DNA of 64,000 bases from Paragordius varius. Taxonomy: Eukaryota > Animalia > Nematomorpha. A program made the translations under genes and the position numbers. The DNA is taken from NCBI GenBank assembly GCA_964247055.1, contig OZ176050.1, forward strand, positions 5,208,001 through 5,272,000. The letters run 5' to 3'. A model generated the notes under the pieces. The model saw only the letters and a program-made list of their open reading frames with translations. It did not search any database and had not been told where the DNA came from. Shown in pieces: positions 1 to 64,000 of the stretch (position 1 is the stretch's first letter; every line of letters begins with the position of its first letter).

Positions 1-144
1 ATATATTTATTTTGTCATACTATGTGAGATAATATTATCAAAATAAATGTATAGCTTATAGATATTTCATAATTAATTCAGAACATATATATTTTTCCAA
101 ATTTTTGTATGATTCTCATTAATATACTTTGGACACCATATATA

Positions 145-740
145 CCATTTTCATTTCAAAAGTGTCCTTGAGCACTTCAAGTTGGTCCTTGGACATATCA
201 AATTGGTCCTTGAACACTTCAAGTTGGTCCTTTAAATTTTTTGTTTTATTTTAAACTTTAATCAATCAAATAAAATATCATTCATGTTATTTTATCATTT
301 TTAATCTATTTTCTTCATTTAACATAAACTTTAAATCAATATCAATTTTAATCATTCAGAAACCGTATATCTTTATAATTTTTCAAATTTAATTATGTAT
401 TTTTAAGATTTTAACACGTAATAAAAAAATATTAAATTTTTTGGGTAATTATTACAATTTTTGATTAAAAACATTTATAGATTAATAATTTTGTTAAATT
501 AGAAAAAATTAGTTTGACACAAAATGATTTTCGAATAAATTTTTTTTAAATAAAATTATGCAAAAATTATGGTTAATTCTAAACAAAATAAGGACCATCT
601 TTAAGTGTTGAAAGAGAAACTTGAAATTTTGAAGAATCAACTTGAAATGTTCAAACACCAACTTGAAGTGTTCAAGGACATTCTTGAAATATTCAAGGAC
701 CAACTTGAAATATTTAAAGACTCTTTTAAAGCGCAAATGG
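145..740. mobile_element. Non-autonomous TIR element (MITE), TA-flanked, with subterminal 21-bp tandem repeats
   Basis: TA|CCATTTTCAT at 143-154 and GCGCAAATGG|TA at 731-742. The 21-bp unit CTTGAACACTTCAAGTTGGTC repeats at ~165-232 and inverted at ~610-725. An oppositely oriented homolog with similar internal sequence lies at 61653-62163. Confidence 0.75.
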
Positions 741-1410
741 TAGCTATAAATATCATAAAAAAATTTGTGCATAATAATATTAAAAGGTCTGAATTCATTT
801 TGAATATAATACAGGGTTACGAATCGGAACCACATCCGGTTTCAGAGATTTCAGCAGGAACGATAGCTCTAGGTTAACACAAACTTGGTTCTGGTTCCAA
901 AATTTCAGAAACCACCATGGTTATACATTTTTAGATTTTTACGAGCAAGTCCTGTTCCCACTGTCTAAAAATTAGTTCGGTCCCTGTTGCACCTCCAAAA
1001 TTAGAGGTTCCCATATGAAAATTTTTGTTTAAATTATTAATATTGATTGTATAATATCATTTTTTCAGATGCCCCATCAAAATGGAATGACCATCATTTA
1101 TTTTGTTTAAATATTGTTTTTTAAAAAATAGATCATATGATAAATAACATTTTAATAACAATTGAAGAGAACCACAGTCATGATTATTTGTGTAGATTTT
1201 TTGATCTAGATTGAGAACTTTTACCTTATTCATTAATAAATCTGGTAAAAAACCATTAACTATAGCGTCCATAAACAATTACCCAAATATATAAAAATGA
1301 GCCACATATTTTATCTATCAGTGATACTCAAACCTCGGCACACGGGCCGCATAAGGCTCTCAAGATTTTTTGGCCATAGATTTGCAATATTAAAATTTTA
1401 TCATGTAAGA

Positions 1411-3050
1411 CAGGGCTTCTTAAACTATGGGTCGCGATTCCATTTGGGGTCGCGAGTGATAAAAATACAATTTAACAAAAAATGTTTTTTAACTTGTAAA
1501 ATTCTCATAAAAAAATTCATCGTAGATAAATATATCATAAAATCTTCTGGTTCGGAAAGACTGTTTATGCCAGCATTTCTATCCCGATCATTATAATCTA
1601 TATATTTATAAAAATGGAAAATGCTGGCTTTGTGATCTGTTTCCGGAAAACCGGTAGACCCATTCAAATCCAAGTGTCAAAAAAATGTAATCATTAATAA
1701 ATGCCCCGACAATAGCTCCGCCCTTTTTTTGAATTAGGCTCCCAGTTCGGGCCCACCCCGTGTAAAAAACAGGTTTTTTTGAAAACACAAGTCCAGAAAA
1801 ATCGTGTCCTGAGACAATTTTCCGGAAAACGTGTTGGACCATTCGATTTCAAATATGATTATTTTTACTTTTTTTCGATACTTCGAACCTTCCCGGCTTA
1901 CTTTTTTAATTTAGGGTCTCTTTTTACCTGTTCCCCCCGTAAAATGCCATTTTTTTCAAAAAAAACTAATTTTTTGCCCAGGGTATGAGACCGTTAAAAT
2001 TCACTGAAGATTCGAGTTATTCTCTGTTAAAAGGAAAAAATTTTAGTCTTGTGTTTTTAATATTGACTGCTGTAAACAGATAGCTGCTAAAACTGCGCAA
2101 CTACATAAAAATTGCGTTGTTTTGGAGCTAATTTAGAGAAAATTTATGAAGCCATATCAGCTCATTAAAAGCTCGAAGTATTTACGTAACTAGGTAAAAA
2201 TCATGGTCGGGTTTTTTTATTAGCCGTTAATTTAGGGCCTTTATGCCCTAAAACGCCATCATATAACGATTATTTAGTGTTGAGGTATTTTTTCGAATAA
2301 CCCATGAGACGATGGTATTAAAGATGATTCCGAATATTTGCCTATAAAGGCAAATGGGTAGGGGTCTATCGGTTTAAAACTGAGACGTCACACAAAATAG
2401 GCGTAGTTTTGGAGCCAATTTTTAAAAAACTTAAGAAGCCAAACGAGTACAGTTAAACACATTTCTAGGGAATTTGTATAATATCATTTTTTCCTTTAAA
2501 AAGAAACCACAAATAATTTACTTTTTATATCCCTTGATCCCAGCTGTATGAAAACAATTTCAAATTATTTAACCTTGTCTTCGTAAAACCTAAATCTTAA
2601 AATGAATCCAATGATAGTTGAATATTTAATAAGGGACATATTTAATATGGTCAATTTCGAGTAAACAATATTTCAGCCCATGCAAAAACCCGTAAAAGAA
2701 TAATTAAAGACATTTTTTTAATTAAATATATTTATTATTATTTTTTTATCTCCATTAACTCTATTTATTGCAAATTATTAAGAATAATTATCGATGAGAC
2801 TACGCCACACCGAAGCGTGACAGTGCCAGCTAGTGTCTTGTATAAATTTACTATGAATCAGAAAACGTTATAGAAATTTATAAAAAATGTAGATATATTT
2901 TTCACAATCTCTCAAAAATCCGGATAAATATTATTAACAAAATTTCAAAGTGTTATTTCGAAGATTATTTTTCTCATTTATTTGTTGGGGTCGTTAAGAA
3001 ACTCGCAATCATAAATGGGGTCGGGAACTACAAAAGTTTAAGAAGCCCTG
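1411..3050 (+). mobile_element. hAT-type non-autonomous element carrying an internal Helitron (composite copy 1)
   Basis: TIRs CAGGGCTTCTTAAAC / GTTTAAGAAGCCCTG; 8-bp TSD ATGTAAGA (1403-1410) / ATGTAAGG (3051-3058). It follows the start of another hAT-like MITE (CAGTGATACTCAAACC at ~1319). Confidence 0.85.
1597..2833 (+). mobile_element. Non-autonomous Helitron (family A, type-1 3' end)
   Basis: 5' A|TCTATATATTTATAAAAATGG; 3' imperfect hairpin GCCACACCGAAGCGTGAC then CTAG|T (2830-2834); inserted between A and T; internal modules are shared with many copies in the window. Confidence 0.8.
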
Positions 3051-3493
3051 ATGTAAGGTTACATTAGCAGTATACGGCTCACAACATAGAAAGACCCTTT
3101 TCCGCGCTAAATATTATATTTTAAGAACTGAGTAGTCCAAATCATTTTTATTAAATAAAATTTAAATATGATATTTAATAAAAATACACTTAATATATAC
3201 CTTTGTACTTATTCATTTAGCTTTTTCCAATAAATTATGTTTGGATTTACAATTGTTGATATTTTGGTTTATATTATAATAAAAATTATTTATGAAAATC
3301 AGAACAAAATGAAACCGCTTTTAAATTTAAAGTACCAACCCGGTTCCACCAACTAAGGAACCAGCCCAGTTCCAAAATTTTAGCCCCAAATATATAGAGA
3401 ATTTTTCACATATACCTTTTCAACCATCTTAAAGTTAGTATTTTAAGTTGGGTTATAAGTAAGGTACATCTTTTAAACACCCTAGTACTAGAT

Positions 3494-3677
3494 TAGTGGT
3501 ATTTAAACCGCGGTACACGGGCCGCATGTGGCCCTAAATTTATTTTTTAAATATACTCTTTCTGAGCATAAATATATGCAAAGTCAGACAACAATGAAAA
3601 TATAGCTATTATATGGTGCATGGCCCTTGAGACAAGATAAATTTTTGCGGCCATTTAATTTTTGGTGAGTACCACTG
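3494..3677. mobile_element. Short hAT-like MITE
   Basis: Ends (T)AGTGGTATTTAAACC ... GTGAGTACCACTG; degenerate 8-bp TSD TACTAGAT/CCCTAGAT. Related pieces at ~1319-1380 and ~60030-60153 share GGCCCTTGAGACAAGATAAA or CACGGGCCGCAT. Confidence 0.6.
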
Positions 3678-4297
3678 CCCTAGATGTTGTCTTCAACAAA
3701 AAATCAAGTAATCTGCAATCTACAAATAATTAATTGGTTTTTTGAATTCCATAGAAAACTTCATATGAAAAACGATATCGAAATACTTTGTACTTATTTG
3801 GATATTTCGACGACATTTTTATTTATAATACCCAATTTAAGAAGTCGGATAATTTAAAAAATAATGAGCAACTAAACTTATGGTAAAAACTAATTTAAGA
3901 TGGTAAATTTACTAAATTAATAAAAACATTGGGGCAAATTGAATTGATTCACTAACATTACAGAGGCAGTATAAATGATAATTATTGAAACAAAAACTAG
4001 GTAATTCCCTTTATGGTATATTCACAATTGGAAAAAAAGTGAAAATCAAAAATTAAAGGGCTATTTGTAAATGTGATATTGATTGAGGTATACCATATCA
4101 TAGATAAAATACATGCGGATTATGGATGTAAACAAAGAAGCTTTAAAATATATCAAATACGTAGTAGGCAAAAAATATCAACTCCATAAACAATCATATC
4201 AAAAAAACTAATTACATATACAACGATTTGGATTTGATTAAATGAAAATAATGCACACTCATTATTTTTGGTGAAAATAAAAATTTAATAGTATTAT

Positions 4298-7200
4298 TCA
4301 AGGTTTTCTTGATCCAGGATGTCTATTAGTAAAATGTCGGCGTGTAAAACGACTATGCTGGATTGTAGAATTGACATTGTTAGCCAATTTATTTATCGAG
4401 GGTTTTTCAACAGTCTTTTTAGCATCATTTGATATAAGCTTTTTTGCCGTCTTATTACAATTTTGGCCTGTATTATTATTACTAGTACCTACATTCTCGT
4501 CTCTAAAAATCGATTGTTTTAACTGGTATTGCAATTTTCGTGGTGATGACCGAATACTAGGTGTGGGTAAAATAGGTTGTTCAGATACTATAGTATTATC
4601 GATTTTGTTGGTGATTTTCGAAATATTTTTCTTATCATCAAGTGTTGAGGGATGATGGATAGATGTAATAGATGATGATTTAATTTCATCATATTCCTCT
4701 TTAGAAGGTTTTCCATTATTTTTATCCGAAATTAATAATTGGGTCGATTGACATGGCAAATTTGGGCCTATTATGGAAAAATTAATGTTAAACCAAAAGT
4801 TTAGGTATTGTTTTTTGGTCGAAAATGGTTTTTTGATCAAATAGTTTTAACTTTTTAATTTACAAAAAAAGTGTTTATGTTCGAAAATAGAAGTAAAACT
4901 TACAATCTGCGGAATTCGCATCAGAAAGAAGACAAATTGAAAGCTTGTTTGATAATCCATTTATATGTTTCCCTCCTTTAAGATAAAACAATGTTAAAAT
5001 ATAAAATATTGTGCGGTTTTAAAAGTGTAAAAATATTACGTCTCAATGCGGTGTTAGCGTCCCGATCATTCATGTATGTTATAAGCGCATACCTAGAAAG
5101 AAAAAAAATAAGATGTGTAAAATGGCCAATAAGATTGGAAATGATTTTAGAATTTAATACTTCAAAAAATAATATATATATATATATAATATACTCCTTT
5201 TCCCGCTTAACAATTTGTATTGGGCCAAAACGTTTAAACATATTTTTTAATTCATTTTCAGATGCATGAGGTTCAATAGGGCCAAGTTTTATTGTATGCC
5301 GAGGATTGACTGAATCAGACTCCTTAAAAAAATAGTTATAATTAAATTACATATTTTTATATATAATGGATAATAGATCTTGTAAAAGATAATACCGCAT
5401 TGTTGTCAATTTTAGCATTGTCAATGGGTTTTGGCAAAAACCCCGATAAAGTTCTATAATAAAAATATAAATATATTGTTGTCGAGTTTGTCAAACAAAT
5501 ATAAATAAGTAAACTAAGTATATGCTTAAATACTGTTTAGATTTGACAATAGACATTGTGGGTTTAACGTCAGGTTTGTAAATTAGTTCATCCATAGTTA
5601 TATCAGTCCAAGGTGACATTGATTTTACAAAACTCCTATTTTGATTTGCAACATTGTTGCTGTTGTAAATGGATTTTGGAACATTTTGATTTTCATTTAT
5701 ATCTTTATTTTTGTGTAGGGTTTTATTATTTTGTTGAGTAAAGTTACCATTGAATTCATTCGTAAATTCGGATTTCACAATATTGCACATTGTAGAGGGT
5801 ATTGATTGGAAACTTTGATTTTTTATAGATGAGGTTTGAATGATTGTGTTAAAACTTTGATTATCTGACAATTGGAATGAAGATGTATTTATCATGGGGG
5901 AAGAAACACGCCTAATATTATTTTGCGGCGGTAATTCCTTCTTCCCAACCCTATGGACATCATTTAAAACATTATTAGGAGGCTGTTTAACACTCGCACT
6001 TTTTTTGGTATGATTACTTTTTGAATTGTGATTAGATTTGATATTATTACTATTATTGTTATTATTAGAGTAAGCAGTGTTGGCAACATATTGATTTTGA
6101 TAATAGGCAGTTGATGTGTAATTATAACTGTCTGTGGCATTATTGCCGTTGGCATCAAACACATAAACGTGGCCTTGACCATCACTTATGGTTGTAAAAA
6201 TTTCTTGGTCCGATGAGGTGTCATTTGACAAATGTTTCCTTTCATTCGATAAAAAAGATTCAATTATTTGTGCTTCCTTCATAATCATCTTTCGACTCGT
6301 GGCAGATGAGGTGAATGTGAGAAGCGAGGAAAAATTTGAAAAAAAATTGTTACTGGAAGGACATGTTTTATCTCCAACCTGACCATTACCATTTTGTTGT
6401 GTTGTCACACATTCATTATCACGGATACCATGAGATGGTACAAAACTATAGCGTTCAGAAATGGAGTGACTACTTGAGATTTGACGTTTTCGGTTGTTAT
6501 TATTATTATTGTTATTAGCAGTGGTATTATTGTTGGTGTTTTCATGAGCCAGATTGGATTGATTGCGTTTGGAATCAATATCATTCTTGTTTGTTGTATT
6601 ATCGCCATCAGTTGACTGTGGCAATTTATTTGCCATTTTTATTGGGCGATTGCCTTTCGGTTTACATTTTGTTTTGACATCTTTGCTTTCCGTTTTAGGC
6701 GGCAAATGGGTGTTATTTCTAGATAGCAGAGAAACCAAGTTTTTACCAAAAAAACTTCCAATCATAACGTTTTTATTATTGTGTTTTCCAAATTTGTCAT
6801 TTTTGGCTGAGTTAGAATTCGATGTTAAAATAGGAGAATTTATATGTTCTGGTATACATTCATTTGTTGTATTGTTATGGAATGAAGTTATAAAATGCGG
6901 AAAATTGCGGGTAAAGTTTTGCACATTTGCTTTTATCTTTGAACCAAAAGTATTGAATGAATTAACATCTGTCAAAGTATTAATATTGCAAAAATTTTGT
7001 TCAGGGTCACCGTTAATATTAGCTGCACAGTAATCGTGGTCATTTATATGAAGGGCTTGAAGGTTGGATGAGGGAGAAAAGCAGGGCATACGATTTTGAA
7101 TCGAAGTTTTTACAGCTAAATATACATTGTGTTTAAATATTATATAGCGAGCGCCCTAAAAATATTTTATATATAATGTTTTTTAAGGCAAATTTCTAAC

Positions 7201-8627
7201 CAAATGATTAAAATTATGGAATAAATATTCAATTTTTACCTTCAACTTCAGTAATCAGGTCATGAGAGTCTGGTTTATTATCTGTAATGACCGATTTTAT
7301 AGTATTGTTACAAGAGGTATAAATATCGTGGGTTGAGGAAGACAAATAATTTTCCAAATCCAATTGTAACGAAACAATATCTTCGTCCTTTTGATGGTGA
7401 TTGTGAAAGGATGCATTATCATCTAAAATTACAAAAAAATTAATAAAAAATATTTATTCATTATGCTTTTAACTTCAAATGATAAAAACTTATAATTAAT
7501 TTATGCTAAAAAGGATGTAATCAAATGTAATCAAAAGTTAAATATTTAAATAATATGTGAATTACCGAAATGCATTAACAGTTGGGATATATCAAAAGCG
7601 GAATCTAAATTTTCATAATAAAAATAATAATATACAGTGTCAAAAACAAATAGGTCGATTTTAAGGGTATGTTAAAAAAGTAGTATTACAGGCGTTAATA
7701 TGCGTAAAATCATTTTGAATCCATTTCATATTTTAAATAATTATTATAATGAGAAAAATAATTTTAATATGCTGAATCTACAGGCCATATTTAAATCTAA
7801 TCAAATAAATATATACCGCATTTCGACAAATTAATGGTTAGGTCAGCAGGTAAAATTGAATCAGAAGAATTTTCACCAACGTTGTCATCAAGTTGCTCCC
7901 CTAAAATGGGTGTTTTGTTATGTTTAATCGGTTCGGATATATTTTCATAATTGCCCAATTTTTTTTCTGGAGTTTTGTCTGGTAAGACAGAAATATTCGT
8001 GTCCATGATAGATATGGCTGATGATATATGGACAAGAGAATCGGTATCGATCTAAATTTGAGGATAAAAATACATAAATTTTTATTTACATTATAATTAG
8101 TTATATGTCATTAAATTTTGACATTCATCAAAAAATATTTAAGGCCATAAATTAACCCTATCAGCCAAAAAGCCATCGGATACAATGGACATAATTGAAT
8201 TGGACAAAAAATTATCATGATTGGTGAGCCGAGCAGATTCATAAAATGATTCCTTTTTAATTAATGTTGGACTGGAAGTGGCATAATTTGTGGAAGAAGG
8301 ATTGCTAAATTGTTGATCTGAATTTTCGGTGATCTTAGAGTCGATTACATTTGTTGAATCTTTGTTTTTTAGTTGAGAATTATTTATTATTACGTTATCA
8401 TTTCTATCATTGTAATTATTGGTGTTAAGAAAATTATTAATAGTGGTTATTTCATCCCCATCGTGGGATAAATATTGATGTGAGGTATAATCTGGAAAAA
8501 AGACATTATTTCGATCCGCCGAAAAATCCTCCTTTTTAATGGCTGAGCCGACGAACCCGTTAGTGAAAGGATTCAGAGGTGAAGTTGAAAGGAGTATATC
8601 ATTTAAGGCCATGGACGCTTCTTCATC
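4298..8627 (-). CDS. PGC-1 family coactivator-like protein (PPARGC1/PPRC1/Spargel-like), multi-exon, Asn/Ser-rich; 5' end uncertain
   Basis: About 10 phase-compatible GT-AG exons joining the ORFs 8139-8612, 7797-8006, 5491-7089 and 4298-4840. HCF-binding-type motif DHDYC at 7027-7041. The spliced C-terminal RRM (5322 to ~4904) reads HTIKLGPIEPHASENELKNMFKRFGPIQIVKREKEYALITYMNDRDANTALRRGKHING, resembling the PGC-1 RRM (YGFITY...DAFAALENG). A possible first exon starts at ATG 8755. Confidence 0.65.
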
Positions 8628-8769
8628 CTAAAGTAGTATATTAAATTATACATTTACTAACGTTTGATAATTAAAAAAATTTAACAAACAGAAACGTTTA
8701 ACATAAATATTAGCGGATCTGGAGCGGTTTCAAAAAATATCTGAAATCGAACCATGTGATAAAAATAAC

Positions 8770-9804
8770 ATAAAACCTAACCCGGGTTTTATAGTAAAAA
8801 ATTGTCATAAATATCTGTTAAACTAAGAAAATACGTCAGTGAAAAGTAGGCAGACGATTATATATACAGACCTCATTTAGTTCATCTTGACATTAAACTA
8901 TAAAAAACATAATTTGAATCCGTCTAAAGGTACTTTATTCAATAATCATGTTGATGCATAACGCATTGCTTTTATTATAATCAAGACTGCTCAAAGTCAT
9001 CGTTCGCTGGTAGAAATATATATGAACGTGATACATCGATTACAACATGAAAAACAGTTTCAAAAATTTGAAAGTTGTGATTTTAATGTATAGAAGAATG
9101 AGCGCGGTAGGCAATCGGTAAATTGGTCCAAATTTGAATGAATGAATTGAAAATCGAGTGACTTATGAAATCATGCTTTAATGTCACAAAAATGGAATCA
9201 TTTTTGGATTAAATTGTGACGGGTTTTTTGTACATCCAAAGCGGAAAATAGTGTGTTTCACCTTGCCAAACCGGCAATCACCACCATGATTCGGCAAGAA
9301 GACCATAGTCTGTGTCTAATAAAACCAAATCTGTATGGTGTTTTATAAACCCTTTGTACACAACGCAACGCCAACATGATTTTAAACCATGCATTAATCG
9401 AAAAACCACCGGAGGCGGGAAGACAGGGCAAAGTCATTTGCTACATGACAATGCTCCGTCTCCACCAAAACCAGTAGAAGGACACTTTGAAATCGCTTCG
9501 ATGGGAATATCTTTAACATTCCGCTGATCACTCCTAGTTCAGCATCATCTGACTAATGTATCTTCGCATCAGTTGAACACACCCTCGCAAAGCACTTCAA
9601 TTATTTCAAACACGTTGAAAATGGCTTTACAAATCGTTTGCCGCAAAAAAACAATGTTTTTCTGGCATGGCATTCTTAACTACCTGAAAGATGGGCGAAA
9701 TGCGTAAGAGCCGATGCACAATCTTTTAAATAAAATAAATAATTTATTTATTTTTAAAAGTACACATTTTTTACCAAAAACCCGGTACTTATGACTACAC
9801 CTGG
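8770..9804 (+). mobile_element. Degenerate mariner (Mos1/mauritiana-like) transposon relic with internal deletion
   Basis: Frameshifted transposase remnants: QFQKFESCDFNV..NERGR, LLHDNAPS, a SPDLAPSD-like segment, and FFWHGI..LPERWAKCVRAD. Right TIR ...GACTACACCTGG|TA (9804-9806) resembles Mos1 CCAGGTGT; left TIR is degenerate near 8780. Confidence 0.85.
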
Positions 9805-12800
9805 TATAAATGATCTCGAGATTTTCGTTCGTAATTTATTATTAAAAAATGAAAGGAATCGATATATACTGTAAATGGGAATATGGTATCGAGACTTTTT
9901 GCCCCTAATGGTTCATGGTGATGTCGTTTAGATTCATAAAAAATATCAAGTGGCGTAGATGGATTGTATATTGAATGCTATAATATCATATTTAAAACAT
10001 TTTATTAGATATAAAAATTTCCATAGATTTACATAATTTTTAATAAACAAATAAAGAAAAAATCACGTCAAATGGGTAATTGGTATCGAAGAAAGATGTT
10101 GCATCTTCGTATGAACACGCTAAATTTGTCATTATAGTGCCGCGTTTATACACATTAGTCTATATCAAATTGTTACAGTGTTTGGTATATGTAGATAGAA
10201 TTGGGGGGATCCTAAAAAATAATATATGTATAAATGTAAATATTCAACAATGTGTTGTTTTTAAATTGGGCCAGAATATTATATTTCATTGAAAAGGTAA
10301 TTAAATCAACAATAATCATCCATTTATCGATGCATATCTATATGCAACACCTGTGAAATTTGATATAGAGAAATGATGTATCGTTCTAAAACTATGAAAA
10401 AATTATTTGATTAACCATTGTACCACAGAAAAAAGTTTTCACCTTACAATGTTTAAACTAAAATATTGTTAAAGTTTTTAATAAAATAGTTTATATTGAT
10501 TTTGCTACCAATTTAACCGATACATGAAACACCTATGTTTAAAAAAATGCACATCAATTGTAAAATAAAAAGTAAGTAATAGAGTTATTAACGATGGTTA
10601 GGTGTAATAAAAAAATATAATCTAGTTTAAAAAAATTGATTATATATATTGCATCAAAATCATAAATGATAATAAATATATTATCCAGGACCTTGTGGGA
10701 AATATATTTATAAATACAGAAGCATATGCGACATGCTATATAATTAAATTAACATCCTAAGATTTAGCCTATATATATATTCGAAATATCCTAAGCACCA
10801 ATTTTGATATTTTATAAGATATCGCTCTCGCTTCAAAAAAATGTTGCACACTGAGCTAGCTAGCTTTTATGTGCTTCGAATTATAAAATTAAAAACAAAA
10901 ATGTCAATGACTGACATAATTTCATTTTGTAAAGGCGTCGTTTAGTCAAAAAATAAGGCAAAAATGTACAAGGCACACATATTTAGAAACGACGCATGGG
11001 AAATAGTGTAGTAATCGTGTATGTACAAGTAATACTCTATAAAACAATTAAAGTCAAAAAAGTTAAGGAATGTATGTTCATGTATAATTAAGTTCTCCCT
11101 AAAGCATTTATTTTTAGTCATTTTGTTACAGGTAAATATATATATGTTCATATAATTGTTTGTGTTGATTTATAGCTAAAAACGGATATTAAGTAGTCCG
11201 TACTAGCTAAACTAATTTTCATAAACGTTAATTATTTTATATTTAATTGTTGTAAAAACAAGATTGGTTGAGAAGGCTTATAAAATAGGGTGTTTACTTA
11301 TAGTTTAACTAAAAATAAAAAATTATATGTTACATTTCATATTAAAGGCTGCTTAAAAGTTTAGCCATTAAAGATGAAACAGATTGGGGTGGTTATTAAT
11401 CTTTGTCTTAATTTGGTATGTGTTTAAAATAAAAAACTCTCATGCTAATTTATAATCCACTGTGGTTTTGAACTTTATCAGCAAAATTTTTTATGTAAGC
11501 AGATTGTGAAATATATAGTTGATCTCTTAAACAAAGATTACCAAAAAACAGTTATCAAAATATAAAATCTTAAAATATTATTATGTACGTTAATTAATTG
11601 TAGTTTATATTAATAATATTTATAGTTTTCCAAGTTACTAAAATTGAAACAAAAAATTATAATATCGGCGCTTAAATAATGTTTGCCCCTTTAATATTTA
11701 GTTTGACTCAAATTTAGAAAGGTGCAAATATAATTTTTTATGATCGAAACAAGTCAGTTTAATAATTAAAAGAATATAAGTGCGTTAATGAGTAATATTA
11801 CCCATAATATAAATCATAAAATGTAAATGAAATTATAGAAGAGAGATCTGATTTTGTTACAATTCAATATTTACATATGGGAGGGAATGATATCAGAGCC
11901 GGTTAAAAAATAATAAGCAGTCTGAATGTTTATGAATGAAGTCATTTTCGGTCACAACCAGTCAATTACCGACATCACAATTTCAAATATTAACAAACAA
12001 TATAAACACAATAATTTGACTTCTGATAGGGTGACATTATTAAGGTTAAATAATTTTTTTCATTATTTTAGCGGTTAATATTCGTAACCAATCACACCTA
12101 ACCCAAATTTTATTTTACGTAATATAAATTAGATTTTCATTGTTTAGTAGCTCTTATTAACACAAATTAAAGACATATATATAATCAAACTCTTTTTACT
12201 ATAATATCATTTTGTGCGTTGAGGAATGTAGCCTCACTATACTATTGCGTATAGCACCAATAAATATGAGATGTATTATATGTATAAAGACAATAAAAAT
12301 AGGTGGATTTAACTGCATACATACTCAATGCAATGAATTCATGTATAATGCGAAACATATATTGTATGATTTAAATAAAAAAATATTTATATGATCGGTA
12401 ATAGCGCATATAACGGGAATCGATACTATCATATTTTTGATTTGCTTCAAAACATTCAGCTTTTAGATTGAGAACACAATATGTTATGTTTTGTAATAAA
12501 AAAATTTTACTTGAAAGATATCAATCTGATACGGTAAAAATGAAATCGTAAAAATATTATATACCTTTAAAAACATTTTCCAAACATAGTATAATGTTTT
12601 CATAGAAATTATTTTTTATAGATTATACCCAATTTTTCAAAAGGTTATTGCCATTTACTAAATTTATTTCATCAAATATATAGCCAAGTATATTTTTATG
12701 AGTAGAATAAGTAGATGAAAACCATGTGTTTTTATTACTGCCACCACCGTAATTAGCATTCCAATGATGTTTCTCACGACTAGCCAAAATCATCCAAAAG

Positions 12801-14263
12801 AAAAAAATGTATTTAAGCATGTATAAAAAGCATGGCTATTATATAATTTAAAAAATTTCGATACCAAAATCCAAATAAAAAAATTCAATAAAATTATTTT
12901 AGAAAACACACAAAATTGATTAATTAATTTTGCGAATTTATGAAATTTGTTTTTCGCATTACGGGAAATATATACATTATAAAAACGGTTATGAGTATAT
13001 GTAATTCTAATTATAGTGTATTAAAGGAAAAATAGAAGCAGTGTATATATACCCACAACCATTTTAACTAGGGGCATATCTATAAACAATAATCAATTAA
13101 TTATATATAGTTATAATTATTATCACTAAAGTAACCAATTTTTTTGTATATGGCAAGCATTGTTATAAAATGATGACTAAGTATTAAAAATTATGTATGA
13201 GAGAAAGCATGAATGTTACACAAATTATATACATATACACCTTTTAATTCTTTAATTTTAATCACATATTCATATTTAGCAACAATAAAAATATTTACAT
13301 AAACAAATATAAAAGTTTTATTAATATAAATCTATAGAAAAAGATCAATTATTTGATACAGACAGATAGATAACAAGGTGTAAAATTAGAAAGGGAATTT
13401 ATTAAGCTTAAAATTATAGTTATAAACTATTTTAAGCGTTTTTGTAACATAAAAAAATAAACTTTATTTCATTACAATAATACTTAGGGGATAAAGCTGA
13501 GAAACAAAAATATAAGATTTATAAGAATACTTCATTAATATCATAAAAATGCATATTATAACAGTATAAAATTTGCATAATTAATGGTGGTAAATATTGA
13601 TTTGATTAACAGTAATGTATGGTTAAAAACGACCAATGGTTATAATTAAATGCCCATACTTACGTTTTATTCTTATTGTAAACAAGACTGATTTATTACA
13701 CATTATAGGATAATGTTTATATTTTTCAAAAAATTTATATATAGATCATATATTGTAAAACAAAATTTAAGAATAAAAATATAATGCATTTTTATTTCAT
13801 TCAAAAAAAATTAGTAAAAAACGTGCAATTTTATTATTGACTTGGCAAAATGGTTCAGTGTGAGTAAATAAGTTATGCAAAAAGAGATTCAAAAATCAAG
13901 GTTGCATGTAGCACACTTATTTGAATATAAATTTTATATCGTATCCGGCATTAAATTGAGGCTAGATTTATAAATAAATTTTATCTTAAGTTAAAAAAAG
14001 TTTGACCTCAAAAGTAGTATGGGTTTTATTTGCACGTTAAAATTATATAATATTCAAGCTTTTTATAAAAAAAATATGTAAATATTTGCCATAACAGAAA
14101 ATATTTGCTTGGGAATTCGGCCAAAAAAATACAAAAAAGGATATAGTAATATTATATAAAGCATATAACGAACCTGATATTTCTATAAATCTTTTTAAAA
14201 AGGAAAATAATTAAAATAAAAAATTCGAAATAGGGTTTTATCTAAAATAAACAATATATGTAA

Positions 14264-14296
<33 letters not shown>

Positions 14297-14439
14297 ATAA
14301 TTTATATATTAAAAATTTGTAAATTACTATTTTTTAGAATGATCAAAATATCCGATAAAAATATTATGCAAATTTATCAAGCGTGAGTTTTGTAATGTGT
14401 GGTTGTAAAAGCACGTGTAGATTTAAACAGACTACAAAC

Positions 14440-15520
14440 TAACAAATTTTTAAATCAAATATGTAAATTTACGCTCAAATATTTAACACTTCGATTCTAA
14501 AAGGGATATCTACAGACCCCAGAATATATATAAGTTAATAATTTTAAAAAACTACTGACAGAATTTGTTTTAATTTTACATCCTTCATTCGAATAATAAA
14601 TTTATAAATAAACAAAATATCTAAAAAAATTTAAAATATCAAACTACTTCATTATATCTTACAATATTTTTGCAAACCATCGACTTCTTTAACGCTAAAA
14701 TTTAAGCTAATCTATATTTAGTTCACATTTAACATAGAAATAATCCGAAACAAGTAGTTTATATTTAGCTAAATGCACACATGTCAATTAGTATAAATTT
14801 TTAATTTGAATCCATAAAAAAGTAATTATAAGTTTTAAATAATTTTTTTTATATTTCTGCATCAAAGCCCAAATTTTTGTTATGTTAACACACCTTTTGA
14901 CATTTTTGTCCTAGTTTACATTTTGGGATAGTTTTTATCCAAGATCTTAATTTGAAATGAACAACAATTTTGAGAGTTATTTTGGTTAAAAGTTAATTAT
15001 AAAAAATTCTTCTCATAAATAAAATAGCCTATCTTTACAGTTTTGTGACTATTAGAGTTAATATTGGGACAGCCCCAAAATACTAAAATGACATGTGATA
15101 TTGATTAGATATATCGAGTTTTTGTTGTTTTGTAGCCTTCTTTTTAAATTAATTCCCATTTTGCAACCATAAAATACATTTATTTGTTGCATTATCGATT
15201 TTAAAAAATTTATAGAAATATTTGGCAAAAAAATTTGAGATCAGGATATTTACAATATTACATTTTTTTAAAAAAAAATCTTGTATAATGTGCCTAAAAA
15301 ACTTCAGAAAGATTTTAAATTTGGCTTGATACGTCAAATACTTTTAAATATATTTTAATTTTAAATTACTATGGGATACAAAACTCCCAAAAGGTAATGG
15401 AGTAATTTGTTCCATATTTTAAATATTTAATTTTAAACTCCTCAGAGACCCCGATTAGAATTGGAGTACTGAAATGAATGTGTTGTATCCAAGTGTTAAG
15501 AATTATATAATTATTCAGCA
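14440..15520 (-). repeat. Dispersed AT-rich repeat family B (copy)
   Basis: Reverse-complement matches to 25890-26850 and 52690-53750, e.g. TTTAGCTAAATGCACACATGTCAA and GAAATGAATGTGTTGTATCCAAGTGTT. Confidence 0.6.
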
Positions 15521-16689
15521 TATAATGTGCATAGGTAAAAGAACTTAAAAGAAATAAAAAAACAATAACCTATGTATAAAAATATACGTTTTAGCCCATT
15601 AGATGTCTGATTAAAAATATGTATAGTTCTTTAAGTAGAGTTGGCCAATCTGAAAGACACATTTTGTGATTTGTCGGATAAATGTACTTCACCAAAAGCC
15701 AACAAATTTTGTGGTGATTTAAAAGGAGAGCTAGCAAAAATCGAAGAGGATTTAAGCCTTGGCAACGGGGTTAAAAATGAATTAGGATTAGTAACATTTG
15801 ATTAATCTTGTAACTGCTAACAAACACGTTGTTTTTCAATAAGGGATAGCCAATTAATCACCTAAGAATGTAGAATTAGGACGTGAAAATTGATTACTAT
15901 ATACTTATACGATGATGTATTTTGTTGATATTTGAATGCAGGTTTAGCAGTCATTAATAAAATTATATTCCGCATAATGTGCATAAACTTGGCTTTTTTT
16001 AATATAGAGCAATTACCACAATATTGGTATTTATTACGTTTAAAAGGCCCAAAACCAAAAGTACCATAACTGCAACTAACAATCAGATAATATTTGTCAA
16101 TTTTTTTCTGTGCACTGTGTTAAACATACTTAAAAACTTTTAATATTCACTGTTTTAACTTATAAATCCTGCAATTTGTATGGTGTTAAAAACTAACCGA
16201 GACAATCAGCTATTTAAAACATCTATTAAAATTTGTCAAAATATAACCAGAATAATTTGAAATTTAATTAATTTGAAAATTCAATTATAATGCGTTTTTA
16301 TTTTCTGCTATTTTTAACAATTTATTACTTCGTAGTTGAGGTGGTGTTCTCCATGGCAATATTTAAAATTTACAAATCTTAAAAAATATTTTTGGCATTG
16401 ATTAAATTCGAAATATCCTCTCTTTTGCCCTTTAGGCGCAATATATAAAAAAAATTTAATGTAAAATTGTAAAAAACCCTCATATTAAACCTTTTCGTCG
16501 CCATTTATTTTCTATAATTTTTTTAATCGTGAATAAACATGCAAACTGCATATCATGCTCAAAAATATATACAATTAAATTTGAAAAGCTTTAATATCGA
16601 TAATTAGTCAATTTTTCTTTGTTGATTATAATATCAGCTGTTCGTTTCAATCGTGTTCCGGAGCTATCAGAATTGGAGACACTAAAGGT

Positions 16690-17400
16690 AAAAAGTAATT
16701 ATTGTTTATAATCTAATACAAGAGGTTGTTAAGTTTTTACCAAAACTAAGCTTTGGGGTCGAAAACAAAAGATTAAATAATGGTCTATAGATTCGTATTG
16801 GGGTAGACCCCATATATTTAATTTGATATATTCAAAAAACTACTGAAAGAAACGGTTCTAATTTAAATTTAGGCTTCTATCCTAATAAAAATTAAATAAA
16901 AAAAAATTCCATATCAAACTATTTCGACGCCATTTTCGCAAAATATCATTCTAACACTAAAATTAAAGCTGATGTTGTATTTAAATCAAATGTGTTATTG
17001 ATATCAACAAGAAAAGTATGTTGATGAGCTAAAGTACACATGCCATGTTGATTGAATAAATTTTTACCTTGAGGTTTATACATAAAATAAGCCAAGTTTT
17101 TGAAAATCAATCTTTTTTTATATTTCGGTGCATCAATGTAATACAAGCTAAAACTTTTGCAATGTTTAAATTTGTTCCATTTTATTTGATTATAAAAATG
17201 CCTGGGGTCCTCAAAGATTCCAATGAATCGGAGGACTGAACGTGTAGTATCCAAGTGTTAATAGAAAATTGAAAAATTGGCGGCAACATGTTTGTGGATT
17301 AAGATATTTAAATATGATATCGCATTGGGACAAAATACTACCCCGAAGGTAATAAAAGATGAAAACTCATTTTGGAATTTAAGAGTCTAATATTCTACTG
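16690..17400. repeat. Dispersed repeat family B (partial, rearranged copy)
   Basis: Shares CTTCTATCCTAATAAAA, CCATATCAAACTATTTCGACGCCATTTT and CCTGGGGT motifs with the other family B copies. Confidence 0.5.
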
Positions 17401-17959
17401 TATTTGTATGAAAATCTTCTTCAGAATATTAAATACAATTTATGCAAAAAATATAGTTCATATTTTTTATACAACTCGTAAGGATCTGTTTCGACGCACC
17501 GCGGTCCTAGCGGCTTAAAGTGTTTAACGACCTATCGAAGTGGTTGGTAACTTTAATCGTAACATTAGATATCGAATGTTAATGTTTAGATTTTCCTCGG
17601 AATGAAGATCAAGAATGTCAGTATAAAATATACTTGAAATAACGGTTTTGGCAAAATCCGCAAATAAGTAACTAGCTCCAGAGTAAATGGATAATGATTT
17701 AAACCTTTTTTCAAACTCAAACAAAAAATGCATTATCGTTATATAATAATATAAATACATGTTCGTAAATATCACATAAATAATGACAATAAAAAACACT
17801 TCACAACAAAAAGATGCAATAGTTGAATAGATTTTTTCTAATGTTCCCATTAATTAAGCAATATATATACACATATATATTAAATAATGTATATACATAC
17901 ATAATTACATATACCAATGTTATTTTTAAAAGGTGAAAACAAATATTTATTCACCATCT

Positions 17960-18874
17960 ATGTCTCTATTAGCAATTAAAGATTTTATTAATTTATGGTT
18001 TCCATTTTTAACATCCTATTGGAAATATATTCCCTCTATATTGCTTCCAATCGTTTTAAGCGTAAACTTTTACAAACCGTCACTGGCAAAAAATAAGGTT
18101 AATGAAAACAGCGTTCCAGAAAATATAAATGGCCATATTCCTTACAATTACCATTTACCCAAAATTTTACCAAAAAAATATCCGGAAAACGGGAAAAAAC
18201 AAACAAGTATCATGGCAGAAATTGGATGCAAACGCTCATTCAAATTCTATGAACTTATGAATGCTCGTCGAAGCGTTCGCCATTTTAGTCATTCACCAAT
18301 CCCCCATATTGATATTGTCAAAAATTGTATCAGAACTGCCGGAACTAGTCCTAGTGGTGCCCATTGTCAACCATGGACATTTGTCCTTGTTTCATGCGCT
18401 AAAACTAAGCATTCTATCAGGGAAATAATTGAAGAGGAGGAAGAACTTAATTACAAGCGCCGTATGGGACAACGTTGGGTCGATGATTTGAAATTCGTGG
18501 ACACGGATTGGAATAAACCCTATCTAGAGGACGCTCCTTACCTAATCTTAGTGTTTAAACAAATATATGGCATGGCCAATGAAGGAAAAAGTAGTGAAGA
18601 AAAAATGCAAAAAAAAGAGGACAAAATTCCATATTACTATCAGGAAATGAGTGTATGCATTGCTTGTGGCTTACTTATTGCTGCACTCCATAATGCCGGA
18701 CTAGTGACAGTTACTACGACTCCGTTAAACTGTGGCCCTAAAATAAAAAATCTCCTTCAACGCCCTGACAATGAAAAATTGTTGATTCTTTTACCGGTGG
18801 GTTATCCAGCAAAAAACGCGACAGTCCCAAACATACAACGAAAACAATTGGATGACATTTGCATACATATTTAG
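17960..18874 (+). CDS. IYD: Iodotyrosine deiodinase (nitroreductase fold, FMN-dependent), single exon with N-terminal hydrophobic anchor
   Basis: ORF 17933-18874 (likely ATG at 17960). Motifs [93 protein letters not shown] closely match animal IYD. Confidence 0.95.
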
Positions 18875-19559
18875 AGATATAATATAATCCCAAAATTTAT
18901 TAGCATTTTTCATATAAATATTTTTGTAAGGAGAAAAGAAAAACGTAATATGAAACTACTATTAATAATTATAATAAATATTATATTTTCTAAATAAAAC
19001 CCTTATCTTTAACTAAAAAAAGTCATTTATGGTATAATATATTGATGATAGGTTTGACAATAAAAGTGGGTGTATGTAGAATTGAATGAGTCAAAATGAT
19101 TATAATTTTCAATAATATGAGTGCATTATATTACAAATAAATAATTAATAAATAATTTTACAATATATGCTAAAATGAATGGTCTCTTTGTTATTAAATA
19201 CTTAAAGTAGTGATAAATATATATAGAAATACCTAAAGTATATAGATAGACCGGAATATAAACTAATCACCCCATCATCAAAAATGCAATAAATCACTAA
19301 AAGGGACATTACAAAAATTCCCCAAAACCATCTATCATATGACTTAGTTTTTTGGTGTTTTCTAAAATAAAAAACTATTTCATTGGCATATAATTTATAG
19401 CGTATTATAATAATATGTTGTAAGTGCTTGGCTTATAACACTTTTGGTAATTTATTTATATAGTTTTGCAGCCTAAAAATGGTAATGAGCTTAAACAGTA
19501 TTTTATTTTTTAATTTAAATGGGAGTTTATCTCTATGCTATAGACACATTGTTATTCAT

Positions 19560-22500
19560 TTAAATTTTGTCAAAGGCTGTATTGATTGATACAATATTAT
19601 TAAGTGCGCTATTATTGTAATTTGCATTGCTTAAAGTATCAATTAAATGTATCTTTTGATCAGCAATGATAGAAGCCTTAGTATCATTTTGAATCATAGA
19701 GGTAACTATTTCATCAATTAATTCAATATCCTCTTCACTACTAATGCAATGAATGTTGTTTGCCACTGAAATTCCCGAGTTCAATAACGTTTCGGTAATA
19801 TTTGATATTTTGATTTCACGATCCTCAATGAAAGTATCAATTTCTCCATTATTCTCAGCCATATCATTCTGCACAAATCCCAAATAATTATTCAAAGGCA
19901 AACTGGGTGCTTCTTCATAAAGTGATGGATCAATATAGTAATCCACATCGTTGGAATTAGCAATGTTATCTTTATTTGCATTACCCATAATCTTTCATTT
20001 AATATAAAGTAAAATACAGTATACCCTCTAAAATGGTTATGATAAATTATAAAATACGAATAAGATAAAAACAAACCTTGTTCGCAGTAAAAATGTTTGA
20101 GGGAGTGAAGTCATTCATGCAATTACTATGATTCATCAATTCGTCAACATTTATTTCATGATGAGGCTCACCCAGCGAGGATATATCTGAATTCGTTTGT
20201 ACTAGGGCATTCGATTCGGCATTGATGTTTCCGCCCTTATAATCGATAATTCCAATACCATCGACACTGTGTTTTTGTAAAACACTACTTATTTGAGTGA
20301 GTAACCCGGCTTTGCCTTCATCTAAGCACATAATATTAATTTATTCGTTCATTCAACAATCAATTTGTTATCCTTATTGATTCAAGGGTACAAGAAAAAC
20401 TTACCATGTTTGCCGGCAAATCGAGCTAAAAAGTCACTAAAACTTTTAACGAATGATGATGCCTTCGATTTTGTTGAAAAAGAACTCTCCTTATTTGTTT
20501 CATCATTAGAAGTCATATCTCCATTTATATTGGCATCAATTACAGATTCATCATTATCCAAGCTGTTCTGAAGCTCCTCCATCAACTCCAAATGATTAGG
20601 AATTGCGTATTTGCTAAAACTATTTTCACATTTGCCCCATTGATGTAATACACGCTCTAAAACAAAATAAAAAAGTAGTAGAGTCGAAACATTTATTTTA
20701 AAAATAAGGGGGCACACAAAAAGCTATTTAACAAACATATCACCAACCATGGTTAGCCAAATATTTTTTAAAGTTTGTAAGCAAATAGATAAATTTAATA
20801 AACGATAAAAAGATGTTTAAATTGTTCAAAAAAAGTAAAAACAAAAAGGTCGATACACGACTAGCTAGTAACGAAGAATTAGACAAAAAGTGGATTCAGG
20901 CAAAAATATTTTGATAAGAAATATCTACATATTAAAAAAATGCCCTCTTATATCTTTTTGCCCTTATAAATCAAAGATCCAAATATTATTTAAAAAAGTT
21001 AAAATTTTCACAAAATAATTATCGTTTTCTTAAACTTAATGTGCGGTCGTCACTCTGTAAAAAAGAAACAGCTTCTAAAAGTATTTTATTTACGGTTATA
21101 GGATGCTTCAGACATTATATCAGCGTTAGATGCGGGACTTGCTTCATTGTTAGAAACTTCGTTTTGATTGTTTGTGAAACGAGGAATAAAATTAAAGCCG
21201 GCAGCCATCAAAAAGCTGAATAATATTACCTAACATTTATAACAACAAAAGAACGTCAAGTAAATACATGATAGGTGAAAAAAACAAAATCATATATTTT
21301 GTTTTTAGTTATTTTGAAGTTATAACGATTAAATGTAGGCGTAATTTTAGGCTTATTTAGTTTTGTTAAAACACAATTTAATATCCAAGTGATTATTATT
21401 TTACAATTTAAACATTAATATATATTTACAAAGCATGATCCCGAATTTGTTTGAGTAGACACAGATTTGTAAAGAGAGGAAGCCAAATTAGTTAATTTCT
21501 TCAATTGAGCTTGTAAAGAGCTAAAAATAAAAAATACAAGTTTTACTTCAAGCCAAACCCCAACCGGCATGGCAAAAAATTAATATGCATTAAACAATTT
21601 CAAACCGCTATTCTAGCAATAAAAGAATTTAAAGGCGTTGTTTAAAAAATATTTAAGAAATAATAATACTATGAAAATACTTTTATAAAAGAAATAATTT
21701 ATATATTTAACACCTAAATATTACAATTTTAAAGTGAATAATACTAAAATTCATATTTAAAATTTAGGTATTTTAAATTTATCGTTTTAACTCAAAAACA
21801 TGATGTATTAAAACCAGTACATACAAATTATAAAATTTAACAGAAATATATGTAAAAAGAGGTTAAAAATGTTTACATATTATTTGTTTCCAATGATTTG
21901 ACTTTGTTTTTGAGCATATTATTGTCAGCAGCATAGGCTTGTAGTCTGAATGTCATACAATGAATTTTTAAAACAAAAACCTTTTAAATATTTAAGTGCA
22001 GTTCCAAGATATTATTTTATAATATATATATAAGGGTTAATTTTTTTACTAATTTTTTTTTATGAAATAGCTTATGACCATCGAATTTATTTGTCGCAAA
22101 AATTTTTACCTGATTACGACCTAGTTTTTGATATACAGAGAAAATCGAAATTGGGCAAAACGAGAATATTAAGGATAATTGACAAAATAATGATAAAAGT
22201 TGAGATATTATAGTTTGTTATCATTTTAGGATTTAGGAGATATTTATTAGATATAAATAGCCTAAAATCATATAGTTGGGTTCGTATAAAATTTCGATTC
22301 AAAAGATGGCGTTTTCCTCTAAAATATTTAAAAGACAAATTTTACAAAACTATATTAAAATAATTTCTTTAATTATTTACTAGCTAAACTCACTATTAAA
22401 ATCTCAACATTCATATTTTATTTAGTAAAAAACTTATAAGAATAAAACGAAAAATTTTATTTTTTGGCATCTTAAAAGTGTATAAAAAATTTATACTGTT

Positions 22501-25500
22501 TTATTTTGGAATCTTACATGAGTGGAAATTATATAGTATATAATTTATGCAAAATAGGATTTAAAAGTAGTAAAATATCAACCAAAAATCCTTACAATCC
22601 CTGTAACAAGTTTGTTTTAACACAAATATTAATATTTCTGCTGATATGTATGGATTTTTGGTTGATTTTCCACTACTTTTAAATTATAATTTGCATAAAT
22701 TATATACTTTATAATTCCCACTCATGTAAGATTCCAAAATATAACTATAAATTTTTATAGACTCATATGATGACAAAAAAATAAAAAAACAATATTTTTT
22801 AGTTGTATTTTGATACATATGTTTTTTTACTGAATAAAATATGTTAAAATTTTAATAGTAATTTTAGCTAGAAAATAATCAAAATATTTTAATATGGTTT
22901 CATTAAATGTTTTTTATCTTCTAAGTGTAGAAAAACGCCACCTTTTAAACTAAGATCATATAAAAACCTTAACTATATGATAGGCTATTTATATATAAAA
23001 ATATCTCCTAAAATGATTAAATCATAATATCTCAACTTTTTTCATTATTTTTTGAATGATCGTTAATTATCACTTTTTGTCCAATTTCGATTTTCTCTCA
23101 ATATTTCTAAAAATAGGTCGCAAACAAATAAAATTTTAACGGATAAATTGTCTGGTCATAAGCTATCTCATTAAAAGAATTTTAATAAAATTTTGCACAC
23201 TGTGAATATATATATATATATGTATGTATATATGTAACCAAAATTTTTATAAAAAAACCATAATATTTTTATTACAAAATCTTTATACGAAATTGATATT
23301 ACTTAAATTTTTTATTTTTTATATTTTTTGTTTAAATGTCTGGTAGTATAGATATATTTATGTTTTTTATATCAATTTATAATTATTGATTTGTCACACA
23401 TTTAATTTCATTTTATTTTTTTTGTTGTTTATTTTAAGTTTTTTCTTATAACAACTCCTGATGATGCCATTGGGCAAAAATTTGAGTCTTTAATGAATTT
23501 ATTATTATTTTCTTTCATTATTCACGACGTTGATACAAATCTAATCATAAAATGTTTAATAATAAAAGGTTACGAACTTGCTTTCCAGTGCTTCAATATA
23601 CTCTTTTTTCTTTCGTCTACTCTCTTGAGCTGAAATCTATAAATATAAGATGTAAAAAGCGTTATAAAACAAACCATCTGGACCAAAATATGTATATTTA
23701 CTTTATTTTTTATCTTTCTACGAATCTTTTTTAAAGATTTCTCCTCGGATTTTGAAAGTGGATAACGCTTAGGAATTGGATATCCTTCAGCTAAAAGGGT
23801 TTTCTTTTCCTCTTCTGTGAGAAATAGCGGCCCAGAAACGGGACCATTGGATTTAGGCTAAGGTGGAAACAATAAATTTAATGGTAATAATATATCATAC
23901 GATCATGTAAGCAAAATATAACGGCAGGCGCAAAAAAATTGAAAAAGAGGTTTAACTCTATCCTGTATTGTAAATGTAATAAATAAAGGTTTAAGTTATA
24001 ACTAACCTGTGGTGATATGTAACGTGAAAGCAAAACTTGATGTTGCTCCCGGTCTGACAATAATGTTCGCCATTCATTCATACCCGTGGTTGAGGCAACA
24101 CCACCATATTCATAATCAGCCGCAGGATCATTATTATTCAAAAGAGTAATGGCAGATAAATGTTTTCCACTATTGTTAATCATAGACATCATGCTCCTTT
24201 GAACAGAATGATTGGAATTATTAGCAAAATAATCATCAACTAAAGATGGTGGCAAAAGTGAAGGCGATACTGACCCCGAAGACCTATCAGACGATGAACA
24301 TGGCGATCTAGAGCAGCTATTGTTTGCAGCATTCTGCTTTTTAAAAGTGGATGCAGCAGAATGTACAAATTGCAATTGAGAAGGAAATTTGGGGAGCACA
24401 TTATTATTAGTTGCATTCTTTTTGGCATCATTGTCAGCAGTGCCAAACAATAGCTTGTCATTTATATTACGTAATATATGTGTTTTATTAGGATTAGCAG
24501 TATCATTTGTATTGCTAATATTGTTTAATGGAGGTGTTAGGGTATTATTATTATTATATGAAGCATTAGTATTGTATAAATTGGCTAAAATAGTAAAAAA
24601 TGATATTAAGGTAAAGTAATAAGCATGGCAATAAAATACATTTTTAAAATGGTATCCTTAAAAAGATGAAATTCAATGATTATCTATAATATTTTCCTCA
24701 TTACGCCGACACTTCGATAAAATAATCTAACAGGCGCTAATTATATTTTTGATATCACCTGTGTAATAAACAAAACAGCATTTTTAATTCAAAAATATAT
24801 GATTGGGAATACACTCGATTCAAAATTGCTAGCTAGGGTTCAGATTTTACATTTTAGATGTGTACAAAAAAGGTAAAAAAATAAAAATTTATCATAAAAT
24901 ACTTTCAGTATTTAGGGTTTTGTTTAATCCATTTGTTTTCCATGATGGTGGAACAATGGATGACTTAAGGCGCTTATTGTTTCCCATGATAGGATATTGA
25001 GATCTGGATATAGTCAAAACTTCCGGCATAGCTAAAGCTCTTTCATCAAAATTTTCTGATTTCCGACCAACCACATGAGCGGAGCTACTACCAAATTTGG
25101 CAATATTTGGTTTTAAAAAAATAGGTTTAGAACCTCGTAAAGCCCCTCCTGTAAATGTTTTGGGAACGGTTGTTATAGCTGTTAAAGGAATATCCATAAC
25201 ATTTTGGCCTTTAAAAATATATTTGTTTATATTAACATATCAATATGGATTAAGCAGATAAAACAAAATTTTATTTACGTTTGTTTTCATATAAAATTTC
25301 TTCCCCTCCAATCCAATCTAAATCAAGAGCTAAAAATAAACAAAATCCAATTACTTTTGGTGTAATTTTCAAGTTTTAATGATAATTCGTTTATGGATGA
25401 ATCATTCAATGATTTATTTAATGGATCAACACTCTTAAAATTCATAGAACTTAAATCATCACTATCACTTGATGAAAACTACAGTATTACACAATAAATT

Positions 25501-25575
25501 TACCTCATTGTGTACCGAATCATCCCATATATTGGCTTTAAATTCCTCTAAACAACATGTATCGAACACCTCCAT
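19560..25575 (-). CDS. CREB3L2: CREB3-like (CREB3L1/2, CrebA class) bZIP transcription factor with transmembrane and long luminal domain
   Basis: Phase-consistent exons 25575-25504, 25478-25355, 25208-24903, 24584-24007, 23857-23702, 23636-23578, 21945-21877, 21520-21430, 21229-21094, 20656-20405, 20321-20077, 19991-19560. Spliced ATB+bZIP reads [94 protein letters not shown]; TM is [18 protein letters not shown]; S1P-like RVLH follows. The symbol denotes family class, not strict 1:1 orthology. Confidence 0.9.
22050..23190. repeat. Foldback (long imperfect palindrome) element inside the CREB3L bZIP intron
   Basis: Arms of ~550 bp: CTTATGACC (22071) / GGTCATAAG (23154); GGAATCTTACATGAGTGGAAATTAT (22508) / ATAATTCCCACTCATGTAAGATTCC (22711). 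Second copy at ~61000-62500. Confidence 0.8.
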
Positions 25576-25889
25576 CAGCAGGATATAGGCTAATATAAAA
25601 ATATCCAATAGGGATGATTTATTGACATAGTTTTTTACAGAAAAATTATGGCAAATATTTTACAAATTTTTTAAAGTTAATAGAATCCCAAGGCCTAAAA
25701 TAAAATGAAAGGACTTAAATAGGATTATCCAACTTATGAATTTTATATAATGCGTCCAAAATTGGGGGGTATAAAAAATAATTTGATAAAATATATATAT
25801 TCTAATTGGAAAATATATCGGGATTATCATGGCGCTTTTGATTTTGGCCCTTATGAGTTATGAAATGAAAGTTATTTACACTTTTATGG

Positions 25890-26850
25890 CAAGTTTCATA
25901 TCAGAAAATGGCAAATTTGGGCAATTTTTTTAATAATTTTTTTGGTAAAAGCTAGAGGTTTCAGTCCAAATAATATCACTAAAACGTAACATATCAAAAG
26001 CATAGAAAATTTTTAAAGAAATTTAATTTTTATTTGGTTACAAAAGTCTCAATCTTTTGCCCTTAAATGAGCTAGTCCTCTTAAAAAACGCAAAAATGCC
26101 GGGATTGCGCGATAATTCTAACACTGGGATACAATACATTCATTTCAGTCCTTCGATTCAAATTGGAGTAGTTGGATACCCCAGGCCTGTTTAAAATTAA
26201 ATAATTCAAAAAATATGGAATGAAATGAAACCAGGGCAAAAATTTGCACATTTATAACATTAATGAACCGAATTATATAAAAATTTTCATTCAAAGATAC
26301 TTGATATTAATTTTTTTTAGCTAAAACCTCAGATAAAAATTTAGTCAACATGACATGTGTGCATTAGCTAAATTTAAAAATATTACAAAATAAACAATTA
26401 TTTTTTTGTATCAATATTGTGATTTAAAAATAAAAATTTGGCTTTTATTTTATTTTAAAAATCAAATGAACACGATATTTTGCAAATATGTTGTAAAATA
26501 AAAATGACATGTATTAGTTTAATATGGAATTTTTTTTCAAAACCAAATTTTATTTAGTTATTTCGACTTAGTTATAAAATTTTAATTAGGATAGAAGCAT
26601 AAATTTAAATTGGGACCATTTCTTTCAATAGTTTTTTAGATATATAATAAATTTAGTTTGGGGTATTTAAAAACCCCAATTTGAATCGAAGTGTAAGATA
26701 GTTGCTAAACTTTAACATCAATTAAAAATATTATCAAAAAAATACATATTTCAAAAATTCGATAAAGATGAGAATTTCTATAATTTAGAATTTTGATTAA
26801 AATATTCGTTTGACAAATTTATACTAACTATAAATTGGATTTTTTACAAA
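25890..26850 (+). repeat. Dispersed repeat family B (copy)
   Basis: ATTCAAATTGGAGTAGTTGGATACCCCAGG and GTCAACATGACATGTGTGCATTAGCTA recur at 52785 and 52968, and in reverse at 14.4-15.5 kb. Confidence 0.65.
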
Positions 26851-27379
26851 AAATCACCAAAATTTTAAAGCAAAATATTTAAATACTAAAGCGATAGAAA
26901 TGTCGGTATCCTCGTATTATATATAACAAGTGTTTTTATTATATCTTAAAGCGTTTATATACCGTTTACCATGCTCCAAAATATGTAACTCAGATTATAT
27001 GTAAAAAAATGTGCTAATATACTATTTACAGTTCAAATTCACCCTTGAACAATTCAAATTCACTCTAGAACAATTCAAATTGCCTTTGAACAATTCAAAT
27101 TCACCCTAAAAATAAATTACGTGTTTTAGAACTAATATAACTCATTACACTGCTCAACAAGGTTTTGCACTACCCCATTATTTTTGCATTTTCTGATACC
27201 TAATGGCATGGATAGGCAACAAAAAAAAAATTGAGGCCACCAATAGGATTTTTCCAAAATTTAATTTTTAAATTTGTATTTAATTCAAAAATATAAATCA
27301 TTCCTCGTGTACATATGTTTAAATATTCAAACAAGCAAGTCGATACAAGTAATTTTTCATGCATGGATAACAAATTCTA

Positions 27380-27830
27380 GGCATTAAATAAGATACTAAA
27401 CAAGCTAAGAGCCAAAGTATTAAAAATCTAAAAGGGGCTTATGTATAGTGTGATAGATCCGGGCGGCTGCACAAGCTTTGCATATCCCCCAAGCGATCCA
27501 ATTATGCCAGATATGGCAAAGATAACAATAAGTAATCGTACGGCCCGATAAGAGAGACCAGCAAGCAAAATCCAGGCAAATTGACATGTCAAAACCAATT
27601 CACAGAATAAAGTTAGATAAATTCTACCATTGAATCGAATAAAGTTAGGTAAATACAAATGGTCCAATCCCATAATAGTAAATTCTACTAAAAGTGGCTA
27701 CACAACATCCATCTGTAGGTATAAATAAAGGATTTTTTGTAAGAACCAACTCAAGAAAAAAGCCTAATAAGTACTCGAAAGGATGAAAACTAACAAAAAA
27801 AATATAGCCTATCTAAAAGCCGAAGGTTTA
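27380..27830 (-). pseudogene. Hydrophobic, frameshifted coding-like fragment (possible multi-TM protein relic)
   Basis: GC-richer island; ORF 27428-27673 is hydrophobic and an overlapping upstream frame reads FIPTDGCCVATFSRIYYYGIGPFVFT*. No family securely recognised. Confidence 0.3.
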
Positions 27831-28069
27831 AACCATAGAATGCCTTTTTTAGTATTTTTAAAATTTTTTTATACGTATTAAAAATTTATTGAAAGAAAAA
27901 GACTAAATTTTGACGTTTAAGTCCGTACTATTTTTTTTCTCTCTGATATTTAAATGACATATTTATATTCAAAAGATAGAGTTTAAAACGCTTTATTAAA
28001 TGATTTTAAGTTTATAATATAATAACATTTTTTTATAAAGTTATATCTAATTTTCTCTCGATTTTCTCT

Positions 28070-29809
28070 TGTTTTTGAAAAATTGAAAAACCTTTTTTGA
28101 AAACAGAGTCCACAAAAATCGTGTCTTTGAGACAATTTTCTGGAGAACATGTTGGATCATTCAATTTCAAATATGCTTTTTGTTTACTTATTTTCGATTG
28201 CGCCGAACATAGTCGTCTCGCTTTTTTAACTTAGGCCCTCTTTTTACCCGCTCCCCCGTAAAATGCCACCTTTTTCAAAAAACAAAGTCCACAAAAATAA
28301 TTTTTAGAATCTATTTTTCGCCCTAGGTATGAAACCGTAAAAATTCAATATGGATTCCACGTATTCCCTGTTAAAAGTCAAAAATTTTAGGCAATCGTTT
28401 CTTTGATGATAGCTGTTGGGTAAAGAGCCTCCCGCTAAAAACTGATTTCTCATGTGACTTTGTGATCTGTTTCCGGAAAACAGGTGAACCCAATCAAATC
28501 CAAATATCGAAAAAATATAATCATTAATAAATGTCCCGACAATAGGTTCGCCCTATTTTTGAATTAGGTCCCCAGTTCGGGCCTACCCCTTGTGAAAAAT
28601 GGGTTAAGTCAATTTTCCGGTTAACGTGTTGGACCATTCAATTTGAAATATGATTTTTGTTTACTTATTTTTGATCGCGCCGAACATAGTCGACTCACTT
28701 TTTTGATTTAGGCCCTCTTTTTACCCGCTACCCCCGTAAAATGCCATTTTTTCAAAAAAAGAAAGTCCACAAAAATAATATTTTGATTTTGTTTTTTTAC
28801 CCAAGGTATGAGATCGTAAAAATCAATAAAGATTCCACGTATTCCCTGTTAAAAGGCAAAAAATTTAGTCAAGCGTTTCTTTGATGATAGCTGCTGAGTA
28901 AAAAATATCTATCATATGTATAGGATGTTAAAAAATATATGTATAATAAAACATTATTTATGGTAATCTATATATTTAAAAAAATGGAAAATGCTGGCTT
29001 TGTGATCTGGTACAGGAAAACCGGTAGACCCATTCAAATTCAAACTTCGAAATAATGAATGCCCCGACAATAGCATCGCCCTTTTTTCGAAATAGGCCCC
29101 CAGTTCGGGCCCACCCCGTCTGAAAACGGTTTTTTTTGAAAACAGAAGTCCACAAAAATCGTGTCTTTGAGACAATTTTCTGGAGAATGTGTTAGACCAT
29201 TCAATTTCAAATATGATTTTTGTTTACTTATTTTCGATTGTGCCGAACATAGTCGTCTCGCTTTTTTGATTTAGGCTTTCTTTTTACCCGCTCCCCCCGT
29301 AAAATGCCACCTTTTTCAAAAAACAAAGTCCACAAAAATAATTTTTTAAATCTATTTTTCGCCCTAGGTATGAGACCGTAAAAATTCAATATGGATTCCA
29401 CGTATTCCCTGTTAAAAGGCAAAAATTTTAGTCAAGCGTTTCTTGGATGATAGCTGCTGGGTAAGGAGCTACCCGCTAAAAACTGATTCCTCATGTAACT
29501 TTGTGATCTGTTTCCGGAAAACCGGTGAACCCAATCAAATCCTAATATCGAAAAAATATAATCATTAATAAATGTCCCGACATTGGCTTCGCCCTTTTTT
29601 GGAATTAGTCCCCAGTTCGGGCCTACCCCGTGTGAAAAATGGGTTAAGTCAATTTTTTGGAGAACGTGTTGGACCATTCAATTTCAAATATGATTTTTGT
29701 TTACTTATTTTCATGTGTATCATTTTATTGTCCCTTATTTCAAATAGACCTTCCCCCAGAAGTCCGAAGGACTTCCTCGTGCTGCTACGCAGCACGAGAT
29801 TTTCGCTAG
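28070..29809 (+). mobile_element. Non-autonomous Helitron (family A, type-2 double-hairpin 3' end) with ~500-bp tandem units
   Basis: Units recur at ~28110, 28600, 29150, 29650; internal A|TCTATATATTT 5' end at ~28967; 3' hairpins at 29759-29775 and 29776-29798, then CTAG|T at 29806-29810. Confidence 0.8.
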
Positions 29810-30099
29810 TATGAAATATATGTTTAGGTATAGTTTATTATTTTTTCAGTATTATTTTAATTTAAAACAAAATTTTTATTTTTGAAAAATATATAAAATA
29901 TAGGTAATTTTTAATCTTAAAAAACATATATTTTATTTGAGGGTGAATTTGAATTGTTCGAGCGTGAATTTGAATTGTTTTAAGGGTGAAATTGAATTGT
30001 AAATGGGATATTTGCCATTTTCTGATATAGAGCAGTTGCGAAAACAAGTGTATATGCTTTTCTTAAAACACTCGTAGGGGCTTTAACCAAAAGCACCAT

Positions 30100-31250
30100 T
30101 ATCCTGAAAGACTTAACTAATTATATACATTAATTTACATGATTTGGGGTGCATAATGTACTGTACGAACATTTTGGGATTTATTTTTTGATATGGATGA
30201 TTTACTAAAAAAGTGTAAATAAATAACTTTTTTTATCATTTCTATGTCCCAAACTAAAAAAACCACGAGGATCCTTAGATAGTTATCTATCAGAATATGT
30301 CTATTTAATCGGGATATTTTTTACAACCCCAAATTTCGACTCTGGAAATGAAAATTCAACTTATGTCAGTTTTTCAATTCTCGGTGTCTAAAATTTGATC
30401 TCATCAAATTGAAAAAAACGGCGGATTTTAAAAAACAATAAACATTGGTTAACCATATGTGAATGCTTTCAAAATATTTTTAGCTATATTATTTTATTTT
30501 TATCTGCAATTTTTTTAGCTTAATCATATAAAAAATTTTGGCGGAAAAAGCTTTAAAATGAGTATTTCTCATTTTCCATTTTGAAAATAATTTTTATTTT
30601 ATCATAAAAGGATATGCCTTTTTTGGTGATTTCGTAGATAATTGAATTGAAACATAATCCCTCAGGATAGAAAATTATATTATACAGGAATTATCCCTTA
30701 ATCAAAAGCTATCAATCTACATTTAAAAAGCGATTTCCGGAAACGCGTGAGTGCGTTTAAATACAATCATGGAAATTTTTTATTCAAAATGCGTCCAACA
30801 ACGTGCAACTCGAATCAGCACCCTATATCGACCCACCGGTATCAAAATATAAGATCCCCAAAAATTGTGTTTTTCAGTAACCATTCTGGATGCAGGGATG
30901 CAGTTCAAATTCGATATAATTGAATGCGCCGAATGGGATCAATTTATTTTCCAAATCATGGTAATCATCTTCGCCCCATGTGAAATTGGAATTAATACAA
31001 TTTTACTGAAAATGTTCGAGATCAATTGATTTCGTATAGGCATTTATTTTTAGAATGGAATAATAACACTGTTCGACAGAAATCAGCGTCTTAATTATCA
31101 CATTTCTCATCAGCACTCTTAGTATGATCAAACTTTAAAATTCGGCTGCTACTATTCTAAGAGTGGTATCAAGTTTAAAACAGTTATTGCAATAATAATT
31201 ATCCCAAATAAAAAATCCTCCATTCATCGTAAATTATACCATTTAAAGAA
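30100..31250 (-). pseudogene. Decayed coding-like region with scattered in-frame stops
   Basis: One minus-strand frame over ~30720-31240 reads protein-like (SVEQCYYSILKINAYTKSIDLEHFQ*NCINSNFTWGEDDYHDLENKLIPFGAFNYIEFELHPCIQNGY*) with isolated stops; identity unknown. Confidence 0.35.
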
Positions 31251-31271
31251 CAACAGTTATTTTATTTAAAA

Positions 31272-32724
31272 CTCGCGTAAATCAGGAAGTCCTTCGGACT
31301 TCTGGGGGGGCTATTTGAAAAAAGGGATCAATAAAATGATTCATATATGTGGATTATTTCGAAACATTATTTAATAGCTATCTCATAGGATTTTGTAAAC
31401 GGTGCATTCATACTAATATATTGTTTACTGGTGTAAAGGCCCCAAATTGACGGCTAACGGAAAAAACCGCGATACTCTAATTTTTACCTTTTTATGGGTA
31501 ATATTTAAAGCCTTTATTGAACTTGTATGGCTTCTTAAGTTTTTTGAAAATTAGCTCCAAAACGCCATTTTTGTATGGCGTCTCAGTTTTAAATCGGTAG
31601 ACCCCTACCCATAGGCCTATTTGGAAAAAGCGCTAAGTTAATTTTTTTGCCCTTATAGGAAAAATATTTTAAATCATCTTTAAGACCATCGTCTCATGGG
31701 TTATTCTAAAAAACACCTTAACACTAAATAATCGTTATATAATGGCGTATTTTTAGGGCATAAAGGCCCAACGGCTAATAAAAAAGGCCTGACCTTGATT
31801 TTTACCTAGTTACGGGTAATATTTCGTTTAAATGAGCTCATATGGCATAAGTTTTCTTTAAAATAGTTCCAAAACAACGTAATTTCTATATAGTGGCGCA
31901 ATTTTGGCGGGTACCCTACCCAGAGGCTGATACAAAAAAGCGCTTGATTAAAATTTTTTCCTTTTTAGGGAAAATATCTGGAATCATGATTGATTCCATA
32001 TACTCTCATTAGTATTCGGAGAAATTGCCTCAAAATTAAAAAATTATTCTATAGTGGCGCCTTTTTCAGGGCGTGAAGGGCCTAATTAACGGCTAATTTT
32101 GAAAAACCAAATGATCTAAATTTTTCCCTTGTTACGAGTAATACTTTAGGCAGTTATTGAACTCATATGGCCTGATGGGTTTTCTGATATTTAGCCTCAA
32201 AAGCACGCTATTTCGATATGGCGGGTCAGTTTTTAGCGAATATCTCCTTACCCAGCAGCTATCATCAAAGAAACGCTTGGCTAGAATTTTTGCCTTTTAA
32301 CAGGGAATACCTGGAATCCTTATTGAATATTTACGGTCTCATACCTTGGAAAAATAGATTCAAAAATTATTTTTGTGGACAATCTTTTTGAAAAAAGTGG
32401 CATTTTACGGGGGGGAGCGGCTAAAAAGAGGGCCTAAATTAAAAAAGCGAGATGACTATGTTAGGCGCAATCGAAAATAAGTAAAAGAAAATCATATTTG
32501 AAATCGAATGGTCCAACACGTTTTCGTGAAAATTGTCTCAAATAAACGATTTTTGTGGACTGGGGTGAGCCCGAACTGGGGACCTAATTCAAAAAAAGGG
32601 CAAAGCTATTGTCGGAGCATTCATTGATGATTATATTTTTTCGACATTTGGATTTGAATGGATCTACCGGTTTTAGGGAAACAGATCACAAAGCCAGGAT
32701 TTTTTATTTTTCTAAATATATAGA
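31272..32724 (-). mobile_element. Non-autonomous Helitron family A copy
   Basis: Reverse type-2 3' end (CTCGCGTAAATCAGGAAGTCCTTCGGACTTC, CTAG mutated) at 31272 and reverse 5' end (AAATATATAGA|T) at 32724; family A modules between. Confidence 0.75.
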
Positions 32725-35322
32725 TTATAGGTTTGATCTGAATGCGATGTATCTCTGAATTTTAAAAACATAATGCTATATCTCTACCGGTATATATAGG
32801 ATTTTTTTCATAATACTGGACAACAAATTTTTCTGCCACTCGAGTTTTTTGCATTTTCTGATATTTACCATCTTTTTAACAGTAAATCTGAAATAAAAAT
32901 TATAACTCCACCTAAGAATTTTGTATAATTTGATTTTTTTGATTTGCGCCCTCATCAAATTACCAAAAAATGTTTTTCTTTGAAAATATACAAGAAATGC
33001 CCATTTGTAATATATCATTCGAAAGAGTAATAAAAACTCTATAAAATGCGTACTAATATGTTGTACATCGATAGTTAATATTGGACATAGAGAGCGACAA
33101 ACGCCCGAAGCGAGAGCATTTTTCTTAAATATTATATTTTTAAAACTAATGGATGAAAATAGCTCAAACTTTGTCCAGATGGATATGAATGTCCAACAAA
33201 AATAACACAAGAAAGATTTTTTGATTAAAACATTTATTGCTTTTATGTCACTTATAACAACCATTTTTAATTTTTGTTTTTTTACAAATCACCATCTCAT
33301 CAATATAAATTTATTTTCTTTACGAGGCTTATAATTCCAAAATTTTAAAGCCAAAAACAAAGTTTAAGGTATTTTTGATCTTTTATAGACATTATGTAAT
33401 AAATTACAGTTAATATCTATGCATTTTAGTATCTACTAGCTAAAATAATTATGATAATAATTTTATTAAAAAAAGAAAACCAAAAGCATTTTTATATATT
33501 TTTTTTATTTAAAAATAAACCCTAATAATTATATTGAAATAATTTATATGATCAAATTAGTTTGTCTGTGAAAATTTTTGACTTATTTAAGGGTTGAAAA
33601 TGTCCATACAAACCCAAATAACTTTTACATCCGATATTAAATGACACCACCACTTGAAAGATACAGTTTTTCGCGCTCTTTCGAACGATATAAAATACCT
33701 GGCTTCATATTTAAAACTTTAAATTTTCAAAATTTCGAGTTTTATGTTAAAAGGGAACCAAAAATTATCGAGTTCTAATCTAAATAAATTCTTAGGTGTT
33801 AGGCCAATTTTCTTTTCAGATATACTATTTATTACTTTAATGAAATAAATTTTAATTTTACAAGAATGACAGTTAAAAAAAAGTCAAAATTGTTGTATAG
33901 TGTAATATTTTCTTTCGGTATGGTGCAATATACAATTTTTTTTCAACAACATGTTCATTTAAATATCTAATCTCATTAATTATTTTTAAAATTGAGCACA
34001 TAGTGGATTTTATGTCACGCGCAACTCTGTCCTTAGCCCTTGAATAAAAGTTTTCCTTTTAAGTCGCAAATAAGTTATGGAATTTATATGGCTTAACTTG
34101 CCTAAAATGCTTTCCAGCCAGGTTATATGGTAGCACATTAATATAATACATAATTTAGAGTTTCTTTTTTTTATTAAAGGGTAAGGACTTAAATAGTATC
34201 CGGACATATAAAGGCTAACCTCGCACCAGGAGCTGACAGGTGCGGCCCTAACTATGTGGCTTTGAAAATAGAAATATTGGATCTATATACATACTTGGCG
34301 GCCAAAAAAAGCACTGGGGGAAACCTTTAGCTTTTTACTAAGGTAAACCATTAATTTTATTTTTTCATAGCTAATCTGAAAAGTTACTTTAAGCAACGTT
34401 ATAAGGGTGGGGGTTTGCCCATGTGATTTTATAGAAAAGCGATCAAATCATATTGACTCAAAACTATAAAACTATTACTAATATCTTGGGTGGAAAATTG
34501 CTTCAAAGCCAAGTTATTTTGGTGAGTAGAAGCAACGACTTATATTTAAAAAGACGCTTTTGCCTTTATATGGGAATTAACACAAGGTTTGGAGCGTTCG
34601 TAATAAAAAAATATATTAAACTTAAATGAACCTACTCTTTTTCCTGAAAATTGTTTAAATACAGGATTTCTAAGGGCAATCTTTTCTAATCAATTTTCCC
34701 ACGGGGTGGGGTGCAAATAGGGGATAGGCACATCAAACATAGAAAATTTTTTCTACTTTTATATTATTTTGGTATAGATATTTTTTAGAATATTTCTCAC
34801 TACATTATATGGATAAGTTTATATTTTGCTACATACTTCCAAAATTGTACTAAAATAATAGGCTTTATTCCAAAAAATGAAACCATGTTCTACCAAAAAC
34901 TGTGAGCCAAAATTATTGTGCCAATTTAAACTAAACTATTCAATCAACAGCCGTTTTTTATAAAAAATGATTAGAATCGGAACCATGAAAAAAAAATGAA
35001 TAGAACCACAGATTTTGATGTCATATTTTAGAATGCGTTTATTAAAAACACATAAGAATCGGGAATTATATTTTGACGAAATTAGATGTAAAAAAAATAG
35101 TATTTGGGTTAAATAAACGTCAAAAGAAGACGGCTTTTAAATCAAATTTCGCCCATTGATAAAATATTATAGTTAAACCAGGGTAGGACTCATTTAAAGT
35201 ATAAAATAGATTTTTGTTAAACAATGCTTAAATAATTTTAAATGTCTTAGTTTGCTAACTGTATGAGAATCGTATAACGAATATTTATCGATTTGGTTTA
35301 ATCTTTATTTCGATTTTAACCT

Positions 35323-35705
35323 CAGTGGCGTACCGAGCATTTGCGGTGCCCGGGGCATAAAACTTTTATGGCGCCCCTCCCCCTTTTTAGCCAATAAACA
35401 ATTTAGTAAAAAATTACAAACGTTGTAACCTAAACACCATAGATAAGACAGCACAGTCATATAAATTTTAAATCTATTAAATATATATATTTATATGATA
35501 CTAAATTTATTCAATGGTACTAATTAGGTGAATAATAGAGTATATATTATAGGGATTATTACCTAAATTGCTGAAAAATCTCATTTGAAAGTTCTTATTA
35601 TTTTTGCATAATTAAAATTTAATTTTAAAAAATCATTTAGGCGCCCCTAAATAACGGCGCCCGGGGCATGATGCACCCCCTTGCCCCCCCTTCGGTACGC
35701 CCCTG
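35323..35705. mobile_element. hAT MITE with perfect 8-bp TSD
   Basis: TIRs CAGTGGCGTACCGA / TCGGTACGCCCCTG; TSD TTTAACCT at 35315-35322 and 35706-35713; subterminal GGCGCCC/GCCCGGGGCA motifs. Confidence 0.9.
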
Positions 35706-36421
35706 TTTAACCTATTCGCTCAGGGAAAATAACTTGTGTTATCATTTGTAACATGTGTTCATGTGTTTAGATACATAATTATTTTATTTTCCATTTCACA
35801 GTATGAGTTATATAAATATATCATTGATGCTCGATAAAAAGTTTTCAAATTAATTACAGTTGTTACTTTATCTATGTATATATCAGAAGAAAAAAACGAT
35901 AAAGGAAAGAAAATCTGTTGTTTTCATGTGGTGTTTGTGATAATTATAACTTGCAATATTTTGTATTTCAATTATATATCTTCTTTCTTTCCTAAGAATT
36001 GTACATCTTCAATTGCGTAAATTTAACAAGTATATGATTTGAAGTTTTTCCCGATTTATATCGGATAATTTTATTTGGACTTAAGGATCAATAACGGTTT
36101 TAAAATTATTATAATTTTTATTTTATAAAAGAGTGATGTATACAAATTTATCGAGTTGCAAAGTGTGCATAGTGGTTGTTAATATGTGTTGGTTGCCTTG
36201 TATCGCATCACATGTGTTATAAATATCAATCCAATCTGTTTACGATGCGAATAATAAGCAGGAATAAAATAGGAAAAAAACATAGGATATATTTACAATA
36301 TTTTTCGCATTTACGGGATTATCTGTTTGTGTGTGTGAATCTTCTCTCGACTTTGTTTCAGTAGCTTTTTTATATCGTCTTGTCTTCATTTGTTCAAATT
36401 AATTCAATCGTAATATATTTG

Positions 36422-38214
36422 ATGATGAATGACCAACTGGTTTTAAACACAAACAACAATGAACAACAAGGTATACTTTTTTTATCCTAATTTAAATTTA
36501 TTTAAACGTAATACCCGCGTAAACCCTTTTAAAATCGTTTTTTAATAAAATTACATATATTTTACAGAACCATTGGATTTAAGGATCGATAGTAAGAAGA
36601 TAAAAGATGTATCCTGTTATACAACCACCTGTCAATTTGCCAATGTCATTCAAAATGCGCCTGCACCAATTTATGCACGTATTAAGAGGCGTCAATCAAT
36701 AAATCACAAAATTTTGCCTCATGAATCTTCTGGTTTATCAGATCCTCAAAATTCTGTAATGAAGAATTGGCCCGCCAATTCTATAATCAATTTCATAGAA
36801 ACTTCCTGGTCACGTCTTCCCTACCATTTAATTTCTCATAAGATAAATTTCAATACAGTTAGTAACTCGGATAAAAAAACTACCAACTACAATGAATTAT
36901 ATAATATTAATAATAGGAAAAGTATTCGCATTGCAAATACGGGCGGTGACGATTTCGATATTAGATGTAGTACAGGGTATAATTCAAATCCTTGTTCCAA
37001 AAATAAAAGTAAACCTGATCAGAAGTTCGAATCGATACACAGCCCGCTTAGTTCAACCTCCATCACATCTCAACATGAAAGGAGTAATTTTAAGGGTCAA
37101 CAAATAAATATCCCTGGTAATGAAAAATTTTTTGACTATAACAACCTCCCAAACAAAAATACATTTGAAATTAATTATAATCAAACGACAAATAATAATA
37201 TTTTTCTTCCCAATCAAAATGATGTACCAGTCTTGAATAATAATGATACACAACACCCACAGAAAAAATTGAAAGGAAAATCTTGTAAATATTGTGGAAA
37301 ATTTTATGAATCTACATCGGCACATAGTATGCATGTTCGAACGCATGAGATGCGATGTGTATGCACGGTTTGTGGAAAACGTTTTTCTCGAACGTGGCTA
37401 CTACAATGTCATATGAGAACCCACACAGGTAATTATATATTTGTAAACTCAATTGTAAATAACCAATTTCACCAAAATTCTGAAAGTAATATTTATATGA
37501 TTATTTTGGTGTTTGAATTAAAAAGTCATAAATAAAATATACCTATAGCGACCTGTTAATTTGCGCATTTTTATTGTAAAATTATAACGTCCAACTTTAA
37601 AGAATGTGCTCGTTCGCGTCCCTTATATTAATTCTATTATGTGGACGCTAAATTGTTTTTGTCATCAGCTAAACTAATTTTACAGTAAAATTTGAAATTA
37701 TACGGACAAAACGTGAAAATATAAAGACAAATATTTTTTTCTTAAAAACCATACTTTTTTAATTTTGTTTTTTTTTAAAATATATCTCATTGTTTTAAAC
37801 TACAAAGTATAATATAAAAATGTAAATTGGTAGCACATTCAATGTATTTTACGATTGTAATTAAATGTTTTTTGTAGGATAAATTAAGAATTTAAAAAAG
37901 TTTGGTTGTCTTAAAAAAGAATTTGTCTTTTTATTTTTACATTTTGTCCGAATAATTTTAATTTTTACTGTATATCTGATTATTATTCATAAAAATTTTG
38001 ATTTCTATTGCTATTAGGCGAAAAACCTTTTACTTGTGAAGTATGCAACAAAGCATTTACCGACAAAAGCAATTTCCGAGCTCATTCGCAAACGCACTCT
38101 GGTAGCAAACCCTTCGCCTGTTACAATTGCAATAAATCCTTTGCACTACGTTCTTACCTATATAAACATGAAAGATCATGCGTTCAAAATGAAAATATTG
38201 TTTTAAAAACTTAA
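36422..38214 (+). CDS. scrt: Scratch-type Snail-superfamily C2H2 zinc-finger transcription factor (3 exons, 4 fingers)
   Basis: Exons 36422-36470, 36568-37428, 38018-38214. Fingers [91 protein letters not shown]; the last matches the Scratch-diagnostic KSFALKSYL rather than Snail KTFSRMSLL. Confidence 0.85.
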
Positions 38215-38382
38215 TATTATTAAATTAAAGACATTAAAAGCAATTTAATTGATACTGTGATCTACGCATATAAAGATGGCATTTGTTGCAATATTTTGTC
38301 AGTTATATTGCAAAAATATTTTTTAATATCGATTTTTACAGCTTACGTGCAATAAATTTATTTATCCGCATATATAAATATA

Positions 38383-39550
38383 CTAGCGTATATCTCGTAC
38401 TGCTACGCAGCCCAAGGAAGTCCTTCGGACTTCTGGTGCAAGGGGGGGGGCTATTTGAAAAAAGGGACAATACAATGATTTACATTTTCGAAACATTATT
38501 TAATAGCTATGATCTCGTAAGAATTTCAAAACGGTGAATCCATACCAATATATTGTTTATTTGGGCGAAAAATAGATTCAAAAAATTATTTTGGTGGACT
38601 TTGTTTTTATGAAAAAAATGGCATTTTACGGGGGGGAGTTTTCATAAAAAACAAATATTTTTTGCCAGGGTAGAGACCGTTAAAATTCAATGAGGATTCT
38701 AGGTATTTCCTGTTAAAAGGCAACAATTTTAGTCTTGTGTTTTTTTAATATTGTCTGCTGGGTAAACGATAGCCGCTAAAACTGCGCCACTATAAAGAAA
38801 TTGCGTTTTTTTTGGAACTAACTTACAGAAAATTTATGAAGCCATATTAGCACATTAAAAGGTTTAAATATTACCCTTAACTAGGTAAAAATTAAGGTCG
38901 GGTTTTTTAATAGCCGTTAATTTGGGGCCTCTATGCCCTAAAAATACGCCATCATATAAGGATTATTTAGTGTTGAGGTATTTTTTCGAATAACCCATGA
39001 GACGATGGTATCAAAGATCATTCCAAATATTTGCCCTATAAAGGGAAAAATTTAACTCAGCGCTTTTCCCATATAGGTCTATGGGTAGGGGTCTACCGGT
39101 TTAAAACCGACACGCCATACAAAATGGCGTGGTTTTGGGCTAATTTTCAAAAAACTTAAGAAACCATACGAGTTCACTCACACATTTCTGGGGAATTTGT
39201 ATAAATATCATTCTTTGTAAAAGGGACCACAAATGATTTACTTTTTATATCCCTTGATCCCAGCTGTGTGAACACAATTTCAAAATAGAACTTTTAAACA
39301 TGATTTTGTAAAACAAAAATCTTAAAATAAAGCCAATGATAGTTAAATATTAACTTAATAAGGGACAGTTTAAATATGGTCCATTTCGAGTAAACAATAT
39401 TAGAGCCTGTGCAAAACCCGTAAACTATTAATTAAAGACATTCTTTTTATTAATTATTTTTTTAATCTCCATTAACTCTATATTTTGCAAATTATTAAGA
39501 ATAATTATCGATAAGACTACGTCATAGCAAAGCATGACAGGGCCAGCTAG
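38383..39550. mobile_element. Two Helitron family A halves fused in opposite orientation
   Basis: Reverse type-2 3' end CTAG at 38383; module orientation flips at ~38637; forward type-1 3' end CTAG|T at 39547-39551. Confidence 0.7.
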
Positions 39551-39763
39551 TATCTTGTACAAATTTACTATGAATCAGAAAATTATAGAAACTATAAAAA
39601 ATGTAGATTTATTTTTGTCAATCTCATAAAACCGAAATAATACTGATAAATATTATCAACAAAATTAAGTGTTATTAAGAAGAAATTACTATTTTTCTTA
39701 TATATTGTTAAGAAACTCGCAATCATAAATGGGGTCGGGAACTACAAAAGTTAAGAAGCCCTG
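39551..39763 (+). mobile_element. Right end of hAT::Helitron composite (copy 3, left end lost)
   Basis: Same Helitron/hAT junction (GCCAGCTAG|TATCTTGTA) and TIR AAGAAGCCCTG as 2830-3050. Confidence 0.8.
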
Positions 39764-40352
39764 ATATAGATTATACTCATTTAGCATTAAAACTTTTTTA
39801 AAATTGATGTTTTTAACGAAATAAACAGGTAGTTGTTGTAAAATATCATAATGTGTCATTTGTGTTTTGCCTTTAACTTTTTGGCAAATTAAATATGTAA
39901 TATACTTATGGCATTCAGAAGAAAAACATTTAACGTCCGTCATGTAAGAAATATAATGCAGAAAACCAAAATGTTTCGAGAAAAAAAGAGTGTATATAAA
40001 TTTAACATCTTAACTTCAATAAGTTAAAAAAATAAAGGCCTTTTTGAAGTTTCGCTTAATCATTGAATTAAATTGAATGTATATTTAAATTTTCTTAAAC
40101 GTAAATGATATTTTTAAATGTTTAAATGTGACACCGCCCTTGTGGTTTAAAAAAGCATGGCGTATTTTATGAATAATAATCATAACATTTAAAAGAGTTA
40201 TTTTAAATTTTGTATCTAGACTTTTTTTGAATATTACATTTAAATATAATATGTTATTTCCTTAGGTGTCTCTAAACGGCTATGACGATTATTTTCAAAA
40301 TATCTTTTATCACAATATTGTATGCTAAAATGCCTAAATTTTTATACATAAA

Positions 40353-42235
40353 CTAGCGTAAATCTCCGGCTGCTATGGACTTTTTGTGGGAGGAGCAAAT
40401 TATTTTGCCTTTATACGCGATCTACACTGCTACTCAATTTATTATGATCTCATAATTTTGGCAAAAAATAGCCTTAAAAACATATTATAGAGCGAGTTTA
40501 ATAATATAAAGGCCCCAAGCACACCAAATTTTAACAATGTTTGATCTTAGTATAAAAAAACATAAGCAATTATTGGTAAAACGTACAAAAAAACTTTATT
40601 TTTGACATTGGGTATGGCTTCTTAAGTTTTTTGAAAATTAGGTTTAAAACCACGCCATTTTTGTATGGCGTCTCAGTTTTAAACCGGTAGACCCCTACCC
40701 ATGGACCTATATGGAAAAAGCGCTGTTAAATTCTTTGCCTTTATAGGAAATATTTAGATTGGTACCATCGTCTCATGGGTTATTCGAAAAAAAACCTCAA
40801 CACTAAATAATCGTTATTGATGGCGTATTTATAGGGCATAAGGGCCCCATTTTACTTTGCCTTGCGGTTAATATTTCAAGTTTTTAATGAGCTCATATGG
40901 CTTCATAAAATTTCAGTAAATTAGCTCCAAAACAACGCAATATATAGTGCGCAGTTTTTGGCGGGTAGTTCCTTGCCCAGGGCAGGTGTAAAAAAGGCGT
41001 TTGGTAATTTTTTTGCTATATATGGGGAATATCTGTTCATGGATTCCATATGTTCCTATTTGAATCATAGGTTTTCTGAAATTCGGATATAAAGGCATGT
41101 TCCATCGATATGGTGACGCAGTTGTTGGCGGTTAGCCCCCTACCCAGAGGCCAATATAAAAAAAACGTTCGATAAAAAATTTTGCCTTATAGGGTACATC
41201 ATTCATTCCATATGTTCTTAATAGTTTTTGGAAGATTTACTTCAAAACTAAATAATAGTTCAATGATAGCGCATTTTTTAGGGCGTAAAAGGCCTAATTA
41301 ACGGCAATTTTAAAAAACTGCTCGACTTAAATTGCCTTTTTACGGATAATATTTCAGGCCCTTATTAAACTTATATGGCCTGATAAGTTTTCTGAAAAAA
41401 AACTTCTAAACAACGCAATTTCGATATAGTGCCGCAGTTTAGGTGGGTAGCTCCATACCCAGAGGCTTATACAAAAAAAGAGCTCGATTAAAATTTTTGC
41501 ATTTTTACAGAGAATACCTGGAATCATGATTGATTCTATATGTTCGCATTAGCTTTTGAAAAAAATGCCTCTAAACTAAAAAATCATTCTATGGTGGCGC
41601 ATTTTTCAGGGTGTGAAGGGGCTAATTAACGGCTAATTTTAAAAAAACCGTACGACCTAAATTTTTGCCTTGTTACGGGTAATATTCTAAGCACCTATTG
41701 AACACATATGGCCTGATAGGTTTTCTAAAATTAAGCACCAAAGGCACGCTATTTCGATATGATGGGGTAGTATTTAGTGGGTATCTCCTTACCCGGCAGC
41801 CAATATAAAAAAACGCACGCCTAAGATTTTTGCCTTTTAACAGGGAATACCTGGAATCCTTATTGAATTTTTACGGTCTCAAAAATAGATTCAAAAAATT
41901 ATTTTTGTGGACTTATGACATTTTAAGGGGGGAGCGGGTAAAAGGAGGGCCAAAATTAAAAAAGCGAGCGCACTATGTTCGGCGCAATCGAAAATAAGTA
42001 AAAAAAATCATATTTGAAATCGAATGGTTCAACACGTTTTGCGGAAAATTGTCTCAAAGACACGATTTTTGTGGACTTGGGTGGGCCGAACTGACCTAAC
42101 TCAAAAAAGGGCGAAGCTATTGTCGGGGCATTCATTAATGATTATATTTTTTCGACATTTGGATTTGAATGGGTCCACCACTTTTCATGAAACAGAACAC
42201 AAAGCCAACATTTTCCATTTGTATAAATATATAGA
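40353..42235 (-). mobile_element. Long Helitron family A copy with diverged internal modules
   Basis: Reverse 3' end CTAGCGTAAATCTC at 40353 (truncated hairpins) and reverse 5' end AAATATATAGA|T at 42235; serial TACCCAGAGGC...AAAATTTTTGCC modules. Confidence 0.7.
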
Positions 42236-42608
42236 TTTGAACCGGACCTTGTTACAAGTATTATTCCTTTAAATGACTCTAAATCAGGGCTTCTTAAACT
42301 TTTGTAGTTCCCGACCCCATTTATGATTGCGAGTTTATTAACGACCCCAACATATATAAAAATAATAGTTTCTTCGAAATAACACTTAGAAATTTTGTTG
42401 ATAATATTTATCAGGATTATTTCGGTTTTGAGAGATTGACAAAAATAATGCATTTTTTATAAATTTCTAAAACATTTTCTGATTCATAGTAAATCTATAC
42501 AAGATACTAGCTGGCCCTGTCACGCTTCGGTGTGGCGTAGTCTCACCCATAATTATTCTTAATGATTTACAATAAATAGAGTTAATAGAGATATAAAAAT
42601 AATCAACA

Positions 42609-44081
42609 TCTATATATTTATAAAAATGGAAAATGCTGGCTTTGTGATCTGGTACCGGAAAACCGGTAGACCCATTCAAATCCAAACTTCGAAAAAATAT
42701 AATCATTAATGAATGCCCCGACAATAGCTTCGGCGTTTTTTGAAATAGGCCCCAGTTCGGACCCACCCTGTGTGAAAAACGGTTTTTTTTTTGAAAACAG
42801 AACTCTACAAAAATCGTGTCTTTGAGACAATTTTCTGGAGAACGTGTTGGATCATTCAATTTCAAATATGATTTTTGTTTACTTATTTTCGATTGCGCCG
42901 AACGTAATCGTCTCGCTTTTTTAATTTAGGCCCTCTTTTTACCCGACCCCCCCCCCCCCCCCCCCGTAAAATGCCATTTTTTTCAAAAAACAAAGTCCAC
43001 AAAAATAATTTTTTGATTGTATTTTTTTGTCCAAGGTATGAATGAGACTGTAAAAATTCAATAAGGATTATTTGTATTCCCTGTTAAAAGGCAAAAATTT
43101 TAGTCAAGCGTTTCTTTGATGATAGCTGCTGAGTATGGAGTATCTATCATATGCATAGGATGTTAAAAAATATATGTATAATAAAACATTATTTATGGTA
43201 ATCTATATATTTATAAAAATGGAAAATGCCGGCTTTGTGATCTGGTACCGGAAAACCAGTAATTCAAATCCAAACTTCGAAAAAATATAATCATTAATGA
43301 ATGCCCCGACAATAGCTTCGCCCGTTTTTAAAAATAGGCCCCCAGTTCGGGCCCACCCCGTGTGAAAAACGGTTTTTTTGAAAACAGAAGTCAAAAATAA
43401 TTTTTTAAATCTATATTTCGCCCTAGGCATGAGTCCGTAAAAATTCAATATGGATTCCGCGTATTCCCTGTTTAAAGGCAAAAATTTTAGTCAAGCGTTT
43501 CTTTGATGATAGCTGCTGGGTAAGGAGCTACCCGCTAAAAACCGATTCATCATGTAACTTTCTGATCTGTTTCCGGAAAACCGGTGGACCCAATCAAATC
43601 CAAATATCGAAAAATTATAATCATTAATAAATGTGTAGCCCCAGTTCGGGCCTACCCCGAATGAAATATGGGTTTTTTTTTGAAAACAGAAGTCCACAAA
43701 AATCGTGTCTTTGAGACAATTTTCTGGAGAAGGTGTTGGATCATTTAATTTCAAATATGATTTTTGTTTACATATTTTCGATTGCGCCGAATATAGTCGT
43801 CTCGCTTTTTTGATTTCGTCCCTCTTTTTACCCGCTCCCCCTGTAAAATGATATTTTTGAAAAAGTCCACAAAAATAATTTTTTAAATCTATTTTTCCCC
43901 CAATTAAACAATATATTAGTATGAATGCTCCGTTTAAAATTCCTATAAAATAATATCTATTAAAAAATGTTTGGAAATAATCCACATATGTGGATCATTT
44001 TATTGTCCCGTTTTTCCCATACCCCCCCCCCCCAGAAGTCTGAAGGACTTTCTTGGGCTGCGTAGACGAGATTTACGCTAG
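42609..44081 (+). mobile_element. Helitron family A (type-2 end) inserted into the composite's Helitron
   Basis: A|TCTATATATTT at 42609 and a second 5' end at 43202; ends GACGAGATTTACGCTAG|T at 44081; host Helitron sequence resumes on both sides (compare 39430-39480). Confidence 0.8.
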
Positions 44082-44730
44082 TATTTAATAAAAAGAATGT
44101 CTTTAATTATTCTTTTACGGGTTTTTGCATAGGCTGAAATATTGTTTACTCGAAATCGACAACATTCTGATCATTGGATTTATTTTAAGATTTTCATTTT
44201 AAGAAAATCATGGTTAAAAGTTCTAATTTGAAATTGTGTTCACAGCTGGGATCAAGGGATCTAAAAGTAAATCATTTGTGGTCCCTTTAACAAAGAATGA
44301 TATTTATACAAATTCCCCAGAAATGTGTGAGTGAACTCGTATTATTTCTTAAGTTTTTTGAAAATTAGCCCAAAACCACGCTATTTTGTATGGCGTGTCG
44401 GTTTTAAACCGGTAGACCCCTACCCATAGACCTATATGGGAAAAGCGCTGAGTTAAATTCTTTGCCTTTATAGGGCAAATATTTGGAATCATCTTTGATA
44501 CTATCGTCTCATGGGTTATTCCAAAAAATACAACACTAAATAATCGTTATATGATGGCGTTTTGGGGTATAAGGGCCCCAAATTAACGGCTAATAAAAAA
44601 CCCGACCTTAATTTTACATAGTTACGGGTAATATTTCGAATGAGCTCATAAGGTTTCATAAACTTTTTATAAATTAGCACCAAAACAACGCAATTTCTAT
44701 ATAGTGGCGCAGTTTTAGCGGCTATCTGTT

Positions 44731-45062
44731 TGATATGATGTTATATGCAACAAAACATAACTCTATTTTATATATTACTTTGCTATTCAATGCATACTTA
44801 TAATACTTTTCTGTTATTAATATTTTACGTGACATGTTATATACTACGTGGCAAGTTTTAGACTACGTGACTGTTATATAAATGCACACTCATCATTCTC
44901 AGAAATTTGTATATGTTAATGCACGATAAAAATATATAATAAGATCCGTATACATTTCTCGGAATTATATAAAACCTATATAAACAACAACTTCTTTAAG
45001 TCCATTGCTTTACTGTGTTTTCCCATTATTGTGTTATAATAAATTATACCCAACTGATATTA
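44731..45062 (+). repeat. 5' LTR (332 bp)
   Basis: Direct repeat of 48934-49270; begins TGATAT, ends GATATTA; AATAAA near the 3' end. Confidence 0.95.
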
Positions 45063-45064
45063 TT

Positions 45065-45074
45065 TGGCGACGAG
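45065..45074 (+). promoter_or_regulatory. Primer-binding site, complementary to tRNA-Ser 3' end
   Basis: TGGCGACGAG two nt after the LTR; reverse complement CTCGTCGCCA equals the 3' end of eukaryotic tRNA-Ser(GCT). Confidence 0.8.
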
Positions 45075-45095
45075 AAAAAAATTTATTCTGCCTAA

Positions 45096-48000
45096 TGGAA
45101 ATTCCCGGAGATACATGATTTAGTAATGCACAAAATCCTCTAAATCGAATAATTCTTGAACCATTTGACGAATGTTACAATTTCAAAAATTATGTCAAGC
45201 ACATAGAAAGGGTACTCGCGGCCAGGGATATTCCTGTCACGGATTCCAATATAAAAAAATTATTTTTAGCTTTCGGTGGTATTAAAATTTTGAACAAAAT
45301 TGAAAATATTCTATATCCTGATACCATCGAAGATTTGGAATGGCCGAAAATCTATATAATTGTAGTTCAAATCTATGCCCCAGACAAAAGTCTATGGGTG
45401 AATAGATGTGCATTTTATCGTATTCGTCGTGATAATGAATCTATTCTTTCGTATTTAGAACGTTTGAAAATTTTGGCCGACAATTCTGGATTTGATTCGG
45501 ACATTTCTAACAAAATCAGGGATATATTTTTGATTGGATTAAATCAACCCAGATTAGAAAGAGAACTCCACATAAAATATCCGCTCGGTAAGTTAGATGA
45601 CAAACTACTGACACTACAAATGTTGGTCGATATGGCTTTAAGTTTTGAGAAAGCCGATAATCTTCCCTCGCAAATCAATAAGCTTAAAGTGGATAGATCC
45701 AGAAATGTAAAACCTCATGGAAGTTTTAACAAGGGCCATTATAACAATAATAATTATAAAAACAATAAGAATAATGATGTCCGGGATAATAATGATACTA
45801 TAAATTGCCGAAATTGTGGATCACTGCATGTGAGAAACAAGTGTCCGGCTTGGGGCAAAACGTGCTACAATTGCAACATAAATAACCACTTTAGTTCAAT
45901 GTGCAAAACAAAGTTGGTGAGAAATTTGGATCAAATTAGATCTATAAAAGCGGGCACTACCGCTAAAATAAAAGTGAAGATCAACAATAATATGATAGAT
46001 ATGATTTTCGATACCGGCTGACTGCTGTCTCATAAGTCAACAAATATGGAAGCAGATCGGTAGCCCTAAGTTAACGTGGTCCGATCAAATAACCACGTAT
46101 GATAATAATAAGATAACAATCTTAGGGAAAACTATGGTCACTGTGACGTTGTACAATGAAAAGAAAACGTTACCATGTATCGTAACTAAAAGCAATTTTG
46201 ATCCAATTTTTGGATTACCTTGGATAAAAGCGTACAAGCTACCTTTTCCAAAAGGTGTAATCAATAATATAAATTCTAATGAGAAGATGGAGCTGACCAA
46301 AATATTTCCAAAACTATTCTCAAAGGAACTTGGTTGTCACAACGGCAATCCGATCAAAAAATTTTTGACACCGGATGCAAAACCAAAAGCTTTTCCATGC
46401 CGTAGAGTTCCTCTACCATTGCAACCATTGGTAGAAAATGAATTGAATAGATTGTTAGATTTGGGGATTATAGAACCAATAGACCCAACAACAACTGAGA
46501 TATCTTGGGCAACCCCAACGGTCAACGTGTTAAAATCCAATGGGGAGGCTCGTATCTGCGCCGATTTTCGTGTCACAATCAATCCTTATCTATCAAAAGA
46601 TTCTCATATCATTCCGACATTTAATCATTTATTGGGTAAAATCGGAAATGGACATTCATTTTCAGTTTTGGATCTCAAGGATGCCTACTTACAACTACCG
46701 GTTGATAAAGAATGCTCTAATATTCTGACAATTACAACACACAGAGGTTACTTTACGTATAAACGATTACCTTTCGGGCTCACAAATGCTCCAATGATAT
46801 TTCAACGAGTTATGGATCAAATTCTGGATGATTGCACAGGCGTTGGTGCTTATCTGGTTGATGTTCTGGTAACCGGCAATACAGACACTCAACACAAAGC
46901 AAATCTTGAGCATGTGTTGGAGAAACTTGACAGGCCGGATTCCGTTTGCAACCGGATAAAATGAAATTCTTCCAGGAAAAAGTATCCTACATGGGATACG
47001 AAATATCTAAAAGAGGTATTAAGCCAACGGATGAAAAAATCAAGGCTATTTTGAAATGTCCTGTTCCAAAGGACAAAACAACATTACGGTCCTTTTTAGG
47101 ACTATTAAACTTTCATGAAAAATTTATTCCAAGATTACATTCAGTCATAAGTGATCTGCACACTTTAACTGGAAACAAAATGCCATGGAAATGGGAGAAT
47201 ATTCATGATAAACAATTTGCACTGTCAAAACAACTAATAGCAAATTTTGTGGAACTGATTCCGTACAATCCGCAATTGCCATTATTGATTGAGACCGATG
47301 CTTCAAACGAAGGTTTGGGTGCAATCCTTTTCCATGTAACCGAAGATGGCAAGCGGCCAATCTCTTTCGCATTCAGGAAATGTTTAAATTCTGAAAAACA
47401 TTATTCGACGATCGAAAGAGAGGCCAAGGCGATTTTGTTCGCGGTAAACAAATTTCACCCTTTCATATATGGGAGATCTTTTAAAATATTGACTGATCAT
47501 AAACCACTGATTAAATTATTTGGGGAAGACCGGAACTTAACCGGAGTCACTAATATAAAATTATTACGTTGGATTTATAAAATATCGGGGTATGATTATC
47601 CCATTCATTTCAATAAAGAAGTTCAAAATTTAGCTGATCCCCTATCAAGATTAGCAATTGACGATCCTGAAATGGATGATGATCATGCTGTAGCTGAAAA
47701 AATTCGGTTCTTATCTATGAACGATTTGAACATTAATAAAAAAAATGTATTAGTTCAGTCCAATAAGGACCCGGTGATAAAAAAATTAAAAATTGCATTA
47801 AATTCCAACAATTGGGATGATCCAGATCTAAAAAATTATCAATCACATCGCAACGCTATCCAAGCATCGTATGGTTAAGTTTATTTGGAGGATAGACTCA
47901 TTGTTCCTAGATCCATGCAAAATGAAGTCCTAAAATACTTGCACACTGGACACCCAGGGATAAGTACCATGAAGTCCCTTGCGCGCCACAGTGTATATTG

Positions 48001-48921
48001 GCCAGACTTGGACCAAAGTATTGAATTGCTTGCGAAGACATGTGACTCATGTCAAAGATACAAGCCCAATGTCCAGGAAAATCCAACATACAAATGGAAT
48101 TTCAACACCGCCGTCTGGGAAAGAATACACATAGATATTGCTGGTCCCATTGATAATTTCTACTGGCTGGTAACAATTGACAGCTCATCCAGATGGCTGG
48201 AAGTTAATTTATTGAAACAAGTTACGAGCAGGTCTGTTTTAAATTACTTAGAACAATTGTTTGCGAGATATGGTTTTCCTAAAATAATAGTAAGTGATAA
48301 TGCATCGTATTTTGTATCGCACGATTTTGATGAAAGGCTTAAACACTTAAACATCAAACATGTTACGTCGAGGCCGTATCACCCACGAACGAATGGGTTG
48401 GTAGAAAGATCTATTTACACATTGAAAACTAAATATAAAGCTACGAAGAGGGCTGACATCTCTCCGCAAGAAGCAATGAATACATTTTGTGGAGCTATCG
48501 GCAAGCAATTCATAGTGCAACGAGAGCAACACCGTGCTCATTATTCTTAAAAAGAGAATTGTTAGGTCCCTTGTCATGGTTAAAGACAATACCATCAGAT
48601 TTTATGGATAATACTAGAGCCCCCTTACGAGAATTTGACGTTGATGATGCTATTCTGATTAAAAATGAAACAGCAGAGGGGTGGCGGAAAGGAAAAGTAA
48701 TTGAAAGATCAGGATTATTATCTTACAAGACTGATGACGGTAGCAAAATTCAGCGAAAACACGCCGATCAGCTACAGAAGTCTGTTATGTCACAACCCGC
48801 CCTTGACATTGTACCAGAGATCCCAGTTACGGAAGCTGTGGAGTCGGAGTGTAACTTGACAGAAGTACAAAGCCGTTATCCTCGCCGGGAACGAAAAGCT
48901 CCGGATCGTCTTTCTTATTAA
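45096..48921 (+). pseudogene. gag-pol pseudogene (zinc knuckles, protease, RT, RNase H, integrase)
   Basis: Early in-frame TGA after MEIPGDT; CRNCGSLH..CPAWGKTCYNCNINNHFSSMC; protease FDTG broken by frameshift at ~46020; RT LDLKDAYLQ and RLPFG with catalytic YLDD changed to YLVD; RNase H IETDAS...TDHKPL; integrase HTGHPG...CDSC, HIDIAGP, VSDNA, NGLVER; further frameshifts near 46950, 47880, 48500. Confidence 0.92.
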
Positions 48922-48933
48922 AGGTGGGAGATA

Positions 48934-49270
48934 TGATATGATGTTATATAATATGCAACAAAACAAAACTCTATTTTATATATTACTTTGCTATTCAATG
49001 CATACATATAATACTTTTCTGTTATTAATATTTTACGTGACATGTTATATACTACGTGACAAGTTTTAGACGATGTGACTGTTTTATAAATGCACACTCA
49101 TCATTCTCAGAAATTTGTATATGTTAATGCACGATAAAAATATATAATAAGATCCGTATACATTTCTCGGAATTAAATATAACCTATATAAACAACAACT
49201 TTTTTAAGTCCATTGCATTACTGTGTTTTCCCATTATTGTGTTATAATAAATTATACCCAACTGATATTA
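48934..49270 (+). repeat. 3' LTR (337 bp) preceded by polypurine tract AAAGGTGGGAGA
   Basis: About 10 substitutions and one 5-bp indel versus the 5' LTR (counted by eye); followed by TSD CTGTT at 49271-49275. Confidence 0.95.
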
Positions 49271-50229
49271 CTGTTTACCCAGAAGCCAATATTTAAAAAA
49301 CGCAAGACTAAATTTTTTGCCTTTTAACAGAGAATAACTCGAATCCTCAGTAAATTTAACGGTTTCATACCCTGGGCAAAAAATTATGGTTTTTTGAAAA
49401 AAATGGCATTTTACGGGGTGAACGGGTAAAAAGAGAGCCTAAATTAAAAAAGTAAGCCGACTATGTCCGGCGCAATCGAAAAAAAGTAAAAAAAAAATAT
49501 ATTTGAAATCGAATGGTCCAAGACGTTTTCCGGAAAATTGTCTCAAAGACACGATTTTTGTGGACTTCTGTTTTCAAAAAAACCCGTTTTTTACACGGGG
49601 TGGGCCTGAACTGGGGGCCTAATAGGGCGAAGCTATTCTCGAGCATTCATTAATAATTATATTTTTTTGACATTTGGATTTGAATGAGTCGATTGATTTT
49701 CCGATCACAAAGCTAACATTTTCCATTTTTATAAATATATAGAATTTAATGATCGGAATCGAAAGGCTGGTATAAACATTCTTTCCTAACCAGAAGATTT
49801 TATGATATATTTATCTACGATGATTGTTATTTTTCTTTATAACAATAATTTTACAAGTTAAAAGACATTTTTTGTTAAATTCTATTTTTATCAATCGCGA
49901 CCCCATAATTTTTGATACGCGACCTCAAATGGGTTCGCGACCCATAGTCAAAGAAGCCCTGCTCTAAATGTCTAACACAATGTAACATTTATATGCGTTT
50001 TAAGGTTACAGCTTAATCACCGCACTTATTTAACGAACAAGGGGCTCGGCACTTTTTATTCTTATTTATTATTCTGGGTATACTCATAATATTATCGAAT
50101 TTTCATAAAACCTATCATTCATAAGAAATTTTAAATGATTATTATTTTTGCCAAGAACTAAAAAACCATATACCATAGAGGCAAACTATTGATCTTTATC
50201 GGTATCACTGAGAAATTAATGTATGTACT

Positions 50230-52680
50230 AACTTACCTTGGGCAAAAAAATACAATCAAAAAATTATTTTTGTGGACTTTGATTTTTTTGAAAAAAATGG
50301 CATTTTACGGGAGTAGCGGGTAAAAAGAGGGCCTAAATAAAAAAAGTGAGTCGACTATGTTCGGCGCGATCAAAAATAAGTAAACAAAAATCATATTTGA
50401 AATCGAATAGTCCAACACTTTCTCCGAAAAATTGTCTCTACCTGTTTTTTACACGGGGTAAGCCCGAACTGGGGGCCTTTTTCAAAAAAGGGCGAAGCTA
50501 TTGTCGGGGCATTCATTAATGATTATATTTTTTCGATGTTTGGATTTGATTGGGTTCACCGGTTTTCCGGAAACAGATCACGAAGCCACATGATGAATCA
50601 GTTTTTAGCGGGTAACTCCTTACCCAGCAGCTATCATCAAAGAAACGCTTGACTAAAATTTTTTCCTTTTAACAGGGATTACGTAGAATCCATATTGAAT
50701 TTTTACGGTCTCATACCTAGGGCGAAAAATAGATTTAAAAAATTATTTTTGTGGACTTTTTGAAAAAAATGGCATTTTACGGGGGGAGCGGGTAAAAAGA
50801 GGGCCTAAATTAAAAAAGCGAGACGACTATGTTCGGCGCAATCGAAAATAAGTAAACAAAAATCATATTTGAAATTGAATGATCCAACACGTTCTCCAGA
50901 AAATTGTCTCAAAGACACGATTTTTGTGGAATTCTGTTTTCAAAAAAAACCGTTTTTCACACGGGGTGGGCCCGAACTGGGGGCCTATTTCAAAAAAAGG
51001 CAAAGCTATTGTCGGGGCATTCATTAATGATTATATTTTTTCGATCGGAAAACGGGTATACACATTCAAATCAAAACGTACAAAAAATATCATTAATGAT
51101 TGCCCCGGCAATAGCTTCGCCCTTTTCTTAAATTAGGTCCCCAGTTCGGGCCCAACCAGTGTAAAAAACGTTTTTTTTGAAAAGAAGTTCAAAAAATCGT
51201 GTCTTTGAGACAAATGTTTTGAACCATTCGTTTTTAAATATGATTTTTTTACTTTTTTTCGATTGCGCCGAACATAGTCGGGATCGCTTTAAAAAAACTC
51301 AGAACACAAAAATAATTTTTTGACTCTATTTTCACCCAAGGTATGAGACCTTAAAAATTTAATGAGGATTCCAGATATTCCCTGTTAAAAGGCAAAAATT
51401 TTAATTGCGCGTTTCTTATATTGCCTACTGGGTAAGGAGATGCCCGCTAAAAACTGCCCCCTCATATCGAAATAGCGTGCCTTTGGGACTAAATTTCAGA
51501 AAACCCATCAGGCTATATCAATAGGTGCTTTAAATATTACCCGTAACAAGGCAAAATATGTCGTACGGCTTTTTAAATTTACCGTTAATTAGCCCCTTAC
51601 CCTGAAAAATGCACCATAGAATGATTTTTTAGTTTTGAGGCAATTTTTCCGAAAACTAATGAGAGCATATGGAATCAATCATAATTCCAAGGCGCCTTTT
51701 TTGTTACAGCCTGTGGGTAGGGGCTCCCTGCCTAAAACTAAGCCACCTAGAAGTTAATTTTCAGAAAATTTATCAGGCCATATAAGTTTAATAAGGGCTT
51801 AAAATATTCCCGTAAAAAGGCAAAAATTTTAGTAAAGCGGTTTTGTTGACTTACCCTTCAATTAGGCCCTTGTCCTGAAAAATGCGCCACCATAGAATGA
51901 ATTTTTGGTTGAGGCATTTTTTCGAAAATCCCACGAGAGCTTTTGGAATTAATCATGACTCCAGGTATTGCCCGAATTTAGGCAAAAATTTTAATCGAGC
52001 GTTTTTTTGTTTCGCCCCTGGTTAGGGGGCTACCAGGGTAAAACTACGTCCCATATCGATGCAGCATGCCTTTGGAGCCAAATTTCAGAGAACCTATGAG
52101 TTTAATATATGGAATTCATATTAATTCCATACATTCCCCATATAAAGGCAAATATTTTGCCCAGCGCCTTTTTATACCTGCCGCCACTATATAGAAATTG
52201 CTTGTTTTGGAGCTAAGATACAGAAAATAAGGCATATGAGCTCATATTAAAAGCTTAAAATATTACTCGTAACTAGGTAAAAAAAGTCAGGCGTTTTATA
52301 TAAGTCGTTAATTTGGAGCCTTTATGTCCTAAAAATACGCCATCATATAACGATTATTTTGTGTTGAGGTATTTTTTCGAGACCATGAGACGATGGTATC
52401 AAAGATGATTCTAAATATTTGCCCTATAAAGGCAAAGAATTTAACTCAGCACTTTTCCACAAAGGTCTATGGGTAAAGGTCTACCGGTTTGAAAATGAGA
52501 CGCCATACAAAAATGGCGTGGTTTTGGAGCTAATTTTAAAAAAACTTAAGAAGCCATACGAGTTCAGTTAGACACATTTCTGGGGAATTTGTATAATATC
52601 ATTCTTTCCTTTAAAAAGTGACCACAAATTGCTTTTTATATCCCTTGATCTCAGCTGTGTGAACACAATTTCAAAATAGA
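50230..52680. mobile_element. Helitron family A module arrays in head-to-head orientation
   Basis: Reverse ~500-bp units 50230-51045, inversion junction ~51045-51090, then forward diverged modules to ~52680; termini missing. Confidence 0.75.
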
Positions 52681-52689
52681 ACTCATTAC

Positions 52690-53750
52690 ATGTGTGCATT
52701 AGTTATATTAAAAAGTAATACAAATAATCCACTTTTTCTGTATCTATCAATCTTAGATGTGATTTATTCATTCCAGTCATTCGATTCAAATTGAAGTAGT
52801 TGGATGCCCCAGGCCTATTTAAAATTAAATATTTTAAAAAATATGAAATGAATTGAAACCATGGGAAAATTTGCACTTATATAACATTAATGAACCGAAA
52901 TATATAAAAAGGTTCATTTAAAAATAGTTAATATAATCTATTTTAAGGTAATCAAGGTAAAAATTTAGTCAACATGACATATTGCATTAACTAATTTTAA
53001 AAATAATACAAAAAACCACTTTTTCTGTTTCTTCAATGATAGATGGATTTAAATCAAAAATTAGCTTTAATTTTAGCTTTAAAATCAAATGAACACGATA
53101 TTTTGCTAAAATGTTATAAAAAAATGGCGTGGAAGTAGTTTGATATGGAACTTTTTTTACAAAAATAAATTTTATTTAGAAATTTCGGCTTATTTATATA
53201 ATTTTTATTAGGATAGAAGCATAGATTTTCGGGACCGTTTCTTTCGGTAGTTTTTTTAAAAATAAACTTAAATTTGAAGCTGTTTATTTTGTTATTTTTT
53301 AATTTTACCATTGCACGCATGTCACGTTGACTAAATTTTTACCTTTCGGTTTTGGCTAAAAATAAGTAATATCAAGTATTTTTGAATATATTTTTATATA
53401 TTTTGGTTTATTAATGTTATATAAGTGTAGAATTTTGCCATGGTTTCGATTCTTCCATATTTTTTAAGAATTATATTTTGAGCAGGCCAGGGGTATCCCC
53501 AAGATCTAAAATAAATGTGTTGTATACAAGTGTTAAATAAAAACGATATTTACAAAAAATCTTATAAAATAAAAATGGCGTCGAAATAGTTTGATATTTT
53601 CAATAACTATTCGGATATTTAGGCTTATTTATATAAATTTGTTAGAATAGAAGCATAAAAACAAACCGAGACCGTTTCTATCAGTATTTTATAAAAATAT
53701 CAACTTAAATATAATCTAGGGTATTTAGATACCCCAGAATCGAAGTGTTT
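52690..53750. repeat. Dispersed repeat family B copy with internal inverted repeat
   Basis: AAAAATTTAGTCAACATGACA (~52960) versus CATGTCACGTTGACTAAATTTT (~53318); homologous to 25890-26850. Confidence 0.65.
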
Positions 53751-54563
53751 AGTAATTTATGCGAACTCCGGTAAAATATAATACGCATATAGAAAAAACG
53801 AGCGATTATGAATTATAAAGTTTTCAGCTTGACCCAATCGAAATTAACAGCCAATTTTATAGCTAATTATTTGAATGTAAAATCGGTTTAATAGCTGGCG
53901 ATCCCGACGAGTTTTTAATATTTACTTTTATTCCCTATTATTATTTATTTTATTTTTACCGTTAAAACCAATTCCAAATATTTTTCTCTATAGTGATACC
54001 GATGTTTTAGATGAGGCTCTTAAAAATGTAGGAATATCTTTAACCTAATTTATAATTAAATATATGATATTTGTTGTGTACACAGAGCATAAAATTGATG
54101 GTTGTAGCAATAACCTGATGTAATATATATTCAAATACAAAATGTATAAATCATCCTGGTGCTTTTGGGTTTAGGCGCGAGGAGTATGATAGTAATTACA
54201 ACTTTTGTGGCATTGCTATATCATAAAATGGTCAAATTTGCACATATTTTTTTAAATAATTTTATTTAAGGAGGCTAAACGTTTTATTCAAAAATATCAC
54301 TTTTATATAATTAATTATATAAATAAAAGGCAAACCAATTTTTTTTTTAAACAGCCTCAACTACCGAAATTTATCAAAAAACTATAGAGTTGATATAGGA
54401 TTAATATAGTTATATACAAAACTTTACGATACATATATTCTCTATATTACAGTATAATATATAATTAAGTTGTTCGATAATATTTTTTTTGAATTTTATA
54501 ACGCGATAAATTACTCAAAATATTTACTTTTATAGTTAATTTGTATACAGTTCCTTTTTACAA

Positions 54564-56020
54564 ATGGCAGACGCTGAATATCAAAACGATCAAACTTATG
54601 AGGATGCTAACCAAAACCAATCACAATACGATCAAATGGAACAGGAAAATATAAATGGGTCTGGTGATAACCCTACTGGTAAAAAGGAGACCGTTAATAA
54701 TACAAAAAGAGATGACGACGAAAGGTAAAATTTTATGTGTATGTTTAGAAAATTATTTCTTGGAGGAATAAGTTGGGAAACGACAGAAAGTTTTTTTTGT
54801 TTTTTATAATATATAGATGATTTAAGAAGTTATCTTACCAAATATGGGAATGTCATTGACCTTGTTATTAAAACCGATCCTAACACTGGAAAATCCAGGG
54901 GATTTGGATTTGTTTTATTTGATAGTTCGGACAGTGTGGAAAATGTAAGACTGTTATTTAATTTTAGCTACTTGCTGCTTGTCCACATTCTCTTAACGGA
55001 AAACAAATAGATGTTAAACGTGCCAAAAGCCGTCCAGGTAGAGAGATGATGCGTAAAGTGTTTGTTGGAGGCATGGATCCGAACACAACTGAAGATGATT
55101 TAAAAGAGGCATTCGCTAGGTTTGGAGAGGTTAGTTACATTTATATAGATACTTGTTAAATTTTTTGTATTAATATTTTATATTATCATTTATTTTTAAT
55201 ATAATCAAATAATTTAAATTAGGTCGAAAGAATAGAGCAACCTTTTGACAAAGTTCGGAACCAAAAACGAAATTTCTGTTTTCTTACCTTCCCTACCCCT
55301 GATATTGTAGTTGAAATAACAAAACTTCATAAGATTACCGTTAGAGGTAAAGAATGTGATGTTAAAAAAGCCACCCCTTCGTCCAAAAATATACCCAATC
55401 AAAATGGTATGTTTTAATTTTTTTAAAATTTCAAATATTTATGGGAAATGTTGTAAATGGCATTTTTTTAGCTGGTGGGTACAATGCTGGTTTCGGAGCT
55501 CCTGGTGCTGCCCAATGGCCTAGTGGATATAATTATTACCCAGGTATTTATTTTATTTAAAAAAATATGTTTACCCATTCTGCGAGCTCTTTTTGATATT
55601 CTTTAGATGCAAACTACGGTAATTATGGTGGCTACGATTACTCTGGTTACTACCAAGGTTTCGGTAATTATTTAACTTTTTGGTGTTTTTTACAAATTTT
55701 ATAAATTTATTCTTAATAGGTGGTTATCCGGATTATTATCAAGGCTATTATCCTCCAGCAGCCCAACAAAGTATGTAAAATACAGTTAAGATTGTAAATG
55801 TTTTTAACAGTAAATGTTAAATTTTAGTTGAATGTAACTTAAAGTATTCGGTTATAATATTTATGAGAAAAAATACAAAATAAACATAAGAGAGGTGTAT
55901 TTTCTAAAATTTTAATTTGATATTTTAGTGCCACCTGTGTTTCCACATCAAACGAATGGCGGTAAAGCAAAGAGGGGAGGTATGGCTGCCAGTCATGCTT
56001 ATCACCCTTATCAACGCTAG
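54564..56020 (+). CDS. hnRNP A/B/D-type (squid-like) RNA-binding protein: two RRMs plus Gly/Tyr-rich tail, 9 coding exons
   Basis: Exons 54564-54724, 54749-54789, 54817-54944, 54968-55129, 55223-55406, 55472-55543, 55607-55663, 55720-55770, 55929-56020. Spliced: [53 protein letters not shown]...[14 protein letters not shown]...[36 protein letters not shown]...KRNFCFLTF; C-terminal HAYHPYQR (PY-NLS-like). Confidence 0.95.
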
Positions 56021-56577
56021 AATAAGGTAAAAAATTGTGAAAACAGTTTTGTTCATTATATAATATTGAATTGTTTATTTTAAAAGCATTTTTTCTTTTT
56101 TATATTAACTTAGGTGTTGTAAATGCAAACCCTTCTTAACCATTAGTTGTTCAACTTTCAAAAATATAAATTTAGTATAACTCTCCTCTATTAATATAGT
56201 AACTATGTGGGATGATTGAAGAATAATAATAATTATATTGCATTGTTTTTTCATTGTATTTATTGATAATATCCTTTTTTATTCAACAAAAATTTATAAA
56301 TTTTGTGTTTGTACTTGATTTTATCATATTCCCATTTTCATCAATATCCATACATTTTTATTAAATGGTCTTATATATATAACCGATAATTGTAAATAAA
56401 TGAATTTATACCTTAATTTTTAAAGTAATAATATATCGCGTTTATTTAAAGAAAATTGAATTTTCTCCATCTCATGCAAGTCATCCGTTTTACATTTTTC
56501 GGAAAAGTTAGTATTAATGGATAAATGGATATTTATTCATGTAATTTATTATAGATTTGGAATATATAATTTACAGG

Positions 56578-59500
56578 AATTCACACCGTCAATCTGGATG
56601 TTTACCTATTACATCTTATCACTTTATAAGGTAACAATCAATAATAGTGAAACTCATAAACATTAAACAATTGTTTATTGTTTTTAATTGTTAGTTTGTA
56701 AAAAAAGTTACTTAACGTTTCCAAAATTAATTAAATATCGCTTATCCCATTAACTATGTGCCGATTTCAGAATCAATTTACTTTTGTTAGCCAGATAATT
56801 TTATTTCTTACAAGGTTACATTTACCTTATTTCCTTATCAAAATATCATGATGCTTTATAATACCTAATGTTATAATGCATTTAGGTCTAACAACATTTT
56901 TGGGGACAATTTGAGTGAGTCCCAACCATTCATATCATACGTGGCTTATATTAGAAAAAGTGATTCATTACCTGGAATCTCTAATTTAAAAAATCGTTTA
57001 TATGTGTTCAACACTGAAGATTGGCACATGAATGTATGGAAAAATGCCACTATAAATGAACAAAGGCGAATAAGAAAGGCCTTTAGAACTATTTTTTCCC
57101 AAAAAACGTCATTTAAATATCGGGAAATGATATATCAGCTATTGCCACCCTCACCACCCAAAGAAAGTTTAAATTAAAAACAAGCTTTATAAATATCCAT
57201 TTAATGATACTTTTTCTCTATTTAAACGCATCACTTGATTTGATATCACAAGTTCCATTTGTTATTTATATATTTTACTGTTAAAAAGTGAGATGGGAAT
57301 GTAATCCATTTTTTTCGGGTGTGGATTTTTGTGGGCCCAATGGAGATTGTATTGAATCGGAAAATGAACAATACTCTAGTACTACGGAAACGCAGTACAT
57401 AACAACACTGAACAATGTTACTTCATTCCTTAAGTCAACTCGAATCACTGCATCGCAGGCAGAAGATTTTTTTAAATGCGTATGCAATGATGGATGGCAG
57501 GGTAGATTTTGTCAGGATGGTAAGATTTGGATTGCATTAAGTATTTTAAAAACCATATTTTCACGCCTCCATACAGATTGAAGTTTTTTCCTAATTTTAA
57601 TCTTAAAATATATACCCAAGTTATGGTCCATTTTTTCCAATTTTCAGGTATTTAGGATATTTTGGGATTGTAAAATGAGGTTTTAACGTATATTAACCAC
57701 GATTAATTGTTATCCACGTAATAATTTTAATACAAACGTTTGTTTGTTTTTTCAGTTAGTCAAAGTTTATATTGAAGTTGCAAATTTACTTTTTCAATAT
57801 ATCATACGAATTGATCCACTATCATGCTTATATCATATTAAACAATATTTACTATTATTTTTTGGCTTAAATGATATCTCTGTGATTATTTATAAAATGA
57901 CTATATCAATTTCAATATACCCATATAACTTGAATTTACCACGAATACCCAGCATCACTTCCTATTTAATAAAATAAATCATATAAAATTGTTTAATATT
58001 CCCGTTAACAACTGTAACTTCTTTTGCATTGATGGCACATCGAACATTATGCATGGATGTTTTTTTAATTTAAGTAATTACGAGAGTATTTTTCTGGCCT
58101 TTCTACAATAATAATAATTAAAACTTCAGTAAACTTAAATTTTGACCAAAACTGTTTTACATTTTTAATAAATATATAAAATTGGGTTGTTTTCACAATT
58201 CCAAATTTTATAATCATATGATTTAGGAATTCACTACGTTTACTTCCAGTCATATGAGTTGGGTAGATACGAAACCTTTTATTACAGCTTAGAACTAGTT
58301 TTTAGGGAGGGTCAGTATTCCAAATAATTTTCATGCAAAGGGTTTTAAAAATTTTGATCATCACGGCCGGTGTTGCCAAAAAATAGGAACCAGTCTTAAT
58401 AAAGTTATAATATTTCTTTTTATTAATCATATAAGAACAGTTATACTCAAATTTATGAGCAGCCTTGATCTAAACTTTAAATTTGAGCTGTACTTTTTCA
58501 AATATAAAACTCTTTGAGTTCAAATTAAAATTTTATGCATATAATCAACAACCTGTTGTTTGTGGTTATGCTCTTAAAGTTGTATTCCTCCTTTTGTTTC
58601 GGGTTAAAAACGTTGAAACATTTTGCTCGCAAAACAATTTTGACGTGTGATAAGTATTTTTATTGTTTCAAGGCGCTTGCAACATATAATACCACAATTA
58701 TTGTATACCTGTTTTACATTCAGATCATACTCTAAATAAGTAGTATCATTAATAGTATGAATAATTCAGGCTGGGCCACGATTGACCAACCTAACCTATA
58801 CAGTGAGCATTAAATACAGCATTATATCCGCAGTCTTCAAAGCTATATATTAAAAAATATTTTATGCGGTCTGCGAAAATTGCAAAAGGTTCATCATATT
58901 AATAGGTAATCAGGTCTTTCTTTATATTCTATTTACTTAAGATATATTTTGAAGACTTCATTTAATTAAAATATATAAACTTTAAATAATTATCCGAGTT
59001 TACTTATAAAAGTTTGCAAAATGATCTGGTTTAGTTCTCAAAATAAAATGGGATACCTGCATATAAGTGACAAAAAAAAGGTGTTTGATGACATAAAAAT
59101 CCAAATCAACGATTATAAAATCCTTACTTGGTTAATAATTCAGTTGGAATCATAAAGAAATATGAATTGATCTGGTTCAACCTCTTATTATTAGTTAAAA
59201 GTTCTGTTTAAATTACAAAGGTATGAATGGTTCCTGTTTTAAAAGCATTAGTGTTTGAACCGTAAGCGCTTTCGAATACATTTAAATCAAGCTTAAATTT
59301 GTATTTGTCTTAATCGTATTCAAATTTATATATCGATAAAATTTCCATGCATGTAATACAATGTATAAAACGTGTATTTTACATATTTAATAGGAATAAA
59401 TTAAAATTGGTTGAATTTCGATTCTATACTCATTTACCTACAGCCAATGAGCAAATATAGATTTCCTATATTTTCATAATGACTAAAAATAAACCTATAA

Positions 59501-60443
59501 TAACTTAATTTAAAATCTTAATCGGCTAGCACATAAACAAAAAAACATTTCATATCAGTCTCTTTTAAAGTTTTGGTTTTGCTTGCATTTTAAGAGATGA
59601 TAATTCATTATAGGTGGAGAAATTCTGACTGATTATATGCCATTTTGAAATTAGTTCCTGTTTGCCAGATAAAATATCACTGTATAAAATACCGTATTGG
59701 TCCGATTTAAGCAATTACACTGAAACTGCTAATATATTTGATTTCAACTCGAAATTAGAAATAACTAGGAATGGGAAAGATTATGGTTTTTAAATTTTAA
59801 AAAAATATATTCCAGTCCTTTGTCTACAAACCGGGCCCAGTTTTTTTCGTAAAATCTAAATTCTTAGTGTATAACCCGAGTTCAAATTAGTTTAAAAATC
59901 GGGTTTGGAATTTATCTTTCAAACTTTGGAAATTAAGTTGATATAAAGAATATTTATTTCTAAATTGTAATAAAAATATATTGCCAATATATTTTTACAC
60001 TATATTATATGTATGGTTTTCTATAAAAACAGTAGAACTCAAACCGCCCAAACTGTTATATAATTTGTATCGGTATTATATATGGTGCACGGCCCTTGAG
60101 ACAAGATAAAGATTTTTTGCGACTTTTTAAATTTTTTGGTAAGGGTACCACTGTACTAAAACATATAAAAATATCAGTATTGTACTGTATGATTCATTTT
60201 AAAATGTTTGGATTAGGATAATCATTTAATACGGCAAAAGTAAAAAATTATAATTTTATAAAGTGTTAAGTAATATATCGTGGTCGTCATTTGTAATAAA
60301 AAATATCTTCAAATGATTTTAGATATCAATGAATGTCACATGGAATCTATATGCATGAATGGTGCAAGATGCATTAATTATGAGCCTCCAAAAAAATTTG
60401 AATGTATTTGTCTCCCTAATACATTTGGAAAAAATTGTCAATA
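56578..60443 (+). CDS. EGF-like repeat protein, partial model (possibly Notch-ligand related); continues downstream
   Basis: Exon ~57286-57519 RWECNPFFSGVDFCGPNGDC...FKCVCNDGWQGRFCQD joins exon ~60324-60443 DINECHMESICMNGARCIN...FECICLPNTFGKNCQ (calcium-binding EGF signature). Upstream exons at ~56578-57170 are less certain. Confidence 0.75.
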
Positions 60444-60999
60444 TAGTAATTTTTTCCATTTTAATAAGGATTAAATATACCAATAAGTTTATTTCGTTCG
60501 ATTATTTTTTCTGTTTTATCATTTTTTTGTTTATTTATCTATTAAATTAAGTTTTTAACTTTTCTGGAAAGCTGTTTTTATTTAAACTTGATTTGGCTTT
60601 ATCACTATGAAATGATTATAACTAGACTTACATTAGATATTTAAACCTGATTGACGAAACAAATATTTTTTTTAAAAAGATAATCATACTTTTTTGAAGA
60701 ATGATTCTCTACATAATATATTTTCCGTTTTGAAATATATTAATAAGAGTGTTACCAATTTACATATCTTACATTTTGATTCCCACAAAATAGGTTATGA
60801 TGAAAAATTAGTGTTTCAAAATTCTTGGTGGTCTAGAAAAATATTGGTCTTTTAATTTTACATTTTGTTATTTAACAAGAATCTCAATTTGATTCAAAAA
60901 ATTGACATTTATTTCTTTTTAGCAGGGATATATCGCAAAAATGTCAAAACTTTATATTTTACGCGTTTTTCGTATACTACACTGTTGGCAAAAAAAGGT

Positions 61000-62500
61000 T
61001 TAATAAAAATTATTTTTCATGAGATAACTTATGACCAGCGAATCCTTTGCCGAAAAATTTTTTATTTGTTGACTCAAATATTGAAAAATCAAAATTGGAC
61101 AAAAAGAGTGAAAATAATGATAAAACATGAGATATTTTATAAAAATTCAGATCAAAAAATCGCGTTTTCATTTACCATACTTAAAAGAGAAATTTTTTTA
61201 TGAAACTATATCGAAATATTTTTTTTAGCTAAACTCACTATTAAAATCTTAGCATTTATATTTTATTCTATATTAAAATAAATAAAAAAATATTGTTTTT
61301 TATTTGTCATCTGGTTTATCAGTGTATAAAAATTTACTGTTTTATTTTGGAATCTCACGCGAGCGGGAATTAAAAAGTATATAAATATTTATTAATAGGA
61401 TTTAAAAGTAGTGGAATATCAATTAAAAATCCTTACAAATCCCAGTAAAATATTAATTTATGTTAAAACAAACCTGTTACAGAGATTTATACGGATTGTT
61501 GGTTGATATTACACTGCAAATATTTTACACTTTTATATACTTTTAAATCCGGTCATGTAAGATTCCAAAAGAAAACAGCAAATTTTTTAAACACTCTTAA
61601 ACCAAATGACAAAAAAGAAAAAAGAATATTTTTTTAGTTTTATTTTGATATACCATTTGCACTTCAAGAGTGTCCTTGAATACTTCAAGTTGGTCCTTAA
61701 AATTTTAATTCAATCATGATTTTTGCATGTATTTTTTAACCTAATTCTCTTTATTAATTATATTTATTCATTTAAAAATAAATTTTTTTATTAGAAAACC
61801 ACTTTTTTTAACTAATTTTTTTTCTATATTAAGTTTTAATGTTTTCAAAGAAAAATTGTAAATAATGACACAGAAAACTTATATATTTTTAAATTACATG
61901 TTAAAATCTTATAAATAAAAATGATTTTAAGAAATTAATAAAGATATATGGTTTCTCAATGATAAGTTGATATTGATTTAAAATTTATGTAAAATATTAG
62001 AAAATAGGTTAAAAACGATAAAATAGATAAATGATATAGATGTGATTGATAAAAGTTTAAAACAAAACAAAAAAGTCAAAGGACCAATGAAGCGTTCAGG
62101 GACCAACTTGAAGTGTTCAAGCACCAACTTGAAGCATTCAAGGACACTCTTGAAGTGCAAATGTATATATAAGTTTTTTATTGAAAATATATATAAAGGT
62201 TAAGATTTTAATAGTGAGTTTAGCTAGTAAATAATAAAAAAATATTTTAATATAGTTATATATTTTTTTTTGTCTTTTAAGTACGTTAATAGAAAAACGA
62301 GATTTTTTGATCTGAATTTTTATAAAAACCCTAACTATATTGTTCAGGATATTTATAAATTGATCTGCTAATATGATAATAATAAACCATAATATCTCAT
62401 GTTTTATCATTATTTTTTAATTATCCTTAATATTAACTTTGTGTCCAATTTTGATTTTCTCTCAATATTTCAAAACTTAGAGTCAACAAATAAAAATTTT
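61000..62500. repeat. Foldback element (second copy of the 22050-23190 family) interrupted by a MITE
   Basis: CTTATGACCAG, TAGCTAAACTCACTATTAAAATC (61228) / GATTTTAATAGTGAGTTTAGCTA (62205), GGAATCTCACG / CATGTAAGATTCC. Confidence 0.75.
61653..62163. mobile_element. TA-flanked MITE with 21-bp subterminal repeats (homolog of 145-740, opposite orientation)
   Basis: TA|CCATTTGCACTTCAAGAGTGTCCTTGAA ... TTCAAGGACACTCTTGAAGTGCAAATG|TA; absent at the equivalent position of the 22-kb foldback copy. Confidence 0.8.
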
Positions 62501-62647
62501 GTTAAAAAAAATTAACCCTCTTTTTTGCGCACAGGGTTACAATATGATTAACTATACATTGCTAATTGTTGAGTGGTATTTTTTTATAAAAGTCAAAAAT
62601 CATATATATGTTTATCATGTAATTTATCAAATTTTTCATATATTATT

Positions 62648-64000
62648 TATATATATATATATATATATATATCAACCTTTAAGGGTTTTTTCTCCCAACA
62701 AGGAGGTAACCCTTCGGATAGAATTACGCCATGAGCAACGGTCCTGTGCATCATCCATTTTCAGGTTTAAAATAGCCAGATCGTTTTCCACAATAGAAAG
62801 CCAACTTTGTAATGGACGTCCTTTACGATTTCGCAAACTTGTAGAAAAATTGACCATGCGGTATAGCCAACTTTCATGTGGGCGTCGGTGAACATGTCCC
62901 GCAAATCTCAGTCGATTTGTGCGCAAACAATCGATAAGGGGAGTCATTTGTAGGACAGTATATGGATCAAATTTATTATTGTAATTATAGAGGTTTGGGT
63001 TTGTAGCATAAAGTATAGTTTTTAGAATTCTCCTTTCCGCTTGTTGTAACTTTAGTGAATTAGTTTTGGTTAAAGCCATAGCTTCTGTTGCGTAAATTAG
63101 AACGGGTCGTATGGTGGTGGTGTACATAGTCGATTTGGATTTGAATGAGATGTATTTATTGTTTATGATACTTTTGAGTTGGTGGTATTTTGACCAGGCG
63201 TTTTTTATACGGTTATTGATGGTTGGTTAAAGGCCCCCACCAGCGCTTATAATGTCACCCAAATATGTGAAACTTTGTACTGTTTCAAAAGGTTCTTCAT
63301 TACGTACACTTTGTGGAGGCTTAGTTGGGTTGGGCGTGGTGCAATTGCTGCATATAAAATCGTGATGTAATTTTAGCGATTTCAACTGAGAGCATTTTTT
63401 GTGGACCCATTTTTTACATTTGAGGCATTGGATTGCGTTAGTTTCATATTGAGCAGGGCCATTTAATGGGATTGTATTTATTATTATCGTTCATTAATTT
63501 TGTTTTTGATACATTTACCTTAAGTCCAAACATCTCTAGCCGTTCTTTCCACCTCGCAAGATTTGTCTTTAATTGCACTTCACTGTTTGCCATTAATACC
63601 AAGTCGTCGGCGTAAAGAATGTTGTATGGTAAGCCTTGCTCTAAGGGTTTAGAGATTTCATCCATAATAGTTATAAACAAGAACGGGCTTAAGAGCGAGC
63701 CTTGATGCAGCCCGGAGTTAATTGAGAGTGTGTCGGAGTGCCCTACGCTTGTCGCCACCTGAGCTTTGCACTCGGTATATAATGCCATTATTGATTTAAC
63801 CATCCATTCGTCAATGCCTTTGTTTCGTAGGGCCCATGGGATTAGAGTTCGGGATACCGAATCAAATGCCTTTTCGAGGTCGATAAAGGCATAAAATAAG
63901 GGGCTATTTCGAAGGTGTGCTTGTTGAAGTTGTCTTAAGATGAAAATGGCGTCTGTGGTTCCTTTGTTGGGTAAGAAACCACACTGCATTTCATTTATAT
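62648..64000 (-). mobile_element. RTE-clade non-LTR retrotransposon 3' part (degenerate), with (TA)n tail
   Basis: RT motifs QCGFLPNKGTTDAIF, AFIDLEKAFDSV, GLHQGSLLSPFLF, LYADDLVL, GLKVNVSKTK; thumb FTYLG; C-terminal RLRFAGHVHRR, RKGRP..W typical of RTE; in-frame stop and frameshift between ORFs; stop at 62672 followed directly by a TA microsatellite. Confidence 0.92.

What the first reader, a model, noticed from the sequence alone, without database searches (positions are those of the whole stretch)
54725..54967. Three ultra-short (24, 27 and 23 nt) GT-AG introns in a conserved hnRNP gene: an animal spliceosome working on micro-introns
Seen: GTAAAATTTTATGTGTATGTTTAG (54725-54748, 24 nt), GTTTTTTTTGTTTTTTATAATATATAG (54790-54816, 27 nt) and GTAAGACTGTTATTTAATTTTAG (54945-54967, 23 nt). 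Retaining the first two gives in-frame TAA stops and the third a frameshift. Removing all three restores the conserved RRM1 ([23 protein letters not shown]...[19 protein letters not shown]) with no extra or missing residues. Established: most animals splice a minimum of roughly 40-60 nt; introns in the 20-30 nt range are known from ciliates, nucleomorphs, microsporidia and dicyemids. Inference: this lineage has a spliceosome able to process micro-introns that leave almost no room for separate branch point and polypyrimidine tract. The same window also holds introns of 0.3-2.8 kb stuffed with TEs, so this is not simply genome miniaturisation. The ORF track missed this gene entirely.
Basis: partly seen in the sequence, partly recalled or inferred. 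Interest (0 to 1): 0.88.

Follow-up and report, generated by a model that had tools for sequence, protein, structure and literature searches.

The report
Three tiny introns in hnRNP gene
A conserved RNA-binding protein gene of an AT-rich animal, most likely a horsehair-worm relative, is interrupted by three introns of only 23-27 bases at sites where other animals carry introns of 33 to 2,700 bases; this would add a third animal lineage with introns under 30 bases, though no RNA could be examined.

Summary
Segments 54725-54748 (24 nt), 54790-54816 (27 nt) and 54945-54967 (23 nt) are GT-AG bounded. Retaining them gives TAA, TAA and a frameshift. Removing them yields a 9-exon, 315-aa hnRNP D-like/Squid-like protein (54564-56020, + strand).

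The main evidence is comparative. All three lie at the same codon position and phase as introns in three orthologues: Gordionus (hairworm; 39, 554, 76 nt), Intoshia (40, 38, 33 nt) and Limulus (2714, 779, 1573 nt). Exon 2 is 41 nt in all four species. The segments have intron-like composition (11-22% GC against 40% in exons). The other in-frame GT..AG choices either keep a stop or change the protein by three residues.

The protein groups with Gordionus (100/100 support), so the host is probably a nematomorph.

No transcript of this species could be reached, so splicing is inferred, not observed. A 2026 paper reports introns under 30 nt in only two animal groups, myxobolids and Dicyema. I found no report for hairworms.

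This scan has already flagged the same phenomenon on other DNA of this genome.

Verdict: real shrunken spliceosomal introns, a new member of a known kind.

The parts
54564..54724 (+). Exon 1 (ATG at 54564; N-terminal low-complexity region up to the split Arg codon before KLF)
   Evidence: The end of the exon aligns with Gordionus ...[13 protein letters not shown].
54725..54748 (+). Micro-intron 1: 24 nt, phase 2, GTAAAA...TTTAG
   Evidence: Same alignment column and phase as introns of 39 nt (Gordionus), 40 nt (Intoshia) and 2714 nt (Limulus). 21% GC.
54749..54789 (+). Exon 2: 41 nt, encoding the RNP2 motif of RRM1 ([13 protein letters not shown])
   Evidence: Exon 2 is 41 nt in all four species.
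54790..54816 (+). Micro-intron 2: 27 nt, phase 1, GTTTTT...ATATAG
   Evidence: Same column and phase as introns of 554, 38 and 779 nt in the orthologues. 11% GC and 67% T.
54817..54944 (+). Exon 3: 128 nt, the core of RRM1 including RNP1 (RGFGFVLF)
   Evidence: Pfam RRM_1 profile positions 14-53, E 2e-9. The exon is 128 nt in Intoshia and in Gordionus isoform X2.
54945..54967 (+). Micro-intron 3: 23 nt, phase 0, GTAAGA...TTTTAG
   Evidence: Same position and phase as introns of 76/79, 33 and 1573 nt in the orthologues. 22% GC.
54968..55129 (+). Exon 4: 162 nt, covering the end of RRM1, the linker and the start of RRM2
   Evidence: PDB hit to hnRNP D-like, E 3e-16. The exon is 162 nt in Gordionus and Intoshia as well.
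55130..55222 (+). Intron 4: 93 nt, phase 0, ordinary size
   Evidence: The position is shared with Gordionus (103 nt), Intoshia (39 nt) and Limulus (5060 nt).
55223..55406 (+). Exon 5: the rest of RRM2 (RNP1 RNFCFLTF)
55407..55928 (+). Gly/Tyr-rich tail region: introns 5-8 (55407-55471, 55544-55606, 55664-55719, 55771-55928; 65, 63, 56 and 158 nt) with exons 6-8 (55472-55543, 55607-55663, 55720-55770) between them
   Evidence: Introns 5 and 8 coincide in column and phase with Gordionus introns.
55929..56020 (+). Exon 9: conserved C-terminus (...GGKAKRG...YHPYQR) and TAG stop at 56018-56020

Best explanation
The three segments are genuine U2-type (GT-AG) spliceosomal introns. They are ancient bilaterian introns of an hnRNP D-like/Squid-like gene that shrank to 23-27 nt in this lineage, most likely a horsehair-worm (Nematomorpha) relative.

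Inferred mechanism: each is recognised by intron definition using a compact signal set. That set is a GTA/GTT donor, a T-rich body, an A about 6-10 nt upstream of the acceptor (position 17 from the 5' end in all three) serving as branch point, and a nematode-like T-rich TAG acceptor. The pre-mRNA must be spliced at all three to avoid premature stops.

Shown: the sequence features, the restoration of the ORF, positional and phase homology with introns in three other animals, and intron-like composition. Inferred: actual excision in RNA, the identity of the branch point, and the factors involved.
For: The strings and coordinates are as stated. Removing them gives a 315-aa protein with two RRMs. 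Pfam RRM_1 matches the exon pieces, with exon 3 covering profile positions 14-53, and the best PDB hits are hnRNP D-like and A2/B1.

The product is collinear end to end with Gordionus hnRNP D-like at 57.5% identity.

Exact splice mapping of the orthologues puts introns at the same alignment column and phase: column 74 phase 2, column 88 phase 1, columns 131-133 phase 0. This holds in Gordionus (39/554/76 nt), Intoshia (40/38/33 nt) and Limulus (2714/779/1573 nt). The exon sizes match as well: 41 nt in all four species; 128 nt in the window, Intoshia and Gordionus isoform X2 (131 nt in Gordionus isoform X1 and Limulus); and 162 nt in the window, Gordionus and Intoshia (153 nt in Limulus).

The alternative in-frame GT..AG pairs fail.

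Exons are 40% GC. The three segments are 11-22% GC and T-rich, like the five longer introns of the same gene, and all eight introns end in TAG.

The chance of GT and AG at three homology-fixed spacers is about 6e-9.
Against: There is no transcript evidence. Neither this gene nor a second gene of the window has a same-species protein in the 5.8-billion-protein collection.

The donor of intron 2 (aaa|GTTTTT) is weak.

I could not search the rest of the genome for a paralogue.

Only one gene was examined here, and a window-wide search for further micro-introns was too noisy to use.
Confidence: 0.85

Rival explanations
1. The locus is an unexpressed or decaying copy, and the functional hnRNP D-like gene lies elsewhere. 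The short spacers would be remnants of introns collapsing in a dead gene.
For: No expression data could be obtained. The rest of the genome could not be searched.
Against: All nine exons stay open, with intact RNP1 and RNP2 motifs and conserved N- and C-terminal motifs shared with Gordionus. All eight splice-site pairs are canonical. Random deletions in a dead gene would not keep GT-AG and the reading frame at three sites.
Confidence: 0.05
2. The segments are real introns but are often retained on purpose. Each retention creates a premature stop, so the gene could regulate its own level through intron retention coupled to mRNA decay, as many hnRNP and SR genes do.
For: Retention of any of the three gives an early stop. 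Intron 2 has a weak donor. The autoregulation habit of hnRNP genes is general knowledge, not tested here.
Against: Nothing in the sequence specifically indicates regulation. Earlier notes of this scan (unchecked) report similar introns in unrelated housekeeping genes, which argues for a general class rather than a gene-specific switch.
Confidence: 0.07
3. The segments are removed by something other than the spliceosome (IRE1/XBP1-type cleavage, somatic DNA elimination or ribosomal bypass), or they are assembly insertions.
For: Their size (23-27 nt) is similar to the XBP1 unconventional intron. This is a recollection, not a test.
Against: All three sit at conserved spliceosomal intron positions and phases, have GT-AG ends and have the same composition as the neighbouring ordinary introns. 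They are AT-rich with no G+C-rich hairpins. Assembly errors would not produce three GT..AG inserts exactly at ancestral intron sites.
Confidence: 0.02

Closest known systems
Ultra-short introns of the dicyemid Dicyema japonicum
   Same: An animal with GT-AG introns under 30 nt. PMC13644364 names it as the only non-myxozoan animal with such introns. That they sit at conserved intron positions is my recollection of the original dicyemid reports, not checked here.
   Different: In Dicyema nearly all introns are tiny and splice-site motifs are reduced to GTa/AG. Here the 23-27 nt introns share one gene with 56-158 nt introns, two of the three keep a GTAA(A/G) donor, and all keep a T-rich TAG acceptor. 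The host lineage is different, an ecdysozoan close to Gordionus.
Ultra-short introns of myxobolid myxozoans (Henneguya, Thelohanellus, Myxobolus)
   Same: Median intron length is 22-27 nt. [quoted passage not shown]
   Different: The hosts are cnidarian parasites with reduced genomes, and the short class dominates genome-wide. In the window gene only the first three of eight introns are in this class.
Orthologous hnRNP D-like gene of the orthonectid Intoshia linei
   Same: It has the same four 5' intron positions and phases and the same exon sizes of 41, 128 and 162 nt. Its introns are also short.
   Different: The Intoshia introns are 33-40 nt, above the 30-nt mark. The window's are 23-27 nt.
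Orthologous gene of the hairworm Gordionus sp. (G. montsenyensis assembly GCA_954871325.2)
   Same: It is the closest protein (57.5% identity, sister in the tree). It shares intron positions 1-5 and 8, and its first intron is also its shortest.
   Different: Its introns at the three sites are 39, 554 and 76 nt, and none is under 30 nt. The extreme shortening is therefore not shared by this relative at this gene.
Tiny introns of ciliates and nucleomorphs (Paramecium 20-30 nt, Stentor 15-16 nt)
   Same: These are spliceosomal GT-AG introns in the same size range. Stentor is cited in PMC13644364.
   Different: They are unicellular lineages with a uniformly tiny intron population and are unrelated to animals. 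The Paramecium and nucleomorph figures are from my own knowledge.

Membership tests
Ultra-short (<30 nt) spliceosomal introns of animals | Canonical GT...AG boundaries | tested here: met
   All three segments start with GT and end with AG.
Ultra-short (<30 nt) spliceosomal introns of animals | Length below 30 nt, with removal required to keep the reading frame | tested here: met
   The lengths are 24, 27 and 23 nt. Retention gives TAA, TAA and a frameshift.
Ultra-short (<30 nt) spliceosomal introns of animals | Located at intron positions conserved in orthologues of other animals | tested here: met
   Same alignment column and phase in Gordionus, Intoshia and Limulus.
Ultra-short (<30 nt) spliceosomal introns of animals | Excision seen in RNA (junction reads or cDNA) | not testable with these tools
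   No same-species protein or transcript is present in the searchable collections.
Ultra-short (<30 nt) spliceosomal introns of animals | A genome-wide population of such introns (a mode in the length histogram) | tested here: inconclusive
   The window-wide ORF-bridging scan was too noisy: 416 candidates against about 180 in shuffles. A stricter filter recovered two of the three hnRNP introns and several other unvalidated candidates, none convincing by eye. Earlier scan notes report many more elsewhere in the genome, but they are unchecked.
hnRNP A/B-D (hnRNP D-like / Squid) 2xRRM proteins | Two tandem RRM domains with RNP2 and RNP1 motifs | tested here: met
   Pfam RRM_1 matches exons 3, 4 and 5. 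The motifs [14 protein letters not shown] and [14 protein letters not shown] are in the model. The PDB best hit is hnRNP D-like, E 3e-16.
hnRNP A/B-D (hnRNP D-like / Squid) 2xRRM proteins | Gly/Tyr-rich C-terminal tail and orthology to named family members | tested here: met
   The tail GGYNAGFG...YYQGYY...YHPY aligns with Gordionus, Limulus and Intoshia. The nearest named proteins are hnRNP D-like or squid-like. In the tree the window protein is sister to Gordionus hnRNP D-like, 100/100.

The most novel reading that the evidence does not exclude
A horsehair-worm lineage independently evolved a discrete class of 22-28 nt introns concentrated at the 5' ends of genes. These coexist in the same transcripts with ordinary and kilobase-long, transposon-bearing introns in a genome of ordinary size. 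This would be the third origin of sub-30-nt introns in animals and the first not tied to wholesale genome compaction. It would imply a position-dependent or factor-specific recognition route (for example cap-proximal, or an alternative to U2AF) rather than general intron shrinkage.
Probability: 0.45. Interest if true: 0.8.

Novelty: new member of a known kind. Interest (0 to 1): 0.62.

Why it matters
Introns under 30 nt were long held to be impossible in animals. A September 2026 survey of 51 animal genomes found them only in myxobolid cnidarians and one dicyemid, both tiny parasites with reduced genomes (PMC13644364).

A third, ecdysozoan lineage with the same extreme would test whether the animal spliceosome's lower size limit is soft. 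This lineage is a macroscopic worm with an AT-rich, repeat-bearing genome and with normal introns in the same gene. It offers a within-gene contrast (23-27 nt against 56-158 nt) for mapping branch points and finding the factors involved.

There is also a practical consequence. Gene finders and read mappers with minimum-intron settings will break such genes, which may inflate reports of 'missing' conserved genes in these genomes.

Tried and rejected
(1) RNA evidence. I searched for a same-species protein in three ways: with the closest orthologue, with a profile combining that orthologue and the window's exon pieces, and with a second window gene. Nothing closer than Gordionus appeared, so no transcript contig could be fetched.

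(2) The look-up of encoding contigs had no record for P0013, Priapulus P0168, Danio P0256, frog P0214 or Gordionus IYD P0315. No priapulid or vertebrate gene structure was obtained.

(3) A window-wide micro-intron scan by ORF bridging gave 416 candidates against 151-223 in shuffles. A stricter AT-rich filter recovered two of the three hnRNP introns and a handful of unvalidated candidates. I did not use it as evidence.

(4) The Rfam gathering scan of the window found nothing, so no snRNA could be examined here.

(5) The alternative in-frame splice pairs of 12, 18 and 32 nt were rejected.

(6) IRE1-type excision, DNA elimination, translational bypass and assembly error were considered. I rejected them on position, boundary and composition grounds.

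(7) Literature searches for intron length in Nematomorpha found nothing relevant. The Current Biology paper on the Acutogordius and Nectonema genomes is not in the library and could not be checked.

Full report
**What is there.** The region 54,000-56,500 lies in a window of about 29% GC. Each begins with GT and ends with AG. Reading through them gives an immediate TAA, a TAA after six codons, and a frameshift ending in TAG.

Splicing them out, together with five further GT-AG introns of 93, 65, 63, 56 and 158 nt, gives a 948-nt CDS from the ATG at 54564 to the TAG at 56018-56020. It has nine exons and encodes 315 aa.

**What the gene is.**
- Exon pieces match Pfam RRM_1. Exon 3 covers profile positions 14-53 and exon 4 the start of a second RRM.
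- The best solved-structure relatives are hnRNP D-like, hnRNP A2/B1, Hrp1 and hnRNP A1.
- A full-library HMMER search with exon 4, followed by BLASTP of the spliced model, singled out one 322-aa protein that aligns end to end at 57.5% identity.
- That protein is 'heterogeneous nuclear ribonucleoprotein D-like' of Gordionus sp. m RMFG-2023, a horsehair worm.
- Next come squid-like and hnRNP D-like proteins of chelicerates, priapulids and annelids, which align well mainly over the RRMs.
- The model has both RNP2/RNP1 pairs, a Gly/Tyr-rich tail and the conserved ...GGKAKRG...YHPY end.

**Are the three segments introns?** The main test was gene structure in orthologues. I fetched the Gordionus locus (L001), a Limulus locus (L002) and an Intoshia locus (L003). 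I then mapped each annotated protein exactly onto its DNA.

| Site | Alignment column, phase | Window | Gordionus | Intoshia | Limulus |
|---|---|---|---|---|---|
| Intron 1 | 74, phase 2 | 24 nt | 39 nt | 40 nt | 2714 nt |
| Intron 2 | 88, phase 1 | 27 nt | 554 nt | 38 nt | 779 nt |
| Intron 3 | 131-133, phase 0 | 23 nt | 76 nt (79 with an alternative donor) | 33 nt | 1573 nt |
| Intron 4 | 186-187, phase 0 | 93 nt | 103 nt | 39 nt | 5060 nt |

In the four-way alignment all four species carry introns at these positions.

- Exon 2 is 41 nt in all four species.
- Exon 3 is 128 nt in the window, in Intoshia and in Gordionus isoform X2.
- Exon 4 is 162 nt in the window, Gordionus and Intoshia.

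These are therefore old bilaterian introns. In this genome the first three are 23-27 nt long.

The single-residue difference at junction 3 against Gordionus isoform X1 corresponds to a 3-nt alternative donor that Gordionus itself uses. The window product has the same length there as Intoshia and Limulus.

**Further support.**
- Within +-15 nt of each junction, the only other in-frame GT..AG pairs are 12, 18 and 32 nt. They would keep the stop, add three residues, or delete three conserved residues.
- Exons are 40% GC. The three segments are 21, 11 and 22% GC and 48-67% T, like the five longer introns, which together with them average 17% GC.
- All eight introns end in TAG.
- The chance of GT and AG at both ends of three homology-fixed spacers is about 6e-9 from window dinucleotide frequencies.

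**Whose genome.**
- In a maximum-likelihood tree of 26 family members, the window protein is sister to Gordionus with 100/100 support. The path length is 0.78, so this is a fairly deep relative and not the same species.
- The two share motifs outside the RRMs and share intron positions 5 and 8.
- A second gene, an intronless iodotyrosine-deiodinase-like ORF at 17960-18871, also has Gordionus as its best hit. The margin is small because that enzyme is highly conserved.
- The Gordionus assembly is likewise very AT-rich, at 26.9% GC.
- I read the host as probably a nematomorph (about 0.8).
- Neither gene has a same-species entry in the protein collection. Transcript evidence was therefore out of reach.

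**How it most likely works (inferred).** I infer ordinary U2-type splicing by intron definition on a compressed signal set.
- Two of the three donors are good (aag|GTAAAA and aat|GTAAGA). One is weak (aaa|GTTTTT).
- The bodies are T-rich, and the acceptors are TTTAG, TATAG and TTTAG.
- Each intron has an A at position 17 from its 5' end, which is 6-10 nt from the acceptor, in a TRAT/TAAT-like context. This resembles what the 2026 study described for myxobolids and Dicyema, namely A residues whose distance from the AG grows with intron length.
- Three introns are too few to establish this.
- The micro-introns are the first three of eight. Gordionus's shortest intron in this gene is also the first, so there may be a 5' position effect.

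**Comparison with what is known.** PMC13644364 (Mol Biol Evol, September 2026) surveyed 51 animal genomes. It found introns under 30 nt only in myxobolid myxozoans and Dicyema japonicum, and it predicted that more lineages would turn up. It does not mention hairworms.

The two hairworm genome papers I could read never mention introns, and targeted searches found nothing else. The Acutogordius/Nectonema genome paper is not in the library.

On present evidence this is a new member of a known kind. It differs from the known cases in that sub-30-nt introns share a gene with 56-158 nt introns, in a window that also holds retrotransposons and a probable 2.7 kb intron.

**Relation to earlier notes of this scan.** The scan has already flagged 22-28 nt introns on other DNA of this genome several times and suggested a hairworm relative. 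I treated these as leads.
- The hairworm affinity and the pattern 'a longer intron at the same codon in a related hairworm' were re-derived here for this gene.
- The claim that RNA shows such splicing elsewhere was not checked.

**Limits.**
- One gene was examined, and there is no RNA.
- There was no genome-wide histogram, and the window-wide scan was too noisy.
- No snRNA is present in the window.
- No search for paralogues was possible.

Noticed in passing
window 17960-18874 (+): A single uninterrupted ORF of 304 aa with an N-terminal hydrophobic segment and a nitroreductase-family domain. It looks like an iodotyrosine deiodinase. The best hit is the Gordionus protein (57% identity over 81%), followed by vertebrate IYD at about 61-64% over the core. 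It appears intronless here, in a genome where other genes are intron-rich.
   Followed up: partly
window 45290-48921 (+): A run of five adjacent ORFs carrying a zinc knuckle, reverse transcriptase, RNase H, integrase zinc-binding domain and integrase core. This is a Ty3/gypsy-type LTR retrotransposon broken into several frames.
   Followed up: partly
window 63444-63989 (-) and 62672-63127 (-): A reverse-transcriptase ORF (RVT_1, E 8e-25) at the window's end, with a further ORF downstream. This is a second, different retroelement.
   Followed up: no
window 57288-57581 (+) and 60280-60474 (+): Two EGF-type exon candidates (a weak Delta/Jagged-like EGF match and an EGF domain at E 1.5e-4) about 2.7 kb apart on the same strand, just downstream of the hnRNP gene. 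This fits a Notch-ligand-like gene with a kilobase intron. No model was built.
   Followed up: partly
window 49400-51200, both strands: Several short ORFs encode near-identical peptides (…GPQFG.TPCKK…VFETIF…). This indicates a repeated element present in multiple copies here. Similar peptide fragments appear in candidate lists around 28-30 kb and 42-44 kb.
   Followed up: no
L001 6972-7050 (Gordionus orthologue): Gordionus uses two donors 3 nt apart at the intron homologous to micro-intron 3, giving isoforms that differ by one valine. The window's protein corresponds to the shorter form.
   Followed up: yes
window 54725-55928 (+): All eight introns of the gene end in TAG, never CAG. All three micro-introns have an A at position 17 from the 5' end. 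The sample is too small to judge.
   Followed up: partly
window 5491-7089 (-) and 8139-8612 (-): Long Asn/Ser-rich low-complexity ORFs (532 and 157 aa) with no Pfam match. A candidate 24-30 nt GT-AG segment at 8628-8657 would join the second ORF to an upstream open frame. Not validated.
   Followed up: no
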